Positions 1 through 64,000 of a DNA stretch of 64,000 nt are shown here, one piece after another. Below the pieces are notes generated by a model. That model was not told where the DNA came from and did no database searches. It was given only the letters and a program-made list of their open reading frames with translations. Where the stretch lies: the NCBI RefSeq assembly GCF_963921235.1, contig NC_086097.1, positions 119,228,001-119,292,000 of the forward strand, given 5' to 3'. Positions within the stretch are counted from its first letter, which is position 1; each line of letters starts with the position of its first letter. A program made the position numbers and the translations under genes. Source of the stretch: Mobula hypostoma. Its lineage: Eukaryota.

Positions 1-218
1 TTTACTGCACTCATGGACTTCTTCATCAAGTTATGATACTGTTGCACTGTTTGTATCTACAAACATTTGTATATGTTATAATTATGTGGTTTAGTCAGTT
101 TTTTTGGTCTTGGTCTGTCCTGTGTTTTGTGATATCACACCGGAGGAAATAATGTATCATTTCTTAACGCATGCATCACCAAATGACAACAAAAGAGGAC
201 TACGTGTCTTCATAATCC
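1..218 (+). mobile_element. 3' end of a non-autonomous retroelement, same family as 17285-17916
   Basis: tatgttataattatgtgg...aaaagaggactacgtgtcttcataatc matches the reverse complement of about 17290-17440. Confidence 0.8.
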
Positions 219-1232
219 TATATCCAGCACATTGTTCTCTGCAGCTTCTGGTATATCCAAAGAAATCCTAACACGAAGCACATCTTTCCCTCTCCCACAC
301 CACACTTTCTGTAGGGGTCACTCCAAAAGTGACTCCCTTGCCCACTCATCTGTCCCCGCTGATTTCCCTCCTGGCACTTATGCCTACAAGCGGGACAAGA
401 GCCGTCTGTTCCTACACCATCTCCTTCATAACCAGTTAGGGCCCCAAACAGTCCTTTCAGGAGAGGCAACACTTCACCTGTGGGTCTCTCGGGGATATCT
501 ATTGTAGCTGATACTCCCAGTGCAGCCTCCTCCACATCGGTGATGCAGTTAGGGGACCACTTTGTCAAACACCTTCACTCTGTCAGTCGCAAAAGGCAGG
601 GTCTCCCGGTGACTATCCATTTCAATTCTACTTCCCATTCTCTTCTGACATGTCAGCCCATGGCATCCTGTACTGCCACGATGAGGCCACACTCAGGTTG
701 GGCGGGGGGGGAAACACTTTATATTCCATCTAGGTAGCCTCCAACCTGATGGCATCAACATTGATTTCCCTAACTTCCAGTAATTACTCACTACCCCAAC
801 TCCTTCTCTCACTTTTCCATTCTTTATTCTGTTACTCTCTCACCTCTTCTCTCTCCTCACTTGCCCATCACCTCTCTCAGGATCCACTCATCCTTCCTTT
901 ACTTCCACGGTCCACTGTCCTCTCCAATTAGATTCCTTCTTCTTCAGTCCTTTAACTTTTACGTCTATCACCTGCCACTTTCCTATTTCATAGCCCTACA
1001 CTCAATTCTCCCCCATTGTGTTTCACCCATCACCTATCAGGTTGTATTTCTTCCCCTTCCTCCACCTTCTTATTTTGACTACTCCTCATTTTCTTTCCAG
1101 TCTTGATGAAAAGTTTCAACCCATAATGTTGACTGTCTATTCCCCTTTGTAGATGCTGCCTGACTTGCTGAGTTTCTCCAGCATTTAACATGTATTGTTC
1201 AATACTTCCAGTTTCTCCAGAATCCCTTGTGT
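219..1232 (+). mobile_element. Penelope-like element remnant (degenerate GIY-YIG region plus terminal repeat)
   Basis: Colinear with 34160-35085. Ends in a degenerate tgatgaa...gactg...gatgctgcctgacttgctgag terminal module. Confidence 0.7.
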
Positions 1233-1284
1233 CAACACTAATTCTACCTTATTCTCTTCATTTTCCTATCAGCTCACCCCAAAA

Positions 1285-1700
1285 TGTAGCACTCATTTAC
1301 ACTGGAGGGACAATTTACAGTGGCCAGTTGACTTTCCATCCTCCATGTATTAGGCACAGGGAGGATGTACAAACTCCACACAGACAGCACGGGAGGTCAG
1401 GATCGAGCCCAGGTTATCGGTGCTGTTATGGGCTGACCAGTGGACCATTTGCAATCAGTATAAGTGTAAGACAGATTGTTGTGTGAAACCTTTAAGTATC
1501 ACCATACTTCCAGCACCAACGTGGCATGGGCACAACTCACTAACCCTAACTATAAGTTTTTGGAATGTGGGAGGAAACAGGCACCTATGCAAACAAGGAG
1601 AACATACCAACTCCTTATAGACAGTGCCAGGGATCAAACCCCAGTTGGTTGTTGCTGGCACTGTAAAGTGACTGTGCTAACTATTATGCTACCATGCCAC
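1285..1700 (-). mobile_element. Two degraded tRNA-derived SINE fragments (V-SINE/HE1-like)
   Basis: Reverse strand shows ggagtttgtacatcctcc and ggagttggtatgttctcc cores shared with the SINEs at 44622 and 57370, plus a tRNA-like head tggcatggtagcataatagttagcac. Confidence 0.6.
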
Positions 1701-1863
1701 TCCTGTGCCTGTGTATGTAAGTAGGTTGTCACCACACTTCCATCATAGCATGCCTAGAACTCGCTATGTGTGCATATGAGTGTGTATGTTTGAGACACTG
1801 TGCATTTGTGTATGTAAAAATACATGTGTGAGAGAAAATATGTGTTCGTGTGTGAGTGAGACT

Positions 1864-2230
1864 CATCATCAGCAGCATCGTTATGTGCCATGTTGTATGA
1901 CGTGGGTGATCATTGTCTTTCCATGATCATGATTGTTCTTGGCAAATTCTACAGAAATGGTTTGCTTTTGCCTTCTTCTGGGCAGCGCCTTTTCAAGGTG
2001 GGTGAACAAAGCCATTATCAATACTCTTCACAGGTTGTCTGCCTGATGTCAGTTGTTGCACAACCAGGACTTGTGATGTGCACCAGATACTCATACGACC
2101 ATCCATTAGCACCTGCTCTCCTGGCCTCGGGTGACCATGACTGGGGTCTAAGCAGGTGTTAAACCTTGCCCAAGGGTGACCTGCAGGCTAGAAGAGGGAA
2201 GGAACACCTTACATCTCCTTTGGTGGAAAC
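1864..2230 (-). mobile_element. Short non-autonomous element with an RTE-like 3' end and (TGA)n tail
   Basis: Minus strand gaaggcaaaagcaaaccatttctgtagaatttgccaagaacaatcatg resembles RTE/BovB 3' ends. Ends ...gctgatgatg. Confidence 0.55.
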
Positions 2231-3286
2231 CACTATTTGGCCAAATCAACCACCTTAGTGCCATTTCTTCAGTTCCTTAACCATTACATGCAGACCAGTC
2301 CAGTCCCTCCAACTCATTCTCTTGGTATTCCACTACACTGTTTCTTCAAATGCTAATTTATTGTTAGTTTCTGCCTGCCCGATCAAAACTTTGTGATAAA
2401 ATGTTCTGCAGCAACTTCTTTCCTTTGGTAGCAGATTGAGTTAAAGTAATTTCTACTGATCTTCTATTGCAAAATCAATCCTCCTGAATTGCTAATGAAA
2501 TCTGGCCAACATGCACACCATCTGCAAGCTCCCTAGCCATCCAGGTTTAATGTGCAAAAAAAAGACTATAGACTTTTATACGCATAGTGCCTTAAGGATA
2601 ACTGAGAATGGAAAAGAAATATCATGTACAATTCCTGCAGATTCTGGAGGAAATGATGTTTCATTTAGAAACTGCTGAAGGATTGGGTGGCATTTTCCAC
2701 AGCAAGGAATAATAATGGCTTTTTCAGCCTACACATACTTGGACCTGCCCAGGTCTGAGCAAGTCTTTAAGGAGATTCTGAGAATCTTTACAGAGAGGAT
2801 TCTCGGTTCTAGGTGCCTAATTTCCTGAAGGCAGTTTTTTTTTGCATATCATCATCATAGAAGAGGAGGAAGGACAGGAAAAGACAGAAGCTTAAGACAA
2901 CACAGCAAAAATTTCAGGCCATTGTCTTTCAGCATTTTATTTTGCTCAAAAATTCTTCCAAATTTAACATGAATTTAACATGACTTTCTTCAGTGTGGCT
3001 ATGAACACTATTATTCAGACTAGAAAGCAGAATATTTCAAAGCAAATTGCAATATCTGATATAATATATCAAAACAAACCAAATACTCACTTATTAAAAG
3101 TAAAAGTTCAATGACATCGATTGCATTACTTCCCTTTCAGAAAGTAATAAAGGCAGACAAATAATCAAATGTCTTCATGTGTTAAGTTATACCATCAGGT
3201 AATTAATATATACAGTATATATATTTAAACTTTTGACTTACAGAGATATCTATACACAGTTATATATTTAAATAAATTACTTTGAA

Positions 3287-3655
3287 GCTACACACATAAA
3301 AATTGCTGGTGAATGCAGCAGTCCAGGCAGCATCTCTAGGAAGAGGTACAGTCGACGTTTCGGGCCGAGACCCTTCATCAGGACTAACGGAAAGAAGAGA
3401 CAGTAAGAGATTTGAAAGTGGGAGGGGGAGGGGGAGATCCGAAATGATAGGAGAAGACAGGAGGGGGAAGGGATGGTTCTAAGAGCTGGAAAGTTGATTG
3501 GCAAAAGGAATATGAGAGGATCATGGGACGGATGGGAGGCCGAGGGAGAAAGAAAGCAGGAGTGGGGAAGCCCAGAGGATGGGCAAGGAGTATAGTGGGA
3601 GGGACAAAGGAGAGGGAGAAAAAATATATAATAATAAAAGATAAATAAATAACGG
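3287..3655 (-). mobile_element. Penelope-like terminal repeat copy (young)
   Basis: Closely similar to 43128-43551 in reverse orientation. Confidence 0.8.
3350..3385 (-). ncRNA. Minimal type I hammerhead ribozyme motif
   Basis: Minus strand AGUC-CUGAUGA-A-GGGUCUCGGCCC-GAAA-CG-UC^GACU. Core is intact, helix I is AGUC/GACU, helix II is GGGU-CUCG-GCCC, and helix III is the palindrome ACGU. Confidence 0.75.
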
Positions 3656-4312
3656 CCTCCTAGTACTTTTAGATTCAGATTCAGAGTTATTTATTTATCA
3701 CATGTACATTGAAGCATACAGAGAAATGTGTCATTTGCATTAACAACCTACACACCTCGGAATGTGCTGTGGACAGCCCACATGTGTTACCACACTTTGC
3801 AATGCAAATATAACAGGCCCACTATGCTTGGTGGAACAACAGGGAGCACAACAAAACAGAATAAAGCACCAACAGCAAGACAAGCCCCTTTCATCCCTCC
3901 CTCACAGATGTGCACTCACACGGACAGTTGTCCAACTTCTGGACGAGACTTCAGTTTCTAGTCTTTTGATGTCAGCCAGTGGGCTTCAACAGCCCTATTC
4001 CTACTGCTTGTACGGACATCCCATTGGCAGTCCCACCAACTTAGGGCACCCTGACATCCGTGGAAGACTCATTATCCGGGATTTGTTGAGGGCTCAATCT
4101 TTCCATTTCTCAGTTTATGAATGATATTGTTAGGCCCCAGTGATTAGTTTTATTTGTCAAATGCAATCAATGGTCGCTGGTGCTGTAAAGTGATTGCACT
4201 AACCGCTACACCAGCAGCATATCCCTTAGTATAACTTGTCCCTTCTTCTAGTGACTAGCTGCTGGGAAATCTGAAGTTCTTGAAAGATTGTTGATCAGAC
4301 ACATGTGATGGT

Positions 4313-4858
4313 AACACACACAAAACACTGCAGGAACTTAGCAGGTCAGGCAGCAATTATGGAATGGAATAAAGAGTCGACGTTTCAGATCGAGACCCTT
4401 CACATGAGCAGGAAAGGTATGGGGAAGAAACTAGAATAAAAAAGAGGGGGAGGGGAAGGAGGACAAGATAGAAAGTGAGAGGTGAATCCATGTGAAAGGG
4501 AAGGTTTGTGAGTAGGGGGAGGCAGTTGAAGGGGAAGCTGAGTGGTGATAGCTGGAAAAGATAAAAGGCTGAAGTGGAAGGAATCTGATCGGAGAGGGAA
4601 GTGGACTGTAGTAGAAAGCGAAGGAGGAGAGGTGCCAGAAGGAGGTGATGGTCCAATGAGGAGAAGGGAAGGGGTAAGAGAGGAGTCAGAAAAGGGAATC
4701 AAAAAAGAGAGAAGTGGGAGGGGAGAGAAATTACCAGATGTTAGAGAAATTGAATTTCATGGTTGGAGGCTACCCAGATGGAAAATAAGGTGTTGCTCCT
4801 CCTCCAACCTGAGTGTGGCATCATCATTGCAGCAGAGGAGATCATGGATTGACATGTG
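4313..4858 (-). mobile_element. Penelope-like remnant
   Basis: Reverse complement contains caacaccttattttccatctgggtagcctccaacc and a degenerate terminal module at 4375-4410. Confidence 0.7.
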
Positions 4859-7800
4859 ATGATAAACCGAATGTCCTATTTAAATGTTCTTCACTTTCTT
4901 ATCCTCAACCTCAGGTTTGCATTAGCTTTTATCATTAGCTATTTTAAGTGTGTAGATCTCCTTATGGTCCTGACTTTACAATACTGTGTCCATGCGGTGA
5001 CCATTTCTTGAATCCATGTTGCCTCTTTTTTTCACCCCTCTAGCACGAGTTGTGGTTCCCAGCAGCCTCTCTGCTCTTTCGTCCATCCATTGCTTTTCAT
5101 AGCCTTGATTGATCTTTACTTCATGTTTTCATATCCACCTTACAAGTTCATTGCTCTTTAGAAATGTATATTGGTGACTTTGCTTGTGGCTTCATTCTTC
5201 TTCTGTGACTTATCTTCTGCAAATATTCTCTATTATATTTCTTTTTCAGTAAAGTCACTGAATTTCTTCCCAATGCTAGTCCATTAAGCCTATTAAGCTT
5301 TCGGAATTTCATCTTTCAATGACTTTACCACAATTGTTATAACAAGCCAAACAGGATCAGGTTTTATGAGCTCTGGCAGAATTAAATTAATGTTTTTATG
5401 GTTATTAGTTGCTCTTGGAACAAATTCCACGTTTAAAATTAGCACTTAAATGTACCCATTCATGGTAATGCAGGAAAATGTTGTAAGTATTCAGGTGCCA
5501 TTATTAATAATTTTCAATTGCATCAGAAGTTTGTGCTTGAGTAATCCTGATTGAATAACACTGTAATAATATGTTATTGGCAACATTTATTGCACAGTGA
5601 ATCAATTACATTACTTAAGTGGAAAACTCAGAAGACAAAATAGCTGAAAGAAAAAACAGCTTCACATCTGGATGTGATCTCTGTGCTCAGCAGAATAAAA
5701 GGAAGCGACAGAGGAGACTCAGAAAAGGAAGGGAGGTGGAGACACTGGATAAAGAATGAACAAAAATAAACTGCCTTCAGAATCCGACAATTTGTTTGCC
5801 CCATTGGTTTGCTCTACATTTTCCAGGTTTTAGTTCCTATAGTCACTGGGCTAGATCACACACACGCTAGAGGACTTGAACTAGATTTTTTTTTCCTGTT
5901 TATTCTTTGAATTTTTGCATATTCTGATCAGATGCTAGAGGAACATTGAACACGGAAATCCAATAAAATTGCCTATTGATTTGAAACCCAAATGCAATGT
6001 TTTGTGCTCCAAAGCACTTGAAATAATCACTGGTAGGGCATATGAATTTAGATATGAATGATGCATTATTGTCTGGAAATCTCTTGGCAAAATGAAAGGA
6101 AAAGTACTGGCTGATAAGTGCTATTAGACAGACATGTAGGTGACAATCAGCCGACATGGATAACATACATGGGCAGATTTTGTAGGTTCAAGAGATTAGG
6201 CAACATGCATGGAATGGAATAAACGGTTAATGTTTTGGGCTGAGACCATTCATCAGGATTTTGTAGATTTTTAATTTCACTTAAAAGAGGTGTTTCTGCT
6301 GAATCAGAAAACTTATAGTACAGAGATCTCATTCAAAGTTTCAAAGGTTCATGTTATTATCAAGGTATATATGCAGAATACAACTCTGAAAATTTTCTTC
6401 TCCAGATAGCTATAGAATACAGAAACCGATATAAGTAGTTGAAAAGAAAGACATCAACCCACACTCCTCCCCGCATAAAACATACAAACATAGAAAACCT
6501 ACAGCACAATACAGGCCCTTCGGCCAAGAAAGCTGTGCCGAACATGTCCCTACCTTAGAACTACCTAGGGTTTACCCATAGCCCTCTATTTTTCTAATCT
6601 CCATGTAGCCATCTAGCAGTCTCTTTAAAGACCCATTCGTTTCTGCCTCCACCACCACCGCCAGCAGCCCTTTCCATGCACTCACCACTCTCTGAGTAAA
6701 AAACTTATCCCTGACATCTCCTCTGTACCTACTTCCAAGCACCTTAAAACTATTCCCACTCATGCTAGCTATTTCAGCCCTGGGGAAAAGCCTCTGACTA
6801 TCCACATGATCAATGCCTCTCATTATCTTGTACACCTCTGTCAGGTCACTTCTCATCCTCCGTCGCTCCAAGGAGAAAAGGCCGAGTTCACTCAACCTAT
6901 TCTCATAATGCATGTTCCCTAATCCAGGCAACATGCTTGTATCTCCTGTGCACCTTTTCTGTGGTCTCCACGTCCTTCCTGGAGTCAGGTGACCAGAACT
7001 GAGCACAGTACTCCAAGTGGGGTCTGACCAGGATCCTATATAGCTTCAACATTACCTCTCGGCTCTTAAACCCAATCCCAAGACTGATGAAGGTCAACGC
7101 ACCATATGTCTTCTTAACCACAGAGTCAACCTGCGTAGCAGCTTTGAGTGTCCTATGGACTCAGACCCTAAGATCCCTCTGATCCTCCACATTGCCAAGA
7201 GTCTTACCATTAATGCTATATTTGCCATCATATTTGACCTACCAAAATGAACCACCTCACACTTATTTGGGTTGAACTCCATCCGCCTCTGGACAGCCCA
7301 ATTTTGCATCCTATCAATATCCCGTTGTAACCTCTGACAGCCCTCCACACTATCCACAACACCCCCAACCTTTGTGTCATCAGCAAATTTACTAACCCAT
7401 CCCTCCACTTCCTCATCCAGGTGATTTATAAAAATTACAAAGAGTAGGGGTCCCAGAACAGATCCTTGAGGCACACCACTGGTCACCGGCCTCCATGCAG
7501 AATATGACCCGTCTACAAACACTCTTTGCCTTCTGTGGGCAAGCTAGTTCTGGATCCAGAAAGCAATGTCCCCTTGGATCCCATGCCTCCTTACTTTCTC
7601 AGTAACTCTTGCATGGGGTACCTTATCAAATCCCTTGCTAAAATCCATACATGCTACATCTACTATTCTATTTTCATCAATGTGTTTAGTCACATCCTCA
7701 AAAAATTCAATCAGGCTCATAAGGCATGACCTGCCTTTCACAAAGCCATGCTGACTATTCCTAATCATATTATGCCTCTCCAAATGTTCATAAATCCTGT

Positions 7801-8188
7801 CTTTCAGGATCTTCTCCATCAACTTATCAACCACTGAAGTAAGACTCACTGGTCTATAATTTCTTGGGCTATCCCTACTCCCTTTCTTGTATAAGGGAAC
7901 AACATCTGCAACCCTCTAATCCTCCGGAACCTCTCTCATCCTCATTGATAATGCAAAGATCATTGCCAGAGGCTCAGTAGTCTCGTCTCTCACTTCCCAC
8001 AGTAGCCTGGGGTACATCTCCTCTGATCCCAGTGACTTATTCAACTTGATGCTTTCCAAAAGCTCCAGCACATCCTCTTCCTTAATATCTACATGTTCAA
8101 GCTTTCCAGTCCACTGCAAGTCACCCCTGCAATTGCCAAGATCCTTTTCCATAGTGAATACTGAAGCAAATAATTCATTAAGTACCAC

Positions 8189-8638
8189 ACATCAAAGTTG
8201 CTGGTGAATGCAGCAGGCCAGGCAGCATCTCTAGGAAGAGGTGCAGTCGACGTTTCAGGCCGAGACCCTTCGTCAGGACTAACTGAAGGAAGAGTGAGTA
8301 AGAGATTGGGGTGACTTGCAGTGGACTGGAAAGCTTGAGCATGTAGATATTAAGGAAGAGGATGTGCTGGAGCTTTTTGAAGGCATCAAGTTGAATAAGT
8401 CACCGGGATCAGAGGAGATGTACCCTAGGCTACCGTGGGAAGCAAGAGAGGAGACTGCTGTGCCTTTGGCAATGATCTTTGCATTATCAATGAGGATGGG
8501 AAAGGTTCCGGAGGATTAGAAGATTGCAGATGTTGTCTGTACTCTTCCTAGAGATGCTGCCTGGCCTGCTGCGTTCACCAGCAACTTTGATGTGTGTTGC
8601 TTGAATTTCCAGCATCTGCAGAATTCCTGTTGTTTGCG
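8189..8638. mobile_element. Penelope-like insertion: inverted terminal repeat, captured DNA, then forward terminal repeat, with a 13-bp TSD
   Basis: CATTAAGTACCAC at 8176-8188 and 8639-8651. Reverse terminal repeat 8189-8307, CR1 sequence 8308-8537, forward terminal repeat 8538-8637. Confidence 0.85.
8245..8280 (-). ncRNA. Minimal hammerhead ribozyme motif
   Basis: Minus strand AGUC-CUGACGA-A-GGGUCUCGGCCU-GAAA-CG-UC^GACU. Confidence 0.72.
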
Positions 8639-10484
8639 CATTAAGTACCACTGCTATTTCCTCCGGTTCCATACACACTTTTCCACTGTCTTACTTAATT
8701 GGTCCTATTCTCTCATGCCTTATCCTCTTGCTCTTCATATACTTGTAGAATGCCTCAGGGTTTTCCTTAATCCAACCCACCAAGGCCTTCTCATGGCCCC
8801 TTCTGGCTCTCCTAATTTCATTCTTAAGTTCCTTCCTGCTAACCTTATAATCATCTAGATTCCTATCATTACCTAGATTTGCAACAGCCTTTGTACACCA
8901 TGGATCTTCTTCCCTACCAACCTTTCCATGTCTCATTGGAACATACCTATGAGGAACCCCATGCAAATATCCCATGAACATTTGCCACATTTCTTCCGTA
9001 CGTTTCCCTGAGAACATCTGTTTTCAATTTATGCTTTAAGTTCCTGCCTGATTAGCCTCATATTTCCACTTACTCTAATTAAACGTTTCCCTGACTTGTC
9101 TGTTCCTGTCCCTTTCCAATGCTATGGTAATGGAGATAGAATTGTGATCACTATCTCCAAAATGCTCTCCCACTGAGAGACCTGAAACCTGACCAGGCTC
9201 ATTTCCCAATACCAGATCAAGTACAGCCTCTCCTCTTGTAGGCTTATCTACATATTGTCTCCAGAATCTTTCCTGAACACACCTAACAAACTCCACCCCA
9301 TCTAAACCCCTCACTCTAGGGAGATGCCATGCAGTATTTGGGGAAATTAAAATCTCCCACCACAACGACCCTGTTATTATTACTCCTTTCCGGAATCTGA
9401 CTCCCTATCTGTTCCTCGTTGTCCCTATTACAATTAGGTAGTCTATAAAATACACTCAGTAGAGTTATTGACCCCTTCCTATTCCTAACTTCCACCCACA
9501 GAGACTCTGTAGACAACTCCTCCATGACTTCCTCCTTTTCTGCAGCCATGACACTATCTCTGATCAAGAGTGCCACGCCCCCACCTCTTTTGCCTCCTTC
9601 CCTGTCCTTTCTGAAACATCTAAAGCCTGGCACTTGAAGTAGCCATTCCTGCCCCTGCACCATCCAAGTCTCTGTAATGGGCACAACATCATAACTCCAA
9701 GTGCTGATCCAGGCTCTAAGCTTATCCTCTTTATTCATAATACTCCTCACATTAAAATAGACACATCTCAAACCATCGGTCTGAGCACGTCCCTTCTCTA
9801 TCACCTGCCTATCCTCCCTTTTGCACTGTCTCCAAGCTTTCTCTATTTGTAAGCCAACCTCCCTTTCCTCCGTCACTTCAGTTCGGTTCCCACCCCACAG
9901 CAATTCTAGATTAAACTTTCCCCAATAGCCTTAGCAGACCTTACCACCAGGATATTGGTCCCCCTTGGATTCAAGTGTAACCTGTTCTTTTTGTACAAGT
10001 CACACCTGCCCCAGAAAAGGTCCCAATGATCCAGAAATCTGAATCCCTGCCCCCTGCTCCAATCCCTCAGCCATGCTCCTCTGACGCCCGCTCTGTAAAC
10101 CTGTCTTCCTTTTAAACTCTTCCTGCTGTTTTCAATAGCCGACCTCCATGTGCTTGCGCAGTCTTGCCCTGTTCAAACCTCTGAAGAAATGACCATCACC
10201 TTTTAAACTCTTCCCACTTTTCTCATTGGCCAACCTCCATGCACTTGCGCAGTCGTGCCCCGTTCAAACCGCTGAAGAAAAAGAAAAAAAAAACAAAATC
10301 TCACAAACCCTGAACATCCCCAACCCCTCCCTTGCACACAAACTAACAGATCACCTAATCTCCCATCTCCCAGCCTGCCAATCCACAACAAGAAAGAATG
10401 GGCGAAAAGATGAAACAAACATAGAACTGAAAGAGGCCAATATGAACTACAGTCCAGTCCATAAATCTCAGAATTTTGATAACA

Positions 10485-10656
10485 TCTCTGAGAGCATTGG
10501 GACCCAGCGGCCCCTCCGAGAGCAGTGACTGGAACCAACAGCCCCTCCGAGGGCAGTGACCCCTCCAGTGTCAGTGACTTGAACAAGTGGCCTCTCTGAG
10601 GATACTGACATGAACCAGCAGCCTCTCTGAGGAAAGCAACATGAACCAGTTGCCTC
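10485..10656. repeat. Degenerate 31-bp minisatellite, about 6 units
   Basis: Units include ccctccgagagcagtgactggaaccaacagc and ctctctgaggatactgacatgaaccagcagc. Confidence 0.7.
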
Positions 10657-11384
10657 TTCGTGAACCGTTCACTCTCCTCCGCATTTGCCTCGATGCTTCA
10701 ATCTCCTTTGATGCTTTAATCAGAGGGAAATGTAGTCGATCATGAACCTTCGTCTCATCTCTGAACTTCTCCTCATGGTAGCTCATGCTCCCATTTCTCT
10801 CTTGGAGTTTTCTCAGAGAAAGCAGGGTGCAAGCTGACTCAATCAAATGACAAGCTATAAGCCACACGCTCCAACAGTTTCAAAAACAAAATTATATAAA
10901 AAAGGATAAGGAGACGTAGAAAAACTGAAATGATTGACTATCTGGAAGATGTCGCCTGAAGAATCTTTGTTACCTGGCGCCATCTTGACTGAAATTTCTC
11001 TTGATCCATCATGGTTCTTTGAAAATATGAGTCCAATTAGATCCAAAGCAGCAGAACTTTTTTTCTGTCATCACATCCTTTTCAAAATCCTCATCAAGAA
11101 TATTACCACTTGCTCTTCGCTTCACCACAGCTGCTGGTGCTGAGGAGGTGAATTTGGACCTTAGCCATAAATCTCTTCTGCCAAGGTTGTGGCTACTATA
11201 GAGTGACCTGAAGAAATGGAAATGATAAAAAATAAATGAAGGTTTTAATTAAAGTTCATTGATCTGAAACAAAGATACTCTTTCCCTCTTTACAGGTGGT
11301 GTTCGCCATGGATAATTCCAATATTTCCTGACTGTCTTTCACAGCTTCAACATAGATTATACTGTGCTTTTGTAGACAAAATCT

Positions 11385-13262
11385 TCTCCACAAAATTCAA
11401 GTCCAGAGATCAAGAATACTCTAAGAAGTGCAGGTATAACCTCTGGAATGCCACCTCATGGGCGAAGTGGAAATTCCAGACTGAACTGGAATCAGCGAGG
11501 GATGCTTTACAGCTGTAGCAGGGATGGATGACATAACCTCCTACAAAGATAAATCCTGCGACATAGGGGACAGTAGACCTTAATTTCCACATGAATTCAA
11601 TGCCTTTTATGCTTGCTTTGACTACCAGAACAGGGAGAAACTATTGAGCACCCCCATGTTTCCCTATGATCCTTTGGTCTCAGTATCTTAAGATGACATG
11701 CGGGCTGCCTTCAAGATAGTGAATCCAAGGAAAGCATCTGATCTGGACTGAGTATCTGGCCAAGGACTAAAGACCCGTGCTGACCAACTGGCTGGTGTGT
11801 TCATGGATATTTTCAAACTTTCGTTCTGGCAGTGTCTGGTGCCCACCTGCTTCAAGCAGGCTTCAAACATACCGGTGAGCAAGAAGAGTGTGGTAACCTG
11901 TCTAAATGACTATCGCCCAGTGGCAGTTACATTCACAGTGATGAAGTGTTTTGAGAGGCTGATGTTGAAACGTATTAGCTCCTGTCTGAATGGTGACTTA
12001 GATTTGTTCCAATTTGCCTACTGAAGCAACAGGTCTATAGCAGATGCTATCTCATACCTCACTGGCTCTTCACACCACCCTGGAATATCTGGACATCAAA
12101 GGTGCACATGTCAGGATGCTCTTTATCGATTACAGCTCAACATTTAACACCATCATCCCCTCATAACTAATCAGTGTACTCTAAGACCTAGGCCTCAATA
12201 CCCTCTTATGCAATTGGATCCTGGAGTTTTGTAGACCCCAGTGAGTCCAGATTGGCAAAATCCTCTCCTCCACAATGTCCATCAGCACAGGAGCACCGCA
12301 GCGATGTGTACTTAACCCCCTGCTTTACTCACTTTGCCCCTATCACTGTGTTGCTAAATACAGCTGCAACACCATATACAAGTTCGCTGACGACACCACT
12401 GTATTGGGCTGTATCAAAATGGGTGATGAATCAGCATGCAGGAGGGAGATTGAAAACTTGGCTGGGTGTTATTAACAACAAGCTCTCACTCAATATCAGC
12501 AAGACCAAGGAAATCATTGTAGACTTCAGGAGAAGGAAATCAGAGGTCCAGGAACCAGTAATCATCAAAGGATCAGAGGTGGAGAGGGTCAGTAAATTTA
12601 AATTCCTGGGTGTCACTATCTCAGAGGACCTGTCCTGGACACATCATATAAGTATTATTGTGAAGAAGGTACGACAGCACCTCTACTTGCTCAGGAGTCT
12701 GTGGAGGTTTGGCATGTCATTGAATACCTTGGTAAACTTCTATATATATGTGATGGAAAGTGCGTTGACTGGCTGCATGATGCCTTGGTATGGGATCACC
12801 AATGCCTTTGAGCAGAAGATCCAACAAAAGGTAGTGGGTTCCATCTAATACATCATGGGTAAAACCCTCCCAACTACTGAGCAGATCTACATGAAACATT
12901 ACAGTAGGAAAGCAGCATCCATCATCAAAGATCCTACCACATATGCTCTTTTCTCATTGCTGCCATCAGGTAGAAGGTACAGGCACCTCAGGACTCATAC
13001 CATCTGGTTCAAGAATAATTACTACTCCTCAACCACCAGGCTCTTGAATAAAAGGGGATAGCTACACTTACTTAAGGACTCCGTTATATTGTTATTTCAT
13101 GCTCAATATATACTGCTATCTATTTATATCTGCATTTGCACAGTTTGCTTAACAGTTCCTGATGTTTACAGTTTTGCTAAATTTGGCCCACAGAAAAAGA
13201 ACCTCACAGTTGTATGTTGTGACATATACGTACTCTGTTAATAAATTTTACTTTGAACTTTT
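11385..13262 (+). mobile_element. Rex1/Babar-like LINE, 5'-truncated and frameshifted
   Basis: [63 protein letters not shown]. Tail aataaattttactttgaacttt. Confidence 0.85.
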
Positions 13263-13669
13263 AAAATCTCTGGAAGGAAGCAGAGTAAATAGATGGTCAT
13301 ATTTGTGTTGAAGAAGGAGTCTATCATGGAAGTGCCATGCAGTTGCCAAATTTTCTGAAGGGAAGACCTTCCTTACTCCAACTGTAATAACAATTATTGT
13401 TTGCAACCTCATAGCAATGATATCAAAATTGTATCCACTCTCTCTCCTCATTAATAACTTTTAGGAGTCTTTTAGGAAAGGAAGCTGTTACTCTTATTGT
13501 GCCCTGTCACAATTAATTCCATATACACACAAGGGTTGACAAGAATATCAGAAAGTATAATTTTTGTTTACCTCTTCCATGGCCAACAATTGATTATGCA
13601 CCAAAACAATTCTGGTCCTCAGTAATGCAATTTCTTATTAAGTAATCAAAATACAACGTCCAATAGTTA

Positions 13670-13982
13670 AATGATAGATTGAATTGGGCCTTTCTCACTG
13701 GAATTTACAAGAATGTTGGGGAGATCTCATTGAAATCTACCGAATGTTGAAAGGACTAGATAGAGTGGATGTAAAGAGGATATTTCCTATAGTGCGGGTG
13801 TCCACAGCCTCAAAATTGAGGGGCAATCCTTTAGAACAGATTGGTCAAGGCATCAAAGGTTATGGCGAGAAGGCAGGCGTATGGGGTTGAGTGGATTCAA
13901 GATCTGCCATGATGGAATGGCGGTGCAGATTCAATGGGTTGAATGGCCTAATTATGCTCCAAAGTCTTATGGTCTTATGGTC
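13670..13982 (+). mobile_element. CR1 3' fragment
   Basis: GDLIEIYRMLKGLDRVD and a (TCTTATGG)n-like tail. Confidence 0.75.
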
Positions 13983-15609
13983 TAATACATCAAGTCAACA
14001 TCATTCAGTCAAAGTCCTTTACCTAGCAACAACCAATGACAGCAAAACAAGCCACATTCCTCTCTACTTCCCACCTACCACACACATAAACAGTCTTCTA
14101 ACATTAGGACAGGCATTTTCCTCAGCCTCCAGCAGACTTACGGATTTGCAGAAGCTGGACCCCAGCTTCCCCAGTGGACCTACAGAGGTACACAAACCCA
14201 GGCTCCGGCCATCATGCCTTGACTTCAGAACTTCTGAATGACCTTCAGTCTTCAATTTGGACCTTCAATCAATCTTCGGCTTCAATGTGGACCACTGATC
14301 AACCTTTGGACTTCAATCCAGACCAACATCTGACCTTCTGAAAAATTTGATCAACTACGTGCAGACAACATGAACCAGACAACTACTTAGTCAGCTTGGA
14401 TCAGAAGACCTCTAACGGTGTATTGTACATAAACACAATGGATTTTGGGAAGGGAATTCACAATTTGATATGTCTTCTCTACACAAATCCCAAATTACTT
14501 ATTTATTTATGTTTTATGTATCACTTATTTAGTTATTTGCTCACAAATATACATAAACATGTACTCGTACATTTCTGTGATGAATATGTATTGAAATAGA
14601 AGGACAAATGCTTCTTACTGAAGTCTATATCAGCAGCAGAATGAGGTATATTCTTCTTTTTAATTCAATTTTGAAACTCGCAATATGCTTCTGTGGGTTT
14701 CTATGAAACATGAGAATGTCTACAAGATATGAAAAAGAAAGAAAAACTGAGAACCCATATGAGGAGATAAACATTATGAGGTCTTCCAGACAAATAATGA
14801 AGAAAGGTTCTGAATTATTCTGATCACACCTCTAACCATCTAGTAAGCTCCTCATTAGGGAGACAAAAGGAACATTGTGATTCTTGCTAATCAACCCAGT
14901 TCCATTTGGAAGAAGATACGTTAAAGCTTTGTAGTAATTTGAATAATTAATACACAAATAAATTCTTAAGAGGTCAAATAATAATTCAGGATTAATTTAG
15001 ATATAAGGAAATCTATTTTAAAAATTATTGCAGGTACTATTTACAATGTAATAATGAAAACAGGTCCATAATGCATTGGTCGTCTTTGTCTAAGTTTTAC
15101 ACCTGTTAGTTCTTATTAATCAGTCATTTGCTGAAAATTGATCACATTGATTGAGTGCTTCTCTTTCCAATTGATGAACATGGTTGTCTCTTGCTCTGGC
15201 ACATTGAAGCTGACATTTGTACAGCTAATCATAACCCCAGATGAATGCAACTGCTGGTACAAAGCTGTGAACTCTCTCCTGTAAATCCATGTTGATTGAC
15301 CTTCAGCTGGAGCTGGAGTCATGGCTAAGAAAGGCTCAGATCTTCTGTGAGAGCATGTCAAAAGAGATAATTGTATCCCAAAGCAACTAGGCCAAAAAGA
15401 AACATGTGGCCATTTGGTAAACTAGAAGGAGCCAGGGGCATCCCACTCTCAGAAAGATATAATGACATAATTAATAAAAGAGGAGGAAATCAGCAAATAA
15501 ATCAGATTCTCTCAGTATAAACCAGGAATTTTTGACCTTTCACACCAAAACCCTGCTTCGGGACATGCACCTCCATAATTATTTTGGATGCTGATGGTAA
15601 GGTGGCATC

Positions 15610-16095
15610 ACAGGCAAATGCAACCAAGTTCAGTAATGGGGGATTCAACAGCAAGGGAAATAGGCAGGCATATCTGTGGGCACCAGTTTGACTCTAGATT
15701 TGTATATACCTCACTGATGCTAAATTCAAGGATGCCACAGAGTGACTGCAGGTCATTCTAAACAGGGAGGTGAACAGCCAATGATCCTGATACATATTGG
15801 CAGCAAAGACATCAACTGGAAAAAAAGAAGCTATCCGACAAGCTGAATGTAGCAAGTTAAAAGATAAATAAATAAAAACAGGGCCACAGGGTTGGTAACA
15901 TCAGGCTTATTTCCAGTACCACTTACTAGTGTAAGCTGAACTAAGAAGATAGTGGCTGGAGAGTTGGTGTTGGACAATGAGATTTGGATTCCTGAGGTTT
16001 TGGGCAAGGCGGAAGCGGTACAGGCTGGATGGGTTACACCCATGTAAGAACTGGGTAAACACCCTCTCAAAGGTGTTTGCTTGTGCTGTTGGGAA
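15610..16095 (+). mobile_element. Highly decayed CR1 ORF1 (esterase) remnant
   Basis: catattggcagcaaagacat (GTND-like motif) and RYRLDGLHP similarity to the ORF1 at 9900-10075 and 30112-30430. Confidence 0.5.
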
Positions 16096-16097
16096 AC

Positions 16098-16390
16098 ACA
16101 GTGGCATAGCAGTTAGCACAATGCTTTACAGCACAAGCTGTAGAATTGGGGTTCAATTCCTGCTGATGCCTGTAATGAGTTTGTATTCTCCCTGTGACTG
16201 TATGGGTTTACTCAGGCTGCTCCAGGTTCCTCCCACATTCCAAAGATGTAGGGGTAGGGTTAGTTAGTTGTGGGCATGGCATCTTGGCACCAACACTTGC
16301 AGGCTCCTCAGCACAATTCTTAATAATTTGATATTACACAAGTGGTACATTTCACTGTATATTTCAATGTACATGTGACAAGTAAAGAAA
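16098..16390 (+). mobile_element. tRNA-derived SINE
   Basis: gtggcatagcagttagcac head, ggttcaattcc B-box, gagtttgtattctccctgtgac core. Confidence 0.7.
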
Positions 16391-16404
16391 TGCCTTCAAA
16401 CAGA

Positions 16405-17053
16405 TGTAATGGCCTGGTTCACATCTTTACTGTTGTGCTGTAGGTATTTCATTTAGCAGCTCTGTAAGAGCAGTCTGTTCTGCTGTCAGCCTGTTTGGGT
16501 TATTGTTGAAGATACGGGATGATGTGGAACGTGTGCCATCCAATCAGCGGGAGGTTTTCTTGGTGAGGGACAATAAGGTTGGTCTTGGGCATTTGTCTGA
16601 GTGGAGATGAAGAGAGAAGACGCTGGGGAGAACCCGTTGCAGCATACGATCGGGTAGGAGACCCGTTTCTTTGAGACGAATTGGGAGTGACATTCAGAAG
16701 GTGGTGTGTGCTTTCACGTTGACCGAGGATTCCAGCGTGTGAGCGACAGAGAAGTTCAGGCTGAGCTCCAACTTGTGCACGTTTGACTGTTTAACTAGAC
16801 TGGGACCTTTTCTTTTTGTTATTCTTTACTAAATCTTTAGTTAGGTTAATATTCATAAATCTAATTCCTTTAATTGTATGCAGTGTACTGTTTGTTATTT
16901 TGTGGCACTAATTTGTAACAGGGGTAGCAAATTACACAGCATCCACACAAACCGAGGTTTGGGGAGGGACAAGCCATCTCAATCTCACATGCTTGGTGGG
17001 TCTTGACAGTGTCTTCCCTAGACTTGCGCAGCCAGAGAAACCTGAGTGTTTCA
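16405..17053 (+). mobile_element. Solo LTR (Gypsy-type) with 4-bp TSD
   Basis: TGTAA...TTTCA termini. CAGA at 16401-16404 and 17054-17057. Its 5' end resembles the reverse complement of the end at 21913. Confidence 0.75.
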
Positions 17054-17094
17054 CAGATTCATAGCAGGAGTTAGAGGAGAGGGAGACCATGGTA

Positions 17095-18257
17095 GTAGCT
17101 ACATTATTAAGTACAGAGTGAAACCAGGAGTGGTCTTCTGCTTTAGCCCATCCACTTCAAGGTTCAACATGTTCTGCATTCACAGATGCTCTTCTGCTCA
17201 CTACTGCTGTAACTCATGATTATTTGAGTTATTGTCTACCTCCTGCCAGCTTGAACCAGTCTGGCCATTCTCTTCCTCATTAATTAGATTAGATTATGAG
17301 GACACGCAGTCCTCTTTTATTGTCATTCAGTAATGCATACATTAAGAAATGATACAATGTTTTTCCAGAATGATATCACAGAAACTCATGACAAACCAAG
17401 ACTGAAAAATTGACAAAAACCACATAATTATAACATATAGTTACAACAGCACAAAGCAATGCTGTAATTTGATAAGAACAGACCATGGGCACAGTAAAAG
17501 TCTCAAAGTTTCTCGGAAGTCCCATCATCTCACGCAGACGGTAATCCTCCAGCACCGCAGGATGCAGCATCCTGGAAGCATCCGACCACAGTCTGACTCC
17601 GAGTCTTCCGAAAACTCCGAGCCTCCGACCAGCTCTCCGACACCGAGCACCGAGCACCATCTCTACTGAGCACTTCGACCCCAGCCCCAGCAACAGGCAA
17701 TAGGCAAAGCCAAGGATTCGGGGCCTTCCCCTCTGGAGATTCTCGCTCACACAGCAGCAGTGGCAGCGAAGCAGGCATCTCAGAAGTTTCTCCAGATGTT
17801 CCGCCGTGCTTCTTCATGTCTGTCTCCATCAAATCAGGATTGTGCACGGCACCCTACTTCACAGATGCGATATCATTCGGAATGTCTGCGCGCTGTGTCG
17901 CGCCGCCATCTTCTCCTTAATAAGGCACTTTTCACTCACAGAACTACTGCTCACTGGATGTTCTTTCTTGCAGCATTCGCTGTAAACTCCAGGGTCTGTT
18001 TTACGTGAAAATCCTAGGAGATGTGCAGTATCTGAGATACTCAAACCACCCCATCTGGCACCCACATCATTCCACAGTCGAAATCACTTGAATTTCATTT
18101 CGTCCCCCATTCCGATGTTTAGTCTGAACAACAAATGAACCTTCTGATCACGTCTGCATGCTTTTATGCATTGAGTTACTGCCACATGATTGGCTGATTA
18201 GATATTTCCATTAACGAGCAGGTGAACAGGTGTACTTAATACAGTGGCCATTGAGTG
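17095..18257. mobile_element. Tc1-like non-autonomous DNA transposon interrupted by a retroelement
   Basis: Right TIR ...cagtggccattgagtg-TA. Body matches 23173-23607 and 27868-28312. Confidence 0.7.
17285..17916 (-). mobile_element. Complete 632-bp non-autonomous retroelement with YY1-motif head, (AATCT)n tail and TTAAT TSD
   Basis: Starts ggagAAGATGGCGGCG and ends aataaaagaggactgcgtgtcctcataatctaatcta. TTAAT at 17280-17284 and 17917-17921. Confidence 0.78.
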
Positions 18258-18339
18258 TAAATAATGTAAAGTAAAAGAGAAATGCTGGAGATAAAAAGTC
18301 AAGACCAAATAAAACCATAATGTATCCAACTGATGAAGC

Positions 18340-19630
18340 CAAAGTTGTGTTCCCTGGCCTTGAACACTTAATGATCAAATGCTGTCTGTTCTATTTACCT
18401 TGGGAGTTCTCCTCCATAATCCTAACCACAGTTCATGTATTCCCAACGACTGACAATAATCATGTGCTTGAGATACTGCATATTGCCATCTCCAAACAAG
18501 AAACAGTCCACTCCGATGCACTTCAAATCATAGTCAGAAACTTCAACCAGGGTACTCTGAAGAAAACCCTGCCCAATTACCATCAGCATCTAACCTGTAG
18601 CACCAAAGGTCCCAAGATACTAGACCACTGTTATACCAAGATAAGGAAATCTGATCACTTGGCTGTCCTTCTCCTATCTGCATTGCATGCAGGCAGAGGC
18701 TCAAGAGCAAAATTCCAGATAACAAAGCAGTGGTTGTGGGAGCAGAGGAGCAGCTATGGGATTGCTTCGAGCCAGTGGACTGGGTCGTGTTCAAGAACAT
18801 ATGTGAATCTGATTGAATATACTATGGTTGCCATGAACTTTATAAAAACAGCCATAGGCAAGTGTGTCCCCACAAAATCATTCAGTGTCTTCTCCAACCA
18901 GAAGCCTTGGATGAACCATGAGATCCATAATCTGCTGAGGGCCAGATCAGAGGCACTCAAGTCTGGTTTAATGCCAAGAAGTTACCAGCAGTCCAGGTAT
19001 GATCTCTGGAAAGCTATTTTATGGGTGAAGTGGCAATTCTGCACTAAATTTGAATCAACGAAGGATGCTCGACAATTATGGCAGGGCTTGAATGCTATCA
19101 CCTGCTATAAAGTTAAGCCTTCTGTGCATGATTTAACCAATGTAACATGGAGGAACCATCAGGTGCACCACAAGGCTGTGTGCTTAGCCCCCTGCTCTAC
19201 TTGCTTCATACCAGTGACTGTGTGGCTAAGCACAGCTGCAATGCTATATTGAAGTTTGCTGACGACACCACTGTTGTGTGCCAAATCAAAGGTAGGATGA
19301 ATCAGCATACAGAAGGAAGATTGAAAATTCGGCTGAGCGTTTCCGTGACAACCTCTCACTCAATGTCAGCAGGACCAAGGAACTGATTATAGACTCCCGG
19401 AGAGAGAAACCAGAGGTCCATGAGCCAGTCCTCATCAGAGGATCGGAGGTGGATAGGGTGTTACTATTTTGGAGGACCTCTTCTGGATCCAGCATGTAAG
19501 TGCAATTACAAAAAAGTTTAGCAGCTCCACTTTGTTAGGAGTCTGCAGAGATGAGTCATGATATCTAAAACTTTGACAAATTTCTATAGATGTGTAGTGG
19601 AGAGTGTATTGTCTATCTGCCTCACTGGCA
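18340..19630 (+). mobile_element. Rex1/Babar-like LINE, internally deleted
   Basis: Endonuclease C-half (LDHCYT..KSDHLAV) and NQKPWM, then a jump to GAPQGCVLSPLL..KFADDTT. Confidence 0.8.
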
Positions 19631-19834
19631 GTATGTTCCAAATTCAAACCACCCTCTGGGTGAAATATTCTTCTCCAAATCCCCCCTAAAACTCCTTCCC
19701 CTTATTTTAAATCTATGCCCTTTATATTGTTTTTAAAAAAGCTCTGCAGTGGAGAGAAATTTCTAATTATTTATCTATCCGGCTCTGTCAGATCCTTTTC
19801 AACCTTTTACTCTCCAAGGAAAACAAGCCAACCA

Positions 19835-19990
19835 ACACACACAAAATGCTGAAGGACCTTAGCAGGCCAGGCAGCATCTATGGAAAAAAGTACAGCTGAC
19901 ATTTCGGGCCGCGATCCTTCGGCAGAACTGGAGAAAAAAAGATGAAGACTAGATTTAAAAGGTAGGGAAGGGAGAGAGAAACACAAGGTG
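19835..19990 (-). mobile_element. Penelope-like terminal repeat fragment within a CR1 3' remnant
   Basis: Minus strand ctgccgaaggatcgcggcccgaaatgtc...atagatgctgcctggcctgct. Confidence 0.65.
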
Positions 19991-20589
19991 AAGTCTCTCT
20001 TCATAACTGAAAGGCTTCATCCCAAGCAACTGTGGCAGATGCAGCAAGACAAAGTTAGGATAAAAGATAGTGTCCGGGCAAGGACAGTTTACAGTCAACC
20101 TGGGCAAGAAAGGCCTATAAAGAAAGTTCTTTGAAGAGGACAGCAGGAAACATGAAACATGGAGCATACGGAGACAAGTTAAAGATGCAAACGAAGGATT
20201 CTAGAGTGAAACTTACTATTGCTCAGTTACTTTACTGATTCTGAAGTACAATTGGCCTTTAGTGTGGAGATTCCATTGGCTGTTAATACCTGTATTACTG
20301 TAGTATGATTGGTGATTGATTATTCAAATTAGGAATTTGAACATATATAACGTTGCCAATTCATCAATATCTGTATCGAACTATTTAATTCTGTATAAAA
20401 ATGGTGTTTCCTTTTTAAAAATTTAGAACAGTTTGTTGACAAGGGACCACACTGTTCTTCCTGTGCACAAGTAAGCAATGTGTGATTGAGGAACTAGTTG
20501 AGTTTTCAGAGTCCATTTACTCGACAATGACATAAATTCCTTGCTGAATCTCCTCTGCTTCCTCTCTAGTTCAATGATACGAAACTAGT

Positions 20590-22130
20590 GCAGGGCAAGC
20601 TGTGAAGATATAAGCAGTTTAAAGACAGATGTAGTCAGGTTAAATGATTGGTCAAAGGTTTGACAAATGGATAATAATGTAGGAAGATGTGGTTAATCAT
20701 TTTGGAGTAAAGATGATAAAATAGGCCTCAGCCTGAAACATTGACTGTTTACTCTTTTCCCTAAATGCTGCCTGACCTGCTAAGTTCCTTCAGCATTTTG
20801 TATGTTTTTCTTTGGAATTCCAGCTTCTGCAGTTTTTCTCCTGTTTGTGATAAAAAAAAAGGTTATTATTTAAATAGAGGAAGCTGCCACACAAGGAGAT
20901 TGGGGAGTCATTGTATGTGAAACACAATAAGGTAGCATAAAGGTGCTGTGGATTATCAAGAAGACTGCTGTGATGCTGTCTATTTTAAAGGGTTTGAAGT
21001 ATAAAAGCATTATATTGCATTTGCACAGGAGCTAGTGAGACCACAGCGAGATTTCTTTATAGAGCTTTTAGTTTCTTCGGCTAACTAAATGTAACCCTCA
21101 CACAGGGGCTCATATACAAACTTGGCTTGTTAGCTAGCTTTGCTAACAGCCACAGGACTTAGCGGTGAGAAGGCCACCTTTCATAAACAATATACATTAA
21201 GGTTCGGTATGATTTAGGGTTCAACCAAACAGGAACATCAAGATGTTCTGATGAAAGGAACCACAATTTGAGTGAATGCTGCCCATAAACAGTTATGGAT
21301 AGCCCAGAAATGATAGATAGTATAAAGTTATAAAGAAAGTATATTTATCAAATGTTAAACTCTAACGAACAGTTATACAAAAATAAAATGGCCCTTTTAC
21401 AGTTAAACCAGTCCGATGTGCACATAAACGTTGGAGCTCATCCTGGAGCATTCAGGGGCGTATCTCTTTACTCTCATGCTGGTCCCACAGTCTGTGTGAA
21501 AGCACCCACCACATTCCGAACTCCCCTCAAAGATCATCACTTTCTCTCAGGAGCATTGGTCCTTCCTCCTTGATGCCATTCATCTGCACAGAACACTTCT
21601 TATAACGGGGACTCTCCATCCAACAGCATTCTGTGGGATCTCCTCTTGTGCCCTGCCCCAGAGCTCCCACCAAAAGACCACAAACCAGAATACTATCCTT
21701 CAGAAAATTCTTCCCTGCTGCTCTCTAGAACCTCCTCTGACATCCCACAATCCTGTTTGGCTGACATCCTAAGTTGGGTCCAACTCATATGAGTTGGACA
21801 ACATGGCTCCTTATCTTTAGCCGAAGCCAAAATGCTCTTTCCTGTATGGCACACTGCCATTACAGAGAACTACCTCACAGTACAGAAGGAGAAATCTTAA
21901 CCAGGGCATTACATAAAGATACATTATCATTGAAAGTAATTCAGGGATATTTGACCAGGATGATCCCAGGGATCAAACAATGAGGAAACAATAAAGAATT
22001 TGGGTCTGTACTCCTTGGTAAATAAGAGGTGATTCTATTGCAACATACAAGAGTGCCTGAGTGGATGAATCTTGGGATGATATTTCCACTCATGGGATAG
22101 TCTTGTATCAGTGGGAATATTCTCAGAATA
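20590..22130 (+). mobile_element. Old CR1 3' region split by a solo LTR and a small Penelope fragment (about 20720-20845)
   Basis: Degenerate WQM..N..KC and L.RP.LE-type sequence continues across the LTR. Confidence 0.5.
21090..21913 (-). mobile_element. Solo LTR with 4-bp TSD
   Basis: TGTAA...TTACA termini. TAAA at 21086-21089 and 21914-21917. Confidence 0.8.
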
Positions 22131-22837
22131 AAGAAGAACGCTGCATTTCATTCCTATTATAGTATATTTCTACATGAGCTGTGCAGAGCATAGGATTCCA
22201 TAAACAATCAAGGAAATGTACCCGGAGATTTCTCCAGAGCTGCTGGGGACACCATCAATGGCTTTCCTCCTTGCATATCTGAGAGAGACCATTCACTCCA
22301 CTGGTTTGGTTGCCAAAGGCATAAGGAAGGCACTTACCACAACTACTTCTTCATCACAGATCAGAAGAGGTTGGGGACAGGAAGACACTTCATGACAGCT
22401 GACTGACATTCTAATGCACATCTACAGAAAACATTCATTTGTGGTTGCCCCTCCAACCTCTTCCCAACTGCATGTCAATGATTGCGACACTGGCAGGACA
22501 TATAGGAGGGAGATTAAAGATCTCAAAGTTCAAATTTCAAGGTTCAGAGTAAATTTATTATCAAAGTACCTTAAGTCACCATAAACAACCCAGGCATTCA
22601 TTTTCTTGTGGGCATTGACAGTAACTATCAGAGACACAATAGAATCATTGAAACACCACACCCAACAGGATTGACAAACAATCAAGGTGCAAAAGACAAC
22701 AAACTGTGCAATTACAGGAAGAAAAGAAATTGTGGGTGCAGCTCAGTCCATCCCAGGAAATACTGCCCACAATTATATCTACAAGGAGGGCTGCCTCTTG
22801 AAAGCAGCATCCATCACCAAGGACCTCCATAATCTAG

Positions 22838-23040
22838 GTCCTCCCTGTGGAGAACATGGGTTTTCCCCATGTGCTCCAGTTTCCCCACACAGTCCAAAGT
22901 CACATTGGGTAGGTTAATTGGTCATTGAAAATTGTCCTGTGATTAGGTAAGGGTTAATTGAGTTTGCGGGGTTGCTGAGGTGGCATGACTTAAAAGGTTG
23001 GAAGGACCCACTCTGTGCTGTATCGGTAAATTAATAAACA
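22838..23040 (+). mobile_element. SINE 3' half with CR1-like tail
   Basis: aggttaattggtcattg core and ...ctctgtgctgtatc tail, similar to 44622-44895. Confidence 0.6.
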
Positions 23041-23172
23041 AATATGTAAAAAAATTATTACTCCTTCTACACTGGTTATCAAAACATATTTAGCAGAACA
23101 TTCAACGCTGTTGGATATTAGACCTGGCATCTGGTATCAATGATAAAGCAACTCCCTCCTAAAGTTATTGTA

Positions 23173-23607
23173 CGCTCAGTGGCCACTTTATTAAGTACCT
23201 TGTAATAAAACTGACCTTTCTCATTAACAAGGCACTTTCGTCTACAGAACTGCCGCTCACTGAAATTTTTTTTTAATATTTTCTTACCATTGTCTGTAAA
23301 CTCTAGAGATTGCTGTGCATGAAAATCCCAGAAAACTCTAGAGACTGTTGTCTGAAAACCCCAGAAGATCTGCAGTTTCTGAGATACTCAAACCACCCTA
23401 TCTGGCACCAACAATCATTCCACATTTTAAGTCACTTAGATCAAATTTCTTCTCCTTTTAGATATTTGGTCAGAACAACAATTGAACCTCTTGCCCATGT
23501 CCTCATGCTTTTATGCATTGTTGGGGCCTCTTGAGTGGCTGATTAGATATTTCTATTAATACGCAGATGTTCAGGTGTGGTATACCTAATAAAATGGCCA
23601 CTGAGTG
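23173..23607. mobile_element. Tc1-like MITE
   Basis: TIRs (TA)cgctcagtggccactttattaagtac and cctaataaaatggccactgagtg. Internal duplication of about 34 bp at 23299-23367. Confidence 0.8.
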
Positions 23608-24004
23608 ATTATTGAAGTAACAAATTGCTTCATTGAGTTTAATTTGGAAATTGATGCTTAATTTATCATCATAGCTCCAGAATACAATTTATTGTAACTT
23701 AGAGTATGATTCCACACTAGGAAAAATCCATTAACAACATGTAGCATTACAAAAAGATTCAATATGGTAAAGTTAAAATTGTAAATGCACCAAGGACACA
23801 AATCCTGAATGTTTGGCACAAAATATTCATATAATATTGAAATTTTCATTCTGAACTGAATATCTCCTTGGATTAAAATAAAAAATATTACAGTCTGTGT
23901 TATTGATTGCAGAGTGTGGAATTCAAATTTACTCCATACCTAATAAATTTGTAATAAGGGAGATTGTGAGTTCAAGAATTGAATCAAGGGTAGGAGAATC
24001 ATTT

Positions 24005-24108
24005 ACTCACCTGTGAGGTTGCAAGAGAAAGAAGCAGGTACTACCAGGAAACAACTTTGTGGAAGATTTCCTGGTCTTAATGGAAATTGTGGCACCTATC
24101 CTTTTATA
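24005..24108 (-). promoter_or_regulatory. Candidate TATA promoter, short first exon and 5' splice site
   Basis: TATAAAAG at 24108-24101, CCATT initiator-like site with A at 24081, CAG|GTGAGT donor at 24011/24010. Confidence 0.45.
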
Positions 24109-24139
24109 GTACAGGGAGGATGTCAAGATTGTTTAATGT

Positions 24140-27100
24140 TGTAGGAGTTTGTGAATAAAACATGTGAGAGTTGTTTTATGTGCTTAACAAAAGCCACAGC
24201 CCTTAACATCCTTTACAAACAAAATGAAAACAGCAGCCTTACAACTGAAGTCATTACATTAGACTCAGTTCCTTAAAGTGTACACAACAACCCAATGATG
24301 TTGTCTGTGAATTATGCAACACAATTTCTATTAAGAACAAGATGGGTAACTCTATCACTGATTACATTACCCTACACAGGCACCCAAGAATTCACCAAAA
24401 CCGGCATTGTGAGCCTGCATGCACCTCATACAAGCTGCCCGGTGCAGGTCCTACTTGCTTTGGTTAAAGTAAAAACAGGCTCATCCAGGCGTGTGCTGAC
24501 TGTAGTCATGCTGTGATGCAGGGGGTATGGTAGTGGAATCATCCAGATCTTGCTGGGCCAGTTTGAGGCGATATACAGAAAAGCATTCCTAACTACAATA
24601 AAAATCTTTTTGCCCCGTAGCAAACAATGGAATGGGCCATCATAAGGAGGCTTAATGGGATGTTCATGTGCATTATGGTGAAAAAAAGTGAACGAGATAG
24701 AACGGAGGTCAACTGGAACCCAAAAGCACTGTACACCATGATGGGATGCCAACCAGGTGATTCTGGTGTCAGGACTAAGATCACCTGACACCCATAACGA
24801 TTGGTTGTACACTAACTCAGCTACGGAGAACTGCAAGTCCTCTTTTGGAGCCGTTCTGAGCCCCTGCAGTACCCACAGAAGATGATAATGTCAACACTCG
24901 CCCGTCAGGGGGAACCCCTCAGAGCAGCCTTTCAGAAATAGTGAAACTGCTCGCAAAGGCTATTGGACTGTGGGTGACACGCTGCGGTTTGATGCAAGTT
25001 AATGCTGAGGTTCAGGGGTTGCAGCCCAGAGGTCTGACATGTATTGGGGACTGTGGTAGGAAGAATATCAGATGGGGTGCCAAAGCAAGCAACCCAGGTG
25101 TTGATGAACACCCAAGCCACCTCCGCAGCCATCATCAGTGCTAGAGGGACAACCTCCGGCCACCCGGTGATACGGTCCACTATGGTAAGGAGATGCGTGA
25201 AACTGCTGGGGGGGGGGGTGGGTGTAAGCAGACCATCCAGGTCCACATTGACGTCATCAAAACATCGCTTAGAGACCTCAAAAGGTGCTGATGGTGCCCA
25301 ATTATGATGGTTAATTTTTGCCCTCAACACACCACAACGGCTGCACTCCATCCTAAGGCCGTGCAACACAAACTGTAAAGGAACCATTTTCTGTGAAGCC
25401 TTCCTGCCCAAATGTGAAAGGCCATGAATGGAGTTAAAAACAGCATGCCTCTAGATTGCAGGCACTAAGGAGCGAGAGTGACTGGTTGAGACATTGAACA
25501 GGAGAGAGACTCCTGCTTCCCCGAACTTGAGGTCAGCCAACCGCAGGCCCATGACTGCTGACCTGTAAGCCTGGACGTTTGGGTCAGTAGCTTGGTCAGC
25601 TGCCATGCTGGCATTGTCAACCACAATGAGTATGGCATCGATGGTGGGCAGTGAGACGCAATCCACTGCAAAGCTACTTTTCCTTTCGATGTGTTGTATG
25701 TCATTCGTGAATTCTGACATGTAGACAGGCTGGTGTTGCTGCTGTGCAGACTAAGGGTCTGATACTCTCGTTACTGTGTGCACTGGGGGGTGGGGTGGGG
25801 GTTTGTGGTCAACGAACACTGTGAAATGCCGACCCTCAAGTAGAAAATGGAAGTGGTGGACAGCCAACCATGCTGTGCTTCCTCTGAGGGAGGTGGGGTG
25901 AGCGGGCAGCTGAAGAAGGCGAGAGGCTGCCAAGACCCTCCAACCAACTGCTCGTGCACAGCACCCACTGCATAGTCTGAGGTGTCAGTAGTAATGGCTG
26001 TAGGTGCGTTGGGGAGAAGATACACCAACAGAGTTGTATATGAAGATCTTGTTTGTTGTCGTCAAATGCTCTGGTCATGTCTACCGAACTCTCAAGCATG
26101 CAATCAGGGGAACTGCCTTCAAGGGCACTATAGAAGGGGAACGTGTATTGAGCAGCTCATGGAACGAAATGGTGATAGAAATTTACCCTACCTAAAATCC
26201 CTTGCGGTGCTTTGGTAATGCAGAGCAATGGTTAGTCAAAATTGTGGAAATTTTTGGCAATAGGGGTGTTGTACCTTCTGCAGAGGTGCAGTGGCTGAGA
26301 AAGTCAATGGTAGAGACACTGAATTGGCATTTAGTGGGTTTAATAATTAGCTCATATTGGCTTAAGTGCTTGAAACATGTGCAGAGATGTGATAAGTGTT
26401 CGGTTTTGGATGTGCTGGTGACACGTATGTCATCCAGGTAAACCAAAAGCAAATCTAAGTCTTTTAATACAGCATCCATTAGTTGCTGGAATGTCTGTGC
26501 TGCATTTTTCAGCCCAAACAGCATGTACAGAAACTCAAATAGGCCAAACGGGGTTACACATCAGATTTGGAACATCCTCAGCGCAGATGGACACCTGATG
26601 GGAGACATTGACGAAGCCAACTTTAGAAAAAAATATCTCTGGCTAAACGTGCCAAAAAGTCTTGAGTATGTGAGACCATGTGTTTAAGATCAGGGATGGT
26701 GGCCTTCTTACGGTGGTGGTAATCACTGAATAGATGGCAACCACCTTCGAACTTAGGGACCACTTGGAGGTTGAAACCCATGAGCTATTCAGCCTGCATA
26801 CAGTGCCAAGCATTTCCATGTTAGCAAACGCAGCCTTTGCGCTGGCTAGCTTTTCTGAGTCCAGTCTACACGCTCGACTGTGGACCGGTGAACCAGTTGT
26901 GGAGATGTGGAGCTCGACCCGAAGTTTTGTCACTGTAGTGGAAATTGTGGCCTTGGTGATGTTTGGGATTTCGCCCAGCAAGCAAGCGAATTCAAACGTG
27001 GTGGTGCATGCACTAGACAAAGTTGACATGGGGAACTTACTGGAGGTACGGGATAATGACCCAAAGTCTTCTGCGTCCACAAGCCAGCAGTTTTTAAGAT

Positions 27101-27360
27101 CTACTAACTGTCCTTCGGTACACAAGAAGTCTTTGCCGAGCAGAAGTCTGGCAACTTAAGCTAAGATAAAGTTCCACGTGTAGTGTCATCCACTGAACGA
27201 GAGCATCATGCTTTGTTTCCACAAGTGTGGATCCTGCTGTCAATGGTGGCCTCCAATGAGAGTCCATACACTCTGTCTTACAATCAATGGACAATGCTGG
27301 CAGCTCACTCACTTGACAGCTTGTATCACACAGGAAGCATCACACTGAAAGTGTGTCGGT
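24140..27360 (-). mobile_element. Decayed Ty3/Gypsy LTR retrotransposon with 3' LTR at 24140-24376
   Basis: RT LFGLKNAAQTFQ..VYLDDI, RNase H TDTSDYAVGAV, integrase HLLTIVDRITGWPE..HPQSN. LTR termini TGTAGG...CCTACA. Confidence 0.88.
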
Positions 27361-27867
27361 AATTTTTGTTTTGATTTTTTTTTGTTTATTGAGATACAGG
27401 TCCTTCTAGCCCTTCTAGCCCATCAAGCTGCACTGCCTAGCAATCCCCCGATTTAATGCTGGCTTCATCACAGGACAATTTACAATGACCAATTAACTTC
27501 CAACCGATATGTCTGTGGACTGTGGGAAGGATCTGGAATCTGGAGCAGCTGGAGGAAATGGACCCTGGCAGCTGGAATCCATGGTGTTCACAGACCTCTG
27601 ATGTCCTGATGTGCTGGCACTGTCAAAGCTGCATGGTGGATCGGTGTTTCTTGATGTGCATGGTAAAAGCATAGACCTGGCATTGTCTGGTTCGGAGCTG
27701 TGGTGTGAGTCTGCTGGAGGCTCTGCTGACTAGGCTTATTGAGATAGGGAAAGGAGAGGGTCAATGTACCGCTGCCTGGAAGAGTGTAGCAAATCTTGAG
27801 AGGTATCTACTATTTCTCAGGCAGGAAGAACCCAAGGATACCTGCTGTATTTTCAGACAATGAATTA

Positions 27868-28312
27868 CACACAGTGGCCACTTTATTGGGTACAGCAGTG
27901 CACCTGCTCATTAATGCAAATATCTAATCAAGCCATCAAGTGGCAGCAATTCAATGCATAAAAGCATGCAAACATGGTCAAGAGGTTCAGTTGCTGTTCA
28001 GAACAAACATCAGAATGGTGAAATGTGATCTAAGTGACCCCAAATGTGGCATGATTGTGGATGCCATACAAGGTAGTTTGTGTATCTCTGAACCTTCTGG
28101 TCTTCTAGGATTTTAATGTACAGTACAATAATCTCTAGAGTTTGCAGAGAATGGTGTGAAAAGCAAAAATAATCCAGTGAGCAGCAGTTCTGTGGGCAAA
28201 AACGCCTTCCTTGTTTTTGAGAGAAGTCAGAGGAAAATCAGCAGTCTTGTTCAAACTGACAGGAAGGCAACAGTAACTCAAATAACCAAGCATTACAACA
28301 GTGGTGTGCAGA
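27868..28312. mobile_element. Tc1-like MITE with one TIR
   Basis: (TA)cacacagtggccactttattgggtac. Body is the reverse complement of the 17095 and 23173 family. Confidence 0.75.
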
Positions 28313-28320
28313 AGTTAACT

Positions 28321-29252
28321 CTGAGTTGTCAGCTCCACAATAGCTTTTTTCGCTGTTGGGGGGTCACAACAAAAATTAATGACCATTGTGAGGAGGACTT
28401 CATTTAATAAATCAAAAGGAAAAAAATCAAGATGATGAGGCAGAATGGAAATTAATATGGGTTAAGGAGAGTTAGAAAAATTACAGAAATCAGCGGGAAA
28501 GCAATAAAGAGAAAATCAAGGAGACTGAAAATAGCTTGGATATGAAACTGGCAGAGGAAGGTTTGACTTATATGTATGTAAATGCGCAAAGAAATTTGAA
28601 TAATATTGGTGAAGTGAAACGGCAAAATATGTTTTGAATCTAAAGTCAGGTTCAGAGCTTTAGGAGTTAGCTGAAGAAAGTCTAAAATCAAGCTGGTAGC
28701 CAAGGCTGCGGGAGAAGGTTATTCAACAGAAATCAATCAAGTACTTAGGTGGAATTTTAAATTATATTCACAATTATAAATGATGAATTATAAGATTATA
28801 GGGAATATAATTCAGCTATGGGGAAAGGTGGAATAGGTAGGCAATGAATGGAGCTTTGATAAAGGTATAGGTGGGGTAAAGACAAGCCGGCTTTTCCATT
28901 GAGTTTAGGTATGAACATAACTGGACGTCATGGGTTAAGGGTGAAAGAAGAAATGTTTAACGGGATCATGAAGGGGAAGTGATTTCAAGAACATGAAGGG
29001 GAAGTGATTTCAAGAAGCAGGTGCTTTCACCAATCTGGTCCATGTTGAATTATTATTCAGCCTAGTCCCATTAACCTGCACTTGAACCATAGCCTCCACA
29101 TCTTTTCCATCCATCCACTTATTAAAATTTCTCTTAAATGTTGAAATCAAACCTGCACCCTACACTTCTGCTGGCAAATCATTCCTCAATCTTACCACAT
29201 TCTGAGTGAAGAAATTCCCCCTCATGATCCCCTTAAACATTTCTTCTTTCAT
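28321..29252. repeat. Local duplicate (copy A) of 36043-36915 with an inverted distal part
   Basis: Long exact shared runs such as gactgaaaatagcttggatatgaaactggcagaggaaggtttgacttatatgtatgtaaatgc. Confidence 0.8.
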
Positions 29253-30111
29253 CCTAGGACAAGCCCTCTTCTCAATGCTACCTTCGGGAAGGAAGTACAG
29301 AAGCCTGAAGGCACACACTCTACCATTCAGGAACAGCTTCTTCCCACTTGCCATCAGATGTCTGAATGGACATGGAACCCATGAACACTACCTCACTACG
29401 TTTTTTCTTGCAGGGAATGTGGCATGCAATTGGTGGATGGATCTCCAACCAAGTTGTAGTTGCCTCAGCTAATTACAGCCCCATGGTCCTTCTGTTCAGA
29501 CAAGGTTGATGTGGTACGTTTGTTGCTGTGTTTCAATTATGGATGTCAGTCCCACAGGAGTTACCTTTCCTCCAATATAATTTCTTAATTGGATTTTGTT
29601 CAGGATCTTTGAAATGCTGTTAAACTCATTTTGTGGAATGACTTGAAACAGCTGAGCCAGCGTCCAATTCCATTTAAATTAATTTACCATTCACTTCTGA
29701 TGTAAACCATTTGCTTGTCTATTGATAGTTTTCACATTGTAAATCTCAAGGCTGTCACCCTGATCATTATTAGAATATTTATCAATAGTGTGTAGATTAG
29801 TGCTCTTATTGAAACTGGAATTTGACTTTTTACCTTGTTCTCTTCTCTGTGCAATCCATCTATTTTTGCCTGCCCATCATGCTCTTTATATGTATCCTAT
29901 TTTGTTGCATTTTCTGCAGGGTTGCCTTCAAACCAGCATTTGTCTAGTATATATGATCCCCTGCCACAACAGTAACACAATTTGTTCAGCCAGGCTGGTT
30001 TCTGTTCAGCTGCTGCAATTTTTCTCACACTCACTTTAATTCGTGATGACATCTCAATTGCACCGCTGTCTGCGGTTTCATTGAAACAGTGATTTCAACT
30101 GCTGTTTTAAA

Positions 30112-33100
30112 CAGACAAGTGACAAGGTTCTGCGTAGGGAATTCAGTAAGTTAGGTGCTAAGTTAAAGGGCAGGACCTCCAGGGATGTAATTTCAGAAGT
30201 CCTGCCCATGCCATGTACTAGTGAGGTCAGAACCAAAAAGACGATACAGTTTAATAGTGGCAAAGCACTTGGTATAGGAGGGAGGGCGTATGATTTTGGG
30301 ATCATTGGGCTCTCTTCCAGGTAAGGTGGGACCTGTACAAAAGGGACGGTTTGCACCTGAACTGGATAGTGACTAATATCCTAGCAGAAAAGTTTGTAAA
30401 TGCTGCATGGTGGGCTTTAAACTAGAGTTGCAGGGGGATGGGAACCAGAATGCCAGAACAGTGAGTGCAGAGATTGTGGAGGTAGATGTTGATAAGACTT
30501 CAGACAAAGTTACAAATCAAGAGGTTGAGCATGGTGAGACTTGTGCCCTGAGCTAAGTATATTTCAAAGCAAGAAGTATTGGAGGAAAAGTGGATGATAC
30601 TGCTGAAGATGAGGTAGCTGGTTTACAAGCAGAGGCAATGTGTAGTGAGGAGAGGCTGTTGATAGGGCAAAGTTGCAGTCAACAGGATGAGTTGCAACAA
30701 AAAGATGGACAAAATCAAAAAGGGTGATTGCAGGACTGAAGGTGTTACATTTGAAAGCATGCAGTATAGAGAATAAGGTTGATGAAATTGTAGCACGGTT
30801 ACAGATTGGTGTGTATAATGTTCTAGGCATCACTGCATTGTGGCCGAAGGATTATAGCTGGGAGCTAAATTACCAGGGATACACATTGTATCGAAAGGAC
30901 AGGCAGATGGGCAGAGATGTGGCATCGTTCAACTGGTAAAAAATCATAAGAAAGAGGTGACACAGGATCGGAAGGTGTTGAATCATTGTGGATAGAAATA
31001 AGCAATAGCAAGGGTAAAAAGACCCTGAACGGAGATATATACAGACCACCAACAGTAGAAAGGATGTGGTCTACAATTTACTGTGTGAGATAGAAAATGA
31101 ATGCCAAAAGGCCAATGTTACAATAGTCATGGGGAATTTCAATGTGCAGGTAGATTGGGAAAATCAGGTTGGTGCTGAATTCCAAGTGGGGGATTTTTTA
31201 GAATGCCTACAAGATGGCTTTTTAGAACAACTCATGGTTGAGCCCATTGTGGGATCAGCTATTCTGCATGTAGTGTTTTGCAATGAACCAGAATTGATAA
31301 GAGAGTTTAAGGTAAAAGAATCCTATGGGGAAAGTGATGATAATATGATCAAATTCACCCTCAAATTTGAGAAGGAGAAGCTGAAGTCAAATTTGTATCA
31401 GTAATACAGTGGAGTAAAGGGAATTACAGAGATGTAGGGGAAGAGTTGATCGGAATTGATTGGAAAAGAACACTGGCAGGGATGTCAGTAGAGCAGCAAT
31501 GGCTGGAACTTCTGGAAGCAATTCAGAAGGTACAGCATATATACATCCCAAAGTGAGGAAGTATTCTAAAGGTAAGATGACACAACTATGGCTAACAAGA
31601 GAAATCAAAGCTAACATAAAAACAAAAGAGACGGCATATAATGGAGCAAAAATTAGTGGGAAGTTAGAGGATTGGGAAGCTTTTAAAAAACAACAGAAGA
31701 CAACTAAAAAGTCATTAAAAAGGTAAAGGTAGAATGTGAAAGGAAGCTAGCCAATAATATTAAAGAGGATACCAAAAGTTTCTTCCGATACATAAAGTGT
31801 AAAAGAGAGGCAAGAATGGATATCGGACCCCTGGAAAATGATGCTGGAGAGGTAGTAATGGGGACAACAAAATAGCGAATTAACTGAATAAATATTTTGC
31901 ATCAGTGTACACTGTGCAAGACACTAGCAGTATGGTGGTAGTCCCAGGTGTCAGGGGCAGAAAGCGTGTAAAGTTCCTATTACTGGAGAGAAGGTTCTTG
32001 GGAAACTGAAAGGTTTGAAGGTAGATATGTCACCTGGACAAGATGGTGTGCTTGCCAGCATTCTGCAAAGAGCGGCCAAAGAGTCTGTGGAGGCATTAGT
32101 AATGATTTTTCAAGAATCACTAGATCCGGGAATGTTTCTGGAGGACTGGAAAATTGCATATGTCATTCCACTCTTCAAGAAAGAAGAGAGGCAGAAGAAA
32201 GGAAACTATAGGACAGCTAGTCTGACCTCAGTGATTGGGAAGATGTTGGATTCAATTATTAAGGATAAAGTTTCAGGGTACTTGGAGGCACATGATAAAA
32301 TAGGCCAAAGTCAGCATAGTTTCCTCAAGGGAGATTCTTGCCTGACAAATCTGTTGGAATTCTTTGAAAAAATAACAAGCAGCTTAGACAAAGGAAAATT
32401 GATTGATGTTGTGTTCTTGGATTTTCAGGCCTTTGACAAGGTGCCACCCATGAGGCTGCTGAACAAGCTATGAGCCCATAATAGCACCAGAAATATTCTA
32501 GCAGCATAGAGTGGGAATAAAAGGAGCCTTTTCTAGTTGGCTGCTCGTGACTAGTGCTGTTACAGTTGGGTCTGTGTTGAAACCGACTCCTTTTATGTTG
32601 TATGTCAATGATTTGGATGATGGAATTGGTGACTTTGTTGCAAAGATTGCAGATGTGTGTAGGGGCAGGTAGTTTTGAGGAAGTAGAAAAGCTACAGAAG
32701 GTTATAGACAGATTAGGAGAATGGGTAAAGAAATGGCAGATGGAATACAGTGTCAGGAAGTGTATGATCATGCACTTTGGTAGAAGAAATGAAAGGGTAG
32801 ACAATTTTCTAATTCGAGAGAAAAAGCAAAAAAAAACTGAGGTGCAAATGGACTCCAGAGTCCTGGTGCGTGATTCTCAAAAAGTTAACTTGCATGTTGA
32901 GTTTGTGATGATGAAGGCAAATGCAATGTTGGCATTCATTTCAAGAGAACTAGAATATAAAAGCAAGGATGTAATGTTGTGACCTTATAAAGCACTGGCG
33001 AGGCCTCACTTGGAGTAATGTGAGCAGTTCTGGGTCGCTTACCTTTGAAAAGATTTTCCTAAACTGGAGAGGGTTTAATAGAATTTCATGAAAACGATTA

Positions 33101-33550
33101 CATGATTCAATGGCTTGTTATATGAAGAGTGTTTGATGTCTCTGGGCTTGTATTCACCGGAATGCAGAAGAATGAGAGATGACCTCATTGAAACCTATGG
33201 AATTGTGATATAGAGTGGATGTGGAGGTATTTCCTGTGGTGGGAGAGTCTAAATGCAGAGGATACTGCCTCATAATAGAGGACTGTCCTTTTAGAATGGA
33301 GATGTGGAGGAATTTCTTTAGCCAAAGAGTGGTGAATCTGTGGATTTTTTTTTGCCACAGGCAGCTGTGAAGCCCATGCCTTTCTGTATATATTTAAGGC
33401 AGAGGTTGATAACTTCTTGATTGGTCAGAGCATGAAGGGATTTGGGGAGAAAGCAGGAGATTGGGGTGAAGAGGAACATTGGATCAGCCATAATGAAATG
33501 ACAGAGCTGACTCAATAGCCTGATTTTCCTCACTACCTTACGGTCTTATA
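30112..33550 (+). mobile_element. CR1 LINE, degenerate, from ORF1 C-terminus to 3' end
   Basis: IVMGNFN, GESDDNMI, NYRTASLTSVIGK, SCLTNLLEFFE, WQMEYSVRKC, plus CR1 3' UTR. Confidence 0.9.
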
Positions 33551-34159
33551 TTGTTATGGTAAGTTCTCCCTATTATTTAGTTTTGAGTTGAAGACATATA
33601 GCAAGGCCAGCATATGATTATGTCTGTGAAAGATATGATAAGTGAAACTTGACTTTGCACACTTCCCTGAGGAATTCTTTTAGTATCGAGGAAAAGCTGA
33701 GATGTCTAAATTCCAATATTCATAATCAACTTTATTTTTAAAAAACATTTATCCATTCAGAGGAGATGCTCCTTTTTGCTTCCAATAAGATTTACCAGAG
33801 GTCCATGATATAATACACATTCAAAAACTGTTTTGGCATTCATGACTGTTACTCCCACGTCACTCTTACTCAGCAATTAAGTGCATGCATGATTCAAACC
33901 AGAGATAAAGTCTAGAAGTTATTGATCGCAGTGAAACTAAGGTGGGTGTGGGAAAAGTTATTCCTGAGTAAGTGGTATTTTGTAGCATTATTGGTCACAC
34001 CTGCTGACTTAATGCATTTGTAGAAGAGTAAAGGTCCACTTAGTTCAGCCTATCAAGGCTAGGCCCACATTTTTGGATTATCCCTTGAATACTGTTTGCC
34101 CCAACTTAGTCAGCAGCTTCCAAACCCACAGCCGTTCCTTATTTGAAGAATAAGGGACA

Positions 34160-35085
34160 CCACATAATTCTCTGCAACTTCTGCCATCTCCAGCAGGATC
34201 CCATCACAAAGCACATCTTTCCCTCCCCCCACTTCCTGTTTTCCTCCCCTATCAATTCGTCCCTCCCACTGATCTCCCTCCTGGCACTTATCCTTGCAAA
34301 TGGAACAAGGGCTATTCCTCCTCCCTCATTACCATTCAGGGCCCCAAACAGTCCTTCCAGGTGAGGCGACACTTTACCTGTGAGTCATCTGGGGTCGTAT
34401 ACTGTATCTGGTACTCCTGGTGTGGCCTCCTGCATGACACAGATTGGGAGACCAGTTTGCTGAACACCTACACTCCATCTGCCAGTAAAAGCATAATCTC
34501 CCAGTGGTCGCCCGTTTTAGTTCCACTGCCAACTCCATTCTGACATGTCAGTCTATGGTCTCCTCTACTGTCGCAATGAGGCCACACTGAGGTTGGAGGA
34601 GCAACACCTTATATTCCATCTGGGTAGCTTCCAACCTGATGGCATGAACATCAATTTCTCAAACTTCCGGTAGTGCTCCCGCTCTCCTTCCTTCACTATT
34701 CCCAATTTCCATTTCCCTCTCTCACCTTATCTCCTTACCTGCCCATTGCCCCCCTCTGGTCTCCTCCCCCTTTTCTTTCTTCCATGGCCTTCTGTCCAGT
34801 CCCATCAGATTCCCCCTTCTCCAGCCCTGTATTTCTTTCAGCAATCAACTTCCCAGCTCTTAACTTCACTCCACCTCCCTTCCAGTTTCAGCTATCACCT
34901 TGTGGTTCTTCATCCCCCCCTCCCATTCCTTACTCTGACTCCTCATCTTTTGTCCAGTCCCAATGACAGGTCTTGGCCTGAAACATTGACTACATTCCTT
35001 TCTATAGATGTCGCCTGGCTTGCCAACTTTCTCCAGAATTTTGTGTGTGTTGCTTGGATTTACAGCTTCTGCAGATTTTCTCTTG
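34160..35085 (+). mobile_element. Penelope-like remnant (GIY-YIG endonuclease region plus terminal repeat)
   Basis: FTCESSGVVYCIWYSWCGLL is a degenerate Penelope GIY-YIG motif. Terminal module at 34955-35085. Confidence 0.78.
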
Positions 35086-35206
35086 GTTTTGAGAAAGGTG
35101 ACAGTGACATGTCTTACAACAGTGATATACAGAAGACCATCTCTAAATACACAATACATTGAACCTTGAAGTGAATGGGATACAGATGTAGAGAACCATG
35201 AGCAAA

Positions 35207-35262
35207 CAGTCAGTGGACCTTTTATTAGGTGCAGGGGTACATAATAATGTGCCCACTGAGTG
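35207..35262. mobile_element. TIR-only mini-MITE (56 bp)
   Basis: cagtcagtggacc..ttattaggt..acataataatgtgcccactgagtg-TA: two Tc1-family TIRs back to back. Confidence 0.65.
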
Positions 35263-36042
35263 TATTTGCATTCTGCAATGGATGTACTTAGTCAGCCAGG
35301 AGGAGTGGGGTTCTTCTTCGAGCAGAGGAAGTCATAAAGAGGTCTGATAGACATATTTCAGAAGGATATGCATAGAGTTCACTGCTGAAAGTTTCAAGAA
35401 ACAGAGGAGAGCAAATTAAAGTGATCGGCAAGGGTTAAGAGTTGTAAGTGAAAAATAATTCCAGCAATTCCTTACAGATATTAGCTACCACATCCCATAA
35501 TGGTCTTGGTGATTGTAAGCACCCATTTGGTATGCTTTCCTTCCAATTTTCCTCCTTTGAATACTTTGCTTTTTATGGGCTCTCAAATCACCTCTTTAAA
35601 TGCATTAGATGGCAATTTATCAGCAAGCCAGCAGACACATGGGGAGGACATGTGTAAACTGTCACTGGCTTCCCTTCCTCTAGGTAAAGAAATGTAATGG
35701 ATCTGTAATGTCATTCTTTATAAAATCTTCACAAATTGGGGATTTTATCCTAGAAGGCACACAGAGGCAATCACCATCAAAAGTGATGACAAAATATTTT
35801 TTCCCCGAGGTATGGAATGAAATAGCTGAAATTCCCCTCCACCATCAGATTTCTGAATGGAGAGTGAACCAGCCCATGAACACTACATCATTTTTCTTTC
35901 TTTCTTCTTTTTAATAACTTAATTAATTTACTACATATATATAAAATTGTAATTTATACTTTTTTAATGTATTGCACTGTACTGTTGCTGCAAAACAACA
36001 AATTTCACAACATACGTCAGTGATATTAAACCTGATACTGAT

Positions 36043-36915
36043 TCTGAATTGACAGCTCCACAGAGCAAACAAAGTAGCTCTATTCCTTGTTAGGGGTCAC
36101 AACAAAAATTGTGAGGAGGACTTGATTTAATAAATCCAGAAGGAGAGGAAAAAGAAATCAAGATGATGAATTGGAAAGGAAATTAATATGGGTTAAGGAG
36201 ACTTAGAAAAAATTACAGGAATCAGCAGGAAAGCAATAAAGAGAAAATCAAGAAGACTGAAAATAGCTTGGATATGAAACTGGCAGAGGAAGGTTTGACT
36301 TATATGTATGTAAATGCACAAAAAATTTGAATAATGTTGGTGAAGTGAAGCTGTAAAATATGTTTTGAATCTAAAGTCAGGTTCTGAGCTTCAGGAGTTA
36401 TCTTAAGAAGGTTTAAAATCAAACTGGTTACCAAGGCTGTGGGAGAAGGATATTCAACAGAAATCAATCAAGCCCCTATGTGGAATTTTAAATTATATTC
36501 ACAGTTATAAATTATGAATTATAAGATTATAGGGTATATCACTGAGCTAGAAGAATAGATGAAATGGGTCGGTAATGAATGGATATTTGATACCATTATA
36601 GATAGGGTAAATGCAGGCAAGCTTTTCCCGTTGAGGTTGGGTGTGACCATAAGTGGAGGTGATGGGTTCAGGGTCAAAGATGAAGTGCTTAAAGGGATCA
36701 TGAGGGCAAATTTCTTCACTCAGAGTCTGGTGAGAGTGTGAAAGGAGTTGCCAGTGGAAGTGAAGGGTGCAGGTTTGATTTCAACATGTAACATTAATTC
36801 TGGTAAGTGGATGGATGGAAGGGTGCTGAAGGCTATGGTTCAGCTACTGATCAATGGGACTAGGCAGAATAATAATTCAGCATGGACTGGATTGGTGAAA
36901 GGGATTGTTTCTGTG
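36043..36915. repeat. Local duplicate (copy B), including a CR1 3' fragment
   Basis: Matches 28321-28980 directly and about 29010-29252 in reverse. Confidence 0.8.
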
Positions 36916-37860
36916 CTGCAGTATTTTATGAAGGGATGATATATAAAACTAGGAACACCATGTCACAACAGGTATAGTTATTTTGTGCTACTTCACTCAT
37001 TTTGAAATCTCCAGGAAGTAATATTCAAGATCTCTTAATTATTCAATAATTATAACAGTAAAACGGCACATGAAACAGAAGATTATTAAATTAGCTGTGC
37101 ATTGAAAACAAAAACAGAAGAAATTTAATTGTCTCTGGCAACAGAAGTGTCAATGCTTAGACAACAAATAGGGGGAAATGTGGCATATATTATAAATGGA
37201 TTTTCTCAAAACCATTCCCCAGCGTAGAACCAGAGGTTGTTCCCCCTGGTCCCAGACTCTCCCATAAATACTGTGATTACAGGAGTTGATCAGGGGTTGG
37301 CTATCATGCAGCTATTGACCATCTCTTGTCAGCTAAAATTTCCACAACCATCTATATAAGAGACATGTCAGAAGAAGGGACAAGTCAAAAGTCAGTGACC
37401 TCACAGGGTTAGAGTTAGGGGTGTTTTCAACTTTGGAATATTGGATGAGGAGGTCACTCAGTCTTTTGTTCCTGTTTTACTTTTTCAAGGACTATTGTAG
37501 TTGATATGTAGTCTTGCTTCTCACACCTTCCTTTGCTTCATATTCTTCAGGATATTTCGTTAACAAAAATTTTGTGGACCTCTGATTTAAAATTAACAAA
37601 TACCCTTAAACCAATTAACATTTGAAAACTTTCAACGATCTACTATTTGACGTGTGAAGGAATTGTTATTTCACTCTTCAAAAATCCACCGATAATTTCT
37701 AAGACATAGAAGCAGATTTAGGCCACTTCGACCCATTCCGTCTGCTCCACCATTCCATCATGGCTGATTTATTACCCTTCCAACTCCATTTTCCTGCCTT
37801 GTCTCTGTAACCTTTGACACACTTACTAATCAAGAGTCTATCAACCTCCGCTTCAAATAT

Positions 37861-38500
37861 AGATAGATAGATAGATAGATAGATATACTTTATTGATCCC
37901 AAGGGAAACTGTGTTTCGTTACAGCCGCACCAACCAAGAATAGAGCATAAATATAGCAATACAAAAACCACAAACAATCAAACAACAAACTGCAAACTAT
38001 GCCAGATGGAAAATAAGTCCAGGACCAGTCTATTGGCTCAGGGTGTCTGATCCTCCACGGGAGGAGCTGCAAGTTCGATGGCCACAGGCAGGAATGAACT
38101 CCAGTGCCGCCCAGTGTTGTATCTCGGTGGAATATGGCTGAAGTCCAACAGTAAAAAGTTCAATATTCGGTCTACAAACACGTTCCTCGATTGTAAAATG
38201 ACCCGGATTGCACTATCTGTTGTTAACCAGAACAGTAAGCACCCAACTCCTTTATGCTTACCGCTCTCAGTGCACCTCCGGTCAGCCCGAACAGTCTGGA
38301 AGCCGTCCATATAGAAGTTTTGATCGGGTATGTCCTCGTGCAGCCCCGTTCCAGTGAAACATATAACACTGCACTCCTGAAATATTCTCTGACGCCTGGC
38401 TAGCGCCGTGAACTCATCCATTTTATTACCCACCGAACTCCTCTTCTCCATAAGTCTCTGTTGTCTCGACCTGGTCCTCTTTCCTCGACTTTGTGATCCC
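37861..38500 (-). mobile_element. Internally deleted Rex1-like element with (ATCT)n tail, inserted in a CR1 3' fragment
   Basis: Endonuclease N-terminus (NKMDE..CSVICFT) joined to the ORF end (GRHWSSFLPVAIEL). CR1 pieces at 37700-37860 and 38530-38675 rejoin across it. Confidence 0.72.
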
Positions 38501-38889
38501 CCTCTGCACACTCTGTGTGTTTTTTGCATTCACCATGACTTGGCCTCTGTGCTCTCTATGTCAATCAAATCCACAGATTTACCACCCTCTGGCAAAAGAA
38601 ATTCCTCCTCATCTCTTTTTTTCCTATCGGGAAGTTCTTCTAATCAGAGGTTATTCCCCTTGGTCCCAGGTTCTCCCATAAATACTGTGATTACAGGAGT
38701 TGATCAGGGGTTGGCTATCATGCAGCTACTGACCATCTCTTGTCAGCGAAAAGTTCCACCACCATCTATATAAGGGACAAGTCAAAAGCAGGACTAAATG
38801 TTCTCCAATATCCTGGCTGAGTGTGGCTCAAGTAATAAGCAGAAAGATGTAGGACAAATCACTGGCATGATTGGAATCCCTTTCACTAC

Positions 38890-40915
38890 CCTAAGAATTG
38901 TCTTCTTCCATCAACATGGCGCATCATCGCTCCAGTGCATGACAAAATCCATGTTGATAGTATCTTCATCGATCATTTTTGTCACCTCCTTGAAACACTC
39001 AGTGATGTTACAACTTTCCTGCACAAAGACTGCCACTGACTCAGCCATGATTTTCCAAATGCTAAGAATGATATCCCTGAGAATCATCTTCAGTAAACTC
39101 TCTACCACTGATGTGAGACTTACCAGTCAGTATTTTCCAGGATTATCTCTGTTTCCCTTCCTGAATAATGGAACAATATTAGCTGCTTGCTAACCTCTGG
39201 GAGCTTGTCTGTGGTTAAAAAGGACATGAAAATCTTGATCAAGATCCCCGTAATATCATCTCTTTCCCCTGTCAACTACCTGGGGGTATATTACATTACA
39301 TCATGGTAACTTATCCAACCTAATATCCTTTACGAAACACAACAATAAATCCTTCTTTAGCTTGAAATATCCTTACAGATTAGACTACTCCACACTGCTA
39401 TTCCTATCCTCCACATCCTTTTCCTTGATAAGTACTGTTGCTAGGTACTTATTAGGACCTCACTCACATCCTCGACCTCCAAATGCATGGTCTTTCCATT
39501 ATCCTTGTGTGGGCCTATCATCTTCCTAGTTATCCACTTGCTCATAAAGTACATGTAGAAAGCCTTGGGATTCTTTTTAAATCAACTTGTCAAGGTCTTT
39601 GCATGGGCCCTTTTGGCTTTCTTAATTCCTTTCTGGATTCTTTATCATCTTCAGTCTAATTTCAGCTTGCTAAACCACAGATACTTTTCCTTTTTCTTCT
39701 TGACTAAATTCACTGCCTCTCTTGAAAAACAAGGCTCCCTTTCCTTTGTATCCTTAACCTTCCTTCATACTGAAACATACATGACTTGTACTTTGTGCAG
39801 TTGATCTTTAAACACCGTCCACAAGTCAGGTATTGACTTGCTCAAAAACCACTGTTCCCAATCAACTCTCCATATTTTCTGCCTAATACAATTGTAATTT
39901 GCCCTGTTCCAATTTAATTCTGCCTGCAAGGTCCATATTTATTCTTAACTATAGCTATCTTAAAACTTAAGTAATTGTGATCACTGTTCCCTAACTGTTC
40001 TCCCACTGAAAGTTCATTCAACTTGTCAGGCTCACTACCCAATATCATGTCTTGTATGACCCCTCTTCTTGTTAAATATCTGCATATTTATTTACGAAAC
40101 CCTCCTGGATGCACCCAACAAATTTTTCTCTGTCTCAATCCCTTGAGTTCAGGATGTCCTGAGCGTTATTAGGAAAGTTGAAATCTCCCACTAAAACAAC
40201 CCTGTTGTGTTTACACACTTCCCTATTCTTCCTGCATATCTGTTCCTCGATGTTCTGGTGACAATTAAATGGTTTGTAGTATAATCTTATCAGAGTGATA
40301 GCACTTTACTTATTTTTGAGTTCTATGCACAAAGGCTCAGGCAATGAGCCATGTGTTATGTCCCCTCTGCGTGCAGCTGTGATACTTTTTCTGATTAATA
40401 ATGCAGTTCTATACCCCACCCACTTTTTCCTCCTTCCCTATATTTTTAGAAACATAAAAACCCGGGAACCTTAAGCTTCCATTTTTGTTCCTTTCTCAAA
40501 CAAGTCGCAGTAATGGCCGCAACACCATAGTTCCATATACTGATCCATGCTCCAAGTTCATCAACTTTAGTGCTCCTAGCATTAAAATAAACACACTTCA
40601 ATCACAATGATAGACACTTCCTCCACTGTGCCTATCAACTTGCTCGGCCTGTTGATCCTGGCCTTGATATTTACCTTCCTTTCTGCCCTTCCACTTTATG
40701 ACATGGTGCTTTGTGTCCCATTCCCCTGCCAGACTAGTTTAAACTCTCTGAAATAGCACTAGCAAACCTCCTGGCTAGTATATTGATTCCCCTCAGCTTA
40801 GGTGCAACTATCCCTCTCGTAAAGTCACACCAGCCCCAGAAGACCTTCCACTGATCCAAGAACTTGAAATCCTCCTCCCTGCCACAATTCATCATCCAGA
40901 CATTCATTTGTTTCA
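38890..40915 (-). mobile_element. Old CR1 (ORF1 end, endonuclease, start of RT)
   Basis: FKFLDQWKVFWGWCD, a GDFN/SDH-like endonuclease region, NTDW-like RT entry. Confidence 0.75.
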
Positions 40916-40924
40916 TTTTTCTCT

Positions 40925-41345
40925 TCAGGCATGTGGCACTGGAAGAGCCAGTGGCCTGGTGGCACCTGTGGGTTGCCCAGCATAATCCTTGATAATTTGA
41001 TTTGATGCAAATGTATGCTTTGATGTGTACATGACAAGTAACACTAATCCAGAGTAACATACAGTTAACAGTACCAGCTTTAAGACTGAGGTTTGATTCC
41101 CATCACTGCTTGTGAGGAGTTTGTACCTTTTCCCCGTGACCATGTGGATGTCGTCCGAGTGCTCCAGTTTCTTCACATATTCAAAATTCGCACAGTTAGG
41201 GTTAATGGGTTGTGGGCATGCTCTGTTCACGCTGGAAGCACCAGAAGCATGATAGCACTTGTGGGCTGCCCAGCATAATCCTTGATGATTTGGTTTGATG
41301 CAAATGACGCAACTGTATATTTCTATGTACGTGTGAAAAAAGGGT
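40925..41345 (+). mobile_element. Tandem SINE tail fragment plus SINE
   Basis: Repeated gtgggytgcccagcataatccttgatrattt module and ggagtttgtaccttttccccgtgacc core. Confidence 0.6.
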
Positions 41346-41929
41346 AATTGTTATAAAAAAGGAAGCCAGTGAAATGGCTTTTCAGTGAGTGTTGCTGAAG
41401 AGATTAATTTTCATCTTCACTACTCATTCCACTTTATTATTGCACATTGTTTGGTCACCCAGTCTCCATTGTTAAACCACTGACGTTCTCCATAGAAACG
41501 ATATTGTGTAGGTGAGTCTACGTGATCGGCTGAGTTTCACAGATATTAAATGTCAATAAGTGGGTTAATTTTTTCATTGCAATGTTTTCTTTCTTTGAAT
41601 TCTTGGAGCAAGATTTCATGTAAAGAAGGGCATCAGCTGTTATTAAACCCTGGAGGGTTCTTCTTCAAAATTGCTCAAAAAATGCCTAACAATTGGCAGG
41701 CATGGTGGCAGGACGCAAGCAATGGCTCCGCAGTTGGTGTTACTGCCTCATAATCTTGTGACCCATGCTGGATCTTGACTTTCAGGGTAGAGTACCTTCG
41801 CAAGAAGAAAGGCAGTGATTTAAGAAGGTGCTTTAAAAAGGCAAGTAGGACTAAAAAATCAATGGCAGCTTTGTAAGCAATAATCACATCCCATCAAAAT
41901 GAATATACATATTTCTTAACTCTAAAAAT

Positions 41930-42890
41930 GTATTACTAAAATGCCAGCCTCTTCCTGGAGAAAATTCATGACAGTGTGGCTGTACAGCTCAAATATCATC
42001 TAAAAATTCACAGATGACATCCTTGTTGTCAATGAAACCTTAGATGGTGACGACCCCCTTCATCATTGTTGATGAGGCCAACCACTAAATGTCTGAATGT
42101 GGAGAAAATCGAGGAAATGATTGTGGATTTTAGGAAGGCGCAGATGAACCATCCCCTTCTGCACATACATGGCTCCTCCATAGAGGAAGTTAAGTGTACA
42201 AAGTTCCTGGAAGTTCACATCATGGATGACCTCAATTGCTCCCTCAATATCACCTCCCTGAAAAAAAAGAGGCACAGTAACATCTCCACCTCCTGAAAAG
42301 ATGAAGAAATTGAGGCAAGCGGGGATCCTCCCACCCCACCCCACCCCACCCCATATTATCTAAATTTTACACTGAGAGCATCTCTGACAAGCTGCATCTG
42401 CATCTAGTGTGGGAGCAGCAGAGCATTGGGCCAGAAGTCCCTACAAAGGACTACAAGAACAGCCAAGAGGATCATAGGGGGTCTCCCTATTAATTATTTG
42501 GGACACTTATCAGGAGCACTGATTAGTATTATTAAGGTTCCCACCCAGCTATCCTGCATTCTCGTTGACTTTCTAACATCAGGCAGATGACTCTGATGCA
42601 TAAAGATAAAAATGGTCAGAATGAGAAACAGCTTCTTCTTTCAGATCATTAGTCTTCTACACTCCTTGCACATTGCATTCAAAATGTCAATGGATAACTT
42701 GTACTGTACCATACAATATTTAATTTATGCACTTTATTTTGTTCATCTATGTGTAATTCGTTTATAGATTTAATTCTTTCTTTCCTAAGTTATTGGGTGT
42801 TATGTTTCACACCCTGGTCCTGAGAAACGTTGTCTCATTTGATGGTGAACATGTATCTAGTTAAATAATAATAAACTTGATTTGACTTGG
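41930..42890 (+). mobile_element. Rex1-like LINE 3' region, decayed
   Basis: LNVEKIEEMIVDFRK..KFLEVHI. Tail aataaacttgatttgacttg. Confidence 0.7.
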
Positions 42891-43127
42891 CTTAAGGACC
42901 CGTACATGAGTGAGATAGTTAAGTTGTGTCACAACAGCAACCTTACACTCAACGCAGTAAGGCCAACAAATTGATTATGGATATCAGGAACTTGGGAGAA
43001 CACTCATCAGTCCTCAATGAGGGGACAGCGATGGAAAGACTGAACAGTTTCAAGTTCCAGGGTGTTAACCTCTCAGAGGATCTGTCCTGGCCCCAACATA
43101 TTGCTGCAATAACGAAGAAGGCACGTC

Positions 43128-43551
43128 CCCCTCGTACCCCAGCTGTTACTCATTTTTATGCACACATTCTTTCTCTCACTCTCCTTTTTCTCCCTCTGTC
43201 CCTCTGAATATACATCTCTTGCCCATCCTCTGGGTCACCCCCGCCCCCCTTGTCTTTCTTCCCGGACCTCCTGTCCCATGATCCTCTCGTATCCCCTTTT
43301 GCCTATCACCTGTCCAGCTCTCGGCTCTATCTCTCCCCCTCCTGTCTTCTCCTATCATTTTGCATCTCCCCCTCCCCCTCCAGCTTTCAAATCCCTTACT
43401 CACTCTTCCTTCAGTTAGTCCTGACGAAGGGTCTCGGCCTGAAACGTCGACTGCGCCTCTTCCTATAGATGCTGCTTGGCCTGCTGCGTTCACCAGCAAC
43501 TTTGATGTATGTTGCTTGAATTTCCAGCATCTGCAGAATTCCTGTTGTTCC
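43128..43551 (+). mobile_element. Young Penelope-like terminal repeat insertion
   Basis: Same family as 3287-3655 and 8189-8638. Possible CGTC TSD at 43124-43127 and 43552-43555. Confidence 0.8.
43417..43452 (+). ncRNA. Minimal hammerhead ribozyme motif
   Basis: AGUC-CUGACGA-A-GGGUCUCGGCCU-GAAA-CG-UC^GACU. Confidence 0.72.
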
Positions 43552-43934
43552 CGTCAGAGACTATTTGCTTTGGAGCCTGAGGCAATTTGGTATGTCAGTG
43601 AAGACTCTTGCAAAATTTTATAGACATACCATGGAACTCATTCTGACTGATTACATCACAGCCTTATAGGGTGCCTCCAGTGTGTAGGGTCACAAGAGGT
43701 TGCAGAGGATTGTTGGCACAGAGAGCTCCATCTTCCCACCATAAAGGACATCTTCAAGGAGCCTCAAGTAGGTAGCATTTATCGCTAAGGGCTCTCCCCA
43801 TTCAGGTCATACCTTCTTCTTATTACTTCCACCAGGGAAAAGATACATGAGGCCGAAGACCAACACTAAATAATTTTGGAAAATCTTCTTTCCCTCCGCC
43901 ATTATGTTTCTAAAATAAACCTTTCGGAGTAGAG

Positions 43935-44240
43935 AGGCACAGCAGCATGGAAGTCTGTGCAGCACTTTACAATGCCAGCTATAAGATCAGGGTTCAATGA
44001 CCACTGCTGTTTGTAAGGAGTTTGTACTTTCTTCCCATGACCATCTTCTCCAGTTTCCCACTATACTCCAAAAATGTACGATTAGGGTCAGTGGGTTGTG
44101 GACATGCTAAGGTCGTGCCAAAGTGTGGCAAATTTGGGGGTTGTTCAGTACAATCCTCAAAAATTTGTTTTGATTTGATGCAAACAATGCATTTCACTGA
44201 CTATTTCAATGTGCGTGTGACAATTAGTGTTAGTCTTTAG
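43935..44240 (+). mobile_element. tRNA-derived SINE
   Basis: ggcacagcagcat head, gggttcaat B-box, ggagtttgtactttc core. Confidence 0.6.
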
Positions 44241-44621
44241 TATTTATCGTTATCAGCACCCATGAGCGTTATCTCGTTATTTCTCTATTATGAACTTTTT
44301 ACTTATTTTATATCTTATAGTCATTTTTATGACTTTGCACTCTCTTGCCACTACAAAGCATCAGATTTCATTTCATGTAAGTCAGCAGTAACAAACAAGA
44401 TTGTGATTCTGATTCTGGAGTGTGCGGAGGTTGGTCACTGTCCCTTTGATTGCAGTTTTCCCCCTAGATGTTCAGGACTTCTTTTCTTACCTCCAAGAAT
44501 TACTGGTTGGTTAAACGGCTGCTGTAAACTGTACACGGTTAGCAAGTGGCAGAAGAATCAGGGGAAGCCATTAGTCATGTGACAGAGAACATGTTACAAA
44601 GTACTATATTTTATTATTAGT

Positions 44622-44895
44622 ATGGCACAGTAGCATAGTAGTTAGCACAACACTTTACAGTAGCAGTGAACTGAGTTTAATTTCTGCTGCTGTTTGTGAG
44701 GAGTTTGTGTCATACACCCATGACAGTGTGGGTTTCCTCCAGGTGCTCTGGTTTCCTCACACAGTCCAAAGACGTACCAGTTGGTATGTTAATTGATCAT
44801 TGCAAATTGTCCCGTAATTAGGTCAGGATGCTGGGTGGCATGACTCAAAGGGCCAGAAGGGCCTTTTCTGTGCTATATCTCAATAAATAAATAAA
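44622..44895 (+). mobile_element. tRNA-derived SINE with CR1-type tail (HE1-like)
   Basis: ggcacagtagcatagtagttagcac head. Tail ggccagaagggccttttctgtgcta matches the CR1 3' end at 62336-62362. Confidence 0.75.
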
Positions 44896-45351
44896 TATTT
44901 TTTTCTAATTAATATTCTATGCTTATAGGAATTTAAAAAATATGTATAATTTAATTATATGAAATACATCAACTTAAAATGTCTACCTACTGTTCTGTAG
45001 AAAACAATTTCCTCTATTCTTTTCCGTGGAGTTGCCTACAGGCATGAAGTTTAATCTTCCATAAATTTATTAGCTTCGGTACTGGGGAATATAGGAAAGA
45101 CTGCTATTAGGACTCCATGGAATCCAGAATATATGGCCAGTGTCCTGGATCTAAAACTTAGTAGGAGCAAAAGGCTTCACTTCAGCATGTTCTGGAGAAA
45201 CCTGAATTCCCACCCAGTTGAATGGTGGAGCTGGGTGATGGATATACCACAGGAAGCAACAAACAGTCTGCGAGATGTACTTGGCACTGGGAGCAGCATC
45301 TGCAACAGAAAAGGTAATGCCAATGTTTTGGATCGAAAACCTGAATCAGGG

Positions 45352-45728
45352 ATGATTTAATTATGAAAGGAATAGATAAGATAGAGGCAGGAAAGTCGTT
45401 TCCACTGGTGGGTGAGACTAGAACTAGGGGATATAGCCTCAAGTTTCAGAGGAGTACATTTAGGATGGAGGAACTGCTTTTCTCGGAGAGTGGTAAATCT
45501 GTGGAATTCTCTGCCCAATGAAGCAGTGGAGGCTATCTCAGTGAATATATTTAATACACAGTTGAATAGATGTTTGCATAGTAGGGCATTTAAGGGTTAT
45601 GGGGAAAAGGCAGGTAGGTGGAGATGAGTTCATTGCCATATCAGCCATGATCTTATTGAATGGTGGACTAGGCTCGACGGGCCAGATGGCCTACTCCTGC
45701 TCCTATTTCTTATGTTCTTATTTTCTTA
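45352..45728 (+). mobile_element. CR1 3' fragment
   Basis: FSRRVVNLWNSLP. Tail ttcttatgttcttattttctta. Confidence 0.85.
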
Positions 45729-45789
45729 CATCCTGATAGCCTTTCAACCCAAAACACTAACAATTTATTCCCCCCCCCCCACAGATGCT

Positions 45790-46205
45790 TCATCTTGAGC
45801 ATTGGCCTCCCCAGCATCGCGGACATCTTCAAAAGGTAATATCTCAATAAGTTGGCATCCATCACCAAGGACCCCTATCTCTCAAGACATGCCCTCTTCT
45901 CATTATTACCATCAGGGAGAAGGTACAGGATCCTGAAGGTACACACTCAACATTTTAAGGACAGCTTCTTCTCCTCCATAATCAGATTTCTGAATGAACA
46001 ATGAACCAACCCATGAACACTGCCTCACTATTTTTGCTCTCTTTTTACACTACTTATTTAAGTTAATTTATACGCAGTAGAAAAATATATACAGTAGATA
46101 TTATTTTGTAATTCATATTTTTTCATATGTATTGCTCTTAGCTGCTGTAAAATGACAACTTTCATAATTTATGTCAGTGATATGAAACCTGATTGTGATT
46201 CCGAT
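45790..46205 (+). mobile_element. Rex1-like 3' fragment
   Basis: LFSLLPSGRRYR-type sequence. Tail aaacctgattgtgattccgatt. Confidence 0.7.
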
Positions 46206-46775
46206 TTTAGCCTACAGAGCTCCTCAAGCAGATTGTTTGCTGCTTCAGATTCCGACATCTGCAGCCACTTGTGTCTCCATGTACTGCAAGAATCTTTTTA
46301 ACACTGGCAAAAGATGCGTATGGGTTGAAGCTTCAATTAGGTTCCTTAAAGGCATTCCCTTCCTGAAACCATATCTTTATATGTACTTGGTTGCCCTATT
46401 TTTTTTTTCCCTCCAGTACTTTTACCTCTGCATCCAGTGAAACTCCACCTGGCTTTGTCAATAAAATGCAGGTGAACCTACAGTAAAGACTTGAGTGGAA
46501 CTTTATGTTAACCTTCTAGATTCCTTCACTAATGGACTATGCAGCTGCTATAAAATATGAATTAAAAGTGTAATAAAAATGTCCCCTACAAAAGTGATTT
46601 CTGATACCCATCCTCTTTTTTACTATCCCTCACGATCAACATTTTTGGGACTTTACAACTAGATTTGAACTAGTTCTTAAATGCTTTGAATAACATGCAT
46701 TTCAGGAAGAAAGTTTAGCTCCATTCTAATTTTTATATTAGTAAACATGTCAATGAGCACTGAATATATAATGTA

Positions 46776-46870
46776 CACTCAGTGGCCACTTTATTAAGTA
46801 TGCCTGTACACCTGCTTGTTAATGCAAGTACCTAATCAGCCAATCATGTGGCAGCAATTCAATGCATACC
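46776..46870. mobile_element. Tc1-like MITE end
   Basis: TA-cactcagtggccactttattaagta TIR. Confidence 0.7.
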
Positions 46871-46992
46871 GTTGTGTAATAAGGATGAGCGAAAAGCAGA
46901 CACTGCATGCCATGATAAAGTGTGTGAGCGAAGATTCCGAGGGATGAGAATGAGAATGGGGTGGTTACATAAGAGAAAGAGAGAGAGAGATA

Positions 46993-48020
46993 AGAATCAG
47001 AATCAGGTTTATTATCACCAGCATGTGTCATGAAATTTGTTAAGTTAGCAGCAGCAGTTCAATGCAATACATAATACAGAAGAAAAAATAATAATAATAC
47101 ATAAATCAATCAAACAATTACAGTATATGTCTATTGAATAGATTAAAATCATGAAGAAACAGAAATAGTATTTATTTGAAAAGTGAGTTAGTGTTCACAG
47201 GTTGAATGTCCATTTAGGAATTGGATGACAGAGGGGAGGAAGGTGATCCTGAATCACTGAGTGTGTGCCTTCAGGCTTCTGTACCTCCTACCTGATGGTA
47301 ACAGTGAGAAAAGTGCATGCCCTGGGTGCTGGCATCTGTTAGTCTTGTGAGACCATGGATCTGCACCTGGAAAGCCTTCACTCTCCAGGGCTCAGGCCTG
47401 GGCAAGGTTGCATGGAAGACCAGTAGTTGCCCATGCTGCAAGTCTCCCCTCTCCATGACACCAATGTTGTCCAAGGGAAGGGCATTAGACCCATACAGCT
47501 TGGCACCAGTGCCGTCGCAGAGCAATGTGTGGTTAAGTGCCTTGCTCAAGGACACATGTTCTCTTGGCTGGTGCTCGAACTCATGACCTTCAGGTCGCTA
47601 GTCCAATGCCTTAACCATTTGGCCATGCACCCACCTCCTGGGTGCTGGAGGTCCTTAATAATGTACGCTGCCTTTCTGAGATATTGCTCCTTGAAGATGT
47701 CTTGGGTGCTTTGTAGGCTAGTACCCAAGATGGAGCCAACTAAATTTACAATCATCTGCAGCTTCTTTCAGTCCTGTGCAGTAGCCCCCACCTCCTCATA
47801 CCGAACATTGATGTAGCCTGTCAGAAAGCTCTCCACGGTACATCCAGAGAAGTTTCTGGGTGTTTTTGTTGACATACCAAATCTGTTCAAATTCCTAATG
47901 AAGTATAGTCGCTGTCTTGCCTTCTTTATAACTGCATTGATATGTTGAGACCAGGTTAGGTCTTCAGAGATCTTGACAACCAGGAACTCAAAACTGCTCA
48001 ATCTCTCCACTTCTGATCCC
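46993..48020 (-). mobile_element. Rex1-like LINE 3' region with a SINE insertion
   Basis: SEDLTWSQHI..KKARQRLYFIR. (TTCTGA)n tail. Confidence 0.8.
47333..47636 (-). mobile_element. Complete tRNA-derived SINE with 12-bp TSD
   Basis: A-box tggccaaatggtt, B-box gagttcgagc, core gtgtccttgagcaaggcacttaacc. CCTGGGTGCTGG at 47321-47332 and 47637-47648. Confidence 0.85.
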
Positions 48021-48089
48021 TGACAAGTATGACAAGCACTGTGTCAACAAGTATGAATTTAAATATTATCATGATTAAATAATAATTAG

Positions 48090-49837
48090 CTGACACGTGC
48101 AAATTCACATGTGCAATTGCAGTATCTACTGCGCTATGGAATCCGTGGTTGTGACAGGGCCTCCCTCTCCAGGCGCAGCCCCTGAGGCACCACAGACCTG
48201 TGTCTGTTGGAAGTCCTGGATCAGCGACTTGTCCAAGATGTCCTTCGCTGGGATCCAAGTACGTTCTTCTGGGCCCTCCCCTACCCACTCCACAAGGTAC
48301 TGGACCTTACCATGTACCGGCGAGATGCCAGGAGGCGCTGCACAGTATAGAGAAGGGAACCATCTACCAGGTGGGGAGGTGGAGTGACTGGGTCAGGGGA
48401 GAGGTAGTAACCGGCTTGAGCTAGGAAGCATGGAATACCGGTTGGATCTTCAGTGATGCTGGTAGACGCAACCTATAGGACACCTTGTTGACAGCCTTTT
48501 CCACTACAAACGGTCCCATGTAACACAGTGCCAATTTCCAGTTTTCAACTTTTAGGGAAGATCCCTTGATGCCAACTAGACCTCCTCTCCTGGCTTGAAT
48601 GGCCTTACCTTTCGACAGAGTCAATCAGCCTGCCAGGAATGTTGTTTTTGGGCATGCAGCAGAGAAGCCCTGGCTCATCTCCAGGTGCGCTTGTGGTTCA
48701 GGATCAACTGTTCAGCAGCAGGAACTCCTACGTTGATCTCCTGATCAGGGAAGAGCAGGGGCTGGAATCCCTTCTGGCATTCAAAGGGAGACATACTGGT
48801 GGAGGATGACTGCAGGTTATTGTGGGTGATCTCTGCCCAAACCAATTGGGAGCTCCGGGACATGGGGTTGGAAGAGGCAAGACAGCGCAGGGTTGTAACC
48901 AACTCCTGGTTCACTCTCAGTCTGGCCATTAGACTGGGGGCAAAAGCCAGATGGGAGGTTGGCTGTGGCTCCCAGTCCACTCTGCAAGGCAGTGATGAGA
49001 GATCTCTCATTCCATCCAGTCTCTACTACGAGGTATGGAATTTCACTACATAGGCTCTCACTATTCCTCTGTCTTGGTGCAGGTCCAAGAGTCGGTGGGC
49101 AGCCTCCTGAACCTGTACTGGAAGTTCAAAAACTCTCCTTAACTCTGTCACAAAGTGTCAGAACGACTGGGCTACAGGGTATCCTTCATCCCATAAAACG
49201 TTGAACAGGCTGAGTGGAGGTCCGTCAAGAAGTTTGACCATGTATGTCAATTTTCGCATATCATCACCAAAACGACCAGGCTGAACTTGGAATGTCAGCT
49301 CGCATTGGGTACTAATATTCCGGCAACCATCGGGATCACCAGAATATCTGCCTGGTGGTGGAATACTCGGTTCCTGTACGGTGGTGGGAGTCGGCTCTGG
49401 TCCGGGTATGGGAGTGGGAGCGTTGGTAGCAGAGATTGTCGTGGCAACAGAAAAGGAGGACCTGCGAGATGCTGGGAGTGGGACTGAGGTGGCCTGAGGC
49501 TGTTGAATTAAGCTAGCGAGAACGTTAACGGCTGTTCACAGTAAGTTTGTGGATAGCGGCCGTGAGTGCGTAAATCGCAGAAACACCTGAGTCCGATTGT
49601 CTGTGGTGAGCTATTAAACAGTTGTGGCTAGGGATGATACCTGTACCTCCAAGTGAGATGGGGCTTGTCAGCATGAGGTTATCTGCCTCATTGCCTCCGT
49701 AACTTCACTGGGAACAGATTCCATTCCCTGTAGCTTGTCTCCTACCTGCCCAATGAATCACACAGCCAAGCTGACATGTGCAAATTCACAAACACAATTG
49801 CCATATCTAATGCGTTGCCGAATCTTTGATTGTGACA
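48090..49837 (-). mobile_element. Internally deleted chromoviral Ty3/Gypsy element
   Basis: GPFVVEKAVNKVSYRLRLP..PVFHAS and chromodomain [23 protein letters not shown]. Polypurine tract ggagagggagg. Two LTR starts TGTCACAA at 48157 and 49837. Confidence 0.82.
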
Positions 49838-49839
49838 CC

Positions 49840-51815
49840 TCAACCACCAGTGCTGGCAGTGCATTCCGCACACCACCACCCTCTGTGTAAAAAACTTACC
49901 TCTGACATCCCCAATGTACCTACTTCTAAGCACCTTTAAACTATGCCCCCTCATGTTAGCCATTTCAGCCCTGGAAAAAAGCCTCTGACTATCCACATGA
50001 TCAACACCTTTCATCATCCTATACACCTCTATCAGGTCACCTCTCAACCTCTGTTGCTCCAAGGAGAAAAGGCTGAGTTCACTCAACCTATTCTCATAAG
50101 GCATGCTCCCCATTCCAGGCAACATCCTTGTAAATCTCTTCTGTGCTGTCTCTATAGTATCCACATCCTTCCTGTAGTGAGGTGACGAGAACTGAACACA
50201 GTACTCCAAGTGGGGTCTAACTAAGGTCTTATATAACTTTAACATTACCTCATGGCTCTTGAACTCAATCCCATGGCTGATGAAGTCCACCACACCATAT
50301 GCCTTCTTAACAACCTATGCAGCAGCTTTGAGTGTCCTATGGACATAGACCCCAAGATCTCGCTGATCCTCCACACTGTCAAGAGTCTTACCATTAATAT
50401 TATATTCTGTCTTCAAATTTGACCTGGCGAAATTAACCACTTCAGACTTATCTGGGTTGAACTCCATCTGCCACTTTTCAGCCCAGTTCTCAATCCTATT
50501 GATGTCCCACTGTAACTTCTGAAAACCCTCCAGACTAAGCATAACACCCCCAACTTCTGTGTCATCAGTAAACTTATTAACCCACCATTCTACTTCCTCA
50601 TCGAGGTCATTTATAAAAATCACAAAGAGGAAGGGTCCCGGAACAGAGCCCTGCAGAATACCATTGGTCACTGTTCTCCACGCGGAATACGAACCACTTA
50701 CAACCACCCTTTGCCTTCTGTGGGCAAGCCACTTCTGGATCCACAAAGCAAGGTCTCTTTGGATCCCATGCCTCATTACTTTCTGAATGATCCTTGCATG
50801 GGGAACCTTATCAAATGCCTTACTGAAATCCGTATACACTACATCTACTGCACTACCTTCATCAATGCGTTTTGTTATCTCCTCAAAGAATTCAATTAAG
50901 CACAACCTGCCTTTGACAAAGCCATGCTGACTATTCCTAATCATATTATGCCTCTGCAAATGTTCATAAATCCTGCATCTCAGGATCTTCTCCAACAACT
51001 TGCCCACCACTGAGGTCAGACTCACTAGTCTATAATTCCCTGGGTTATCTCTACTCCCTTTCTTGAACAAGGGAACCACATTTCCAACCTTCCAATCCTC
51101 TGATACTTCTCCCGTCCCTATGGATTATACAAAGATTATTGCCGGAGGCTCAGCAATCTCCTCCCTTACTTCCCACAGAAGCCTGGGATATATCTCATTT
51201 GGTTCCAATGACTTATCTAACTTAATACCTTTGAACAGCTCCAGCACATCTTCTTTCTTAATGTCTGTACACTCAAGCATTTCAGTCCACTGTAAGTCAT
51301 CCCCACAATTGCCAAGGTTCTTTTCACTGGTGAATACTGAAGCAATGTATTCAGTAGGTACCTCCGCTACTTCCTCCGGCTCCATGCACACGTTTCCACT
51401 ATTGCACCTGATTGGTCCTATTTTCACACGGCTCATCCTCTTGCTCTTCCTATACTTGTAGAATGCCTTGGGATTTTCCTTAATCCTGCTCATCAAAGCC
51501 TTCTCATGGCCCCTTCCAGCTCTCCTAATTTCATTCTTGAGCTCCTTCCTGGCACCCTTGTAATTTTCTAGAGATCTAACAGTATCCAGTTTCTTGAACC
51601 TTTCATAACCGTTTTTTTTCCTTCTTAACTAGATTTTCTACATCCTTTGTACACCATGGTTCTTTTACTCTACCATCCTTTCCCTGCCTCAATGGAACAT
51701 ACCTATGCAGAACGTCATGCAAATATTCCCTGAACAGTTGTCACATTTCTGCTGTGCATTTCCCTGAGAAAATCTGCTCCCAATTTGTTCCCAAGTTCCT
51801 CCTTCGCCCTACCAC
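49840..51815 (-). mobile_element. CR1 ORF2 fragment, same family as 6481-10276
   Basis: NYRLVSLTSVVGK, DFSKAFDKVPH, KFTDDT, LVRPHLEYC. Confidence 0.92.
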
Positions 51816-54800
51816 AATTAAATGGTTTGCTTACAGAAAGACTAATATTACTGAAGGCAATTGAGATTAGTACATCTATGGAGATTCCAGCTTACCAAGT
51901 TCATAGAGTTGCTACTGACTTTAAGAATAAGACACCGATTGACAATCAATGTTACCATTGTGGCAAAACAAGACATTTAGCAAAAGACTGCTGATGTTGC
52001 CGAAGCTGTGGCAAAAAAGAGACATATTGAACATGCCTGTAAATGTAAAAATACACTGTCAACCAAAAGCACTGTAATAAAGAAAAAATGACTTTTGGAA
52101 AAACAGAAAAGAAACATGTGAACAAGAAGAAGCATACTGAGGATGGACTGAGTGACTTTCTGTCTGTGGTCGATGAAGCTTTGCATGTTTTATCTATTTC
52201 AGGACTCAAAGATGGCTATTGGGTGACCCTGCAGTTGGATGGGGCCACAGTGAGGATGCAGATGGATATGAGTGTTGCAGTATTGCTGGTTTAAGAGACA
52301 GTTTACAAGGAGAAATAGCAGTGTCTCACCGGAAAATAGGAGCACATATTACAGTGGAGATTAATGAATAGTGAAAGAAACTTCCGTTGTTAAAAGTCAT
52401 TATGCAGTGCTTCTGAGCTGCTCGTGGTTGGAGCAGTTCAAAGCAACTGGCAGAAAGTGCTCTTGATTAGTGGGACCGCTGGTCTTCAAGAAGTATTGAA
52501 GAAATATGCAGAAATATTCTTTGGAGAACTGGGCAGTATGAAAGGAACCACTGTTTCGCTGACTGCTAAGCCCGACTAAACACTGAGATGCTGGAAGGCA
52601 AGAGCTGCTCCATCTGCCCTCAAACCAGAGGTAGAGGCTCAATTGGAAAGACTTGTCCAGACTCAGGTATTGGAACCAGTGCGTGTAAGTAAATGGCTTC
52701 AAAGTAACAATATCTTCCTCCCTTCATTGATGTCCTTTTAGCAGGTAGGCTGGAGGACAGACATTTAGCAAGATTAACTTGTTTCAAGCATTCTTACAGA
52801 GGCATGTGGAGCCAGAGTCACAGGAAATGATGACCACAGTGACTCACAGAGCAATGTTCAGGTACCAAAGGCTTCCATTTGGCATCACCTCGGCTCCCAC
52901 ACCGTTTCAGTGAGTATCGGACCAGATCCTGAGCGGGTTGGCAGGAGAGAAATGCTATTTGGGCAGCTTACTCATTCCTGGGAAAAATGAGCGTGCGCAC
53001 CTACAAAACTTGGATGCTTCACTACAAATGTTCAAGGAAAGTGGGCTTAAGGTCTGGAAGGACAAGTGTGAGCTCTTTCAAACTTCAAATGAATATCTGG
53101 GCCCTGTGATCAACAACTCAGGGCTTCACAAGGCACCATCAAAGGTGAAGGTAATTGTTGCTCAATCATCACAGAATGTAAGTCAATTAAAATCTTCCTT
53201 ACGACTCTTGACATACAATGCAAAGTTTGTTCTTAACTTAGCTAGCATGCTGAAACCAATTCATGAGCTTTTAAATAATTCAATACACTGACAGTGAACA
53301 GATTGCTGCGAAGAGGCTTTTAAAAAGGCTGAAACAGCTTTGTCATAATCTGAAGCACTCACACACTTCAACCCGTCATTGCCCAAACAGTCAGCCTGCG
53401 ATGCATCACCCTATGGTGTGGGGGCAATTACCTCACACATCATGCCTCCGAGTGAAGAGCGCCCAGTTGCTTTTGCATCAAGAACATTAAACAAAGTGAA
53501 AGCCTCTCTGCCTAGATTGTGTGGGAAACACACGCAATTGTCTTTAGAGTTAAGAAATTCCATCAATTCCTCTTTGGTTGACGATTTACACTACTGACAG
53601 ATCATTGCTCCTTGACATCAATTTTTGGTCAACATGTGTGCATTCTTTCCCTGTCTGCTAGTCACATGCAATGTTGGGCTCTGTTACTATCTGCACAGTG
53701 GTACGATAAAAAGTACAGGAGGTCTGAACACTATTCAGATGCTGATGGACTATCCAGATTTCCCTCAGCTGTTACAGTTCCAAAGCCATCCCCGAAAGAG
53801 AGCTTTTACTTTGAGGAAGTATCTACAGCTCCGATCACTGCAGCACTAGTCCAGAAACACACATATACTGACCCTGTTCTATCTAAAGAGCTGCACATAG
53901 TAACCCACGAATGGAAAGGACAGCCAACCGTAGAACTGAAACCTTAATAGGCTCAATGGAAGGAGCTCACAGTCCAAGTAGGATGTTTACTTTGGAGTTA
54001 CCATGTTGCCATTCTTTCAGCGTTAAGAAAGCAAGTGCTTGACGAGTTACATGCAGGACACTGTAGCATAGGACACATGAGCTACTTGCGGTGACAAGGG
54101 CTGGATGTAGCCATTGAAGAGAAGGCCAAAATATACCCACTTTGTCAGCGAGTAAAAAATATTCCTCAACTTGCTCCTTTGCATCTATTGGAATTGCCTG
54201 AAGAACCATGGCAGAGGATTGACATAGATTTTCAAGGACCTGTTCTTGGTCGTAGTGGACACAAACAGCAAATAGCCTGAGTTGCCATCATAAAAAGCAC
54301 TACATCTGAAAAACACACTGTGGATCATTCCATCTTTAGCCAGTTTGGGCTTCCCCATCAGCTTGTAAGTGGCCCAAAACTATGGTCTGAAGCATTCAAG
54401 GTATTTATGGAAACCAACAGTATTTAGCACCTCAAGTCAGCGCCATATCATCCAGCCACTAAAGGTCTTGCTGAATGATTCATACAAATAATGAAATAAG
54501 CCCTCAGGACTTCAGTGGGAAATGGATGCCTCAACCACCGTCTTAGTATTTTCTTGTTGACATACCACAACAGCTCACACCACCACCAAAATGCCTCCAG
54601 CCACTGAAGTGATTAAAAGACAGCTTTTCGCCTGGCGTGGCCTGCTTAGACCCCAAACCCAAAACAGATCGCACTAAATGTACAGAAAACCCAAGGCAGA
54701 GAGACGTGCCAAAGCAAAGTACAGAAGTTTCACAGCAGGAGAGAGAGAGGACTTGTCCAGAACAACAGCTCTGGAACAAAGAGGTACCTGCAATGATGGT

Positions 54801-55551
54801 AGCACAAACTGGTCCTGTGTCGTGGAAACTAGTAACCTCAATATCTGAAGAAGGCACGTTGATTAGTTATTACCCAATTCTAAACCTCCTGAAAACCAAC
54901 ACAAGCTGGTCAATCCAGATCCATTTGTAGAAACGGGACAGGATTCTGAGACAATGATGGCAGAACCTCCTTCAGGAGCAAATGACACAGCCAGTGTTCC
55001 CCATTATCTGTTCTTTCTGAGTTGTCCCCTAATGATAATGCAATACCCAAGTCAAGATCTACACATGCATCACCAAAAGATAAAATGATTTTGGCATCAT
55101 CCCCTGGTCGTAGGTACCCTCACAGGAACAGGCAGCCTCCATACAGATTGAATCGCTAGGTTAGTGATTAAACCTCAGCACATGGGGCAGAATAATCCCT
55201 AGGGTTATATCTGGGAATAGAAGCAGTTTACCCTCTTTCCCTAATTTAGAAAAAAATATTTTTTGTTGTTGGTTGAATTTAATGATTACTCCTTTGAATG
55301 TTAATAGTTGAGCAGCTGGTTCGTGTAGCGGAAATGGGAAAACCTTTAAAATAAGTAGGGAGTATGATGTATCCATATATATTTTGACCCTTATGGGTTG
55401 CCGTCAAGCTTTCCTGGGTGTTACATACAGGACATAATATGAGAGGGCATTCTGGGTAGATGATCTACAAGTAAAATAAACACCTCACCTCACCTCACCT
55501 CTCCATTTCTCTTGTGTGGTATTCACCACCGTCGGGTTTCCCAGTACCACA
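51815..55551 (+). mobile_element. Decayed Ty3/Gypsy element with 3' LTR at 55365-55551
   Basis: Zinc knuckle CYHCGKTRHLAKDC, protease remnant, RT, RNase H CDASPYGVGA, integrase. Polypurine tract aagtagggag. LTR TG...CA with AATAAA. Confidence 0.88.
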
Positions 55552-55575
55552 AACGTAAGAAAGACCAGAAATGTA

Positions 55576-55632
55576 CACTCAGTGGCTTTTTTAGTAGGTA
55601 TAGAGTATACCGCATAAAGTGGCTACTGATTG
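55576..55632. mobile_element. TIR-only mini-MITE (57 bp) flanked by TA
   Basis: TA-cactcagtggctttt..ataaagtggctactgattg-TA. Confidence 0.65.
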
Positions 55633-56199
55633 TACATATGTTATTCTGCATTAAAGCTGAATAAATCATAGCAGTCTCCTTACCATTCATTCTAACTATT
55701 TTCAGACAAACTAAAATAACTATATGACCTTAAGCACCAGTGTCACTAGATGCAAGAGCAGAATTCATCCATGGGGATGCTTCACAGCCTGTGCTACCAT
55801 CTAAATCATGGGCTGCAGGGAATATTTTTAATCAAAACTATTTTCTCTATTACAGTCAAGGTTACTGTATAATCATTAGTTCTCTTATTTTCCATGTAGC
55901 AATTATTTTTGCTCAACTTCTATTGATCCAAAACAGTATGGTGGTAATGTTACTTAACAATTACATTATTGACAAATGGACTAAAAAGAGTTTAAATTAC
56001 TACAGCATGTAAAAACAAGATATTGAGTTCCAAACATTCCAAAATATATGTTAGTTAAGAGTGCGTGACTACTCAATAAATTTATAAATAATTAATTTCC
56101 TCTTTTTCCAAGCTTAAACTTCTTCTCTTGGTTCTACTGCACATAGGTTAATCAGAACTAATCACGATAGCTGTCAGTGTCCTCCATTCAAACTGTTCA

Positions 56200-57235
56200 T
56201 ATATTCATGGATTAATACAGCACTGGAACTGGTCCTTTGGCTCAATTGTTCTAAGCTTTCCACAGCATCCTCCCTGCTAGTCCCAGTTACCTGCTTTCGG
56301 CCCATACTTCTCAATGTATCCAAACAAATACTTCTTTAATGTTGTGATTATATCCACCATGAGCACTTCCTCTGGCAATTCTTTGCAGGTACACACTACC
56401 CTCTGTATAAAGAAGTTAGCTCCTGGGTCTTTTTAAATCTCTCTCCTTTTATCTAGTATCCATGTATTCTAATTTTAGACACACAACCCTGGGGAAATAG
56501 CTATGAATTTAAGATTTTAAAAACTACTCCAAGGTCACTCCTCATTCTCCAGTTCTTCATGGAATAAAAATCTAGTGTGGCTAACCTCTTACTATAACTC
56601 AAACCATCTAGTCCAGGTACCATCCTTGTAGATCTCTTCTGCATCCTCTCCTGCTTGACAATGTCTTTCCCTATAACACAGTGATCAAAACTATCCACAA
56701 CAGTTCAAGTGTAGCTTTAACAATATCTGATATAACTGCAACATAATATCTCTACTCCTAAACACACTGTCCTGACTGATTAAAGCCAGTATGCTAAAAG
56801 CTTTCTTCGCCATCCTGCCTACTTGAATGGCCGCTTTCAGTGAACTCTGAACTTGTACTCCCAAGCCCCTCTGGTCCACAACACTCAGCAGTGTCCTGCC
56901 ATTCGCTGTACAAGTCCTACCCTGGTTTGATGATCCAAAGTGAACCACCTCACTCTTATATAAGTTGAAATCCATTTACTATTCCTCAGCCCATCTCCCT
57001 AAATGATCAAGATCTATTTGCGATTTATTGAGACCTGCTTCACTATCACCAAGGCCTCCTAATTTAGAGTAATCAGCAAACTTGCTATTGTGCCTCATAC
57101 ATTCAAATCCAAATCATTTACATAAGTAATGAATAACAGAAGCCCCAACACTGACCACTTGTCACAAGCCTCCAGTTAGAGAATCGAATTTCAATCATCA
57201 CCTTCTGCTTCCTATTATCAAGCTAAATCTGTGTC
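56200..57235 (-). mobile_element. Old CR1 3' region
   Basis: MDFNLYKSEVVHFG, RMVPGLDGLSY. Confidence 0.75.
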
Positions 57236-57369
57236 TTCCTCACTAGCTGTCCTGATGTCTGTGCAACCTATTCAGATTAATTTCCTTTCAGTCAATTCTC
57301 TTTTTCTCTTCCTCTCCATTTTAGCTGCAGAGCTGTCAGCCATCTTGGCTCTACACGCTAAAGCACAGA

Positions 57370-57680
57370 GGGGGCAACACAGTAAAATAGCAGTTAGCAT
57401 AAAGCTATTACAGCCACTGGAATACGGAGGAAGGAGTTTGTACGTTCTCCCTATGACTGCATAGGCTTCCTCTGGGTGCTCTAGTTTCCTCCTACATTAT
57501 GAAGATGTACAGTTAGGCTTTTTGAATTGTGGGCATGCTACATTGACGCCAGAAGTGTGACAACACTTATGGGCTGCTCAGCTCAATCTTTGCTGATTTG
57601 AGTTGATGCAAACAAAGCATTTTACTGTTATGTTTTGATGCACATGTGACAAATAAAGCTAATCTATCTAATCTAATCTG
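57370..57680 (+). mobile_element. tRNA-derived SINE with (AATCT)n tail
   Basis: ggagtttgtacgttctccc core. Ends catgtgacaaataaagctaatctatctaatctaatct. Confidence 0.7.
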
Positions 57681-58927
57681 GTTTTCTGATTCCTTCTGTT
57701 TTACAGCCTTTCCCGTTACCATCAAAAGATGTTCAAATCTCCAATCTGGATTAAGTGTAGCCAGTTGGAACAGAGAATTGTGCCCGTATTTCCAGCAGGA
57801 GGGACAATAGAGTAGGACTTTCCTCCCTAGGTGGCCTTAAAAACTTGCTCCCAGGTGTGCTAGGACCAGTATTTCATCCATAAGGGAAAATAAGTGGTAG
57901 CATTGCTGATCCTATTGATTGATTTACTTTGGTGACCATGTGTACCTCTGTGATTTGTATTACTTATGCAACTCCGTTTTTATATTGCAGGATGGTGTAG
58001 GTCTTTGTGCCACACACTGCTTCAATCTTTTATTTAATGCTTTTTGCTTAGCTTGAGTTTGTGGTATTTGTATGGCTGGTCTTAAATTTCCTCATAACCT
58101 TGAGGCACTGATGTGTTTTATTATACTGGTGTAGTAACTTTACCTAACACACTTTATTGCACTTTAATCAATCTGATGATAACTCAGGAGCTGTATTTTA
58201 TGTACAAGGATACATGGACAAGGATAGATCTGGTCCTAGGGTTGAGGTTCTGAACTGGAAGAAGGCCAAATTTGAAGAAATGAGAAAGTATCTAAAAAGC
58301 GTGGATTGGGACAAGTTGTTCTCTGGCAAGGATGTGATCGGTAAGTGGGAAGCCTTCAAAGGAGAAATTTTGAGAGTGCAGAATTTGTATGTTCCTGTCA
58401 GGATTAAAGGCAAAGTGAATAAGAATAAGGAACCTTGGTTCTCAAGGGATATTGCAACTCTGATAAAGAAGAAGAGGGAGTTGCATGACATGTATAGGAA
58501 GCAGGGAGTAAATAAGGTGCTTAAGGAGTATAAGAAGTGCAAGAAAATACTTAAAAAAGAAATCAGGAGAGCTTTTTTTTTCTTTTTAAATCTTTTTATT
58601 GAATAAGTATACAAAAAGGTAAGCCATATAGACACTAATACACTGTTAGAATATAATAAAATTACAGAAGATATTAATACCAAAAAATACTACAAACAAT
58701 GTAATTTAAACATAACATACCAAGGTAACATAATAGTATACTAATTTATATATATATATATCAATAGAGAAAAGGAAATCCCCCCCCCAAAAAAACCCAC
58801 TGTGCAACTAACTAAAAGCAAAGCAAAGCAATGGGCTAACTTGAAACCAAACAGAGTTAAACTTAAAATCACGTCCTCAATCCCGACCTCCATTAAAAAC
58901 AGTAAAAAAAAACAAGAAGGGTATATA

Positions 58928-59554
58928 TTACATTAAATGAAAATATTGAATAAAAGATCTCCAAGTCTGTTCAAATTTAAATGAGGAGTCATAAAGATTG
59001 CTTCTAATTTTCTCCAAATTCAAGCATAATATCGTCTGAGAAAACCAAAAAAAGGTAGTTGGAGCATTAAGCTCTTTCCAATGTTGTAAGATACATCTTT
59101 TCGCCATTAAAGTAAGAAATGTAATCATTCTACGGACTGAAGGGGAAAGATTACCGGAAATTTTAGGTAGTCCAAAGATAGCAGTAATAGGGTGAGGAGA
59201 GATATCTATATTCAATACCTTGGAGATAATATTAAAAACGTCTCTCCAAAAAGTTTCCAAAGTAGGGCAAGACCAAAATATATGAGTTAAAGAGGCTATC
59301 TGCCCCGGACATCTATCACAAAAAGGATTAATATGAGAATAAAAGCGCGCTAACTTATCTTTGGACATATGTGCTCTATGAACAACTTTAAATTGAATTA
59401 GGGAATGTTTAGCACAGATAGAGGAAGTACTGACTAATTGTAAAATCTGCCCCCAGTCATCCACAGAAATGGTAAACCCCAATTCCTGTTCCCAATCTAC
59501 CCTAATCTTATCAAATGGAGCTTTCCTAAGTTTCATAATAATATTATAAATCAT
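58928..59554 (-). CDS. L1 ORF2 C-terminal Cys-rich (zf-RVT-like) segment, 208 aa
   Basis: IQFKVVHR, CDRC..ASLTHIFWSCP..FW, AKRCILQHWK. No endonuclease or RT motifs upstream. Confidence 0.7.
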   Translation of the reverse strand: MIYNIIMKLRKAPFDKIRVDWEQELGFTISVDDWGQILQLVSTSSICAKHSLIQFKVVHRAHMSKDKLARFYSHINPFCDRCPGQIASLTHIFWSCPTLETFWRDVFNIISKVLNIDISPHPITAIFGLPKISGNLSPSVRRMITFLTLMAKRCILQHWKELNAPTTFFWFSQTILCLNLEKIRSNLYDSSFKFEQTWRSFIQYFHLM

Positions 59555-60344
59555 AGCCGATGCACCTTTCTGACATCCTTAAACGTGCAGGGTAAAGCAG
59601 CGCTGGTTTTAAATCCATCTTATAGAGTTCCGACATCACAGATCTGTAACGAACCCGTTGATCCCGGATTGGTTTACTGAAATCCTCCACGAATCGGAAC
59701 TTAAGATCCAAAAAATCAATGAAACCTTTAGATCGAACGAATCGAAACAGTTTCTCCTTGTCTTGAAAGTAATGAAAATGTAAAATGACATGTCTAGGTT
59801 TATCTGACCTAGGCGAGTATGATGGAACTCTGTCAACACGATCCAATAACGGTGGTTGGTCAGGAAATACAGTAGAAAATGCATCTTTTAAAAGTTCAGA
59901 AAAATACTTCATAGGGTTATCGGATTCAACAGCTTCACGCACCCCAATCATTCGAAGATTCTGCCGTCGCATTCTAGATTCTAAGTCAGAGTTTTTAAAG
60001 GTCAGAAAGTCGAGTTTCTTCTTCATTACATTAATTGTTTCTTCGATTTTCTCCATCTTGAGCTCACTTTGTTGCGTGGATTTTTGAAGATCAGATATAG
60101 CCGACCGATGTTCCGTAATAGATATCTGTATCTTCTCGATTGAATCGGCAACTTTCTGGAAACTAGTTGAAATTTCCGCACGAATCAGCTCCGTAACAGA
60201 GGTTGAAATTTCCCTTTGAATTAGCTCCGATATAGCTTTCAAAGTCACAGGTGGTTCAGTCGGAGGGAAATCAGTACCTTTCGGTCTAACCGGAGGTTTG
60301 CCATCCTTCCCGTTTTTTCCATTCTTAGCAGACCTTAAACGCAT
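59544..60344 (-). CDS. L1-type ORF1p (coiled coil, RRM, partial CTD), 266 aa
   Basis: Heptad-rich region followed by DLESRMRRQNLRMIGVRE, LDRVDR, PRHVILHF, FVEDFS and LLYPARLR, typical of L1 ORF1p. Confidence 0.8.
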   Translation of the reverse strand: MRLRSAKNGKNGKDGKPPVRPKGTDFPPTEPPVTLKAISELIQREISTSVTELIRAEISTSFQKVADSIEKIQISITEHRSAISDLQKSTQQSELKMEKIEETINVMKKKLDFLTFKNSDLESRMRRQNLRMIGVREAVESDNPMKYFSELLKDAFSTVFPDQPPLLDRVDRVPSYSPRSDKPRHVILHFHYFQDKEKLFRFVRSKGFIDFLDLKFRFVEDFSKPIRDQRVRYRSVMSELYKMDLKPALLYPARLRMSERCIGYDL

Positions 60345-62664
60345 CCAATTATCGGACAGCCCAATTTATTTCAAAGTATTGTAAAAGTTGATGCCTTAAT
60401 GGTTAATTAAAATATAGCTGATCATAAGAAGAAAAACTCAGAGGTAATGGAGCGAGTCAAGAACGCGACTTCACTCCATGAGCGCTACCGGAAGTCCCCC
60501 AGGAGAGCTAAAAGAAGACATGAGGTTGCCTTGGCAGTCAAAGTGAAGGATAATCCAAAGAGCTTTTACAGGTATATTAAGAGGAAAAAGATTGTAAGGG
60601 ATAAAATTGGTCCTCTTGAAGATCAGAGTGGTCGGCTATGTGCGGAACCAAAGGAAATGGGGGAGATCTTAAATAGGTTTTTTGCGTCTGTATTGACTAA
60701 GGAAACTGGCATGAAGTCTATGGAATTAAAGGAAACAAGTAGTGAGATCATGGAAACTGTACAGATCGAAAAGGAGGAGGTCCTTGCTATCTTGAGGAAA
60801 ATTAAAGTGGATAAATCCCCGGGACCTGACAGAGTGTTCCCTCGGACCTTGAAGGAGACTAGTGTTGAAATTGCGGGGGCCCTGGCAGAAATATTTAAAA
60901 TGTCGCTGTCTATAGGTGAGGTGCCGGAGGATTGGAGAGTGGCTCATGTTGTTCTGTTGTTTAAAAAAGGATCGAAAAGTAATCCGGGAAATTACAGGCC
61001 GGTAAGTTTAATGTGGGTAGTAGGTAAGTTATTGGAGGGAGTACTAAGAGACAGAATCTACAAGCATTTGGATAGACAGGGGCTAATTAGGGAGAGTCAA
61101 CGTGGCCTTGTGCGTGATAGGTCATGTTTGACCAATCTATTGGAGTTTTTCGAGGAGGTTACCAGGAAAGTGGATGAAGGGAAAGCAGTGGATATTCTCT
61201 ACATGGACTTCAATAAGGCCTTTGACAAGGTCCCACATGGAAGGTTAGTTAGGAAAATTCAGTCGCTAGGTATACATGGAGAGGTGGTAAATTGGATTAG
61301 ACATTGGCTCAGTGGAAGAAGCCAAAGAGTGGTCGTGGAGAATTGCTTCTCCGAGTGGAAGCCTGTGACTAGTGGTGAGCTACAGGGATCAGTGTTGGGT
61401 CCATTGTTACTTGTCATCTATATCAATGATCTGGATGATAATGTGGTAAATTGGATCAGCAAATTTGCTGATGATACGAAGATTGGAGGTGTAGTAGACA
61501 GTGAGGAAGGTTTTCAGAGCCTGCAGAGGGACTTGGACCAGCTGTAAAAATGGGCTGAAAAATGGCAGATGGAGTTTAACACAGACAAGTGTGAGGTATT
61601 GCACGTTGGAAGGACAAACCAAGGTAGAATATACAGGGTTAATGGTAAGGCACTGAGGAGTGCAGTAGAACAGAGGGATCTGGGAATACAGATACAAAAT
61701 TCCCTAAAAGTGGCGTCACAGGTAGATAGGGTCATAAAGAGAGCTTTTGGTACATTGGCCTTTATTAATCAAAGTATTGAGTATAAGAGCTGGAATGTTA
61801 AGATGAGGTTGTATAAGGCATTGGTGAGGCCGAATCTGGAGTATTGTGTTCAGTTTTGGTCACCAAATTACAGGAAGGATATAAATAAGGTTGAAAGAGT
61901 GCAGAGAAGGTTTACAAGGATGTTGCCGGGACTTGAAAAACTCAGTTACAGAGAAAGGTTGAATAGGTTAGGACTTTATTCCCTGGAGCGTAGAAGAATG
62001 AGGGGAGATTTGATAGAGGTATATAAACTTATGATGGGTATAGATAGAATGAATGCAAACAGGCTTTTTCCACTGAGGCAAGGGGAGAAAAAAAACAGAG
62101 GACATGGGTTAAGGGTGAGGGGGGAAAGGTTTAAAGGGAACATTAGCGGGTGCTTCTTCACAGAGAGAGTGGTGGGAGTATGGAATGAGCTGCCAGACGA
62201 GGTGGTAAATGCGGGTTCTTTTTTAACATTTAAGAATAAATTGGACAGATACATGGATGGGTGGTGTATGGAGAGATATGGTCCGTGTGCAGGTCAGTGG
62301 GACTAGGCAGAAAATGGTTCGGCACAACCAAGAGGGGCCAAAAGGCCTGTTTCTGTGCTGTAGTTTCTATGGTTTCTATGTGAAATCTGACTTGCCTCTA
62401 CGTACAATGTTTTTTAACAGAACGGCTATTTATTAATTAATTTTGCTATAATTTTCAAATGACCTCGTCAGACTCCTTGCCTTAAAGATGTAAAGAACCC
62501 GCCTCTAATCCGGTCTCAGTGGTTACATGAGTTTTGGGTCACTCTCCAAGATTTCCTAGTTTTAACAATCTCATCAACATCCCCAAAGCAAGATATTAGA
62601 ACATTTGTATTCTTAAGATTGGCTTAATTTGTTTCACCATACTCTCATTAAGCATCCTGGTGTA

Positions 62665-63415
62665 ACAAAGCAAAAATTAATGGGAAGATAGAGGATTGGG
62701 AAGTTTTTAAAAATCTACAGAGAGCAACAAACAAATCATTAGAATGGAAAAGATGAAATATGAAAAGAAGCTAGCAAATAATATCAAAGTGGATAGTAAA
62801 AGTTCTTTTCAAGTATGTTAAAAATAAAAGAGAAATGGCAGAGGATGTAGAACCGCTAGAAAACGAGGCAGGAGAAATAATAACAGTAGTCAAGGAGATG
62901 GCTGATGAACTAAATGAGTATTTTGCATCAGCCTTCACTGTGGAAGACACTAGCAGTCTACCTGGTGGAGAAAGAGGAGTGGGTTCAGTTACTGTTACAA
63001 GAGAGAAGGTATTCAAAAAGCTGAAAGACCTTAAGGTACATAAGTCACCCAGACCAGAGCAACTACCTAGGGTTCTGAAAAAGGTAGCATTACAGATTAT
63101 GGTGGCATTAGAAATGATCTTTCAAAAATCATTGGAATCTAGCACGCTGCCAGAGGATTGGAAAATTGCCAATGTTGCTCCATTATTTAAGAAAGGAGGA
63201 AGGCATCAGAAAGGGAATTATACTCATTAGCCTGACCTCAGTGGCTAGGAAGATGTTAGAGTTAATTGTTAAGAATAAGGAGATGGATAACTTGACGACT
63301 TTGGACAATAGTTCATCATAGTTTCCTTCATGGAAAATCCTGCCGGATGTACCTGTTGGAATTCGTTGAGGAGATTACAAGTAGGATACATGAAAAGGAT
63401 GCAGTGAATGCTGTA
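62665..63415 (+). mobile_element. CR1 ORF2 fragment, decayed
   Basis: ADELNEYFASAFT, PEDWKIANVAPLFKKG. Confidence 0.85.
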
Positions 63416-63416
63416 A

Positions 63417-64000
63417 CTTTAACTTTATACTTTATTGTCACCAAGCAGTTGATACTAGAACATACAATCATCACAGAGATATTTGATTCTGCGCTTCCTG
63501 CTCCCTGAATTACAAATATTAAATAGTAAAAATAGTAAAAATTAGTAAATATTAAAAATTTAGATTATAAAGCATAAATAGAAAAATAGAAAAATGGAAA
63601 GTAAGGTAGTGCAAAAAAACCAAGAGGCAGGTCCGGGTATTTGGAGGGTACGGCCCAGATAGGGGTCAGGATCCGTTCAGCAGTCTTATCACAGTTGGAA
63701 AGAATCTGTTCCCAAATCTGACCGTACGAGTCTTCAAGCTCCTGGGCCTTCTCCCAGAGGGAAGAAGGACGAACAGTGTGTTGGCTGGGTGGGTCATGTC
63801 CTTGATTATCCTGGCAGCACTGCTTTGACAGCGTGCGGTGTAAAGTGAGTCCAAGGACAGAAGATTGATTTGTGTGATGTGCTGCGCCGTGTTCACGATC
63901 TTCTGCGCTTCTTTCGGTCTTGGAGAGAACAACTTCCATACCAGGTTGTGATGCCCCCTAGAAGAATGCTTTCTAAGGTGCATCTATAAAAATTAGTGAG
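63417..64000 (-). mobile_element. Rex1-like LINE 3' end, running off the window
   Basis: HPANTLFVLLPSGRR..NRFFPTVIRLLN. Tail aataaagtataaagttaaagtta. Confidence 0.85.

Follow-up and report, generated by a model that had tools for sequence, protein, structure and literature searches.

How does a short retroelement insertion come to carry, between its own two terminal pieces, a copy of the DNA beside which it landed? The question is raised by a locus in the window of 64,000 nucleotides that was analysed here (all positions refer to this whole stretch). The locus is a short Penelope-type insertion enclosing a flipped 229-nt copy of the DNA that adjoins its own landing site. Read on the + strand, it begins with the left copy of the target-site duplication (TSD, 8176-8188), the last three nucleotides of which, CAC, match the pLTR at the start of the reverse arm. 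Then follows this reverse, tail-less pLTR arm of 119 nt (8189-8307, minus strand), which crosses a hammerhead motif and reaches 59 nt upstream of the cut site. Between the arms lies the filler (8308-8536, CR1 coding sense on +). The forward pLTR arm (8537-8638, +) has a tail of 42-45 nt, lacks the ribozyme core and starts 2 nt beyond the predicted cut, on its 3' side; the right TSD copy (8639-8651, +) closes the unit. The source of the filler is a segment of the surrounding CR1 (7899-8127, minus strand). The two inverted arms, source and filler, are 229 nt long, ungapped and 93% reverse-complementary with 16 mismatches, about the number that the earlier note had counted by hand. An uncopied CR1 stretch of 48 nt (8128-8175, minus strand) lies between source and TSD and belongs to the 180-nt gap, or loop, between the inverted arms; the source thus ends 48 nt left of the TSD and 61 nt left of the reverse arm. 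No other inverted self-match longer than 100 nt with a gap below 1 kb is present in the window.

The limits of the unit are set by its target site. The two TSD copies are identical at 13 of 13 positions, and when the insert is cut out in silico, the interrupted CR1 becomes colinear with the window copy at 51.0-51.5 kb. The same empty-site join (8175 to 8639) is present in family contigs of 4/4 related genomes, as befits the target-site duplication of an EN+ Penelope-like insertion. The identical TSD and the restored empty site bear out the layout proposed earlier, a 13-bp TSD around a reverse pLTR, a CR1 piece and a forward pLTR; only its ends had to be moved, the CR1 piece to 8536, the forward pLTR to 8537-8638 and the source to 48 nt from the TSD. 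No contig bridges the inner junctions (8307/8308 and 8536/8537) among the 32 pieces listed of about 282,000 (281,981 others) from four non-conspecific relatives, which weighs neither for nor against the structure, as other species and a shortened listing are involved. Both TSD copies carry an A (8187 and 8650) at a position where 99% of the family depth has T. This A is an earlier change particular to the host CR1 copy, and it produces the CAC overlap where the reverse arm starts.

The host of the insertion is a CR1 LINE on the minus strand. Its 3' part (6496-8175), comprising a decayed RT region and the 3' end, is 81% identical to the window copy at 49838-51362; its 5' part (8652-10414) holds the EN region and the 5' UTR, an ORF at 9316-9930 and a 91-bp tandem duplication in the 5' UTR (10108-10280), and aligns colinearly with the 51-kb copy when read over the empty site. 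Two 12-nt TSD copies (6484-6495 and 10415-10426, both +) are paired around it. Translated, 7919-8188 matches RT (PF00078) proteins named Mobula (78%) and Hypanus (74%), two of three matches from 76 candidates; candidates of near length gave no match, and the three came from longer ones. By these names the DNA is probably that of a ray. A search of metagenome contigs with the CR1 pattern gave 0 matches. The best frame of the 3' part holds 24 stops; the CR1 is dead, and it is a single insertion between TSD copies of its own. Around it lies a putative outer ORF-less element on the minus strand, with its 3' part at 6345-6495, which ends in a short TTTGAA-type tail on that strand and may be a retroelement 3' end, and its putative 5' part at 10427-10990, with degenerate 30-31-bp internal repeats (10500-10657). 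The three-level nest described earlier is thus secured for CR1 by the 12-nt TSD; for the outermost level, named a non-autonomous element, neither a second copy in the 64-kb window nor a TSD was found.

Both arms of the insertion belong to the same pLTR family as 43390-43549 and 3282-3412. The reverse arm is 95.8% identical to 43390-43508 and 91.6% to 3294-3412, and the forward arm (8537-8638) is 96.8% identical to 43457-43549. Both outer ends of the insert coincide with the usual ends of this family, and family contigs end, as loose ends, at 8636-8638, where the forward arm ends. The tail extends 42-45 nt beyond the position of the reverse-arm start, which slightly exceeds the published 30-40 nt, and only the forward arm has it; the reverse arm has no tail and starts at an AC-rich site with the 3-nt CAC overlap with the TSD. 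An inverted, 5'-truncated pLTR copy thus stands at the 5' side, here parted from the forward arm by the filler. The insertion holds no ORF and ends in the pLTR tail without poly(A).

The reverse arm also carries a predicted minimal hammerhead motif (8245-8280, minus strand), composed of a 4-bp helix I, a CUGACGA core, a short helix II, GAAA and a palindromic CG that replaces helix III. Motif scan and fold place its core at 8249-8276 and the predicted cut between 8249 and 8248. Core, helix I and palindromic 15.2-16.2 agree with the minimal hammerheads described in the consulted part of PMC4209133. In the reverse arm, G-U or A-U stands in place of the usual G10.1-C11.1 pair; the copy at 3294-3412 has C. 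The Rfam hammerhead models gave 0 matches at gathering in the window, and at E<=10 the region 7800-8800 gave three weak matches, none to a hammerhead. Of the intact hammerhead claimed earlier, the minimal motif stands as a prediction and the covariance match is missing.

Over their 58-nt overlap the pLTR arms show three differences, 8217/8565 and 8243/8540 among them, and one of the three is a common family variant (about 54-65% in relatives X1 and X5). It is possible that two different RNAs served as templates for the two arms. The pLTR letters at 8231, 8240, 8243 and 8589 differ in 82-95% of the depth in relative X9, and those at 8231, 8240 and 8589 in less than 30% in X1 and X5. Since letter shares differ in this way, the pLTR subfamily of the insert expanded in only some of the four relatives, whereas all four share the letters of the CR1 family.

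Where does the filler come from? Contigs of four related organisms (X1, X5, X9 and X15; 4/24 runs), none conspecific, were aligned to 8128-8900 at 85% likeness. The share of window words in these relatives is 0.36-0.51, with 0.51 as the best; family copies and not orthologues account for these shares, since the pieces listed carry 13-23 other letters. The family shares given here are depth-weighted contig figures. The filler differs from the family contigs at 17 positions (among the 40 of 76 rows listed), and at nine of these the flank has the letter of the filler (8355, 8394, 8409, 8414, 8441, 8447, 8455, 8485 and 8493); at the other eight the flank carries the family letter. At 8409, 8414, 8455 and 8485, 91-99% of the family depth has another letter, and 8441 and 8493, at about 50%, are weak markers. 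Four more letters common to filler and flank come from the loose-end consensus at 8130 (8311, 8318, 8322 and 8329; 8322 in 3/4 relatives). This makes 13 non-family letters in total, spread evenly along the arm; the rare ones still occur in 1-9% of the family depth. The product of same-letter shares over the nine sites is 4e-10 to 1e-7 across the four relatives if the sites are independent, an assumption that linkage violates, so that these values are too small.

A premature stop tells a similar story. Both arms read PED* (TAG), two window frames (60411 and 62775) read PEDW and the 51-kb copy reads SEDW; W also stands at the TAG position in 3/3 database proteins, which are selected for lacking stops. 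The contig rows listed include none for the TAG. The stop, which the earlier note had set against PEDW elsewhere, is thus upheld by three other CR1 frames of the window and three proteins, and it is probably a further letter common to filler and flank, unlike the family. The only other window CR1 copy that matches the filler is 77% identical to it. Because 13 non-family letters are common to both, the filler derives from the host CR1 copy or a close duplicate, and the private mutations predicted for filler and 7899-8127 are in this sense present. Only such a close duplicate could replace the flank as source.

We suggest that TSD, opposed pLTR arms and inverted copy of the insertion's own flank probably arose together, when a new DNA end turned back onto the flank during a single integration. 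The anatomy of the insert and the local origin of its filler are read directly from the alignments; from them we infer the following steps, with their polarity and polymerase. In the first step, endonuclease nicks would be staggered by 13 nt. Both 3' ends would then be extended on pLTR RNA: the bottom-strand end from the tail end of the RNA, from 8638 leftwards for about 102 nt, and the top-strand end from 8189 rightwards for 119 nt, across the uncut hammerhead. The latter would start at a second, AC-rich site by means of the CAC microhomology. Next, the top-strand end would fold back over the loop of 180 nt and reach its own strand near 8127, which demands only about 48 nt of resection and strand displacement, and 229 nt would be copied leftwards. 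Finally, the folded-back end and the bottom-strand cDNA would be joined, microhomology playing little or no part, and the hairpin would be opened by fill-in. The polymerase may be a host repair enzyme or the RT of the element. The polarity is our reading as well, and the opposite one, with bottom-strand cDNA carried onto flank DNA or a minus-strand transcript, would give an identical product.

Several features fit this scheme. PAc has two RT start sites, and both strands are cleaved and extended (PMC11167929, in the part consulted); one-sided tails are described for Penelope-like insertions in the cited part of PMC8557442. The one-sided tail and the outer ends at the family ends match the two start sites and the two-strand extension of PAc. 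The snap-back geometry fits a top-strand arm that folds back, and the junctions are compatible with either polarity. At 8307/8308 there is no perfect overlap, a 3-nt ATT match being obtained only with a 3-nt deletion, and at 8536/8537 the match is at best imperfect; with no perfect microhomology at either of them, the polarity is not fixed. The earlier proposal that synthesis switched template onto adjacent DNA is accordingly sustained by the 13 letters as far as a local inverted copy is concerned; the junctions do not reveal which strand made the switch or which kind of template, DNA or RNA, it used.

The alternative that survives best is an RNA-templated jump, which we consider unlikely. Here the RT, while making the forward arm, would run to the 5' end of a pLTR RNA cut by the ribozyme and move to a nascent minus-strand transcript at about 7899; it would copy 229 nt, and the product would be joined to the reverse arm. 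The filler runs in the CR1-sense direction, the one expected from a sense RNA template; nearby pre-mRNA has once been co-inserted with L1 (PMC10191854, cited part); and the forward arm begins no more than 2 nt from the predicted GUC cut, so the observation of the earlier note that it starts within a few nucleotides of the cleavage site is exact. The role for the cut that was implied there is not supported. Among nine pLTR pieces of the window, a single one has its start near the cut, the others reaching from 19 to at least 256 nt upstream, where alignment ends of old copies may be eroded. None of the eight arm-to-arm joins listed in relatives (1029 others) has its forward arm starting there; the starts are 8542, 8566, 8572, 8577, 8579, 8591, 8603 and 8615. 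The family depth is steady across the cut site, without a drop (a weak measure), and the reverse arm was itself copied through uncut ribozyme. Uncleaved RNA is the main substrate of PAc in vitro (PMC11167929, cited part), and single minimal hammerhead motifs did not cleave in the assays of the consulted part of PMC4209133. Further, the jump presupposes transcription of the putative template locus. We regard a link between the forward-arm start and the cut as unproven.

Fold-back in a single event has to be reconciled with the divergence of the inverted arms. Their differences are mostly transitions (13/16), and one CpG has decayed independently in each arm. By contig comparison, eight differences are specific to the filler and two more probably so (8521 and 8523; 2/3 proteins); the remaining six, absent among the rows listed, are assigned to the flank, three of them with backing from proteins. 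The ratio of filler to flank changes is thus about 10:6 (p 0.45), and changes lie on both strands and both branches. Hypermutation by a deaminase or ADAR, as a source of the 7% divergence, was rejected on account of this spread over strands and branches. Filler and flank together have 16 changes in 458 branch-nucleotides (2 x 229 nt). The pLTR pieces and TSDs have 1-3 private changes in 247 nt (relative to two window copies), with six CpGs intact. Fisher tests of the two rates give p 0.009, 0.04 and 0.09 for 1, 2 and 3 changes. This age tension between inverted arms diverged by 7% and nearly pristine pLTR pieces counts against one event, yet it is borderline, because the pLTR arms compared directly (3/58 differences) do not differ from 7% (p 0.77). 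Chance may lie behind it, as may partial homogenisation or a duplicate donor that has escaped notice. The differences thin out towards the loop, with 4 in the first 118 nt and 12 in the last 111 nt (p 0.04, post hoc), which is possibly partial homogenisation near the hairpin loop. The mismatches are not biased to keep pairs, with six G-U wobbles on the + strand and seven on the other.

The same tension lends some weight to a donor elsewhere, namely a duplicate of the host CR1 (segmental, or a small private subfamily) that arrived through 5' transduction with a short pLTR or through gene conversion. Such a donor would account for a 7% divergence to which both branches contribute (about 10 and 6 changes), next to pLTR pieces that have hardly decayed, and for the persistence of the rare filler-flank letters in a few percent of the family depth. 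It requires an unseen duplicate, as well as an inverted landing 48 nt from the homologous segment, and homology-guided invasion from either break end would be expected to give direct orientation. The host CR1, moreover, is a dead single insertion. We regard this course as very unlikely. An equally faint prospect, in our opinion, is a history in two steps, in which a head-to-head pLTR pair was inserted, later broken at its centre and patched with a copy of the flank. Head-to-head pLTR palindromes are fragile, and relatives do have directly joined reverse and forward arms (the eight joins listed). The filler should then be younger than the pLTR pieces, yet the inverted arms are the more diverged ones. 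An assembly or sequencing fold-back artefact, for which one might cite the lack of an inner-junction bridge among the contigs listed from four relatives, has next to no probability, since the unit sits inside a perfect TSD and its 16 differences have a decay-like spectrum, the 7% divergence of the arms excluding a simple fold-back.

How does fold-back at this insertion compare with known systems? Canonical EN+ Penelope-like insertions have in common with it the head-to-head pLTR arms, the one-sided tail, the TSD and the minimal hammerhead (PMC8557442, PMC3846280 and PMC11167929, parts of each); the locus differs from these descriptions by 229 nt of adjacent flank between the arms and by its lack of an ORF. 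In Adineta vaga, the consulted part of PMC3846280 describes unrelated host DNA between Penelope pLTRs inside one TSD. The presence of non-element DNA in this place is thus shared, but that cargo is read as moved in trans, whereas here it is an inverted copy of the target flank 48 nt away.

The closest parallels come from L1. Foldback inverted duplications 52-220 bp long, upstream of the target, were described in three insertions, plus one with internal inversion (PMC10191854), templated insertions below 250 bp in 22 (10.1101/2024.08.27.596794), and nearby templated DNA in three (PMC11702581), each according to a part of the source. A short copy (<250 bp) from beside the target and a discrete TSD are common to these cases and ours, and the copy can occur alongside priming at both ends (n=1 for the combination, PMC10191854, cited part). 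The filler, too, is a short inverted copy adjoining the target that carries that locus's own letters. The differences, as far as these partial sources go, are another retroelement class, no poly(A), germline origin, old age and a copy placed between two primed arms; between source and TSD lie 48 nt here, whereas the L1 sources typically end within 15 bp (10.1101/2024.08.27.596794). Neither an L1 body nor a poly(A) tail at an L1 endonuclease site was found in the insertion. In its workings it resembles the L1 foldback and templated insertions, yet it is no L1 event. The R2 protein is also capable of snap-back on nearby target DNA (PMC11371274, cited part), so that a cDNA 3' end primes there before the final join, as we propose here; the R2 cases were engineered, with single-end TPRT at rDNA, and mostly snapped back on the cDNA itself. 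The literature searched (partial coverage, main texts only) yielded no description of a Penelope insertion with an inverted copy of its local flank, and 10.64898/2026.07.22.740005 contributed nothing to the comparison. This single fossil locus is a Penelope variant of a known repair outcome.

No function is evident for the locus, which lies inside a dead CR1, and any transcript across it would form a 229-bp hairpin. Its importance lies in the integration cycle, as the steps after Penelope priming still await validation according to the cited part of PMC11167929. A flank-copied filler between the arms fits a model in which both cut ends are extended separately and joined last, as in twin-primed L1, and a genome-wide count of such fillers would make this model testable. 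One may go further and imagine that Penelope integration primed from two ends routinely makes long inverted repeats out of host sequence next to the target, through fold-back by the element's RT or through its jump onto a local transcript when it reaches the end of a ribozyme-cut RNA; we find this generalisation rather unlikely. If it is true, high-copy Penelope families keep supplying the genomes of cartilaginous fish with hairpins of host sequence (dsRNA, fragile sites), and the order of steps in the Penelope cycle is preserved in the fillers.

The window contains other features of related kind. A 68-nt old, reverse pLTR-like scrap lies inside a 13-nt TSD (12/13 identical) at 6176-6269. Two old, long copies of pLTR type (648-1181 and 4328-4857) stand in opposite orientation 3.1 kb apart, are 69% alike and have a younger pLTR copy (3282-3623) between them. 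At 28938-29255, 41-nt inverted repeats (93%), 236 nt apart, overlap a perfect 25-nt tandem duplication (28967-29016). A young pLTR copy with hammerhead and tail occupies 43185-43549; a TSD was sought around this copy and none was found. It follows a fragment of another repeat (43052-43125), which matches 12600-12673, 47918-47988 and 19455-19516.
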